From Balanoglossus misakiensis (taxonomy: Eukaryota; Animalia; Hemichordata), in assembly GCA_040954595.2 (NCBI GenBank), contig CM082585.2:12204341-12268340 (forward strand): 64,000 nt of DNA. Direction: 5' to 3'. The position numbers and the translations under genes are program-made. This document shows positions 1 through 64,000 of the stretch, one piece after another (the first letter of the stretch is position 1; every line of letters starts with the position of its first letter). Below the pieces are notes generated by a model. The model searched no databases, was not told the origin of the DNA, and worked only from the letters and a program-made list of their open reading frames with translations.

Positions 1-126
1 ACATCAGTGTTGTGTGTGAAAACCTTCCCATGGACTCCTGTTTGGAATGGTCCCATGGCTGGACTGAACCATTTTCACAGGATCAATGGGGATGGTTTCA
101 AGGGTTATGTCAGTAACAGTGGTCAC

Positions 127-3100
127 CTTATGGCTTGTCTACTTCGACCAGTCTCACTGGGGTTGCAACAAATAACAAAAATAGCATCAGTGATGGTGGG
201 TTGATTAGTGGTGAAAATTAACTGGGGAACTTGAACTTAAAATGGCAACATATCACCTCCGACAGGTTTCTGTTTTAGCAATAAACTTCCAATTTTCATC
301 TGTGCATTTGTGGTACATTTTTGGAGGATATAGAAGGTGCCCGATACTGTTTTGTGTAGGTAGTCAGCAAAATGTTGAACTTGTACAAAAAACTCCTACT
401 AGATTACACTTCCAGGCAAACCTCTCTCTCCAGCTCTCTCATTCTTAAAACCAGTAAGAGGTCACATACAGGTCATGTGCTCAGAATGAACCAATCACTA
501 GCTTTCTGTCACTATTTTACATTTTTTGCCACTCATTCTCGCAACTGCATACAGAAGACTGCAAAAATAACATTCTGACAAGAGAGGAAAACAGGAAGTT
601 TTGAGAAACTTTGGCAATAAAACAAAAATGCAGCAAACCTGTTGTTTTGTTTTCCTTTACGTGTTAAACTGCGTAAAGCAGCCTTACTGAGCTGGGTTTC
701 TTCAAGACTGACTGTCAGCAGATCTGCCTTCTTATGATCGCTACCGATGCATTGTGGGAAAGGAAGTTAACCAACACCATTATAGAGGAAGGGGTAGCAG
801 GGTGAGATGCAAAAAATTGTTACAACAAGTAAAACAAGACAATTCTCAATAGCATGCATTATAAGTGGAAGCCACACACCAATGTTAAACACACATTTGA
901 AAACTTCGCATGCAAGCGTTAAAAGCCCCAAATAATAACAGAAAGCAATGACTTTTGATGACCAAATGATACATGCATGAATGGATAACTTAGCCCATCT
1001 TTAATATGTTAACATGTATAAAATAAAATATGAGATGTCAGAATTACAAAATCACCACCAACTGATATGAAATGCATACCCATTATTCTGAAGGAACAAA
1101 TACATTGGTAGCATTCTTTCAAACGTTGTACCTGAGTCACATGCGTTAGTGGATACGTTTACATTCAGCCTTATCATCTCGTTTATTGTTTATGGGGTAC
1201 ACTAACAAGCAATTTTCATGCTGTCTTTTTGTCCAAAAACAATATTTGAGAAATATTGGCCAATCACTCGTTGAGAGAACTGATCTGCCTAACAAGAAGT
1301 GATAGACAGTGTTTCTTACTCTGAGATAATCCTGTGTCAATATTTTCGCCATCATTATCATATATATACTTAAAACTCCACACAATGGCACACACAACAG
1401 CACACACACACACATTCGCATGCACAAACCACACTCAAAGTTGCAAAAGGTGCTGACCACCTGTTTTTACGCTTGTGTAAAAATTCATATCATTATCAGT
1501 CCAAGCAACCAGAACACAAATCTTGGTTTTGCTTTCCACTGAACTTTTTAATTTTCACCAAATAACTACTTGTCTCTGACAGGACAGGACTGTCAAATAC
1601 TCACCTAACATATATATCATCTTCCCTGTCAAGCAAGGGATATTCCTGTCCATGACTATCTTTAGTCACACTGTGAAAGACCACTTGTTTGCCATCTTGA
1701 TCTCCATATGGACCACTGCCCCTCTTACCACGCTTAGATTTGGGTTTGACTGCTGGCTCTGCAGGCACCTTGGCACCAGCACCAGTGTACACAAAATTTG
1801 GGCTGGGACTAACACCTGTTGAAATCACAAGACCACAATAAATATGAACAGCTTGTTGCATACAGTGTAGGTAGAATATTGGACCTTTAAAGAGGGAACT
1901 GGGGTGAAAGGGTTAAATTCACAAGACTTGACTCACTTCTCCTTCCTTCCTCTTCTTCAGCTTCCAACCTGATCTGTTCTCTCCTCACAGCCGCTTCTCT
2001 CAACAAATCTCCCATGTGACCTAGCAGTTTTCTCCTTGCATTGTACGTGTCTCTTTCAGCGTGTGTCAGTGCATGGTACGGCATGTGTGCTATGCGGCGA
2101 TCCTACATAATACCACAAATGAACACATTTCAGTCTCAGTGTCACACCAACTTATCATCCTTGCTGATTCTTTCATCATTGAGCTGGATGGAAGGTCATA
2201 TAGGGGTATTGAATATGGCCACTTACATTTACCGGTACAGTCAAATGAATAACAAGCCATTCATTACAATTTACATGCAAGGCAAAAGGCCAACACACAA
2301 ATTAATCAATACATTCTAAAGTTGCATCATGGCAGATTGCTGAAGAATAGGATTGCAATGAAAGTCTTCTGTATGTTGATCAAAAAACATGGGATCTGCA
2401 GTCAAATCACTTCCTAAAATAAGATCCCTTGTCAAAACTGGTCTGAAAGGGGGTCAGTAGGTATTCATACCAGGTCAAGGGATGAAAGTACCTGGGTAGT
2501 AAAAGTATTCAGTGAATGGGTAATCATCTAAGATAGATTACAAAGACGGCAATTGCAAAATCAGTTCAAAGAGTAGACTGCAATTCAAATGTTTGGAATG
2601 CATGCAAAGAGGCCAAGAGATCAATTAACTGTACCCTTTTTTCCTTCAAGATGAACTGTCACAAATAAGAAAGATGAACATAAAACTTTCAAAACTAAAT
2701 CGTCTGTAATTTCCTAAATGTGTTCTGTAAATGTGTTCGAAAATGGCATTGACAACAAAAGATTTATACATTTCAATTACAGATATGCATGAATAGAACT
2801 TGAACAGAACATGATTTATGAGGCAAGAAATAAAAAATCTTGTACTAGAGTATAAATGTCACTCACCAAATTGAACATCCAGTAGGCATAATCAACAGCA
2901 GTACCAAGCTGACGTTTACTGCCGACAGCGATAGGTGCTAGAATATTGGCACCTGCTTCTATCAGTTTATCAATCTGTAATAGTCAAAGGGCTATAAATG
3001 AGACAACATCAAATACAGAATTGTGTCATTGATGAAACGTTGATGCAACTAAGATATGTCTTACCAACTTTTGAAACACTAATTATGAGGCACAAGTCAC

Positions 3101-6100
3101 CCATGCATTCCTTTACTACATCAAACGACTGTACAAGTTAACATACCAGTTGAATTCTCTGTTGTGGAGTTCTTCGATGTTCAAATGCTGTGTTAGATGC
3201 CGCACACAGGGCACTGCCAATGCCATGTCCAAGTGGTAGACTCGGATTAGCTCTGTGGGATAGTAGTTCATCTATAGCCTGGTTTAAAAACAAAAGCAAC
3301 AATGATGAACCAAATCAAAATGACGTTTATGACATATATGTAGCTTAAAAAATTAGTTATCAGGTTCAATCTTGGTTTTTCACATGAGCCTATAGTTGTT
3401 AGAATAGACAACACTTACCAGATCATTGCCACTGCTGATAGCTAAAGATAATGGAGACTGTCCCAAACACAACACGTTGGGATTGGCACCGTATTCCAGT
3501 AGAAGCTTGACCACTTGTTGTGCAAGCTGAAAGAAACACAACATTTGATTGGCTTGTCAGGATTGTTGGTAACAGCAGAGTCAGATTACTCGTTTGTCAA
3601 CTGGTTACATCGACACATTCAACTGTATTTTGGTGGTTTAGTTATTGACCAGAGTCAATTACAGAATCATACCATGAAATAAATATCGCAGATAAGTGGA
3701 AAACAGTTCAATCCCTTGAAACATACCTTATGGTTGTCATCTCTGTGACATGCAATATGCAGAGGAGTGCGACCACCCACATTGTCACCACGTTCTTCAA
3801 GTTCAAGACTCAACATACTGACACTGTCGTCTAAACCGGCTTTCATCTTGACCGGGGTAGTGGAGAGAAGTTCTTCAGCCTGTACAAACAACCACATACA
3901 GATTACAACCCTTGTTTCTTTTGCCTTGTCAAAATGATTGTATACAAACTTGAATTCAAGAAAGATTCTAATAACCATTTTTCTGTGATGAGAGTTGAAA
4001 CCATGTTAGGAGAGTTGTATAAAAGGGTTATAAAAAGGAGGCATATTCTAATCAACATGGGTGTAGTCTGCCTAACCTTATCCTGGTCATCATCTTCATG
4101 AGCACGGACATTCGGATCGGCTCCGGCACGCAACAATAATCCAGTGATCTCCACACCCTCCTCGCCCGGAATTGCTGATGCAATATGAAGTGGTGCCAAT
4201 CCTCCTTTCTGTCATCAACACCACAAAGAAGGAAAATAAGATTTATCCACTTCCAGATTTCAGATATCATTATGTATCATAAAGATGAAAATTCAGAGTG
4301 CATGCATTTTCCAGACCTTGCTTTTGTGTGTAATAAACCCCTGCAAATGACAAGTCATATAAATATAAAGACTCACATCATCTGAAAGTCTAGCACAAGT
4401 GAAAGCTCCTTTCTCCAGTAAAACCCTGACAGCATCCACATCTGCAGCTTTGATGGCAAAGAAAATAACAGCCATGGGAACGTTGGACGCGTTGGGATCT
4501 GCCCCTCGTCTCAGCAGTAATCGGATTGTAGCCTCCATGTTGACATGTCTGAAATTAACAGAATATTATACGGATAACTATTAATATGGTCTTTCTGCAT
4601 CAAAGAAATATTAGGACCATAAAAGCAGTACTTTCCCTAAGCCAGTGCATGGCAATTACCACTGCAGATCTAGTTCACCCTCAAAGAAAATATGAAACAT
4701 CCTTGATTCAGTAGTTTGAGAGCCTACAATTAGACTACCAATACCTGATGCATAATATGGGAAAGAACCATTTATTACTTACTCAGCTTTCTGTAGCGCT
4801 AGAATACGAGCTGTTCCTAGACCAGGTTCTGTACACTTGGATGTACGGCCACTTACAATTCTCCTGTTTGTACTCAAGGCAGTTGCACTCCTGTCGAGTA
4901 ATTTCTCAGTCACTTCAATGCCGTAATTACGAAGACTGGCATTTGATTCAAAGTCGTCACCCGCAGAATCTGGTGAGGTTGCCGAGGTAACATCCAAGAT
5001 GTCTTCATCTCTCCAGTCAAATTCCACCTCCTGATTGTGTTTGAGTTCATTTTCAATTTCCCTCTCGATGGCATCAGAAACTGGATCGTGGTACCCACTT
5101 TTCTTAGCCTCACCTTCTTCTTCATTCCCTTCATCGTCCATCGGCTTCATCAAATATTTCTCTGCAATGTTGTACTTGAAAGAAGTGATTGGATAGAAGA
5201 AAACATGGCACGCTGCCAGAGCTGAGATTCCTTCATTGTTGAGTTTATTGACATCAGCACCATGGTCTAAAAGACAGTTGATCACATCCTTGTGCATATT
5301 CACCTGTATATGAAACACAACAGTCCAACATAAGAATGGAAGACAGTTTCTTATAAGTTTCTTACAAGTTACTTATAAGTTTCTTCAACTTATTTTATGA
5401 TGAAAGATGACTTACAGCGGCAGCCAGCAGTGCTGTGTTTCCATGTTTATCACAAACATTCACATCAACATCACCATTACTGAGTAAAGTGTAGACAGTC
5501 TTCAGCTGTCCCTGACACGCAGCTTGGATAAAAACCTCAGATGCCAATTCTATCGGTCCCTTCTCAGAGAAACTCCCTCGCTCACCTGTGATGGAAACAA
5601 GGAAATATTGTAAAGGCTCAGAAAGTCCATCAGTGCAATGGAACTGTAGCATCACAGTGGGAACATCAATATATTGATTGACTCTCTGACATCTTTCTCT
5701 GTGGTTAAACTGAATAGGTGCATTGTTTTTAAATTATGTATGGAATGTTTACACATTGGAGTGACTAATTATCCCCCCAAAATATATTTGAACATTTTGG
5801 TTTTAATATGATCTGAAATTATCTGAACTCATTTGGTCCTGGTCTTTATTCTCAAAAGTACTCTAGATACATGTGTCTTCTTCTGTAATTGTACAAGGAT
5901 CATATTTTAAGGTTATCATTTCTTAAAAATGCAACAAGAATATGGAGATATAAAAGATCCAAGTAATGTGTGCTCTACACGATCTCATAAACATATTGCC
6001 ACTCGGTTGATATCATTGTGTGTTCACAAAGTGGACGATTGAACTCTTTCTACCAATCATCAAGGAGGTCATGGTACAATGGCTTTTTTATGTCGGTCAA

Positions 6101-9100
6101 GAGACTTACAATAGCTGCACAGAATCCACACACTTGATTGTGGAGGCAAGTCACCAGGATTATCTATCAAAAACTGTTCTTACATTGTTTTGTTGCCTGG
6201 ATTGATGTACATGTACATGTAGTTTTCTTTCAATTAATGAATTAATGTGTGACTAGACTTGGTTCAAATCAAATGCAGGTTTATTTCTACCATGAAAACA
6301 TTATTTGATGAAACTCACCAGCAATCACCTGATTGACATCAAATGTCACATTCTTCTGTCTCCCTCTGTGTTTGTACATATGCTTCTGTATGTTCATAAA
6401 ACTTGGTGTGTTGTTGAGTGCTGTAAATATCCCGGCATCTTGGTCATCTTCAGGGTTGGTCTGCCCCTTAAAGAATACCTTGTCATATTCCACTTTGTCA
6501 TAGGTCAGCGTGTCTAAATCTACACTAGTCCCAGTACTCGGTTGGAACGATGTAAAATCAAGAATTTCAGCGTTTGCAATCTTCTCCAGTTCTGCCCGCA
6601 AATCGCTGACTTCTAGCTCGCTTGGGTCATTGACCCCGTTTATAGATTCCTGAAGTTCTTTTTCAAGTTCTTCTTTGGCATTGATGTTTTTGATGTGTCC
6701 CTGTGGATCATAGTCAAATTCAGGGTGGTCCTTCATCGTGAAAATGCCGTCTATAGCAGTGCAGAGTTTAACAAGTCTCTCCTTGTGCCAAACACCAACA
6801 TCCTGCCGGCCATCTTTGTAGGTCTGGACTCCTGGCCCCTCTCTCTCATCACCTTTGTAAAGGCCCTGGCAGAGAAAAAAAGGGGAAAAAATTATCTTTT
6901 ATCTCATTAATTCACTTTAAATGCACAGTAAAGCAACAATGTTGGGTCTGGTTAGACCATGAATTAATAAACCAAGTCTATTGTACAGCATCTTGTCAAC
7001 AGACAGTATTGACAAATGTCTTGTGATGTTTGTTTGCATTATTTATGGTACAGTTTACCAACTTATTTAAGGCCTTTTGAGAAAATATTTTGTCCACAAC
7101 ATACCAAGGTATCTAAACCTCTAAAAAGAGCACCAATGTGAAACCTGATAAGATATTTACTTGCAATCAAGACGACTCTACAATCACTCTAGCTACCATC
7201 AACAATCTGTAACAGTTCACACCTATCCTTACAAGCATAATACATCTAGAAACCATGGCTCCCGACTGAAATCATACAAGTATTCACATTGGTATAGTTC
7301 AGTGCAGGGATCTCAGAGTTCGATCTTTGGTCCACAAGGGATTAAGTCCAATGACCCATGAAAACCAACACACCGCTGGGTATACACTGCTGTGAGTATT
7401 TCAATGATTTATTATCTTATTGGCAGTGAGCTATGGCAGCCAATGAAGCATCTTATTACCCTGTTTTCAAATAACCAAACCTCCAGACATCTATTATTTA
7501 TGAACCTTTTCAACTGAATATGGCTATCGCGATTTGTTTACCATAGGTGTTCTTTGTGGGTTTGTTGGTTAATCACTGAGACTATTCGGTCTATGTATGC
7601 CAGAATTGGTGGTTTGTTGGTCCAGAAATCAGACAGCGTGAGATTAACTATGGTGTGTATTTAACTTACTTCAAATTTATCTCCATTGCAAAGTACAAAT
7701 GCTCCATAACCTTCCTTCTTATCACAGTAAAATGTCCCAGTGTATGTGGCTCCATCCGGCCAGGTGTATGTGCCGTAGCCATGGCGATGGTCTTTAAAGT
7801 AGTCCCCTTTGTAACTCTGTCAAATAAAAATTGAAGAAGTAATAAGCAAAAAAAATTCATAAATGTATACTGTTAATGTGTTTAGTCAGAATGCCAAATA
7901 CCAAATACAGTCAATCCACCCACACATAAATGAGCCATGCACAATGGTAATTTCCTACATTAGGCTTTAACAATGTTGGTCAGTTCCTCCTAAGACAAAT
8001 ACCATTCAATCAATTTGAGTGATTTCATTGTATATTCACCATGGTAACTCAGATCATTTTCTCTTTTCAGATCCAGATCTGTTTGCCGTTTGCTTTGCAC
8101 CAGATTAAATTCTTTGGAAGGTAAGGCAATGCCAGTCATTGATCAGAATAAATATGTGTACAATCAGACAGGTGCCACATGTGGAAATACATGTATTTTT
8201 AAACAGCCAAGAAATGAACATCCCTGTATAGTTTACCATACACTTTCATGCAAACAATCTTCTTTGAACTAAACATATTTAATTGTTGTGTTTCCTCGCA
8301 AATATTTTGAAACCATTTGACTGGTAGTACATTAGTATTTTCTTTGTATTAAAAGTCAACCGTTTGGACATGTCAGTGTAATGTTATGTAATGTGATTAC
8401 CTGTGTAGTGGAGATTAAACTTTTTTCCCCACTGTCAGTGTCAAGAAACTGGTGGCAAAAGTATTATGCAATTGTGTCTGCCATAGATAGCCGAGACTCT
8501 AACAGTCTAAACATTTTAGCAGCTCAAAGATTTCTGACTAGATACAATTTTGTTTCATTATAGATAAGAATGTCACATGTATTAACAATGCGACAGATGT
8601 ACAAAAGACCCAGCATTATTCTACCATGGATGCCTGTGAACACTAAAGGCAGGTAATTTTGATAATCCAATTCAGTAATCTGTTCTCACTGAGGGAATCC
8701 ATTGTGGGATAATCCTTCTTAACAAAGAAGCTGACTTACGTATGGTTGTTGACAAGTCTGAGAGCACAAAACAATTAAGACAACAGATACACAACATACA
8801 ATCCAATTTACATACATGAGCATATAGCTGTATCTAGTTGACAAACAACGTACAGCTAGCTATAAACATTTAGAAGTGGCTACATCATGTACATACCCAC
8901 TGTTTTAAGAATTAGTTTCCTCAACGAACACACCCATATAAAATGCCTGGATCTTGTCGTTATTTTAGCAAATGACATAATAATATACCATGGCAGTACT
9001 TAAACAGAATGCAGTAAAATTTACTGTTTAAAACATAGTAATTAGAAACATTTTATTGCAGAGACGGCACATAAGCTCTCTTTAAAATTCATTAATCAAT

Positions 9101-9725
9101 GATGAACAATCAACGTGCTTGAGGAAGTTAATTAGAGAGGCTCTCATTAGCTGGATGTTGCATTGATGAAACAAAGTAAATACTTGTATCAGGGAATTTG
9201 ATTATGTGTGAAATTTGAAAGAAAAATCAATTGATATCAAATTATTACTTATAAAAGAGAAAATGCTTAATATGGTCTAAAATTCATCATTATTGAACAT
9301 ATTGAAATTTATCATATAAAACAAGGAAAAGTCGTGAAATTTATAAAAACTATAAGTTTTGGCCAGGGTTATCAATCTGTCTTTTTTGGTGCTGAAAGTT
9401 ATGTTGACAAGATTCTACCTACCTCTCCATCACACCATGTGATTTCTCCGTAACCATGTCTCATATCACGGAGGAATTCTCCATCATATTTTGCTCCGTC
9501 AGCCCAATCTTGAACGCCTTTCCCAACTCTGACATTATCAGCAAACTGACCTGTATAACGATCACCATTCGGCCACACAAACACTCCTCGACCTTCCTTC
9601 TTTATACCTTCTTCAAGATGACCAGTGAAACTTGCACCCGATTTGTAAGCTTTGAAACCATCGTCAGTTTCTCTTTTTGCAGACCTGAGTCTGGGAAACG
9701 TGTAGTACTCTAGTTTGGACGGCAT
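127..9725 (-). CDS. ANKMY1: Ankyrin repeat and MYND domain-containing protein 1 (MORN + ankyrin repeats); 3' end lies outside the window
   Basis: Phase-compatible GT-AG exons on the minus strand: 9725-9423, 7816-7670, 6865-6319, 5585-5416, 5303-4783, 4548-4377, 4208-4077, 3879-3727, 3526-3419, 3278-3147, 2974-2867, 2102-1937, 1815-1605; putative 740-639, 346-257, 156-127. MORN repeats ([32 protein letters not shown]), ankyrin repeats ([19 protein letters not shown]) and the [13 protein letters not shown] segment match the ANKMY1 architecture. The MYND finger is not in the window. Confidence 0.9.
1879..1916. mobile_element. Partial copy of the TTAA/CCCTTTCACC element in an ANKMY1 intron
   Basis: ttggacctttaaagagggaactggggtgaaagggttaa is nearly the reverse complement of 53171-53210 and resembles the right end of 43770-43862. 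Confidence 0.7.
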
Positions 9726-10426
9726 TGCTCAACGATGGGCTATTTCCACTTCGATTTCCGATCAACTACGCGATCATTTGTGCGTACTTTATAATCATGT
9801 TGTGGTCCGTGTCGACAATGTTGTCCGATCACTAGAAATCAAAATGTCTACCTACAGAACAGGTTGCCACTCGACTCGGTTTGTATGTTGTGTCCAGAGT
9901 TCAATGTATTGTAGTATGGATAGGCACCAATGTAAACTTGCAAACTGTTATCAACAAACACAGATCTACCTTACGCTGGCCATCGCGAGCTCTCGTGTGC
10001 TTCAGCCATGTACCGCCGTTCCTCCTTGATCGACATTACTGTAAACAATAAATTCCTAGGCCGATCGTTGGACACAAACCTAAAAAATACCCCAGGTTCA
10101 CCACGGATTCTCTGTGGTACAGTTTGCGTTCATATTCAGGAAGTTGGCAGAGTATGTTTCATTTCACAATCTACAAGGGGACAGAAATGAACATAACGTG
10201 TATAACCCTGATATCAACGCTTGAAATGGAACAAGTATGCATGATTTCAAGTTGAAAAGTTATATTAAATTAATAGTCGGTGATATAGTTGAATTGGGTA
10301 CCATTTATTTGTACAAACAGGCACGGATTTACGTTGACACTGCAATGAACACCCTATCGTGAAATGGTATCTCCGCTTTTCCTACTCCGCGAAGCCGAGG
10401 ACTGCGACCTCAAAGGTCGTGTGTAC

Positions 10427-10439
10427 GTTGCTTGGTTAC
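10427..10439. promoter_or_regulatory. RFX X-box candidate in the divergent ANKMY1/BIVM promoter region
   Basis: GTTGCTTGGTTAC; its reverse complement GTAACC-A-AGCAAC fits GTNRCC(N0-3)RGYAAC. It lies in a CpG-rich stretch upstream of ANKMY1. Confidence 0.55.
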
Positions 10440-13400
10440 CGTAAACGATCTGTTGCACATGACTGTGGATGACTGCACGAACGGCCAAACAGGTGTTTCT
10501 TTTATCGCCAGATCGGTGGAAAGACAACAAATATCCCTAATAACATGCTGGCCAAGTTAGATTTAATATGTGAAAGCAATTTAATTGTAAAATGCTTCCA
10601 TATGGTAATTTGATCATGGGCTGCCGCACAGTGCGTGACGTAAGTCGTAACGTAGTGAGTCCAGCAGACACAGAGAGGGAGTCACTATAATATGAAGAAG
10701 TGGCATGTGAACAACAAACGTGTTATAAGAAATACAAATCATTTTGAACAATACAAATATAAATTAATCTGTTTAATATTATAACACTGAATGCTTTTTA
10801 TGTTTTCATATTATCTGCGCCTCAGCAAAAATAGATATTGCACCGCGGATGTTGATAAACAGTGCGGGCGTTGACCTTATAATGGTTGTCCACATCTCTA
10901 ACAAGTTAAAGATTTGTGTGAAAAGAAAGTTGTAAAACTTTGCGAAAAGTTATTTTTTTCTGGGACGACGGGATATATCATCAATCAATCACGCAGGCGC
11001 AGATCATTTGGCAGCCATTTTGAAATTCACCAAAACAAAAACAAATGGAAACGTACATAGCTGACAGACCGGCGTAAGTAGGCGGCGAGTCGTGTGTGGT
11101 GCAGTACAGGTGTCTGTTGACTCCCGTGCGGAAACAAAGCGAAATCGAGCCCTGGTTTCTGCATTTGCTTTGATTCTGACACTGAAGAAATTACAGATCA
11201 GAGAATTTTGAAGCAAATTGCAGTTGTATCGCTGAGAAAGTAAGTTAACCTAAGTATTCTTAGTACATTTATTAAGTAACTTAATTTTTAGTGTAATGTA
11301 CACATTCCTCATACCGTCAGTGATCGCAGACAAATATCCATAACAATACAGTATTGTTATGGATATTTGACTGCGATCGATATTTGGCGTTGATTGGCCA
11401 GCCTGGCTGAACGCAGTTCCCCGGCCAATCGCCAGCCAATGTCTTGATCTCGAGACTGTGGTCGAGCCAACGACCCGTGCGAGCGGACGATGCCACCCGG
11501 TCCGCATGTACAATCCTAGTTGTATGTACCGCTGAAATTGACCTGGGAATCGATCCGTTCTCTTCATAGGAATTTTACTTCCTCGTTGTAAAACGAGTTG
11601 GTCTGAATAAAATGTATTTTGACCCCGGCTGCAGTATTCTGATATAAATTAAGCTAAGATTTCCATGATCCAGTATATTATGATTAAAATAAATAAATCT
11701 ATAGTTGCAGGGGTTCAAAAATTGATGTTCAGTGCAGTTTTAGTGAGGGTATGGTTTCTTGGTATGTAGACAGACATCACTAATTTGTCAGGTGAGTCTG
11801 AAATAAAAGAAATGAAAAGGTTATGACTTTTGCTCTTAAAAAGTCATAAGTGAAATCCTAAATTCTGTAGTCTCATATATCTCACTCTCAAGATATCCAT
11901 TACAATCTCTGATGATTTAGTTAAACCATGTGCTGCTATGTACTTTTTATTTGATAATCAAGCATCTCAACACTTGCAAACCTGAATGAATAGCAGGAAA
12001 AAACAAAATTTGTGTGTGCAATACTCTGATGTGACCCCTTTAGAGCCGTCTGTCAATAACAGTGCTGCAATCGACAAGGGTAAAATCTATTTCCCAGTAA
12101 TATGTGAAATCAGATCTACTATGCAATTAAACTATGTGAACTCTCTGGGAAAGATGTAGATTATACACCGTAGGATATCTTGAAAACAAGGCATGAATAA
12201 TAATTTGATTAATACAGTAACAGTGATCGAAAGTATATTTACAAATCTCTAATGTGTAAATTTTTTATTAATTTTAATGTAATTGTATGTAGCATATTAT
12301 GTTGATTTTTTAGTGGAGCACGTATTTGGATTTTAGTAATGACAAATGATAGTAATTGATACATGGGGTACATTGTTGTTGATGAAAGATATTCTCTCCA
12401 AGCGTTATGTGCTCTGTAACGTAACTCAATACATGATGTATTTGGATACTAGTAGTATGTGCGTGCATTTCTGCAGCCAGAGTTATTACAATTTGCTGAT
12501 TGGACTGTGCGAGGGCTGTAGACAGACACTTGATTTGGCCGTTGTTTCACTCATACAAATGTGCAAAGTTTTTTTTTTCCTAATATAATTGGCCTTCAGA
12601 GCTTGATGTCGAACATTTGGCACTCTATTTGACGTTCATGTAAAGCTGAATTTACACAGTTCTCACCCATGATAGCTTCGCTAATTTATAGACAAAGAAG
12701 GCATAAGCGACAGCTGACAGTCTACTTGTAATTACTGTGGTGAATATACACCATATATTCCACTGGGTTGTCTGCAAATGTCAAGATGTCTGATAAATTA
12801 TGACAAAGGATTAAACTTAAACATGCCTGTTGGTATTGTAAGATCTGCCGTTAATCCAAATACAGTACAGACAAAATCACTAACAATAAGAAAAAAAAAA
12901 TCTAACGAAGTCATAAATACAATACTGACTGTCAACTGATATCTTGGGTGTGGCATTCTAAATGTCCAAATAAATACTGCAAGTTTCTGCAGCAACATCT
13001 TTTTAGCACGATTGCATATAACAGCCACACACAGTTTGTCATATGCTACCGGTAAACGTCTTCTAAATTTATGGTTGTAGGGTTTATGAAATTCATTGGG
13101 TACTGTATCAGCAATGTCAGGTTTTATCAGATGGCAGCAATATTGAGCTTATTATCAGATAAAAAAATTGGATGATTGTCCATCATTATCCACTGTCTGT
13201 CTGTCCTAGCTCTTACTATAACGCAAAAGTAAGCATGGGTTTTTATAGTATAATAAACACTCATCTTCAACTGAATTTGTGTCAAATCTATTCTAATGCA
13301 GATTTCATCTTGAACTTTCAGGTATGTATATATATAAAATTATAATCAGAAAACCTGTCATTGCTAATACATGTTCAGTACTATATCGACATATATTAAT

Positions 13401-14128
13401 CACAAAACTATAAATTTATGATGTCTAATCCTGCCAGGCTGAAAGCCATTATCTGCTGCTAGTGTAGGTTACATCTCATTCCATGTTAATAATCTTGATG
13501 TGTATATCTTCAGGCACAGGATTCAAGGGTGCTTTGTGGCATACGGCATACATGTATATTAGCACGACCACAATTGGATGATCAAACAGCCCTGAGCTAA
13601 ACAATGAATCAGGTCAACTTCACTGGGGAAAACTTTTATGTCGTACGTACATATGACGATCTACATGTAGTCAAACACTGAATTGGTATTGGGTTTAGCT
13701 AAGGGCATTTCTCTGTCTTAAAAAATACATGCTTTCCATCTCATAATCTAGTTTTACCACCGGGATGACAAAGTTGAAATGATGTGCTTTTGAATAATGT
13801 ATCATCAAATCACCCAACCATAGAAAATGGTTTTGTTCCTATGATGAAGGGATTACTAGATGACATTTTATCAGCAACGCTGTGTTTCATGTTAATTTGA
13901 TGCTCTAATTCACAACAGCTTCACAGAGTACCATCAAATTACTTTCGTTTCCTGTTATTTGTAGAACTTCATTACCCGACAAAGACAGAGATCTCCGGCA
14001 TGTCAACTTTTTTTGCAGTCATGGTAAGGGTGTAACTCGTTCAGTACGAAACTCACTGAACCCTCGTGTACTCGGCCGCATTGTGGGAATAATGTACCCT
14101 ACATTTATTTTTGTTTTTAGTTTGAAAA

Positions 14129-17100
14129 ATGGGTAATGTCACCTCACAGAGTGATTCTGATGAAACCACCGGCATGCCAACGGAAGAGAGTGATACTCTG
14201 GATGATGATGAGAGAGTCCATACTGGTGTAGCAGTTAAAGAGTTTGAGAAAAACAGACACAACACTATTGCTAAGCAACCTACAAATGAAAGCATAGAAG
14301 AGAAAGGTTGGTCGGATGATAAAAAAAATGATTTTTCTTTACGATGTAGTGACCTGTTACAGAATTGATCAATCTGTCTTGCTAAACCCTTCATAGATGT
14401 TTTTCTGAGATGCTCGACTCAAATGATATCAGTTTTCCATGTTCCAACAAAGAATACCAAAATTGTTGCAGTCAGTGGACCACTTCAACAATCATATATA
14501 TTCCACAGGGAGGATGACTAATACCAGAGTATTTTCAACTTTCTAAGTTAGGCAAATATCTCCTGCTGAGAAAGTTAACACCTTTGTCCGTCCCCGACTT
14601 ATATTAACCCAGGATGTATAGGGAAAGTAGAAGTATGTGAATTGCAGTAAATTAGACCTGGGTGAAAATTTTACCAACAAAGAGAGATGTGTCGACAAGA
14701 CTGCGTGTATGAATAGAAGTTTGACCCCTTCAGAAGTTTGATTAGCTATTGATTCAAAAGTGCCCATTCAAATTTCTTTTTTAATAATTTCCATTTGTAA
14801 AATCCCGAGAGATGGTTTCAGAGTAGGTCTAATATTACAAATTGGACCGTGAAATAACCTTTTGTCGAAGAATCTGCTTATGAATAATAATGTGCGTAAT
14901 CTCCATTCATTGAAATTTTGCCAACCATTTTTGCTATAGATTAATGATTGAGGAAAATTCTTGTTTTCTTTTCAGAGCCAGGAGTTGGAACTCCTCTTCT
15001 TGAAGATGTAGATGAAGCAGAGATGAAGCGAGAGAGAGTTCTCGCTTGGGAGATTGATGTCACAGGATTGGTGGGTGACACGAAACCATTCCGAAGATAC
15101 CGATCAATTAGACAGAAAGGTGGGTAACCACTTTGATCTTGTCTTTGCTCATCTCACTTGCAAAGCGTCAACATTGTCATTAACAATCACCTTTCTCTTC
15201 CCTATATCTGAATATTTCTATACATTTGTCATTCGTGATCTTGCATGGAAATATGTTTGCAGATGATTTTAATGAGGGTAGAGATGATAATTCTTCCACC
15301 CTCGGGGGAAACACAGAAGTACCTGGTGAAAGCAGAAGAAGTACTTCCAAATGATAATTACAATTTCTATTCTTCTAAAACTATATATAGTTGCATTCAT
15401 TTAGCTGAAAGCAAACGCCAATCCTTCTAGCGAGATGTTCTCTCATTTCAAAGTATTTCTTAATGCATTTGTCCTGCGGTGTACAAGCTGTCTGGATGAT
15501 AATAGGATGATAACTCACAAATCGTGGGATGTATCTCTAAAGTCAAAATATTGATGATAAACTTCACAAAATTGTTTTACTATTTAGGTATTTATGGTTA
15601 TTCACTGATTAGCTTCCTGATTCTACATCATGAATGCCAGTGTTGATTCTATAAAAGAGACTTAGAAAACATAACAAAAAAGTCATATTTTAATACTTAC
15701 TTGCTTTAATGACATATGACAAGTCTCACATGCTTGTACCTTGAACTTTCCATATTGAAATATTTCTTTGTGTTCACTGAAAATGTTGCAGGTATTAGGC
15801 GAGTAAATAAAGCCAGTGGTGAAGGTTCAACCAAAGAGAAAGAAAAATACGTGCCACCCATTGTGAATTCTTCACAGAGATTGATAGCTGAGAGGAAAGT
15901 ACTGGATGTAAGAAGATGGTGAGTTGGAAAGTCAAGGTTTCCCCCCCCCCCCCCCTTCAGTCATAAGGTCAATAACCTCATTAGTGCTAAGCTGAAAGTT
16001 CAAATTTTCTCTCTCAATGTATAGGTCAGTGACCTTATCAATTTTAAAGTTGGTCTGTCAGTCATTTTGTAGCTGGTTATAAAAATAAAAAAGAACTGAA
16101 TTTTCGACAGAAGTCATTGCACATATCAGTACAAATATTTAGCAAACTCATCTACTGGTATATACTTTGTAACTGTTTTACTTTTTTTTATATAGGTTTT
16201 GCATAAGCAGACCGCAATACAGCAAATCTTGTGGTATTTCATCTGTGGTGTCCTGTTGGAATTATTTGTACAGTACAATGGGTGTGGGCAGGTAGATACT
16301 AGATTCTTATAAGTTTGCTGTCTTTTCCCGATCCCCGACATAAACTATGGTCTCTACAGTCTTGTCTGTTGTTGGGACAGCATATTGCCTTATGGCATTG
16401 ACTGTATACAATTTTTGTCTCTGGTTTGGCACATGTGCATAGGATGGTACACCCTTTAATAAGCAAGCCATCATCCCCGCAAAGGCACCCATTCTATCAG
16501 AGTACATGAAGTCGTAATGTTGTCTTCTACAAAGAAGTTAAACTGGTAGAGAGAGAATTATGTCAGCAGAAATAATACTCTATGTCGTGAGAGAAAGATA
16601 ATGTGACAATCCCATTGCAGACAGAGCTTTCATACTTTCATAATGATTTCCCTAATGAGTAATTATCATAATCTTTGCAGATAATATTCTTTAGATAGGC
16701 CTATTAGTATTGAGTAGACTTAGGATAAGAAGTCTTTCATGAACTTTTCATACCAAATTTTGATAGATATTGTCTTCACTGTCATGAAATGACAATTTAT
16801 AGTGTCCTAATGTTTGGCTGGTATTTCCAGTTGTAATGAATTCCCCCATGCCAATCACAGTCACATATCCCTGCATTCAGTAAACAAACTTCTAATAGAA
16901 ATATGTCAAACACATGTGTTAGTTGCACCTTTAGAAAAATCTCAGAAAATGTTTTGTCCAATGCAGTATATATGGCAGACTGATTGAAACCTGCCAGAGA
17001 CTGTATTCTGTAACTTTGCATATTCAACTCCAGTATGCCCGTTCTACAAATCTTGGCAATCATTGTGTTTTTCAGAATCCTTATCAACATTTGCGGTTAT

Positions 17101-19960
17101 TCAGTTCAACATCAATAATACACAGTGACTCATTATTGTGTGTAGAATGTTATCACATGGTGCAGAATATGTGTGAAAGTTTAATACTTTCATTTTCGGA
17201 TTTTGTACCTCTGCTTGATAAAGTGTAGAACAGAATGGCTCGGGGGATTCCAGCAAATTGTAGCTGTAATGAGAAATAGTCACGGCATATTACTGTTACT
17301 CTGGATGAAAGCGAATCGTTCAAGCACATGTAACAAAGGCCTGCAATAGACAGAGATGATGAGTGCCCATTGCCATAGTAACCTGTGCAATATTTAATGA
17401 TTTCATTAAAAGGTAACACCGTGGAAATTTCCTTTAATAAAAATTCGGTTTCTGCCAATAGGTGTGAGTAATTCTAGTTCATTCGCAGTTGTGTTTGCAA
17501 TGAGATGTGAAATTTTCACACAAAATGAATTTAAGAAACTTACATGTACTTCTCGCACATCATGAGATTGAATTATCATGCAGTTAAACATTTCACACAA
17601 GAATGAAACCTTAATATATCATGGGAGAGCAAATGATAAACTGTAAGAAAACTGCCTTTGTTAAATACCAGTCTGTCAGAGACAATAATTTGTGTATGTG
17701 AGCTAGGCAATTTCTGCTGAACTGTTGCCAAGGTTACGCCAAAATGAGAAGAAAAAAAGCAGTGGTCGTCGTCTGTGGGAAAATGAGTGAATGGAGACAG
17801 ATGGAACATAACTGCCCCGAAGGTGTACATTTTATTCCCCTGAGATTTACCTTCAAAAGATGCTCCGTAATTGAAAATAGTTCTCCGAATATAAATAACA
17901 GTACATTTCAGACTCAAAGGGCTGGGTTCTTACAGGCCTTGAGTGGATATCAAAAGAAAATATCCAAGCTAATAATTTTGTCTCAGCTAAGCTTGTGGTA
18001 CTTACAGTTTTACCTGGCATTATTTACATTTTGAAATTGCCCCTTTTCTTTGAGATATTTCCAGACTGTATCAGTTTACCTAGACTTGCATAAAGTAGAG
18101 TCCCAGACTCCCAGCACTTGGTGAGATCTTGGAAGTGATCCATTTACACTGATACCCTGGGTTAAGCCGTTGGCTTCAATTTCTCATAATTAATTGTAAT
18201 CACCAGCAGCAAAAAAATAATAAGACTTTTGTTCTCTTAGAAACTAGAATGTTCCTTGCAAAGTACATTTCATGAGTTTGTTTTCTTTCCATGATTCTTA
18301 AATAATTTCTGTATTTTATTATTTGCTTTTAGTTTACAACCAATAACACAAGAAGAAGCACTAACAGTCTTGGGTTTTCGACCACCGTTCGGTGAAATCC
18401 GATTTGGTCCCTTCACAGGCAACGCAACTCTGATGAGGTAAGAGTTCTTCATAAAGAAATATGAATTACTACCTCCTTGTAATTTACTAATCTTCCCTTG
18501 TAATTTACTAATCTTCAAACCTTCTTAATCTTATCCATTCATACTGTATGTGGATATCAAAGCCTTGAAATTCAAATAGTGGTGTTGCATTTCAATATGA
18601 TGCATGCAATATTGAGCATCTGGGGGAAAATAGAAAGCCAGCAACAATGTCTAAAACTCTACATATAGCCATCTTTCTGAAAGGTTCCAGAAATCCACTT
18701 CACAAATAGGATTTATTCATCAACTAATGAGACCTATGGTATCTGTGGACTTATTCTTATTAAAAAGAAAAACTGCGACTCAGATTACTCTAATCCAATT
18801 GAATTGAACTCCTTTTTGCCATTTATTATTAAAAAGATATTGATTAGTGAATATGAGTCACATTGATCAAAATTCTTTGAATGTATTGCCATACTTTATC
18901 TGACACTCATCAAGATGTATGTTGAACAAAGGGGGAGGGGGCATGTATATCCAATCAGGTTCTTAGTCGTGGCAACTTGCACTGATGTATTCATGGTCAC
19001 GTGCATGGCCCTACTGCGAATAAACTGTAGAGGGCGCTACAAGCAGAAAGTCCTTTGCTGACAGTGGCACTTTTCTTTCAGATGGTTTACACAACTGAAT
19101 GAATTCTACAACGTCAGAGGACGATCTTATTTCTTGTACAAACCCCATGGCAAAGGTCGTACAATGGGAAGGACTTCAGATGAAGCACTAAGACTTCTCA
19201 GAACTGGACTGCAGGATCCAAACATCACATATATTTATCACTGTCAGAACCATTACTTCTGTCCAATCGGATTTGAGAATGTACCTACAAAGGCTATCAA
19301 TGCTTATAGGTGAGTGTAAATTCTTGTGTATTGTAGAAAACTGCAATTTTCATGGGATCAGACGTAATTTATTCAACTATGACCATATCTCTGTTTCAGT
19401 GAGAATTTGGCTGATGATGATGTGGAAACATGGATACTGATTGGAGATACCAGTCGGAGACATCCGGGTATTCAGTGTGTCAAGTGAGTATAGCTTCAAT
19501 TTGTCACAGAATGAAATCATCAAACATTTATGGAAATACCACCAGTAAGAGGCCTGGAATTTTGAGTGACATTTGAGTTCAAATAAGTGTTTGCTCTGTT
19601 CTTTCATGTAGATGGCCGGACATTGTCAAAGACTTAAACCTTCAGAATCCAGACTACCTAAACATTCGGAAAGTTCATCTGGGCCCACAAAAGAGAAAGA
19701 CAAAGAAAGTGGGTGGAAATTTACACTGCATCATGGCCTTTCAAAAGAGTGTGTACCAGGGAATCCGATCCGTGGATTTGATCCGATCGGAGAATAGGAA
19801 TGCCAGTAGTGAGAATAATCTCTCCAATGTGAAGTACATGGGTGGCGATGGTATGCTGCAATTCACAGATCTGACAGAGTATGAACTCGAAGAGGAAGTG
19901 ATTGTTGATATCACCGATGCTGACAGCAGTTCTGATGAATCATTAAGTAGTGATGATTGA
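14129..19960 (+). CDS. BIVM: Basic immunoglobulin-like variable motif-containing protein
   Basis: Exons 14129-14306, 14976-15119, 15792-15918, 16196-16291, 18333-18437, 19082-19309, 19400-19483, 19612-19960, all phase-compatible. Family motifs [76 protein letters not shown]. Confidence 0.95.
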
Positions 19961-20657
19961 GACAAAAACTTTAAAGACAGTGTTTTATGTGCTTTATTTT
20001 TCTCTGCTACAAAAATTTCAGTGTAACCCAATATCAATTTCACTTGTGAATCTCCATTTGTCGGATATTTTACTTAGACATTGTTTAAAGATTAAAAAAT
20101 AGTTTTTCAAAAGTATTTGTACTGGCTGTAACTGTTTTTTGGATTAAATATTTAATCTTCATGAACTCTATGATTTTGTTATTTCCAATTGTGTATGTCT
20201 ATGCAAAAATGTAAAATGGAGGTTCATAACATTTATGGAAATAAAATGATAAGAATTTTATTATCTACATACTAATAATGTTCAGAACTATTTCTTTCAT
20301 TTTTGTACAAGTACGATTCCACTGCCATAGAAATCCGACTGATCGCTGCAAAAGTAAATTTTGTATCATTATGGACCTAACCCTAACCTGTCAACAAACA
20401 AACATGGCCATATTTGTCAACAAACAAACATATTTAATAATAATAATAACACACACATTTCGTACAAAGTACGGTCCAAAATTGAGTTAGAGGATTTTCC
20501 AACTCTACCACAACTAAAACAAAAGTATGTCTTGTGAGGGCGCTATTATGTCAAACGAGGTCATATCGAGGTCATATCCGTCACGAGGTCATAGCTGGCT
20601 TCATAGTAGCATTCGTCATCCAAGGACAGTGTGCCTTCGTGTGACGGAACTGACAAA

Positions 20658-23600
20658 ATGTCGCTTTTTCGCACTCTACGAGTTTCTCAGGCGCTGCTTG
20701 GCCAGTATAGGCAACGAGTCGTTTTGTTCCGGACTCTAGGAGCCCTCTCGGCGTTGCAGTATGTCCATCCTCAGCTCCAGAATGTCCCACCACCCCAAGT
20801 ACTAGGTCAACCAGACGTTCCTGGTGAGACCTCATTTCTTTCTCGAGCAGTGGTTGTTGTGTAAGCAGAAATGCTTTCTGAGCTTATCTGTTACCCATCA
20901 TAATCTGTGGGGCGAGAACTCTATAGACTTAATTTGTATGTGTGTCGAGATATAATGTCTTGCTTAATCCATTGGAGGTACAGCCTGTGGTACCTCAATA
21001 TTGGGGGGGGGGGGGGGTGTCTATGTTGTCTACTTGTTTTATGTTATTGTTTACCTCCATTTATTGTACCACAAAACACTCCCCCCCCCCTCCCCCTCCA
21101 TCACACACAAAAAAGAACAAGTGTGTCACTCACTGTATGATGATGACCTTGGGTTTATGTTGTCACCATCCTTTTATGCTGAGACCTAGTTTCAGTGAAT
21201 TTCAAGCTACAACTACAGCCAGAATGGAGGTAGGTGTCCCTACCTCCATTTTGGTTTATAAACAGGCACAGGCTACACCAAGCTGAATAAATTATGGCAT
21301 AGATTACATAATAGTATATGTAACAGTCTGCTAAATTTGGGCTAACTCGGTGTTAGCCCATTGTTAGCCAATTAGGGAAAAGGTATCTGTGCTATTACTG
21401 TGCAATCTTGCTCCTAGAAAATGCAAATTGACGTAACATTTTCAATGCCTAGATCTTTGCGAACAATACCAGCGATGGATGTCCACAGAAACTGTCGATC
21501 CGGATGCGGCATCCGTAGACTATGAAGGATTATTGGCTCTATTGGAGTCTGGTGATATACAACTCATTGATGTCAGGGAACCAGAGGAATTAGAAGAGTG
21601 TGGTCAAATAGAGAAAGCCTTCAACATCCCGTGTAAGTTTTAATATTCATTATTTTACAGTGTTAGTGGTCAGTGTTACAGCATGCCTTAGAAATGCAGT
21701 TTGTTTGTAGACTCTGGTTTTGTTCTAATATTAGTGGCAAGTTATTGTGGTCCATGTACATGTGGGTAAGCTTCACCCATGTTGCATTGTTGATGATCAG
21801 ATCACTGTCCTATCAAATATAAACCTGATAGCATTTCTGAGTACAGTGGCCCACTCAAATACAGCTTGTAAATGTAGTCAGTACAGCTTCTTCATTTTGG
21901 TGCATTCCAAAATGATGTCATGAAAATATTCAAATTATTCCCATATATGTACATGTCATATGAGTTTCACTGTTGCAACTGACATGGTACAGTAGATTTT
22001 AGTAATTAGAGCAATAAATACATCTCTTCAAGTGATTTCAAAACATCAGATTAATATCAAAAATTGACTAGTCAGTCTTTAAAAGCAAACATTGCACACG
22101 CTTTCATATAACTTATAGTTATGTAATATTTATCTGTCATCTGAGAAGAGAAACTCACAATCGAATAAGTTGCACCAACTGATTTCAACATTTCAACCTT
22201 TATATTTTCACTTATAATATTTCATGACCACAAACATTCTTTCTCTCAGTGTCACAAAAGCTAATCTCAAGTACTCCTACAAGAAAACGAGAAAGTCGCA
22301 GAATCTTGTTTCAGTGTCAACACCCAAACCCTGCTTGTCTGTTTCTTGCATGGCTTTGTTGGAAAATTCAGCGCAGTGTACAAAATATTTGTTTCGGTAT
22401 TTTCTTTGCATGAATTTTTTTAAAATGCTGATTTGTCTACTATCACTGATGTCCGACGCACCATCCCATATCACCATGGCAACAGAAAGAGTACCGGAAC
22501 ATGTTAATGGGCGCATCACTATCTATAAGCCATCCATTTCTCCCTTTCAGTGAGTCATCTTACTCAGAGTCTGAACATGACAGAAGCTAACTTCATTGAG
22601 CACATGGGTCGAGAAAAGCCCATGAAATGGGATAACAATGTAGTTTTCTACGGTAAAGGGCCAATCAAAAGTCGAGCTGCCATGGAACTGGCCAAAAAAC
22701 TAGGCTATGCAAAGTAAGTCGGAAGTTTTGACAGTGCACCAGAGATGTTAGGATCATAGGATGAACAAACAACTGTCAACATTTTCCATTGAACAACAAG
22801 CTGTCAAAATTACTGACATGAACACTTGGCCAGCCATGTCAGTGGGGTAGCTTAGCCCACAGCATAAAGAGAATACCGCGCTGCGCAAGTAAAAGACGTT
22901 GCCATACTCTACATCTGATTTTAATCTGATTGCATTTATGTAAAAAAAAATCTGATTACTAAAATCTACTGGACATAGGTCAGTTGACAACATTGCAACA
23001 TTGTAGACACTTTGTATTAGCTGCATGTTGTTATAGCCAATGAGAATTGACAAAAATCTATCGAGATCTTTGCTGTGTCTACTCAGTAGTGACACTGTGT
23101 TTCTGTTCATTCTTATGCCACACACTTTGTTCATTGCATCACCAATGAAGAGCTTTGTAAGAATGCACCCATTAATCTCAGATTTTGTTTGTATTCACAA
23201 AGTTGGATCATTTGACCATTATGTCAGGATAACATCTACACAGTCCTCATAATAGTACGAAAATACAATAATCTATTAATATAATGTGTACCCTTACACT
23301 CTCCATGATATTAGACCAATGTTACATTAGACCATTATATTGCAATTATACTAGTCTTTATATTTGGATAACATCTTCATGCTCCAACAGTGTTGCACTG
23401 TCGCTGCCCAACATTTTAGGAGAATGTCTTCTTTATTAGGGATATTTACTTGGTTTAAACATCATATAATGTCTACATTAATTTGGATAATGTTACATTT
23501 GCCCATGTTGTTGAGATAAAGCTGTCAGTACTGTTAGATGTTGACATTGTGCAATCCTATGATTCTACACCTCTGTCTGTTTAATTATAAATAAATCATT

Positions 23601-24311
23601 TTATCTATTTTCTTCTGAATGTTATTTTTAGTAGGGGAAGTTGAGACAGCCCTGGACATGGATCCTGAACGGTTTCGTGAGGCATACAAGTTTGCAATGC
23701 CCAAACATTCAGATGCAAACATTGTGTTCACTTGTCTGGGTGGCATTCGCAGTGCTAAGGCACTGGGAACAGCTATTAGTCTGGGTTATGATAAGTATGT
23801 ATTCTGCAATGTTCAATTGAAATCTCAACTTCCTGGCTGGCTAATTTCACTCAAACATGCATTAAATGGAAGTAATATGTTGTTTTAAACTGTTTTAAAT
23901 CTGGCCATGAGGTTGTGATTTCAATAAAATGTTATCTCCTGTTAGTTCGGGTTGTTTTCTTAACACTAAACTCTTCTTCAGTGTTTGCTGAACATTCTTA
24001 TGTGATCTTAGCTCTTGAAAAAATGATTTTGATTTCAGATCCAATTGTGCAGCATGAAAGTTGTGATATTGTGACTTACTTCTGTCTCTTGTATTCAAAT
24101 TCTCAATTTATGCTTGTATCTGAAATCTTACTGAATGGGAACTTTTATTCTCTCAATTGAGCAGAGTTCTGACTCTCTTCAGGATATCCTAATAACGATA
24201 TTTTCTGTTCCCTTTCCCCTTTTTGTGTTCTCCAGAGCACGGCATTATCCAGGAGGCTGGGAAGAATGGACTGAGAAACAAGGACTACCACTCACGAAGA
24301 CCGAGTTGTAG
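20658..24311 (+). CDS. Single-domain rhodanese / thiosulfate sulfurtransferase-like protein (TSTD1/TSTD3 type) with two alternative third exons
   Basis: Exons 20658-20823 (Arg/Ser/Leu-rich, acid-free N-terminus resembling a mitochondrial presequence), 21453-21632 (LIDVREPEE..GQI..AFNIP), 22551-22713 or 23632-23794, and 24236-24311 (HYPGGWEEW, stop TAG). All junction phases fit. Confidence 0.9.
22551..22713 (+). CDS. Rhodanese alternative exon 3a (Cys-less active-site loop)
   Basis: Acceptor ccctttcag, donor AA|gtaagt, 163 nt, open frame (L)SHLTQSLNMTEANFIEHMGREKPMKWDNNVVFYGKGPIKSRAAMELAKKLGYA(K); aligns to exon 3b without gaps. Confidence 0.85.
23632..23794 (+). CDS. Rhodanese alternative exon 3b (catalytic Cys loop)
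   Basis: Acceptor tttttag (tandem tagTAG), donor AA|gtatgt, 163 nt, (L)GEVETALDMDPERFREAYKFAMPKHSDANIVFTCLGGIRSAKALGTAISLGYD(K); canonical CxxGxRS loop. Confidence 0.92.
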
Positions 24312-26831
24312 AACAAGGTGCGACACCCCCTGAATTGTGACACCAGGCATGACTGCACATGCAACAATTAGTAGTTTAATTCGTAACTTAAGATAACAGC
24401 ACTATTCCCCTTTTCTCTGTTTTTTATATAAATGTGTGATGGACATTTTGTAGTTGTCAAACAAAATCTTGTCATTTTATGCTATTTACTGTAATACCAA
24501 TAGACAGTAGTGAAGATTGCTTCGGACAGTTAAAAATAAAATACCATGTTCGAAAGCAGTCAGATTCAGATTAAGTTTTAAATCATCTGGAGTATCTTTT
24601 TTGGTCAGATTTGTCTAGTGTGATCTAAAAACAACTTAGGATTTTTAATATGGAAACAAAAATTATTGCATGGAAATTCTGCTTCAAATAAGTAAAGTGA
24701 TAAATTAGATGAACTATAAGTTTTATGACGATATTGATGAGACATCATTTTAGGTAGCGTTTGATAAATTTCTTCCGTTTCCTCTCAAAACTTTTGTATT
24801 GGCTCAGTTGAGCTTACACACTAATTTCATTGGCTAATAATTAAGTGTCAGCTGAGTAAACAGACAATTTGTAGAAGTTTGCAGTTGCTAAACATTCCAC
24901 AAGTTCAGCTACAGACAGTTGCGATCATCATGATCATCGCCAAGCATGCTATTCCGGTTTTGATGACCTGAACCAAACCAGCTGTTGACAAATAGTGTGT
25001 GTGTGTGTCAAAAACAGACCAAAGCTCATTTCATGATGATTGGTTTGTGTTTTCATTAGGTGCAGCAATCTGAAATAAATACCTAAAATGAAAATACTTG
25101 TGTTTAAATGTGTCACAGTGTCTTGTCCACATAGTGACGCAGTAGTTCTATTACACTGAAAGGGCGCCCCCAAGCAGAAGTTTGTGCTGAATATGCTACC
25201 ATGACTACACATGAACATACAGGTCAAGGTGTTGACCTACGTCTCCTGGAGTTACCATGGTTGTTTCTGCAGCTTTGACGTAAGGTCGGCCTGACAGAAA
25301 CAGAACTTTGATTCTGTGATGTGATTGGGAAATGGTAGATTACTTGTGATATACAATTGAAAACCTATGGTCAGGTGTGTGCCGGAGGTGTGTGTGGCCA
25401 GTGCGGGATGGGGGAAGGGGTACATTTTGAATCAAGATGTCTGTATCATCAGAAGTACATGATCTTCAAACTTTTTCTGACTGCAAAATTAGGAATAAGT
25501 AAAATCAAGGGAAAATGGCTGCACACATTGACCATTCATTTTTTTCTGCTACTGTCAATCTGTTTGTGGGAGGGTCCTGGGGAGTGTGACAAATAGAGGG
25601 ACATTTCCATGACAACGCCCAATAAACAACACATTCATCCAACCGTAAACTTGTACACACAACACACAAGCATCTCATTACAGTAAAGCACAAATAAAAT
25701 TTATTCCACTGTGAAACTCACAAATTACTTGTGGCCTAAACGAAAGGGAAGCCTTCTTGTTAAAAGACAGCAAAATAACAGGAGGCAGGAAAATCGTCCT
25801 CAAGAACTCCAAAAATATCAAATGTGAATGAGATTTTTCTCAACCATGCGAAAGTTTATATACAAAAGGAATTTTGGGAATGAAAAAAAAAATGCGCAAA
25901 CTAAATGAATACAGGAGAAAAGCTAAATATTAGTCACATGGTGAATAAATATGTTGCCATTTCAAGGATCATTAATAACTTGTCTGACAGTTGCTACATG
26001 ACCTAAGTGGGACTAAGAACGGTTGGAAAATATCTGAATGGTTAAAATACAAAAATCTGCATAATTGTAGAACCACCGTTATTTGGACAGCAATAAAAAC
26101 CAGACGTTGGAATTGCATACTTCTCACCAATGATCAATATCTTCCATAGTTGCAACTATTGTAGCCCTGGTGCTCCGGCAGATTGATTTAGAGGGGAAGG
26201 CCCCCAAAATCAACTGGGGCATTTGGATTACAATAATTGCAGCTACATCTTCAATGTGAATTTTAAACAACAAATGTATTCCAAATATAATCACAGTTAT
26301 AAAATCAAGGTCATTTTGAAAGGGGTTTCTGATGATTACATTTCACATGGATACCAAAGCCAAACATGAACCCATAACCTCTATGATTTGACTTTGGTCG
26401 CACAAATAACACATCTCAGGACAGGAGCATTTTAGGCAAAAGACAGTACAATGTATAATGATCTTAACTTTAGAATTGTATAAAAGATGACACTTCATAC
26501 AAACTGCCATAGTACCTTCCAGTAGTCATTAGATACATTTTAATATTTTGATGTCATGGTGTACATGTTCAGGTGGCGTCTATTACACAAATCTCCATTT
26601 GTGGAGAGTAATGAGTCAAAATGCACTGGAACTGTTCATTTTCATTAAATAACATGTTCATTCGATTAAAAAGTACACTTCCACAGAATGTACGGAGAAA
26701 TGAGAAGAAAACACATGTCCTTGGTGATGCGACTACCATGGTGATGCATAATGTATAAACGAGAATGTTGTCATCCAACCCCTTCAGTTATTGTACACAG
26801 TTCGTCGGTTGGTAATGCTACATATAAAGTT

Positions 26832-27542
26832 TTAGTTCAGCATACACGATTCGTACGTAGGTACCATATATTTGATGTTGATGAACGCATCTTCGCCTCC
26901 TTGTCTTTCGAATGCTTCTAGCGTTTCTTGGATAAGATCGCCAATGTTTTCCCTCTTTTGTTGACTGTAGTCGATGCCATCGCCAGAGTTGAGGTTGTTG
27001 TTCTTGAAGATATTTAGGATGGGAAGAATCTGCCTGTAGTATGGAACCAAAGCTTCGCCCACCATTTCTGCTGAGACGACCAGGTGCTGAAGAACTTTCA
27101 GTGTTGTGCACAGGACCTTTCTATTCCTCGTACTGAGCGCACTCTTGATGGGAATGATAAGTTGAGGAATGACTGGTAGGATCTTGGAACCGCCATGCTC
27201 CAGCATGTCGTGAACACCTTGGCGTGCGAAGAACTCGTATGGATGTGATGTTTCACAGAGCCCGTCGTAAAACAGCGGCAGATAATGGTGGTAATCCAAC
27301 TTCTCTATCTCTACCTTCCATGCGATCTTGTTACCCTTGGTGTCGTGCTCAAGAGCAATCGGAAAATCGCCACGTTCGTAGAACTTCCTAAACGCTGTTG
27401 GATGGGCTGGTCGTTCCTTGAACGCGCCAGCTTCCGGAGGCGTCTTAACTTTTGCGTTCTTCAATCGTGATTTCGTCGAAAAACCTTCAGCACTTATCGC
27501 CTTCGATTGACGACTTTTCGTCTGGCTTGTTGCAAGAGACAT
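26832..27542 (-). CDS. PACRG: Parkin co-regulated gene protein (axonemal inner-junction protein), intronless CDS
   Basis: 236-aa uninterrupted ORF with [54 protein letters not shown] and [19 protein letters not shown]. Confidence 0.97.
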
Positions 27543-27679
27543 TTTCCTGAGAGATGTGACTGCGATCTTCGAAATTCAGCAGGAAAATCGGCGTTAGTAA
27601 CCACTGCAACGAGAGTTTGTGTTGTTCTGTGAAGCTAATGGAGAAGGTTCTGATTGTTGGTGTCATAACAGTGACGTCG

Positions 27680-28140
27680 TCGGTCCATGGCAACCGTCAC
27701 CCTCTGTCCACAATAACAAATTTGCAACACATTTTTACTCGTAAAAAATTATAATTCCGAGTGGAAATGTAATAAACAGGTAAAAATTACAAAAGTTATA
27801 TATTTAATTTAATTTCTGAAGACTTCTATTCAGAAATTTTAACCCTTATTTACTCTCTACTAAGCTGTAGTGGACGTGGATGCAATGGACAATACCACTT
27901 CAATACAGGGGTGTTCTATTTTAACTAGGCGAAAAGCGAGCGTTTTCAATGTATGACATCAGGACAAAAAAAAACTTTTTTTCACTGGTTGAAGTCTCTA
28001 TTTTTCATATTTGGGTCTCTTTTTGTGTCACCTCAACACATATCCGATAAAATATTCTCTAAAACTAGGCCGCGCGTGAGCTTCCGGATACAGGGGTCAG
28101 ACCCACCCTAGCCTAGTACTCAGTTCTTGCCTAGCAAAAA
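27680..28140. promoter_or_regulatory. Divergent PACRG / ZC2HC1 promoter with X-box-like motifs
   Basis: Start codons at 27542(-) and 28148(+), about 600 bp apart. CCATGGCAAC near 27685-27694 and TTGCCTAGCAA at 28127-28137 resemble RFX sites. Confidence 0.55.
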
Positions 28141-28147
28141 TACCAAC

Positions 28148-30798
28148 ATGGCGGCTGTCCCTTTGGGTTAGTATATCACTAGCGTGTATCATCATTCATG
28201 TATAAATTTTAAGTTGCTACCGCTCTCAGCATAAAATAACTAAGAAACCTTTAATTTTTCTTGTAGCCCGCGGGGACACAGGGCCTTTAAATGCCTGCCG
28301 CTACTGCGGGAGGACGTTCAATCCAATAAGTCATGTAAGTATGCACAGCTATATGCAGCGCTAAATAGTTTGTTTACGATAACAACACAGGGCGCCATGT
28401 ACAAATTTAATTATGTATGTCAACGATTTCTCATATGAAAACACATATAGGCCGTTCACATTGCTCAAAAAAGTGCCAGCTATTTATTTTACTTAACGAC
28501 ACTAATGTCTTAGTTGAAATAAACGATAAACGGACGTAACGAGAGACGCTTAAAGAAAAATATGAAAATTTCTTAAATATTATGAAAGGTACATATCCAC
28601 AAGTGCCTACACTAAACTGTGTTTAATTCTTTTAAAGGCAAAGCATGAAAGAATCTGTCAAAGGGTACAGTTTAGAAAACGTCCAGTGTTTGATTCTGGA
28701 AGGCAAAGAGCAGATGGATCAGATGTTCCTTTTGGTGCTACAATCCGACCTGGAAGAAGAGTTCAGGTAGAATTTTTTATTTTTGATACAACACTGTTTT
28801 GGGGATGTTGCTTTGCATCATTCTTTTTTTTTTTGCTCAGTGACATGAAAGCAATGGAAATGAATTTTCCTTTAAAAATTTGAGATGAGAATTAATCCAC
28901 GCTTGATAGGAGAAATTATACGTTCATTTGAAGGCTACAAGAAATACAAGCAATTGGAGGGCAACGCACAGAGAGTTCATCGATACCATCCGAAATGCCA
29001 GAGCAGCAGTGAGAGCAATGAGGAGGGGGAATCCACTTCCTCCCCCTCCTCCCCCAGCAGAAAATCCAGGTCAGTCTTTTGTCAATGAATCGTGTATACT
29101 CAAGTTCAAAGTTCATAATATTCTTGCTATGTACGCTAGTGTACTATCAGATGGTTTATCTTTCAGATTATGTGTACTGTTCAAGTTGTCATCGAAGTTT
29201 TAACAGAGATGCAGCTAAGAGTCACATACCTTTGTGTAAACAGAGGAAAAAAGAGAAAGGAGAACCTGTGGCTTATCTCGGGAGATCCGTTGGTCAGGGA
29301 TATGGGAGTAAGATAAGCACAGGAAAAGAAGTAAGTTTATTTTCTGCTTCTAATACAGTAATGAGGGTGGTAGTTGTGTAGTCATCATCATCATCATCAT
29401 CATCATCGTCTTTTGTTGTAAGAATCTATCTGGCTTTATTCATTGGTAATAATTTTTCTTCATGTAACACCTTATTTTGTGTACTCTTCCAGTATGCCAA
29501 GTCTATTCCCAAACCACAGCCACGAAAGAAGAGTGCAACATTTCGTAACAGGAGACAGCCAAGTCATCAGAGCAAGCCCAATGGTTATCACACAAACCAA
29601 GCCATAGCAGACCCGTTTCATGACATGCCCTACGACTATGATACACCTATACCAACCAGAAAGAATACAGGCTCTGTATCTAATAGCTCTGTCTTCCCTA
29701 TGCATGGTTTTATGGGTTCTTCCAGTCCCAGGATCTATCAAGGTGAGTGTATCACCCCTTTGAACACTAAGCTTTGGTTTGGCCCTGTTGCATTCAATAA
29801 TGTGGTTGGACATGTATACCAAAAAGAGGGGTGACATACAGAGATATTCCAATATGACTGTGCTGGGTTTGGCACTGTCTTCATATTACATGTTGGTTTC
29901 AGACAGCACCAGGCTGCCATCTTGTGATTATCGATATTTTGTCTACATCTCTACTGTACTAATGGTGGGATCATATAGTTGCCATTGATAGGAAATTTCT
30001 CTATTATTTTTGCAGATCAGCCATGTGTATTTTCATCCACTGGTTTAACTCCTGCCATTGTTCCTGGAAGCAGTTATGAACCTTCAATGAGACACTCACG
30101 CGGTTTCAGTAAACCCCGGCCAATCAGTGCTAAGTATAGACACATGAATAATAGGAAAGTGACCAATGAGAGCAGAGAAATAACAAACCTCCCAGATGGT
30201 TTCAAGTGAGGGAATTTCACTTTCATTTGGGCTTTAATTTGGCAAGACACAATATTGTAGCAACATTCCTGCAAGTTGCAGAATCAGTGTGATGACACGT
30301 ATGTTGAACTTCACCAAGTCTGATTTCAAGCTGCCATGCACCTGGCGTACACCTGTGCATTTCACCAAGAAATTGACCAATCAAAGATCACTTTCCATCA
30401 ATTTTGTTATTCTACTGCAAAGTCTTGATGGTATTTTATGAATGGGACTTCACATTGCCTGCAGGAACTCAGACATTCTCAAATTGATCATATTTAGGTT
30501 GATTAATTGATTGAAATTTAATTTTGTCTCAAATTGCAGTGTCACATTACCGCCCATGTCACAACAGCACAATGTGTCGCCTAGAAGATATGTCAATACC
30601 GGTACAAACAAGGCAACTCCATGGCAGAGCAAAACCAGGTATGGGATCGGTGCCCTTAGCAAGGGTTCAGAGGGACTCAAGTTTGACAGTTACTGTCATC
30701 AATGTGGAGATACATACCCTGACATGACAACACGATTCTGTTGTAACTGTGGTGTCAAGCGCAGTCTAGGAATGGGGAGAACCACAGGAATACACTGA
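28148..30798 (+). CDS. ZC2HC1A: Zinc finger C2HC domain-containing protein 1 family (ZC2HC1A-like)
   Basis: Exons 28148-28166, 28267-28334, 28638-28766, 28934-29069, 29167-29330, 29493-29742, 30016-30205, 30540-30798. Two C2HC fingers (CRYCGRTF..HERIC; CSSCHRSFN..HIPLC), the WRATHREFIDTIR / PPPPPP linker, and a C-terminal CHQCG..FCCNCG ribbon. The A-versus-B paralog assignment is uncertain. Confidence 0.85.
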
Positions 30799-31972
30799 AA
30801 ATGGAAGTTTTGACAGCGAAATTTCAACAGATTTAATCTTATTTCATTTTTAAAAAAGGTTCAGTTCTGTGATGTCACCAACATGTCAAATGTGATACTA
30901 TATTTTCTGCAGTCCAAGTTCGAATAATCCATCAGTTTCATGTCTAGAGTGATTCACATAACATTCCATGCAACCATGTCATTCAACCATTAGGGTTACT
31001 GAATACTGACCCTCCAAATTCTGTGATTGCATATCCTTTATTGTCAGGATAAATGTGTATTTATTTTTGCGACATCACAGAACTGCACCAATGTATGCTA
31101 TCTGTTTGTACAATCTACTTTTCTCAGTCAATTTAAGAATATGCAGCATTGGTTGCTTATAATGTGTACCCTCTTGGTTACATAGACTTGTATAGCGTTA
31201 AAGCAGAAAGGTTATTTCCAGGTCATTTACAAATATTTGTTATTGTAAGTTTAAGTTAAAAGCCTTATTTGTCAAAGTTTTGAACATACATTTGTGTATC
31301 TGTCATGTTAATTTACTGAATTATTTTGTTTTTATAATGGCAGTAACTGTCAGATTTTATAGAATATTTGTAAACAATTTGTCCATAGACTAATCACACA
31401 CAAACACACACACACACCGGTAATGCACAAAAGCACTTTATATTCATTTTCTCATACAAAGACATACCAAAGACATATATAATGTCAATATGTAAATAGT
31501 GTTAGTACTTATAATGTAAAGTACAGGATTAAATCACTTGTCAAATTTATTTTATTCATTTCATAATCATATTCCTGTAAAATTACAATCATAGATGTTA
31601 TTATATATTTTTTTTGAGGGCTGAAGACAGGAGAACTAAAATTGATGAATACCAATGAAATGGGTGATGATTTCAATCATAAAGAAACTTAAAGTATATA
31701 GCTACTGTAATGTATATATGGTAATTCTCAGTGATTATACTTGTATATTATATTTTAAAATTGTGAATACATTTATAGACATGGATGTCACTTTAAGTTT
31801 CATGTATACACTTTTGTAAGTATATTCAGTGTAAATGTAGGATTCATGTTTATTTTTCTAAATGAAAATGTATTTTTTATATAAATATTAATCTGATGAC
31901 ATTTAGTTTATTAATGAGTTCAAACTTTAATCTGTATCAATTAGACATACAAGTCAGACTCAAGGTCACAAG

Positions 31973-32620
31973 TTAACTTTCCATGTGTTTGGGTACCGAG
32001 AGGTGACTCTCTCTCAAAGTATACCGAGACCACATGACAATCTGAAATAAACCCAGGACACATGGCACACAACAGACCAATAGAAAAATTGCATTCAGCA
32101 GCTCTGCTGAGGCACTGGTCACATGACCATCTGTGACGGCATCTTGGTAATTGAACGTGTTGAGAACATTTACAACAATCATTGGGGCAATGGACTGCGC
32201 TGGTTTTGTAAATAAAGCATTGGTTCCAAATATCATTGAAGACAGCGGAGATCTGCAAGTGAAAGACAGTTAAATTAAGAAAGTGAAACAATATTAAAAG
32301 GAAGACAAGTTGTACTTTATCATCCAATTTACATTGTGTATTGTACTGGTAATATTCTACAGAATTCTCTGGAATGCTTGTTTGGTTTTGACATTTGAAT
32401 TCTTCAAACTGATCTGTCAACACGAAACAAGGCAGGCAAACTTGTCTGGAGAAAAGGCCACTTACTTTCTGTTGTGTTTAATGACATCTTCGTCAATGAT
32501 ATCAGAAACACTGATGTTAAAGTAGCTAAATGTTGCAACTGCAATGCTTCTGTAAAAACAAAAAATACAAAGGATTAGTTGTCACAAACAACAATCATCA
32601 TCATCATCATCATCACCACC

Positions 32621-32654
<34 letters not shown>

Positions 32655-32659
32655 CCACC

Positions 32660-32720
<61 letters not shown>

Positions 32721-33922
32721 CCATCATCATCACCGTCTTAAGACTACATGACCCAACCAGCAGGCCAGGTCATGGATATACTTACACATCAAAAAGGAAG
32801 AACAAAGAGAGAACCCAGGTGTGTGATCGTCCAATCATAAACATACACAGTGCTGCACAAACTTTGAAGTAAAACGACATCAGGATTAATTTATATGATC
32901 CAAATCTTTCCACCAAACCACTACCCAGGAGAACCAATACCTTGGATTTCAAAAGAAAAAGAAAAATAGACATTAAAATTATTAAATTCTGTAAAGTGCA
33001 CAGCATTATGAAAAAAAAAAATGTTTCATCTTACCTGAGGTACAATGAAAGATGAACCATACAGAAACTTTCTCAAATATGAGGGCAAGTCTTCCTGTGG
33101 TATCAAGGCATCTCCGAATATGGCCAGAAAGTTACTGCAGAAAGCAAGGTGAAACACTTGACAGAAGTTCATGACAACGAAGAAAATAAAGTTTTTCTGG
33201 GTGACAATCTGCCATGTTAGGGTCCATAGGCTGGTATTGACAATTCGTTCATCGTCATGTTTTTTCTTTCCGTTAGTCGATTTCAAATCCACCTTGTAAT
33301 GTGTTTTCACATTTCGACCAGTATAACACATGCACAAACAACTAAGAAATGCTATTCCGATGCAATAACACTGAAATGCAAAACGATTTTCCAGACTATT
33401 AGACACCATCTCTGCCCACAGCACGGCACTCGAGCCAATGACTGAAGCTACTTGACTGTATCTGACCAATCGTAATCGTTCGTCGTGTTGTTGTGACATT
33501 TCTGTGAAGCTTGCACACTGTGCCAGCAAGACAAATGTAAACAAGGTGTCATAGCAACAAAGACTGACAAGCAGATGCACACCAATCATCCAATGATCTG
33601 GTACGTAGTGTTCCCATGGAAACCATGGCAGCAGGAAACTAAAAGCATAGAATGGTGCTCCATAAAGGATGGACAAGCGTCTCTCATGAAAAATTGCCAG
33701 TTTGGAATTATCTTGAATGTATCCAAATAAGGGATCATTGATAGCATTCCACACAAGATACAATATCTGTGTTGTTTGAAACCACTGCTGGCTGATCTTG
33801 TAATGATTCAAGAATAACTTGACGTAGTAGAACTGGAAAACAGAATTCATCATGGTGGATGCTAGAGTTGTTGCACAAAATGCCAGGGCATTCCAGTGGA
33901 TTTGAGGTCCAAAGCCAACCAT
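31973..33922 (-). CDS. MFSD13A: MFS-type membrane protein TMEM180 / MFSD13A
   Basis: Exons 33922-33035, 32940-32786, 32549-32466, 32252-31973. Motifs FYYVKLFL, WNAINDPLFG, YGAPFYAFSFLLPWFPW, FGTNALFTKPAQSIAPM. Probable non-coding first exon with a donor near 34355. Confidence 0.9.
32594..32733. repeat. (CAT)n trinucleotide microsatellite in an MFSD13A intron
   Basis: About 140 bp of CAT repeats with CAC/CTT interruptions; it produces the spurious poly-His and poly-Ile ORFs. Confidence 0.97.
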
Positions 33923-35043
33923 GGTGATCGATGTCTTCTTGGTGTTACCTGCAGTGCAGAAATCAAATGTGCCGTATCTTATAACTGCAACTGCACATCT
34001 ATGTATAGAGCACTCGTCAATAAATTTGACATTAAATATTGGCAACTTTTTTTTCTGAGAAATTGGGGCCGGGGGGTAAAAATTTGATTACATGTAACCA
34101 TGGAGATTAAAAAAACCTCGGCAAGTGTCTTAGGCTAATGATCGGAGAAAAGTGCAAACAACCGCACACACATGCACACTCTTCAATCTGAATCACAAAA
34201 TGCGGTACTTTTTGGGGGGGGGGGAGTGAGGAGACATCGTCGTAAACAACGACCTCTTTACGGCATCAGTTTCTGAGTTTCCAGGTGGGCGGTGGACCCG
34301 GGAAGGGTGGAGGGTGTTATGGCAGTCTCTGCGGCAAGTATTCATTTTCACGTACCTTTCTCGATGTAAAACACAGAAGGACCACAGGCACTTTATAAGT
34401 AGAGTCACGGTTTATACTAGAAGCTCTCTTTGAGTGCGTGATCTATGTGAAATCTTTAAACGTGACACGATGACAAAGTTGTGCAGTCAGCTGTCATGGT
34501 CAGCTGTGGAGCGCCACTTACGGTCATATCACGTTTTCGTTTTCTTTTCTTTTTCGCGTACTTAAAAGCTTCATCGAAATCGACATTGCTTTCTCTCACT
34601 AATTATACAAGCATTCACAAAAGAAGTGGGGGAAATGAAACACGTAAATGGGTATAAAGGGTCAAAGCAATCATTTCCCTGTGTTAAGTAAAACTATTAT
34701 CCCTTGTCACAATAGTTACATGTAGTCAGATTTATCGACAAAGTTTCAAGTTCTTTGGTTTTACATTAACAAAGGATTTACTTCATTTTAATTTTGTACG
34801 GCTTTGGCAATTGTTCAATCATATCTACTAATAGTAGACATAACGCTTGTTCAGAGGAATTTCCCTCTACCAGAGTTTTAAGCAAAATTTCAAGCTTCAT
34901 GCACGTACATGTATCAGAACATTGTTTATTGTTATATTGTTTATGTGCATGACGTCATCCATAATGTGCAGTACACTTAGTGTATAAAGTGTGTTCTCTC
35001 CGCCATCACTGAGTAGATTGAATATCACGCTTACAAGGACTTT

Positions 35044-35369
35044 TTTGGCATTTCCATTTTCAGGATATGTGGACGACATCATCGAACCACAAACCACCAG
35101 GATGAGACTGTGCAGTGACCTGGATCTGTTGGCCACCAAGAAAATGCAAATTCCTTGGAAGAAGCATGGAAATATCCTATTGTAAAAAATTCATCTGCAC
35201 AATCTAAAAAACTGCTTAGTGGCATTTGGGAACTTCCCCCTCCTTTTCTGAAGACAATATTTCCCAGAGAATACTGTAAATGTTCCTGCTTGAAAAGCTG
35301 CTCACCCCTATTTCACTGCACATGGGTTAAACCGCTTTATCAAAATGATGGGGCTACACCAATATGACA
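35044..35369 (+). pseudogene. Duplicated PCCB terminal exon with acceptor and proximal 3' UTR
   Basis: Near-identical to 40937-41268. Encodes [40 protein letters not shown] versus [40 protein letters not shown] in the gene. Confidence 0.92.
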
Positions 35370-35748
35370 TGAGGAAAGGGGTAAAGTGTTGCATGTTTGT
35401 AGAAAACTACTGTTTTACGGGTTATTTTCGCGACAGGAAATTTTGAGTTCTGCTGAAATAAACTTGAAAAACTTTTGTGTGTAAAATCAAGAATGGTGAT
35501 AAAGTTTATCTTTCGGGACAAAATGGGAAAATTAAAGATTGTGATAGTATGTAAACAGCAATTTCTTGCGTGTCTGTAATCAAAACAAAGAAAAATGAAT
35601 TTTTGCGTGATAAATATTAAACTCACCAAACTTGGCGTTGGTCCAATTTCTCCACTGAAATTACATATAAAAGTTTGACCTTCATGACCTTGTTCCCCCC
35701 CCCCCCGGCTCAGCAGTCACGTGATCACATTTACCCTTGCGATTCAAC

Positions 35749-41078
<5,330 letters not shown>

Positions 41079-42782
41079 AAAATTCATCTGCACAATGTAA
41101 AAAAGGCAACTGCTTAGTGGCATTTGGGAATTTCCCATTCCTTTTCTGAAGACAATATTTCCCAGAGAATACTGTAATATGTTTCTGCTTGAAAAGCTGC
41201 TCATCCCTATTTCTCTGCACATGGGTTAAACCGCTTTATTAAAATGATGGGGCTAAACCAATGTGACAGGGGGGGGGGGGGGGGGGGAAAGCAATGCATC
41301 ATAGTCCAAAACAGAGACTGTCAAACTGAAGCAATTTATTCAGATGTATATGTCAGTTGTAGCTGTATCCATATTACTTGAGCTGTATAGTGAAGACATT
41401 ATGGGCATGTTCATATATGTTGTGATTGTGGACTTGATCAAATCAAATTGGTAGAATGTTATCAGTTTTTTTAATAGCCAGCTGTCTTGTCATGTGAATT
41501 TTGTAGTCATGGATACGTCCACAGAATGCATGCAGATGTGTTAGTAGACAAGAGAGCAAAATCTTTTGTATTTTTGACTGAAGTTTGCAAGAGATATTAT
41601 ACTGCTTGACAGATAAAGAGATCTCTGATCTAATGATTTAAAAATCAAAATTTTGCAAAACAGAACGACTCAAGTTTAACAGCATGGCAGATTCATTGCT
41701 ATTCCTGGTGAAGATTTGGATAGAGACAGACTTTTAGACAATTAAAAAACATGTATTTATTTAAACTGCTGCTTCAATATTTTGTTCACAATAAAAGGTC
41801 AAAAGTCGTTTAATTAATCTTTATATGGCTTAGAATACATTGAGTAGATACAGACTCTCCATCATTACGTGAGACTGTGACGTAGATATATTGATAACAA
41901 ACTTATTTTTGATGGATGTAAAGTGTGTAAACCATGATAGTAAATCTCATATACAGAAACAATAAATTTATAGTACATGTATGTATGACTGCTTCTGTTT
42001 GTTTCCTATAATTTCCTTTCAATTTAAATTCTGGGTCTCATTTTTTAGTAGTCTATATTTTTATTGGACATTTGATTGTAAGCTGATAGTGTATATAGAT
42101 TGTACCCTTTGCACTCTGTGAAGTAAATATTTTATTGACCACAAAGTGTTTGTGTGTTTGTGTCAGATTTTAACATTCCCTTCTATATAAAGAGGAACTG
42201 TGGTCCCAGTATTCCGAAATTTCAAGTTCCCAAAAGTAAACTAATTACTGGATTATTTGACCTTGGTGTGAATATTTGGCTTTATGTCCATTGCAAAGCA
42301 TAGGAGTTCTTCTAGTTGTAATGTCCCTTGATATTGACAACACAGTCGCTGGAAAACACACATATCATCAATGATGACCTACGACCCCTGACCTCAATTC
42401 CCACACACCACGTGGTTACTGTTCTGCTTGGCGACCCAGTGGAAGGGCACAACGGGCTTTTAATTGATGGTCAGACATAGTTTTCGGGGGATTCTTTGTC
42501 TTACGTTATCAGCAGTCCATCGAAGGTGAGTTGTACTGCAATGCGATACTTTCGTAAAGTACCGCTGTACCGACGCGGGGCATCTTTACAGCCGTCCGTA
42601 CCTAAACCCGGGTCATGCTAGCACCTTGCAATGGAATATTCCCCTTATCGACTCAATCATATGCAAATCTCGTCATTATTCCATTTAAAATAATCCTGTC
42701 TGCGGTCTTCTGTCGGTCTTTCAGCCACATCACCAGACAAGCATCACCATCCCTGATCCACTTTTGCGCGCTGAGTACAAAA

Positions 42783-45388
42783 ATGGCCGATGCACCGCTC
42801 GTTGTCCGACTCGTCGCCGCCTCCGTGGCTATCGCCGACAAGGCTGGGTTGATTGTCCGTGAAATCATGAAGAAAGGCGACCTAGGAGTCGTGGAGAAAA
42901 CGGTAAGTCCGTAAAACCCGTACACAGCCCATGAACTCGTGCAGATGGACCGTGTCCATCATGTCGGGGCGGTTCGGCGCACCTCACGGGTGTTGCTTTT
43001 CTAGTGGTTTTATGCGAGTAAAACTTGGTAGAGAACTTGGTAGTGAGGTCAGTCCGTCCTTGGCATTTAGAGGTTCTTCGTATGATTAGATTTTGACTAA
43101 TTTCTTGAGGCATGGGCGTGTCTTTGACTTACTAGTAGTTGTGACCTTTGACACTTGTCAAAACAGCCACCGTACACTTTCGCACATGGTAACGTACGTG
43201 TACATGTGTCGATTGGTTCATGCAAACATTGTAACAATTTATCGACATTTACATCTTTTGGAGAATTGCAAATTTAGTTTTGCGTCTGTTCTGTGACCAC
43301 AAACAGGTGAGAAGCCCGTACTTGACCACAATTTATAAAAAACATGCCATACTTTTGGAGTTTAATCAAATCATTTGAACCAATAAACCCACATATGATG
43401 ATATGTTAACCTTTGGCTTCTTGCTACGGGTTAAGTACCATGTATTGTACGGTCATACTGGTATATTTCTATCACTATGAAAGACTTTAATGCTCAGAGC
43501 AAAATAAGTGTGAATATGTTCCCCTTGAGTTTCTTTACCCTGCATATACTATACAGGGAAGGTGACTGGAAGTTTCAGATAGATGAACTTTGACATATAT
43601 TATGCAAATAAGCACCAGGAATGACCTTTTTTTGTTCTGTTCCACAGGGCATTCAAGATTTGCAGACTCAGGCTGACAGAACTGTTCAGATGAGCATTTC
43701 CACATCCATATCACGTCTTTTTCCTGGAGTCTGTGTTGTTGGTGAAGAGGTAAGACGAGACAGTTAAATTTAACCCTTTCACCGCAATGGTTCAGTCCAA
43801 ACCCATTGTTTCCTATGGTAAAGTTGGACCTCTATAGAGGAAACTAGGGGTGAAAGGATTAAACTCGTCATAAAACGCGGGTCAGAGACAGAAATGACAG
43901 TTGATGAGATCACTGATGACATACACGTAGTAGTACATGATAAAAACTGTTTGATCAATAATAATCTGATTTAATTTCGCAGGACGATGATCAGCCTGAA
44001 GTAGACGAGAAGTATGTTTACAGTGACATGTCTCAGGACGTGTTGAAGTATGCTGATAAATGCCCTGATAAGTACAAGACTGTAAAACCAGAACAGGTGA
44101 GCTGGAAATATTGTGAAAATGTCATTTCAGTGCATCCTTTGGAAACAGTTGTGTTCAGTCGTATAACTGTAAATTATTCACATTGAAATCTTCTGGGAAC
44201 ATCGACCAGTCAGAACTGTTCCAGCTTATTCAAATTTATCAAGGAGCATTTATCAAGTAATTTTGTTCGCACAGTTGATGCAAGCCAAGGTGAGCCTGTA
44301 GACATGATTCATTTTATAATTTCATAATCTCATTTTTCTGATTTCTAGGTCGTTGTCTGGATTGATCCACTGGATGGTACCAAGGAATACACTGAAGGTG
44401 AGGACAAGATTAAACTGCCTTGACTGCTGCTTTATGTCTCATCAACGGACCAGATCAGAGAGAAATCAAAGGTCTGAGAAAACAATTTTGAATTCGTATA
44501 TGTTGTCTTGTAACCCCAATTATTTGTGCTTGTATCTGATAGGCTTGCTTGATCATGTGACTGTTCTGATTGGTGTTGCCGTTGACGGCCAGAGCGTGGC
44601 TGGGGTCATCCACCAACCATACTTCAACTACAAAGCCGGCAAGGATGCCAAACTTGGCCGTACAATCTGGGGTATCATTGGAGTCGGTTCCTTTGGCTTG
44701 TCTGAGAAGAAAGAACTGCCCAAAGACAAAACCATCATCACCACAACTCGCTCCCATCCAACAAAAACCGTTCAGGAAGCCATTGATGCATTCAAACCTG
44801 ATGAAGTCATTCGTGTTGGTGGGTGTGGTCACAAGGTATGTAAAGGGAACCTGTCTAGACCAATCGTCGAGAGAATTTGACAATTTCATCTTGAGTCACA
44901 CAAACACTTTTCATTTTCATTATTTCAGGTTTTGATTGTCCTTGAAGGCGAGGCTCACGTGTATCTATTCGCCAGCCCTGGATGTAAGAAGTGGGACACA
45001 TGTGGTCCACAGGCCATTTTGGAAGCCATTGGAGGTAAGAATTCAAAACCATTGGATACAGCTGTTGTCATGGATACATGGGAACTACAAGTTACACGTC
45101 TATGTCAGATTTATCAACTTCATCTGTTGCCCAGCAACAAGGAAACAATGGTACACCACAAGAAATGATATGTGCTACAAGTTCAAAATGCTTTGGAGTA
45201 TGTTCCTGACTTTGTTTACAATGTTTCTGTTTATTGCAGGGCGACTCACAGATATCCATGGCAACGTCTTGCAGTACCACAAGGATGTGAAGAAACCCAA
45301 CAGTGGTGGCGTGCTAGCAACAATCTCAAACCATGATTACTACCTCAAAAATATTCCCCAGGGAATCAAAGACCAACTGAAGGCTTGA
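42783..45388 (+). CDS. BPNT1: 3'(2'),5'-bisphosphate nucleotidase 1
   Basis: Exons approx. 42783-42902, 43648-43749, 43983-44096, 44349-44397, 44543-44835, 44929-45033, 45240-45388. Motifs [39 protein letters not shown]. Confidence 0.96.
43770..43862. mobile_element. piggyBac-like miniature element (TTAA-flanked, CCCTTTCACC termini)
   Basis: TTAA-CCCTTTCACC...GGTGAAAGGA-TTAA. Partial copies at 1879-1916 and 53171-53221, and a diverged relative at about 55-108. Confidence 0.7.
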
Positions 45389-46268
45389 CCAGCCAAGCTG
45401 TAACATCCCATAATATCCAGCCTACTCGTATCCCATAATTCAATGCAAGTCAGGCTGGATAAGTTTTGTGATAATCACTTTGTGATTCTCTGTGCTTAAC
45501 ATTTTGCTTTTCCTCTTCAAGTTTTTTTTTTACCGATTTCCTGAAAGACTGCAACAACTTTGTTTTGTATGCAGAAATGAAAATCACTCATGTTATTCTA
45601 CATACAGAGAGATATCTTGAATTGTCAGTTGACATCACCCCCATATTGATGTAATTATTTTTCTATCGAGATATTTTTCTTGTTATGGCTATGAACTTAG
45701 AGCAGTGATCGATCAACTAATAATTCAGGATTTTTAAGTGTGTAGAACAACATGATGTCATTTCAAGGAAAGTAACAATATTCAAAAGATGACAAATCTC
45801 ACCTAACAAGTCTTCCAAAGCAAGTGTCTCATGTAAGGTTTAGCAAGTTTATTTTCTCAAAGCGAGAAACTTTTACAAATTCTTTCCAAGCAGAACCCAG
45901 AATGTCTCATTTGCAAATTGTACCATGTTAAGTAAGATACAAATGAAATTGCTGCATATTTAGCCACAAAGCATCTGGTATGTGTATTTTTTAGTTTCCA
46001 TAATGTGTATGCAGTCAAACCACTTATATGAATTCTTTGAAATATAGTAGGCATTAATACCTTCGAATTACCTTAGAAATATTCAAATTGTGAAAAAATC
46101 TGCAAGCATAAACGGACATTTTAGTGGTATGTTTTTGACATCCAAATCATTGAGCAACTTCTAACCTGTGTGGTGCGCCCTCTACGGTGTATTCATGTGT
46201 ATGTTTTGTTTTCATTTTGGCCGAACGTCTGTGGTTTGAGCGAGAGAGTTGCATGTCTGTGATATTTA

Positions 46269-46411
46269 AGCAATAAAACACCCCCAGCCATGGTATACCA
46301 CTCGATTTTGACCAGTTCACGACATATACGCACGAGCGATAGCGAGTGCGTATATGGAGTTGAACTGGTCAAAATCGAGTGGTATACCATGGCTGGGGGT
46401 GTTTTATTGCT
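46269..46411. repeat. Long palindrome (51-bp perfect arms plus inner stem), probably part of a non-autonomous DNA element
   Basis: agcaataaaacacccccagccatggtataccactcgattttgaccagttca ... tgaactggtcaaaatcgagtggtataccatggctgggggtgttttattgct, with inner catatacgcac/gtgcgtatatg. Confidence 0.9.
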
Positions 46412-47286
46412 ATTATATTATGCCAGTATATTGAAACTTTGCATAAAACATTTTAAAAAGGCATTTTCTTTGACTATGATATATGACTGTGGTATATGGC
46501 TAATATATCACGGTCACATGTCGTGTCTCGACCAATCAAATAGCTTGATTTACACCATCAATATACTGGTATAATATAAATTGTGATAATGAACAGCACG
46601 TGAGGGCGCACAACAACTGAAATATTTGACCAATATATTTGCTCAAGAAATTCTTTCGAGCGAAGGTCGGAAAAGTCGGTAATGGCATGGCATGTATGTC
46701 GACTATTATTTGTCTATTTCGGGCATTTCACGGTCATCCATCTTTCCTTGACAGTAAGGCACTTGTGCCTGCCACGCCCCCGCCCCCACCATTCTGTGAA
46801 AGCTACCTAGAAATAAATTAAGTTCTCAACATGAAATAATTGATGTAAACGAATTAAGATCACAGCTGTCCGGCGAACGAGCCAAATAAGGGACTCTGGG
46901 CGTACACTTCTTGGACAAATTGTCAAAACAGTCTGGGATACGGATTTAGATCAGGGAGACGTGCTGGTATTTCGTTCGATGCATCATGTTTATGACGTCA
47001 CGTCGTCATCCACGGCTGGTTTTTGCCAGTTCCAGGGCTGTGTAAATATTGTAAAACTTGTGACGGGCTGTAGTGTTCCTGGCTTTATCTATCAGCATAA
47101 TCTAGTTTGAGAGACAGGTATGTATTTTGTTAAGTTGGCACGTTTAAAAGTTCCAATCACCCCAACTTCGTTAATCATCCACCAGCTAGTATCTAAGCTA
47201 AACCACGATTCTACCATTCTCTCCCTATTAACAGCTTTTCAGGCTTGTTATATTCGCACACATTCTGTTGCAGTCCATTCTATGCC

Positions 47287-48210
47287 ATGGAGTTCATTGA
47301 TGCGCATTTTCATATTTGGGACACTTCAGATTCGGCACGGACCGGTCAGTCCACCGACTTCCTCGGTATCAGTGGCAACGCCATACCTGTCTACACGGTA
47401 GAAAAGTATAGAGAAGATCTGAAAGAAGTCACTGGTATGAAATGTAAGGGCTGCGTCTGGGTCGAGTGTTTGTCAACGATTCCGCTCGCTGAAGCCTCCT
47501 GGGCGTCCGGCGAGTGCTTGAAATTGCTTTCCGGTGCCGTCGGCGACTTTAGGATCGTTGCCAGGTGCGATCTTTCGGATGAGGATGTGAAGAAGCGTTT
47601 GCGGCGACTCAGCACGGTGTCTGATCTGTGCGGAATCCGCCAGATATTAAACCACCACCCGACAGACCCCAAGCAAATTTATCCTATGGTCGAGCGTGAC
47701 AACTACATGCAAGATGAAGACTGGTTGCATGGATATGGTTTACTGGGGGATTTTGGATTGAGCTTTGACCTACAAGTCAATTCTCACCAACTTGAAGAGT
47801 TTGCCGAGGTGGTCAAGAAATATCCGCAGACCAAAGTCGTCATTGACCACCTGGGAATGCTCAACCTCAAGGAGCCCTCTGGCGTTGACACCTGGCGAAA
47901 AGGCATGCAAGCATTGGCTCAATATCCCAACGCATTCGTGAAAATTTCGATGCTTGATTATATCATACCTGGCTGGATCCGAGACAGCGCTTCTCGCCGA
48001 GAGGTGAAAGGTTATGTTCGCGAGGTCATAGACTTGTTTGGCGCTGATAGATGTATGTTTGGTTCAAACTTCCCCGTTGAGAAGGCTTCTGGCTATTCCA
48101 TGGGCGACCTTTATGACGCGTACAAGGAATTTGTCTCCGATCTTGATGATGAGAGTAAACGTCGCCTTTTCGTTGATACTGCAGCCCGGTTTTACAAATT
48201 TGTTGAATAG
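47287..48210 (+). CDS. Amidohydrolase_2 family TIM-barrel hydrolase (COG3618-like sugar lactonase type), intronless CDS
   Basis: 307 aa from ATG 47287 (gccATGG). Motifs IDAHFHIWD, GIRQ, SFDLQV, VIDHLG, VKIS, RCMFGSNFPV, TAARFY. Probable 5' UTR intron 47118-47273. Confidence 0.9.
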   Translation: MEFIDAHFHIWDTSDSARTGQSTDFLGISGNAIPVYTVEKYREDLKEVTGMKCKGCVWVECLSTIPLAEASWASGECLKLLSGAVGDFRIVARCDLSDEDVKKRLRRLSTVSDLCGIRQILNHHPTDPKQIYPMVERDNYMQDEDWLHGYGLLGDFGLSFDLQVNSHQLEEFAEVVKKYPQTKVVIDHLGMLNLKEPSGVDTWRKGMQALAQYPNAFVKISMLDYIIPGWIRDSASRREVKGYVREVIDLFGADRCMFGSNFPVEKASGYSMGDLYDAYKEFVSDLDDESKRRLFVDTAARFYKFVE

Positions 48211-49473
48211 ATCAGCTTCAAAGTGGGGCTTTATCTTCAAGTTTGCTACTTAGCGTTGAATGCCCCCAACTAGATATAGTAGCCCAATAATGCACGCAGC
48301 GAAAAAAGAAACGGCAGAACAATCCCAGAAGGAAGCACCAAGAACTTAGTAACTGTATTTTAATTTATTCGTTGCTTCGAAAAAAAATTCCCATCATGCG
48401 TGAACTTGGAGATCGATGAAGCAAGAGACAGAGCGAGGACAGGTTATGGAATTTCAGTGTTCAAGCCTATTGCAACAAACTACACTGATAGTGTTATAAT
48501 GCGTGATTGGGTTTCGCGGTCATTCGAACTCTGTCCCTGTATTATTGCTATACTAATATTCTTAGAAATTTGAAATATGCGAAGTGGGTAAAAAACTCCA
48601 TTGGGTATTAATTTTGCTGCGGATATTTTTGTGGTTAACCGTTAAGTGTCATTTCGAAGTAACGCGAAAGCTCGTGAAGTCAATTTCTGCATGTGCGATC
48701 AATTTCGGATATGTTATGATAGCTACACTTTTTTTAATGTAAATCATGATCGACGGTCGAGCGAAAGATATCGCCATCCGATTTACACTGGCATAAATTT
48801 ATCCCCAAGAAGAATGCATTCTGGCTCTCATCCGTGATGACCAAAAATGGACCGGCCTTTCCGAGTCAGTGGATGGAAAAACATTTCTGGCCTGTCTCAA
48901 GTTACCGTCCTTCGGCCTTTAGAGACATTGAAGATAAATTCTGTAGTTATGCGGTCATCATAGAGTGCAGTGTACATGTACAACATACCTTGGTGCGTTC
49001 AGTTATGTTTCGAAGAGACGTCCTAGAAATATTGGCCTCTACTATAGCAACGTAGACGCCTATGGTTGATTTAATTTCTATTGCGAAGTTGATTTCGGGC
49101 ACGTCTGTCTTGAATTACATCGACCGTTTACCTTTATAACTTTTTTAAGTTTAAGAAATAAATGTAGGGTGATTAAACGTGACATATTAGTTGTTTATGT
49201 GAACTTTTGAACATGAAACCGAGCTATCTTCAACAGAGAATGTTTAAAACTCAGCGTGACAGTGTATACGAAATTCAGTGCGTTCTACAAACGGGGTCTG
49301 CTGCAGATAGCGTTAAGTCTGGATTCAGACGGGGAAGTCTATCAACCACTTAAAATATATTTGATGACACCAAAGCGTTCTATTTATGTGTGTGTGCATG
49401 CCTCTTCGGCGACAGGGAAAAGATAGCCTGCAACAGACACTGAAATCAGATCAGTTCTGTCTAGGCCTACAGA

Positions 49474-49548
49474 TAGTCTGCAATCTCGACTGGCGTGCTT
49501 TTCGCCGGGCTTTTAAAACACGCCAGTCGGAATATGGATTCCAGACTA
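49474..49548. repeat. Imperfect hairpin upstream of ALG9
   Basis: tagtctgcaatc / gattccagacta outer arms and cgactggcgtg / cacgccagtcg inner arms. Confidence 0.7.
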
Positions 49549-49687
49549 GTCAACTCTACAGAAGCCACGAATCTTTTATGTCAAATCTGACTTTCACCGG
49601 TCGGTTTACCGGTTAGGTCAATAAGGCACGCACTGCTGAAATATGAATACAATGGCCACGTGCTACTGTCAGGTCAAAGGTTACAAA

Positions 49688-52600
49688 ATGGCTGCAAGCA
49701 CACGATCTCGGTCTTCATACCACAGCTCTAAGACAAAACGAAGCATCGTGAATGAAGATGACAGGTTTGTTTGTTTGATGATATCCATTAAATTGATAAG
49801 CGTTTATTTTTTATTTAATTGATACAAATGATTTGATATAAAATCTTCTTAACGTCGCATTTACGCTTCCTTAAATTGTTGTCCTTCGCGCATATTCATT
49901 GGCGCAAGGCCCTGTACTGTTTTCGTCTGCTGCTTACATTTCTGACGTCATGGTAGCGTTCGCCAGAAACGACACAGCTGATAAAAAATAACGAAACTAG
50001 GCTTAACGCATATTTATGCAAAATTCTGCTAAGTGGTACGGAGGAAAACATTTTGCATCATTCGTTTGTCGCGTCTTCTAGTGCAGTACCCCATTTACCA
50101 ATTATGTATTGGTGGCCACTAGGGGGCGCTAATAGGGAATGGGTTTTACATGTATTTACATCAACTGTACAGATCACCACGAGTGATTGACACCAGTCAA
50201 TTGCAATGTTGGACGCCCAAAGCACAGACAGCCTTCAAACTGCTGATATCAGCCAGATTCACAGCAGCTTTACTCAGCAATATATCGGACTGTGATGAAA
50301 CATTCAACTATTGGGAACCGGTGAGTATAAGCTATGCTGTTTGTAAACACAAGCTCTGAGATTATGAGGAGCATGATGAAATTAAAAAACACAGACATAT
50401 ATTTTAACATTTGATGGACAATTTAAATGATGAATATTATTCCATTTTGAGAAAAAGTTAGTTACATTGTATTACAATTTTTTTGCAGACCCATTTTCTT
50501 CAATATGGCGCTGGTTTTCAGACCTGGGAATATTCCCCTGTTTATGCAATCCGTTCATATGCATATGTTATGCTTCATCTGTTGCCGGCAAAACTTCATG
50601 CAAATGTATTCCAAGCAAATAAGGTGAGTCAAGTACATGTATCATTATCAACAAACAAACAACATATCACATACAATATGATTCCAAAATGAAGTTTTAG
50701 TTGTTACCGTAATTGATGTTGCCAGTGTAAAATGAGAGTGTCTGAAAGTATCGGCAAAATAACTGTAATTCCTCAGGAACCTTCATAATCAATTCATTTA
50801 GTCAATTGTGACACATACAGTTAGCTGAAATGTTTTCATACAATTTGTTTTTCCAGATTTTAGTGTTTTACTTTGTACGGTGTATTCTGGGATTTCTATG
50901 CGCCCTTAGTGAGCTCTACTTTTACAAGTAAGTACTTTGTCTCAGAACATGATTGTTTCATATACTCTCAATAATCTCACAAATACCTGGTTTACATGTA
51001 ATTGTCTAAACAGATTAGTGTGCTGTCACAATGCACTAAATGTATTGATCGTTGTTATCTTTCTTTTTATCAGAGGAGTTTGTCGACTGTTTGGTGGAAA
51101 TGTTGGACGTCTAACTTTGTTTTGTCTGGTAATGAGTACTGGTATGTTCATCTCAGCAGCTGGTAAGTGACACAGACAGAGAATGCCAGTACAAACTTGA
51201 CATCATTAAAAAGAATTTGACTTCCCTTTTCTACACCACACAGATACAGGTCTTCAGGTCTGCTAATCCAACACTCGTATATACAAGTTAAATTCCTGAT
51301 TATTTTTGTTTTATTCTTTGTTCAGCATTTCTTCCAAGCAGTTTTTCAATGTACATGACACTGTTAGCAATGGGTGCCTGGTACACAGACAATATTGCGG
51401 TAAGTCATTCAATCAGAAAACGAGAAATCATCTCTACCTATATGACATTATGTGATAACTTCATTTCAACTTCCAACCTCTCAATGTTGCTTAAGTCTTT
51501 TCTGGTTTTATTTTTCAAACTTCTCAGATATCTGTTCTCAGTATTGCCAGCAGTGCAATCCTTGGTTGGCCATTTGCAGGAGCCATTGGGTAAGAAGAAG
51601 TTCTCATATCTCACAACTGTTTTTGGCTGTTTTTCAAATACAGATTCTTGAAAATTCTTAGTCAAACATGTACATTTAATTTCTTATTTTCCATAGAATC
51701 CCAATTGCTGTTGACTTTGTTCTGAGAAGACATGAAATCTGGCAGTTCATCAAATGGTGTGTTATCGCCTTGCTGGTTATACTGGTGAGTAATGTTCCTG
51801 ACTTTCTCACTGTTTTACCATTTCTATCGGCTGTGATCTGACTTGACTGACATATAGGTGTGACGTGTGCCCTCAGGCATCAGAACAGTGAACATATCTC
51901 TTCTTTCTTTATTATTTCTCAGGTGCCTGTTGTCGCGATAGACTCATATTACTACGGCAAGCTTGTCGTAGCACCATTGAACATTGTTCTGTACAATGTA
52001 TTCAGTGAACATGGACCAGATCTTTATGGTAAGAAAATGGGATATCTCAGAATTTATACATTCTCTTGAGGTCGTTGTTGCTTATTTTTATCTCTCACAA
52101 CATATATGTTATTCATGTCTGTTATGACTCAGTCGCATGCACGGATACGGAAACATGCCATGTGAACAGTCAAGATGTTGTTAGAATGTTCTAAAGCATC
52201 CTCATACAACAAGTTATAGTAACATATGACAAAAATCAACGAAACAAGTGACACATCTGCAATATGGCGGCCATATTAGTATATGCTACACTTGATGGCT
52301 AATAATTTGTGTTCTTTCCTTCACAGGAGTTGAACCATGGACCTATTATTTCATCAATGGATTTCTGAACTTCAATGTTGCCTTTGTCTTTGCCTTGGTG
52401 GCTGTCCCAGCAGCTGTTAGTTTGGTTTTTCTTTACTCATCTACTCTCCATTCTCCTTCACTGTTACCTATGGCACAGTGGTACTGTTGAAGTCTTATGA
52501 GATGCAGTTGAAACAAGTGCTTATGCACAGATTATGCACAGTTTCAAACAAATATTTAATGTTGGAACAAATGCGTGTTTCTTTCATTATTTCCTGTTAC

Positions 52601-54391
52601 AGCTGTTTGTCAATCTGATACTATGGCATCGATTCAACAGCGATGAGGTCTCGACAATTCCAGTCTGGTTGAGTCTATCACCCTTGTATATCTGGATTCT
52701 CATCTTCTTCACAAGACCACATAAGGTACAGAATTCTCTGTCATGTACTTCCAACAGGAGTTCAACAGTGTGTCGTGAGATACCTTCAGTTTAGTAGCTG
52801 AGGGCACCCTAAGTCCAATTCACCTACATGTACAATACATGAACATATACTATGTGTACAATACAGTATAGTATAGCACAGTGCAATTTCCATCACATAT
52901 TCTCTACATCACTGACTGTGAATAAACTTTTCCACCTCTCCATGGTTGTATCATTTTCCAGGAGGAGAGGTTTCTGTTCCCGATCTATCCACTTTTTTGC
53001 TTGGCTGCTGCTGTTACCATGGCGTCCATTCAGAAAGTCTATCACCTGATGTTTTTTGGTCAGAAGAACAAACACTACACATCTTCATCAGGTTGGCTTG
53101 CTGTTGCCGTGGGTCTGGTGTTCACTGTCTTGTCATTGTCAAGATCTGTCGCCTTATTCCATGGTAAGTATTAACCCTTTTCACCCCCAGTTCCCTCTTT
53201 AAAGGTCCAACCTTACTATAGAAAATGTTAGATGCCATTGTCTACTGTATCTTATCAAAGGAATTACAGCAATCTTTGACTGCAGTTGGAGCTACATGTA
53301 CATGTATAATGTAACCTGCTATTTCACTGAATGCAAAGTAACAATATCACTTCAGCATTTTGGTTCAAACTTGGTCCTCTAATGTTTCCAAGGTTACCAT
53401 GCACCATTGGATTTGTATCCGGAACTGAACCGATTGGCCGAGGGAGAGACCGGCGTCCATAAACTTCCAGCTGATGCTCAAGTCAACGTTTGTGTCGGAA
53501 AAGAGTGGTACAGGTTTCCGAGCAGTTATTTCCTTCCTAACAACAGGTAATACAAGCTTGTAAACAGACTTTGTAAATGAATTACAAATGACCACAATAA
53601 TTGCAAAAGATTTGTCCCGTTAATACTAAATTCTGAATTTTCTGATGTTTCCTTTCCAGATGGCATCTACAGTTCATTGCGTCAGAATTCCGTGGTCAGC
53701 TTCCGAAACAATACAGCAATCGTCCGGATGCAACTCAACTCATCCCTACTCACATGAATGATCTCAACTTGGAAGAAACATCGAGATATGTAAGTATAAG
53801 AGTGTATACAGCACCCTCTATAAACATGAATATGTAATGCTTGAAATTTCTGAACGGAGTTAGTATTTTTGTCAAACCAAAAGTTATATTTTTTATTTGA
53901 TTGTGTGGTGTTTAATTCTTGATGTTTGTAGGTTGATATCAGTGAATGTCATTATTTAGTGGATGTTGACATGCCGACTGCCACACCACGAGAACCTCAA
54001 TACTCACAACAAGAGAACAATTGGACTTTGGTCAGTAGTGTCGATTTCCTAGATGCATCAAGGTGAGCATTTTCTAAAACACGAAAATGTAGTCAAAATA
54101 TTGAATAGCTGTTCACGTTATATTTATCAAGAATATGAGCTATAGTGTTAATAATTTCTGATCTATCAATAATATGGCAAGACAATACAAGTGATCATCA
54201 AATTTTCTTTTTTTCTGAGAATCTTTTACATAGTTTTTTCCTCTCTTTTTTCCAGATCACACAAATTGTTTCGAGCATTCTACATTCCGTTCCTATCGGA
54301 TCAACACTGCAGTTACATCGGCTACAATCTACTGAAAAATAAAAACCCAAGAATCAAAAAGAAAGATTTAGATGATGATGATGCATGGTGA
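49688..54391 (+). CDS. ALG9: Alpha-1,2-mannosyltransferase ALG9 (GT22)
   Basis: About 16 GT-AG exons from MAASTRSR (49688) to DDDDAW* (54391). Motifs ISDCDETFNYWEP, GFQTWEYSPVYAIRSY, FLPSSFSMY, GWPF, PLNIVLYNV, PHKEERFLFPIYP, CVGKEWYRFPSSYFLP, FRGQLPK, MNDLNLEE. Confidence 0.96.
50113..50131 (+). promoter_or_regulatory. CTCF consensus-like site in ALG9 intron 1
   Basis: TGGCCACTAGGGGGCGCTA closely matches the CTCF core consensus TGGCCACCAGGGGGCGCTA. Confidence 0.6.
53171..53221. mobile_element. Partial copy of the TTAA/CCCTTTCACC element in an ALG9 intron
   Basis: ttaacccttttcacccccagttccctctttaaaggtccaa; matches 1879-1916 in reverse complement. Confidence 0.7.
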
Positions 54392-55199
54392 CTGTGATGA
54401 GAATGGTCTTTGCCAAATGAAAATTTGTTACCATGGTAGCAGTGGCTGAAAGGTTATCAGGGACATTGTTACCAAATTTAGCTTATTGCCATATATGGCA
54501 ATATGATAATTTGTTACTGTGGCTGTAGTATGAACGCTGGTAGTTGATTGGTTGTTGGTGTAGCAAAGTAATAAAATCATGAATGTACCAATAATATGAG
54601 CTAATGGTGTAAAATTTGACTTCTGGTACCCGTCATGTATTATACATACATGTATACTACTCAAAAATGTGTAGAGAATCTTTTTTGTTTTTGAGTTGGC
54701 AACTTTAACATCAGCCAGTATTCAAATTATGACACTTGTAACTTTCTGTGTATCAGTTTTGAGGATTTTGTAACTGATCGAAATTTAAAATAAAAAATGT
54801 TTTTTTTTGTGTGTGTGCACATGACTTCTACTTATTTCCCGGAAAGAAAATGTCTGTCAATTGATTTTAATTAACTGTTGAGTTTTAATCCCAACTTCTT
54901 TGAGCTGTAACCTTTGACCCACGATTTTAGACATTCCCTGCCTTTCAGCATATTCGGCAGTGACACAACAGGTGCAACACTTGTAATATGCAAATTCATT
55001 TGACCTCTGAATGAAACTCACCGTGTCAGTTGAAGACGGGGCCGTCGAGCAGATGACTGGAAGCATTTTCTTGGCCAAAGTAAGTAAAAACACTCATTGC
55101 CGTCGATAATTCTCTGGCCAATTGTTCAGTTGAATTGCAGTATCGAAATATGTATATTGGTTTTGTTACATTTTACACTGTACTCATGAAATGGGTAAG

Positions 55200-55241
55200 G
55201 TATCGTCACGGTCACTCTGTGTGGAGTGACCGTGGTATCGT
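55200..55241. mobile_element. 28-bp hairpin flanked by a 7-bp direct repeat (possible transposon footprint)
   Basis: GTATCGT-CACGGTCACTC-tgtgtg-GAGTGACCGTG-GTATCGT. Confidence 0.6.
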
Positions 55242-58200
55242 GCGTGTAGTCCTACTCAATACGTGCAGCTTTCACGTTGAGTAGCCAAACATCAAGTGGT
55301 CACAGTCATTTGACCATTTCGTAGAATTTATCAAACCCAATTTCTATCCCATTGTCCGGCGACAACATTCTGAGAGATGGGATTAAAGGTTTACATCGGG
55401 TATATTGTGTTCCCTGAAACCTCGCTTCCCTCTTTTAGAACTTTGCTGATTGTTGAATCTGGGTGCATTGTTTAACATCGGCACCTGGGTATTTTGAGAT
55501 TGGAAACTGTTCCACAATCTACATAATAATCGAGATATAATCGGGGTGCATTTATCTGGACTTTATAGGCAACCTTGTCAATTCAACTGCCTTCCAGTCG
55601 TAATATATTCTCAAGTGGTTAAAACAGTCTCTCGTGAGGCAGTCTCGCTCAACAGTTGTTAAAAATTAAGCAGCGCCATCAGCCCAGTAGCAAAACGATG
55701 CCAAAGGATACAAGGTTATGAAAAGGCAGTTTTATCATCCACAGTGAAAGAATTTTCACGTAATATGTTCAATCTCAAACGCAGCATATCTGCCTACACA
55801 GTAAAATCAGTGATACTAATATGCAATTAACCAAACTTGTTTTATAAATCATGATTAATCATTGCAACTTTGCCACTTGTTGTGACGTCATGGGCATGCC
55901 GGTAAGTCGAAAGCAACGATTTTAAACGAAATCCTCTACTGCATGTTCGAATGTAAAAAAGGTAATCCCCTCATCGCATTCCGGATACAAGAGATATCAC
56001 GGGGCTTAGTGAATACGCCGGTGTTACGAACCTATTGTTCCGTTTGTCAATTGCAAGGTGTGAGATCCAAAACATCAAAATAAAATCTGTAGGGAGAGGT
56101 TGGAAAACAAAACAGAAATCGATAAATGACTAATTTAGATTCAGCTTTTGAAGTAATGATATATCATGGGATTACAAAGAGTTTCAAAAGAGGTTGGATC
56201 AAACAAAAGAATTTCGAAGATTACCAACTACTAAATATGCGTATTTGAACTTTTTTCGTCATGGAAATGCAGTATGTTGTCAAACAAGGCTCGCCGAAGC
56301 TATGAGGGGACTTTTGCATGGTGTCTCCCACCCCAGACAATTTGTTTTAAATAATTGAGAGTCCCTGAACACGGGGTTGTTGCAAAATCGAAAATAAACG
56401 ATTATCTTTGCATTTGTCTAAGTTTTCTAGTTGAAGTGCGCTGACGTGGTGATAATAAGATGAACGGCGTCATAATACGTACACCGGTCAAAGGAAAAGA
56501 GTTTGAAATCGTTGTTTCGGATGACCTTGAATCAGTCATGCGCAATGACAAAAAATCTATATTTCTGCTCTTCTGGGTCCTTTTCTTCGGGTCTAAATTT
56601 GCTGAAATGGAAAAGATGCCGCGCCGGAGGTATGTTCTAAATGCGGACAATTGCGTCGTCGGCTTGTTGAAAAGAAGCTATAAATTCGGATCAATAGCGC
56701 GACTCACAATCCGATTAGAAAGCATTTTAAACTCTCCTACTAGTCGCTGTCACCAAGGAATCGGAATTTCGCCACCAAATACCCGGATGTGCTTTCAGTG
56801 GAAAAGAGACTACGTCATTTTCAAGTCACCTGTTTTCTTGTTTACCAGTTCTCTCCACTGAATCCTTTTTGTGTTGATTTGTTTTCGTGTCCGTGTCTCT
56901 TCAGGCGAATTTAGTGTCTTGTTGTATAATTTCCTAGGCCTTCTTTCTGCTACGGAGCGCAATTTTTAACAAGGTGACATTTCCTTACATATCAGAGCCA
57001 CTTCTACCAAGTCAATTTCAGGAGCTGTGCTTTGTGTGATAAGTGTTTGGGTCATGGCATTCTATGAAAGAAGCATTCGAAGTACGAACCTGGTTGTGTT
57101 TTATGGTTAACTTGAACCGGTAGTCACGGGTAGACTTAAAAAGAACATTTGTTTATCGAGGTTACATTCTGTGGCAAAATGAACCAATGAGTACTAGAAT
57201 CAATCAAAAGGGCCAATTTTCAGAGGAGTGGTATCTTTGTACGAATCGGCAGGAAGTCTTAGAAAGAATGGTTTGTATTTTGGGTTTTGCGTGAAAGGAA
57301 AAGAGCGTTTTTGCAGGTGTCGTGGCGCGCTTTCACACAAACTTAACACGCTCGTAAACAGTCATTGAAAACAGTGAACAAAGTTAGTAGGTAAGTTTCA
57401 ATGCCATAAAGTGTCATAAAGGGACCTGGATATTCTCTGTTCAACATTCTTCAGCCCTTCGTGTCATTGTGCGGGATTCCCATTCAACGAAAGAGAGACA
57501 GCTTTTCCACCGAGACTTACGCAAGCCGCTTTAGAGATTTCTGCCTGCCCACAATGCACTTGTGGGCGCACGAAGAATCGGCTCATTTGTTTATTAATAA
57601 TGACTTTGTCCGTCAGACAATGTAACTTGTTTGTGTGGAGATCCTTTGTGAGGGCTAACACGCCATTTATGTTGAGAAAAACCGCGTCAATCAATTGGCT
57701 TAGTGAGACAGGACTCTTGATCTAATAGAAGGCTTTCACCGTCTCTGCATGGAATTTATTGATTCAGCTTTGCCTTCCGAAGATGTGTTTTTCACAGTAA
57801 ACCGTCCTGAAGACCCCGCCAAACACAGACTGACCTCCGCACTTTTCTTTTTTTTCTTTCTCTCTCTCCTCAACACAAAGTACGCCTGCGCAAGCTCATT
57901 TGCTGCGCCGTTACTATTCATTCGTTAATTCCCCCACAAATCTGACCAATCATTGGATCAGCTTTCGTAATCAGCCTCAGTTGATCGTCAGTAGAGTATA
58001 AACATTTTAATGCTCTTTGCTCTTCACAGAACAGAACATCTCAGATACTTTACATCCGATGATAAAAAACTTTTTATAACTTTCAATAAATAGACTTAAA
58101 TTTGGCAAAAAACATCGCGATGTTTTGATGACGTAACATCGATAAGCAAATTAGTGTTTGCATCCATGCCGTTGTAATGGTTCACAAATGGCTTACATGT

Positions 58201-60575
58201 AAACACGTCTTTTGGAAATACTGGCAGGAGATCGAGACGCGGTTCGATGAATAATCGAATCCATTTAGAATGCTCCAGGTGCCAATGGGGAAAAATCCGA
58301 CAGTCACAGATCACCCCCGCCTAGTCCCAGGCGCCTACTTCTTGCCGTAAATCGAGTCGAAATCGGCGAATGAATAGCCTATCGTCAATAGATGCTGTTC
58401 GGATTGGCGTCTTTAAGTTTAATGTGTGTATGTCGGTAGCCAGAAGAATTTAAAATATATATCGAAGGGTTGTTTGGTTAAAAAGGTTGATTGTGTATGT
58501 CTTTTTTAATCATTTTGGGATTTGTAAAGAAAGTCAAGTCGTTGAAATAGTCTAAATATTAAATTTATTGTGTCTTTCACACAAGGCCACTAATTTGTCG
58601 GTATGCGCGGACAAACTGGCGTTTCCATCGCTACTCCAAATGTTCTGCGTGACACTGGTGAAGAGAAAAAGTCGCTAAAATGTCGTCTGGATGTAGTCAG
58701 CGAGTCAGATGTGGTGTCGCGTTAGAAGCGATTTAGTTTTTCGATCTCTGCGACTATTATGCGTGGTGCCATGCGCCTGAGTCGACGTCTATTGCATTGG
58801 ACATTGAAAGGGGACAACAAAAAGGATTAGTGTGGCCGTGGAGAGCTAATCCCCTCCACCATTATCTCACTTCACAATTTACCATATTTAACAGAGAGAG
58901 TAGAGCAAAAAAGCCTGTATTCAACGGCCAGCGACACGTAGACGACCTAAGACCAATTACTCTCACAGTTTGCCAGTTTTTCGGTTCCTGCCATCGTCGT
59001 AGCTTCGTCTGCAGATAGTCTGATAATTGGCGGTAGGAAATTGTTTTGCGAAGTTTAATGAGTTTTTATGTGGACGCGCATAGCATTTCACGGATATTTG
59101 CGTCTGAACAGAAACGCCGCCAATTATTGCTGGCCCGTGAAGCTATTGAAAACAGCCCCGGCTATAACTGGATGCTTACACTCGCACTGACAGACGCGAT
59201 GTCACGAGAAAAAACGCGGCGCTGAAAAACCCACGGTCACTAAAACAAGTCGTAAGAGTATAGCTTCCAACCGCGAAGCCAAGGTTTGTAGAAGAAGTAC
59301 CAAGAGTTTACGTAGGGACTCGAGACACCAATTGAGGCGGGGTGTCGGGTTACCAATGGACAAGAGAGGCTAGCTGATTACCGTCCAGAAAGTGGTCTAT
59401 TTCTTATGGAAAGAAGAGAAAGAAAAATCGAGGTGTGACCAAAGACTGTGACTAAACGTGCAGACAGCAGCCACGGGGCAAGACACACGGTAAACTACAT
59501 CCATACACCCCCGTGTCATAATCTGGCGAAACACTGGCAGTTCATGATAGCTTAATAAGTCTTCAAACCCAGCGTCAACAGATATCATAACCCGAAGCAA
59601 ACTATGGACGTCGTCGTCTTCTAAAGTTTCCAACCCCACTTCATCAAGTTGACCCCTACACTTTAAATGATATGATTAGATTATTATTACATGCATATGG
59701 CTTAAGAGAGCCTCAACAGCCAAGAACTGTGTATTGACTGGATCCAGCGGGCACCGGCGGCAGCCATATCAGAGAGGGTGACTCGGGGATACAACACCGT
59801 GGGTTTGTAAGGACAGCGGACAAGATAATTAACGCGCTATCGCTGATCGCGGAAGACGCGCCGAGCAGGCATCTGCCTTGAACTGGTAGAGAAAGACAGA
59901 GTAGCGCGTCTTGAGGGAATCGGCGCGCGGCGTATGATTGAAGTAGGCAGATGCAAAGAGGTCAGCATCGTAGACATTCACGGCTTCCTAGTTATGAGTC
60001 CGAGTTCTCTGACGTGAACTACTTCCAGAGTATTTATTAGCCAACATTGTCAGTCCATTCCATCAGTGGAAAACACAGGTGCAAAGTCGACCCTGGTAAG
60101 AACGAGCCAGTAACGTGGGATCCAGGTTGTTTCTGTGATACTTCAAGCGCCTGACGCTGCGCGTGTAAGCACTGTGGATAGGTTACTACGGGGACAGGGA
60201 CATCGAAGGCTACTGAGAAAGAAATCCGAAAATTAATTAGGACCATCTGAACGAGTGGATGTAACTGTAAACGGAGGGGATTTATTTCATGACTGGGTGT
60301 AGACATGAACATTTAGTAAGTGGAAGCAGTGGGCACCATACTGACCAGGACTCAAAGACATAGGTACATTTTACTGCAGCTCACCATTGAGGAGACTTGA
60401 AGAATGTAGTAAACAAGGCGATCCCTCCGGCACTGGAGACATTAGTCAATGGCCAGCTATTGTCCCTATTCCAGCCTTTAATGGCGAGAATCGAACAACA
60501 AACTTCTGTCTCTAAAAAGTCTAGCCTTTGAAGATTTCTGCCAAACTTTGATTCGGAGAGAAGCATTCAGCTGAC

Positions 60576-60761
60576 ATGAGCAGTGTCAGCGAATCGTCGA
60601 TTCGTGAAGACTGGACCGTAGTTTGCGTGATCAGGGCCGCTAATATTTGTGGCGGCATTCAAATTGTGATGGGGTTTGCATTGGTAGCGACCGGTCTGTC
60701 CACCTTTGTCATTCCGCCCCAAATCTCCTTACTCATAACTCCATTCTGGGCTGGATTCGTG
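60576..60761 (+). CDS. First coding exon of an MS4A/CD20-like tetraspan membrane protein; remainder not found in the window
   Basis: MSSVSESSIREDWTVVCVIRAANICGGIQIVMGFALVATGLSTFVIPPQISLLITPFWAGFV|gtaagt. The G.IQI.MG helix and the PFWAG motif followed by a phase-0 intron resemble the CD20-like family. Confidence 0.55.
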
Positions 60762-63700
60762 GTAAGTAATGACCACTCTTTTTCTCGCTCAGCGAGTCAC
60801 CGTGAATATCCAACCTAGCTCCCTACTATTAAAGCATAGTTATTTCCTTTCTAAAACGCTCTCTCGACTCCAGGCCCCGGCGGCTTCCATGTTAAGCCCA
60901 CTGGCACCATTCATGTATTCGATTCAACACTCAAGGTTTTCAACACATTTAGAATTATTGTTGTAACTTTGGCTCATAATACAACTTTCAATCAGCCGCG
61001 GTGTCGAATCTCAGCTCGCATGCCCATAGCGTTTAGGGAAATCGAGAATGGCTTATGAATAAGCTATAAAATCCCACGAGTGCCGGGGTAAAGTAGCAAT
61101 GTTTGTTGACACTCCGTCAAATAAGTGCTTATGTTTATTCAATCACGTATTAAGTGTTTGCGTTACGGAGTGTTTATTTGCTTGGATTTTGTTGGATACT
61201 TTCCTTGTTGATCTTAGCACCTTCTTGGGAACAGATCAGCTCCAATAACATTTCTATCAACACGGCTCAATTTTCACTCGAAAACGTAACCACAAACTCT
61301 GCCTGTTCCACTTGTCCAGTTGTTGTCTGTGAAGTGGTGAGAGTGAATCGGGTCGATGGATATCACAAATGCCGTCAACTGATACGGTGAACCAACTATA
61401 GTTTGCTGACATGCAAGAAATCGCCCGAGCTCCAGATTTACACAACGCGTGTCCAATATCATCTCAGAGATCAGTTTATCTAATTATATAAACAATTAAC
61501 GCGTGTCTAATTAAACACTTCAATTACTTAACGGCTCTATCGACAGACACTTAAAAATCTCAAACCAGCGGGAGCTCTTTCCCTCCTTTCATGAATTGAA
61601 ATGGGATAGTTTGGAAAGTACTTGGTTGAAAAGTTGTCTGAAAATAGTTTTGTCGTTTCGTTGGTCTGTTTGACCGGCAGAGCAATGGCATCGCGTCAGC
61701 AGTTCGTCAGTTCGAACTGCTGCGTTCGTTTTCGTGCCATAATCAGAATTTTACACCACCGAATTTATTGACTTTATCTGCTGTTTCGACACGGCTATCG
61801 GTTTTACATCTGCCATGGAGAAGTGTACACCGCCCTAGAAACACAAACACCATCGATCTGTAGCGTTACTCTTTTTTATTGATCTGTCAGGCGATTGCGT
61901 CAAATAATAAAGTATTTACTGTGCGATGAAAGTCATGCATCGAGAGACAGTAAAACAAGGGTCCAGCTGTTCCACACTCGACAGACCCACGTTCTCTCCG
62001 TCGCAGATTCTCTACAAACGTATTCGAATCAATATCGAAAATGTAATCACGGCATTCAAAAATAGACCCGTTACATTCAAAATATTTTGACTCGCAAAAT
62101 TTCCGATGACTGAGATAATTTGGCGTTGTGAAGTTTTTTTACCGGTCAGACAAAATTGTATTTTGTGTTGCGCCTAAACACCGCCAAGTTTGATGACGTA
62201 TTCCTAGCCGTCCGAGTCGAAGACTCGGATAAGAAACATGATTTTGAATTTTCCAAATTCCTCAATAAAAATCGAACAGATGCAGATGAAGCGTAGATCA
62301 ATTTCTCATCAGATAGGAATTTTTATGGTCGAAATAATAATCATCTTTTGTTTATAATTAAGTTTTATTGTGAGCATTAAAGTATAATTCAACTCGTTTC
62401 TTGGTGCGATCGAGCTGCAATATTTGATATGGCCCAGTAACAACGAAAGCTAGTAACCATCAAAAGTAACCATCAAACAGGCCCTATTTTGAATGTAAAA
62501 CTGTTTTAGCTTGATCATCTGGCTATTGAAGGAGGAGTATAGCTGTAACTTTTAAGACATTTACTCTGATCAATTATTTCCATGAGCATTTTCAGTCAAC
62601 AGTGGTAGGACGCAGAAAGAAAAACAAACTTGGACGTATCAAGCTTCGCGATTTGTAATCAAACTCGTGTGTTTTTACATTATGATGGTAACAGGCAGTT
62701 ACTGTTACTTTGTCAGTTATCTGTTTATTAGTAGGATAGCAACGTTTGTGCTGAGAAGAAAAATAGGAGTTTTTATGGCAACAAAAAGTTCTAGGTGTAA
62801 TTTAGACATTTAGACGTAAACTGACTGTAGCCTGCGTTGCTAATTGAAAGGTGAGCCGTGAATTCGTCACGGTACTAAACCCCTAAGGCGAGAGATAATC
62901 GGCCAGGGCCCTGCTCTCTCGCTCTCTCTTTCTCTCAATATCATATGCATCTATTCATATCCTTAAGTTTATTCTCTGTCCGTCTGTCTGTCTGTCTGTC
63001 TCACTCTCCCTCTCCCCCTCTCTCAGTAAGACAAGACGACTGAAACACTTCGATTGCCAGACTATGATAACCCCTACACACAGTCGGACTGCACGCATGC
63101 AATCCTTCCCCTTGGTCGCTATTTTCCGAACGTTCGCCCCTGACCGCAAAACGCCTCGGTGGTCAGCAGTCTTGAATCTGAAAAGGCAATTCCGGACACA
63201 CCTAGAAAGAGTAATGATATATAAAAACAACTCCTACGTTTGATAGGACTATCCTACATTGTAATGTTGAAAAGCAACAACAAAAACGTCATAAATGACA
63301 AAAAGCGCGGTGAGCACTGGTTTGATTTTATTACGCCGGAACTGAAGTCTTCGGTCTGTGTGTCCCTATAAACAAGTACCTTTACAACGTTGCCCTTCCG
63401 AAAAAAGGGATTCATTTTACATATCTATCAAAAAACTTCACAGAACTATTATCCAGACCCAACGATACAGCGCTAACATCCCTGTGCGTCACCAGATTCC
63501 TTGATTTATGACTCCGTACGAGTCGAGGTGGATCTATTTACGAATTTATCATAAATTATTGTGACCACTTGTCTGACCGTTCACCGTTTTTCAACCGCGT
63601 GTAATTCCAGTGATAACTGTCATATTTCCCTCATTTGGAATAGAACTGTGTTTTGGTACTTCCCTCAGTAATGGCACATACCAGCTGCGATATGGGAGTG

Positions 63701-64000
63701 TTTTATTTGAGTTTTGAAATTTATCAGGACAGGGGGTCAAGCTAAAGTTTTGCCGCAACCAACAGGTGTGGATGCCGTGATTTAGTGCGGAATGTGAACG
63801 CACTACCCATGAATCATTTCGGCTGTCAAGGGTTTGAAGATTGATTTGTAATAGACTCCTCTAGTTGCCAAATATCCCGTATGTGGTTACATGGGCTACT
63901 AATCAGCAATAAGCATATTTGTTCAACTTCGAGAAGGAGTGAGAGCTTACACAAACATTGCAGAACGAGAAAATAGCTTCAATTTTCCTGGCGAGGTCTG

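What the first reader, a model, noticed from the sequence alone, without database searches (positions are those of the whole stretch)
21453..24311. Mutually exclusive exons toggle a rhodanese between catalytic enzyme and Cys-less pseudoenzyme
Seen: exons 22551-22713 (3a) and 23632-23794 (3b) are both exactly 163 nt, both phase 1-to-2, both have strong splice sites and open frames, and they align without gaps (L.M....F.E......P...D.N.VF...G.I.S..A...A..LGY). Because 163 is not a multiple of 3, including both or neither shifts the frame, so only one-of-two transcripts are productive. At the catalytic position 3b has TGT (VFTCLGGIRS) and 3a has GGT (VFYGKGPIKS). Known: rhodanese catalysis needs the persulfide-carrying Cys at the start of this loop, and Cys-less rhodanese domains act as regulatory or interaction modules. 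Inference: despite deep nucleotide divergence, 3a keeps its frame, length and hydrophobic core, so it is under selection. One gene would make an active sulfurtransferase and a dead twin with the same presequence and C-terminus, a possible splice switch in mitochondrial sulfur metabolism. I do not know of a description of this, but cannot check the literature.
Basis: partly seen in the sequence, partly recalled or inferred. Interest (0 to 1): 0.9.

Follow-up and report, generated by a model that had tools for sequence, protein, structure and literature searches.

The report
Exon swap removes rhodanese catalytic cysteine
This gene for a small sulfur-transfer enzyme, likely from an acorn worm, carries two interchangeable copies of one exon, one with and one without the catalytic cysteine, so it likely makes both a working enzyme and a non-catalytic twin, and that twin belongs to a conserved, apparently unstudied protein group found in many invertebrate animals.

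Summary
Observation confirmed. Exons 3a (22551-22713) and 3b (23632-23794) are both 163 nt, in the same phases, open and homologous (17/53 aa). They put Gly or Cys at the rhodanese catalytic position. A spliced contig from this organism's sample joins exons 1-2-3b-4; no 3a transcript was seen. NCBI models of Ptychodera flava (three isoforms) and Glandiceps talaboti (two) differ only in this cassette, and an amphioxus model holds both cassettes in the same order. Exon 3a is more conserved than 3b (44/53 against 38/53 to P. flava). It falls in one Cys-less clade (44 rows, support 96/93) spanning hemichordates, amphioxus, a crinoid, molluscs, an annelid, a nemertean, flukes, nematodes and arthropods. 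One unnamed animal has a gene with the Gly exon alone. So 3a is better read as an old protein with its own job, likely a non-catalytic binder, than as a dead copy. A single-copy intronic stem that would loop out 3a is a lead for the switch. Activity, partner and regulation are untested. The scan noted the same switch earlier in another genome (e1-7514523). No paper on it was found. Verdict: new variant of a known kind.

The parts
20658..20823 (+). Exon 1 (coding part): ATG, Arg-rich presequence-like N-terminus
   Evidence: Joint 20822>21452, read with cut +1, GT..AG, in an X3 contig; 83% identical to the P. flava N-terminus over 36 aa; R+K 5, D+E 0 in 35 aa
21453..21632 (+). Exon 2: first half of the rhodanese domain with the DxR motif
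   Evidence: Pfam Rhodanese E=1.7e-5; spliced on both sides in X3
21964..22010 (+). Arm A1 of a long-range stem that would loop out exon 3a
   Evidence: Best inverted match of the whole window within 3 kb (score 50, next 39); 0 of 200 shuffles reach it; single-copy by DNA depth
22551..22713 (+). Exon 3a, Cys-less cassette (loop YGKGPIKS; GGT at 22652-22654)
   Evidence: 163 nt, phase 1-2, open; 44/53 aa identical to P. flava X2 and 39/53 to G. talaboti X2; inside the Cys-less clade
22740..22782 (+). Arm B1 of a weaker stem inside the 3a-3b intron, starting 26 nt after the 3a donor
   Evidence: not above background in two of the controls
22867..22932 (.). Short high-copy genomic repeat inside the 3a-3b intron
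   Evidence: Contig depth of 24,000-47,000 in this bin against 45-185 around it
22951..22999 (+). Arm A2, partner of A1
   Evidence: Duplex -52 kcal/mol; pairing probability near 1 for most positions in the fold of 21900-23650
23538..23575 (+). Arm B2, ending 9 nt before a TTAAT branch-point-like A of exon 3b
   Evidence: the branch point is a motif match only
23632..23794 (+). Exon 3b, catalytic cassette (loop TCLGGIRS; TGT at 23733-23735)
   Evidence: Joints 21632>23632 and 23794>24236 in an X3 contig; 38/53 aa identical to P. flava X1
24236..24311 (+). Exon 4, coding part up to the TAG stop; the 3' UTR follows
   Evidence: Spliced in X3, whose contig runs on to at least 24800; 85% identical to the P. 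flava C-terminus

Best explanation
This is a TSTD1/TSTD3-type single-domain rhodanese gene with a tandemly duplicated third exon: exon 3b (Cys) is spliced in to give a likely active sulfurtransferase, and exon 3a (Gly) is likely spliced in instead to give a same-length, predicted same-fold, predicted non-catalytic protein that likely acts as a binding or regulatory module in mitochondria. Shown: the exon anatomy, splicing of 3b, conservation of both cassettes in two named acorn worms and amphioxus, and membership of 3a in an old Cys-less clade. Inferred: use of 3a in this species; loss of catalysis, since no Cys is left in the loop and the loop Gly and Arg are changed too; mitochondrial import; and a binding role through clade-specific residues (Lys -30, Lys +5, Glu +11, His +14, counted from the catalytic position), most likely on a partner of mitochondrial sulfide or persulfide handling. 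One-of-two output is enforced at least by frame: both exons give an early stop that would trigger decay, and neither gives a half domain. It is possibly also set by RNA folding. Stem A would loop out 3a and make 3b the default. If intron 2 is spliced to 3a first, stem B could form and bring the 3a donor within about 35 nt of the 3b branch point, blocking the 3a-3b joint.
For: Anatomy and chance control. Spliced contig 1-2-3b-4 with three GT..AG joints. P. flava X1/X2/X3 and G. talaboti X1/X2 are identical outside residues 115-167. B. lanceolatum CAH1250189.1 carries the Gly cassette then the Cys cassette, and a Branchiostoma 'isoform X2' has the same exon 2 (98%) with the Cys cassette alone. 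3a is more conserved than 3b: 44 against 38 of 53 to P. flava, 39 against 34 to G. talaboti. With the catalytic column removed, 44 of 46 non-Cys cassettes form one clade among 121 rows (96/93). The grouping largely survives removal of the whole loop (4 changes against 37 shuffled). The loop is remodelled: +3 is Gly in 89/89 Cys rows but mostly P/S/H/A in the 43 clade rows, and +5 is Arg in 86/89 against Lys in 31/43. Clade-specific residues: Lys -30 in 37/43 against 12/89, Glu +11 in 38/43 against 20/89. No column holds Cys in more than 5 of 43 clade rows. Both P. flava forms are predicted with the same fold at pLDDT above 89 in the domain; the Gly form lies 1.0 A from TSTD1. The review PMC10135228 defines Rhd domains without the loop Cys as inactive and calls them protein-interaction mediators. 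Stem A.
Against: No read or contig shows 3a spliced in this organism. The one spliced contig skips it, and it comes from the sample that may be the source of the DNA. The isoforms in relatives are automatic gene models whose RNA support I could not see, and the amphioxus model joins both cassettes in one chain, probably wrongly. No assay exists. Loop-free support for the clade is weak by bootstrap (27/96, with three other rows inside). The hit list was collected with a Gly-form query and is enriched for it. The acorn-worm 3a forms themselves lack two of the clade's residues or have them variably (window: Thr at -30, Lys at +14). Stem B is not exceptional: score 53 against a median of 43.5 in 138 tiles with G-U allowed, and 1 of 12 control tiles has more long-range pairs. 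With G-U allowed, stem A ranks 5th of 124 plus-strand tiles. Neither stem could be checked for conservation. No partner was identified.
Confidence: 0.72

Rival explanations
1. 3a is a dominant-negative decoy: it keeps the enzyme's surfaces and titrates the Cys form, its substrate or thioredoxin, so splicing simply turns activity down.
For: Same presequence, exon 2 and exon 4, and the same predicted fold. Lys +5 and Ser +6 could still hold an anion. TSTD1 hands sulfur to thioredoxin (PMC10135228).
Against: The loop is remodelled beyond the Cys, and the clade has its own conserved residues. In L003 the Gly exon is the only exon 3, so its gene has no twin enzyme.
Confidence: 0.12
2. The Gly form has an unrelated mitochondrial job, such as a structural subunit or an RNA- or anion-binding protein, with no link to sulfur metabolism. 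The gene only shares an import signal and a half domain between two proteins.
For: A rhodanese-domain protein, mS67, is a subunit of trypanosomatid mitoribosomes. The clade's conserved residues are largely basic. A stand-alone Gly gene exists (L003).
Against: mS67 is only 18-20% identical and ranks below TSTD1 and RDL2; whether it lacks Cys was not checked. There is no direct evidence for any partner.
Confidence: 0.1
3. In this species 3a is a silent relic, and the isoforms in relatives are prediction artefacts or pieces of a nested second gene.
For: The only spliced contig skips 3a. Stem A is predicted to hide 3a almost completely. RNA support for the NCBI models was not seen.
Against: 3a keeps its length, frame, both splice sites and 83% identity to P. 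flava, more than 3b (72%) or the exon-2 core (76%). tblastn of the P. flava protein finds no second exon 2 or exon 4 in the window.
Confidence: 0.06

Closest known systems
Human TSTD1 (PDB 6BEV) and yeast RDL1/RDL2: single-domain rhodanese sulfurtransferases
   Same: Best PDB match by sequence (E=6e-13) and by fold (rmsd 1.0 A); DxR motif; Cx4R loop in the 3b form; TSTD1 also has four exons (PMC10135228).
   Different: TSTD1's inactive isoforms are truncations (exon 2 skipped, or intron 3 kept), not a homologous exon swap. Here there is a long presequence-like N-terminus and a full-length Cys-less isoform.
TSTD3-like proteins (a Branchiostoma protein so named by NCBI, P0235; unnamed rows P0089, P0070 and P0055, which I take from memory to be vertebrate TSTD3)
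   Same: The CL[AG]G[VI]RS loop; P0055 and P0089 are the nearest non-hemichordate rows to 3b in the cassette tree.
   Different: No named vertebrate row fell in the Cys-less clade. Most rows are unnamed, so absence is not shown.
Ptychodera flava isoforms X1/X2/X3 (X2 = XP_070538145.1) and Glandiceps talaboti X1/X2 (X2 = XP_077987968.1)
   Same: Orthologous gene with the same cassette swap.
   Different: P. flava has a third, Cys-type cassette (CRRGNRS) with no trace in this window. The Gly isoforms are named as ordinary sulfurtransferase-like or rhodanese proteins, with no note of the lost Cys.
Catalytically inactive rhodanese domains (classes 2 and 4 of PMC10135228; the N-terminal domain of TST/MPST and the domains in MAPK phosphatases are recalled examples)
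   Same: No loop Cys; thought to mediate protein interactions.
   Different: Those are fused to an active rhodanese or to another domain. A stand-alone inactive single domain is not among the review's four classes.
Homologous mutually exclusive exons that change enzyme function (PMC7954323: PKM1/2, PFKP, nine events touching catalytic residues such as fly CG42249; macroH2A1.1/1.2 and KHK-A/C are recalled)
   Same: Tandem exon duplication, fold kept, functional site altered.
   Different: 'Rhodanese' does not occur in that paper's main text. Here the swap removes the catalytic nucleophile itself, and the Cys-less cassette also lives as the only exon 3 of a gene in another animal.

Membership tests
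Single-domain rhodanese sulfurtransferase (TSTD1/TSTD3 type) | Rhodanese fold as the only domain | tested here: met
   Pfam PF00581 on the window's exons (exon 2 above the cut-off, 3a and 3b below it as fragments). Models of the P. flava orthologous isoforms, not of the window's own proteins; the Gly-form model matches 6BEV.
Single-domain rhodanese sulfurtransferase (TSTD1/TSTD3 type) | DxR motif at the end of strand beta-1 | tested here: met
   DVRE in exon 2; feature as defined in PMC10135228.
Single-domain rhodanese sulfurtransferase (TSTD1/TSTD3 type) | Cx4R/T catalytic loop, 3b isoform | tested here: met
   CLGGIR.
Single-domain rhodanese sulfurtransferase (TSTD1/TSTD3 type) | Cx4R/T catalytic loop, 3a isoform | tested here: not met
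   GKGPIK; the Gly aligns with the TSTD1 Cys. The only Cys residues of this isoform are two in exon 2, and the one inside the domain is not kept in P. flava.
Single-domain rhodanese sulfurtransferase (TSTD1/TSTD3 type) | Sulfur transfer from thiosulfate to GSH, cyanide or thioredoxin | not testable with these tools
   Needs an assay.
Tandem-duplicated homologous mutually exclusive exons | Adjacent homologous exons of equal length and phase | tested here: met
Tandem-duplicated homologous mutually exclusive exons | Each exon is found in transcripts | tested here: inconclusive
   3b: yes. 3a: only as NCBI isoform models in two relatives.
Tandem-duplicated homologous mutually exclusive exons | Never both, never neither, in stable mRNA | not testable with these tools
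   Only contigs were available. Frame logic predicts early stops.
Tandem-duplicated homologous mutually exclusive exons | Pair conserved in other species | tested here: met
   P. flava, G. talaboti and Branchiostoma. Not universal: L003 has the Gly exon only.
Inactive rhodanese domains (classes 2 and 4) | No Cys in the loop | tested here: met
   3a isoform.
Inactive rhodanese domains (classes 2 and 4) | Fused to an active rhodanese or to another domain | tested here: not met
   The 194-aa isoform is a presequence-like region plus one domain.
Exon choice by competing RNA pairings (Dscam1, ATE1 type) | Long-range intronic complementarity around the variable exons | tested here: inconclusive
   Stem A is above chance in Watson-Crick controls and less so with G-U allowed. 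Stem B is within background in two controls.
Exon choice by competing RNA pairings (Dscam1, ATE1 type) | One docking element shared by competing selectors | tested here: not met
   Each arm has one clear partner; the next best is 17-21 kcal/mol weaker for the three arms B2, A1 and A2, and 13 weaker for B1. The two stems cross each other instead of sharing an arm.
Exon choice by competing RNA pairings (Dscam1, ATE1 type) | Conservation and compensatory changes across species | not testable with these tools
   No intron DNA of a related animal could be fetched.

The most novel reading that the evidence does not exclude
The bilaterian ancestor had one mitochondrial rhodanese gene with an enzyme exon and a pseudoenzyme exon. 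Acorn worms and amphioxus (and, by an earlier unchecked note, a ribbon worm) still switch between them by splicing, here through two crossing RNA stems. Other lineages kept the pseudoenzyme as its own gene, and vertebrates lost it. The Cys-less protein is an unrecognised regulator or sensor of mitochondrial sulfide and persulfide handling across invertebrates, and the switch answers to sulfide or oxygen.
Probability: 0.25. Interest if true: 0.8.

Novelty: new variant of a known kind. Interest (0 to 1): 0.62.

Why it matters
It points to an old, conserved family of stand-alone Cys-less rhodaneses in many invertebrate phyla that databases name as working sulfurtransferases. It also gives a clean natural pair: two proteins identical except for one 55-residue cassette, with and without the nucleophile. 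That makes the question of what inactive rhodanese domains do directly testable. It adds a deep case of an enzyme/pseudoenzyme switch by exon duplication, with a further Cys-type exon in P. flava that may change substrate preference.

Tried and rejected
No whole genome is held for this window, and no intron DNA of relatives could be fetched, so dN/dS and stem conservation were not computed. Run search: no RNA holder listed. X3 is recorded as 'DNA?'; I read it as RNA because its contig joins three GT..AG introns and covers the exons only. X3 has no contig over 3a at 90% or 80% likeness; contigs drop rare variants, so this shows nothing about absence. The X2 joint going back from 23664 to 23206 has GATC on both sides and is rejected as a likely proximity-ligation artefact, not a duplication. 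A third exon like P. flava X3: none in the window by tblastn or blastn. U12-type sites, or a short intron forcing exclusion: rejected, as all donors are GTRAG or GTATG and the 3a-3b intron is 918 nt. Ancestral exon pair against ancient paralogous genes later merged: the tree of exons 2+4 scatters the Cys-less rows (19 changes), but the AU test does not reject their monophyly (p=0.32; 109 rows, 53 columns, acorn worms and 14 other proteins left out), so this is unresolved. 'Isoform' labels alone are no evidence: the Gordionus isoforms seen are one full-length Gly form and two truncations. The word-based protein search is insensitive: only 7 of its 15 query rows came back, so missing Cys partners for scallops, ticks or Tubulanus mean nothing. 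The Gly in the first domain of the Watersipora protein is outside the clade, so probably a separate loss. The metagenome scan gave 23 loci, of which 4 were looked at and only L003 was informative. The Atlas search returned only rhodanese clusters. NCBIfam gave nothing above cut-off. Bordo and Bork 2002, Libiad 2018 and Melideo 2014 are not held and were not read.
Full report
Observation. 22551-22713 (3a) and 23632-23794 (3b) are each 163 nt, flanked by AG and GT, in phase 1 to 2, and open. They share 17/53 residues and 70/163 bases without gaps (BLASTP E=2e-7). Among 127,682 ungapped 53-codon windows on both strands, 3a scores 54 against 3b and the next best scores 11. GGT in 3a and TGT in 3b lie 101 nt into their exons. 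The orthologous Gly aligns with the catalytic Cys of human TSTD1. With exon 1 (20658-20823), both forms are 194 aa. Including both exons stops 150 nt before the last junction; including neither stops at the junction after 115 aa.

Transcript evidence. Three runs of one sample hold the DNA. One of them, X3, is recorded as 'DNA?' but gives a 1,394-nt contig that joins 20823>21453, 21632>23632 and 23794>24236 at GT..AG ends. I infer that it is RNA. It shows the Cys form spliced with 3a skipped, and it does not tell whether the Gly form is made. The sample may be the source of the window, so this is a second kind of evidence and not a second study.

Relatives. The best match of 3a is Ptychodera flava XP_070538145.1, isoform X2 (85%), so the organism is likely an acorn worm. 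P. flava has three 192-aa isoforms and Glandiceps talaboti two 190-aa isoforms, which differ only within residues 115-167, the cassette. In both species X2 has Gly and X1 has Cys; P. flava X3 is a second Cys cassette that this window lacks. The Branchiostoma lanceolatum model CAH1250189.1 holds a Gly cassette followed by a Cys cassette, and a Branchiostoma isoform X2 has nearly the same exon 2 with the Cys cassette alone. These are automatic models, and I could not see their RNA support. Selection is clear all the same: 3a is 44/53 identical to P. flava and 39/53 to G. talaboti, 3b is 38/53 and 34/53, and the exon-2 core is 31/41 and 27/41. I confirmed only that Tubulanus X2 has the Gly loop. 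I had reached my reading before seeing that note.

The Cys-less exon is an old lineage. The search of 50%-identity representatives gave 1,282 hits at E<=0.001, of which the best 150 were listed; the alignment search added 88 rows. Of 242 domains with a near-complete cassette, 142 have Cys, 65 Gly, 25 Ser, 7 Ala, 2 His and 1 Trp (the set is redundant and enriched by a Gly query). I dropped near-duplicates, gappy rows and the distant rows P0199-P0234. With the catalytic column removed, 43 of 49 non-Cys cassettes then form one branch among 138 rows (SH-aLRT 99). With 12 multi-domain or long-branch proteins dropped and the window and amphioxus cassettes added, 44 of 46 form one clade among 121 rows (96/93, bootstrap not fully settled). 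Without the whole loop the grouping persists with weak bootstrap (27/96, three other rows inside). Named members: both acorn worms, B. lanceolatum, the crinoid Anneissia, Patella, Argopecten, Dimorphilus, Tubulanus, a Fasciola cluster, Trichinella, Gordionus, Varroa, Dermacentor, the millipede Chamberlinius and krill. No named vertebrate, insect or non-bilaterian is in it, but most rows have no name. Locus L003, from an unnamed animal, has the same intron phases, a 163-nt Gly exon and no Cys exon. The Cys-less protein can therefore be a gene's only product. Whether the exon pair or two separate genes came first is unresolved (AU p=0.32).

What the Gly form is. Both P. flava isoforms are predicted with the same secondary structure and pLDDT 89-98 over the domain, and the Gly form superposes on TSTD1 at 1.0 A. 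The review PMC10135228 (passages; its TSTD1 section in full) defines activity by the Cys of a Cx4R/T loop, calls Cys-less domains interaction mediators, and lists four classes, none of them a stand-alone inactive domain. In the clade the loop is changed at three places: position 0; +3 (Gly in 89/89 Cys rows; Pro 13, Ser 11, His 5, Ala 4 of 43); and +5 (Arg 86/89; Lys 31/43). The clade also conserves residues that Cys forms do not: Lys -30 (37/43 against 12/89), Glu +11 (38/43 against 20/89) and His +14 (25/43 against 13/89). Its loop-and-helix half is more conserved than in Cys rows (52% against 42% mean identity). No substitute Cys is conserved. I infer a non-catalytic protein with its own binding surface. 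The N-termini of five family members have 5-7 basic and no acidic residues in 35 aa, which fits mitochondrial import; no dedicated predictor was run. A partner in mitochondrial sulfide handling is the likeliest guess, because TSTD1 is proposed to work with persulfide dioxygenase and thioredoxin (passages of PMC9163753). It remains a guess.

How one exon is chosen. Frame alone makes only one-of-two products full length. Beyond that, 21964-22010 and 22951-22999 are complementary and enclose 3a (stem A). It is the best inverted match of the window within 3 kb (50 against 39), is reached by 0 of 200 shuffles, is single-copy, and dominates the predicted fold of 21900-23650. With G-U pairs scored it ranks 5th of 124 plus-strand tiles. 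A second pair, 22740-22782 with 23538-23575 (stem B), crosses stem A. It forms in the model only when arm A1 is blocked or intron 2 is gone, and would bring the 3a donor within about 35 nt of a branch-point-like TTAAT of 3b. It passes the shuffle test narrowly (36 against a maximum of 35) but not two tile controls. The model (A hides 3a and makes 3b the default; B blocks 3a-3b once 3a is chosen) is a lead only. It resembles the RNA-pairing control of Dscam1 and ATE1 (PMC11802352, passages) but has no shared docking site.

Comparison with what is known. Homologous mutually exclusive exons are a known kind, and PMC7954323 (passages) lists nine events touching catalytic residues, without any rhodanese in its main text. 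Cys-less rhodanese domains are known inside larger proteins. Human TSTD1 has inactive splice forms, but they are truncations. The three fly single-domain rhodanese genes are discussed without such a switch in the passages seen (PMC12189691). Nine full-text searches (listings and abstract starts only, apart from the papers named) found no description of this exon pair or of the Cys-less clade. The library lacks most subscription papers, three key papers were not held, and no supplements were read. Lists of exon events in supplements, such as those of PMC7954323, could bear on this.

Verdict. The feature is real and conserved, a new variant of a known kind, and was already noted once by this scan on other DNA. 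My odds are about 0.93 that the cassette is truly switched in this gene lineage, 0.9 that the Gly form lacks sulfurtransferase activity, and 0.72 for the whole reading with a binding or regulatory role. Interest 0.62.

Noticed in passing
window 21633-22550 and 22714-23631: The two introns flanking exon 3a are both exactly 918 nt long. Probably coincidence; unexplained.
   Followed up: no
P0172 (P. flava isoform X3): P. flava has a third cassette with a basic loop (CRRGNRS), 32/53 identical to its X1 cassette. One gene may make two enzymes of different specificity plus the Cys-less form.
   Followed up: partly
L003:591-1890: Unnamed animal locus with the same intron phases and a 163-nt Gly exon (1339-1501), and no Cys exon between exons 2 and 4.
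   Followed up: yes
window 22867-22932: Short repeat of about 65 nt with very high copy number in the genome; not identified.
   Followed up: no
window 23816-23925: Local hairpin (22-nt arms, -31.5 kcal/mol) starting 21 nt after the 3b donor.
   Followed up: no
window 26832-27575 (-): Parkin co-regulated protein (PACRG) in one uninterrupted 247-aa frame; looks intronless or retrocopied.
   Followed up: no
window 47197-48210 (+): Amidohydro_2 family protein in one uninterrupted 337-aa frame, unusual among intron-rich neighbours; origin not examined.
   Followed up: no
P0037 (Watersipora) and P0062: Two-domain single-chain rhodanese models. In Watersipora the first domain has lost its Cys independently of the main clade, echoing the inactive-plus-active layout of TST.
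   Followed up: partly
window 33026-34087 (-), 44320-44880 (+), 51292-51651 (+): Neighbouring genes: an MFS_2 transporter, an inositol monophosphatase family member and an Alg9-like mannosyltransferase (below cut-off). No sulfur-pathway neighbour among the 12 frames scanned.
   Followed up: no
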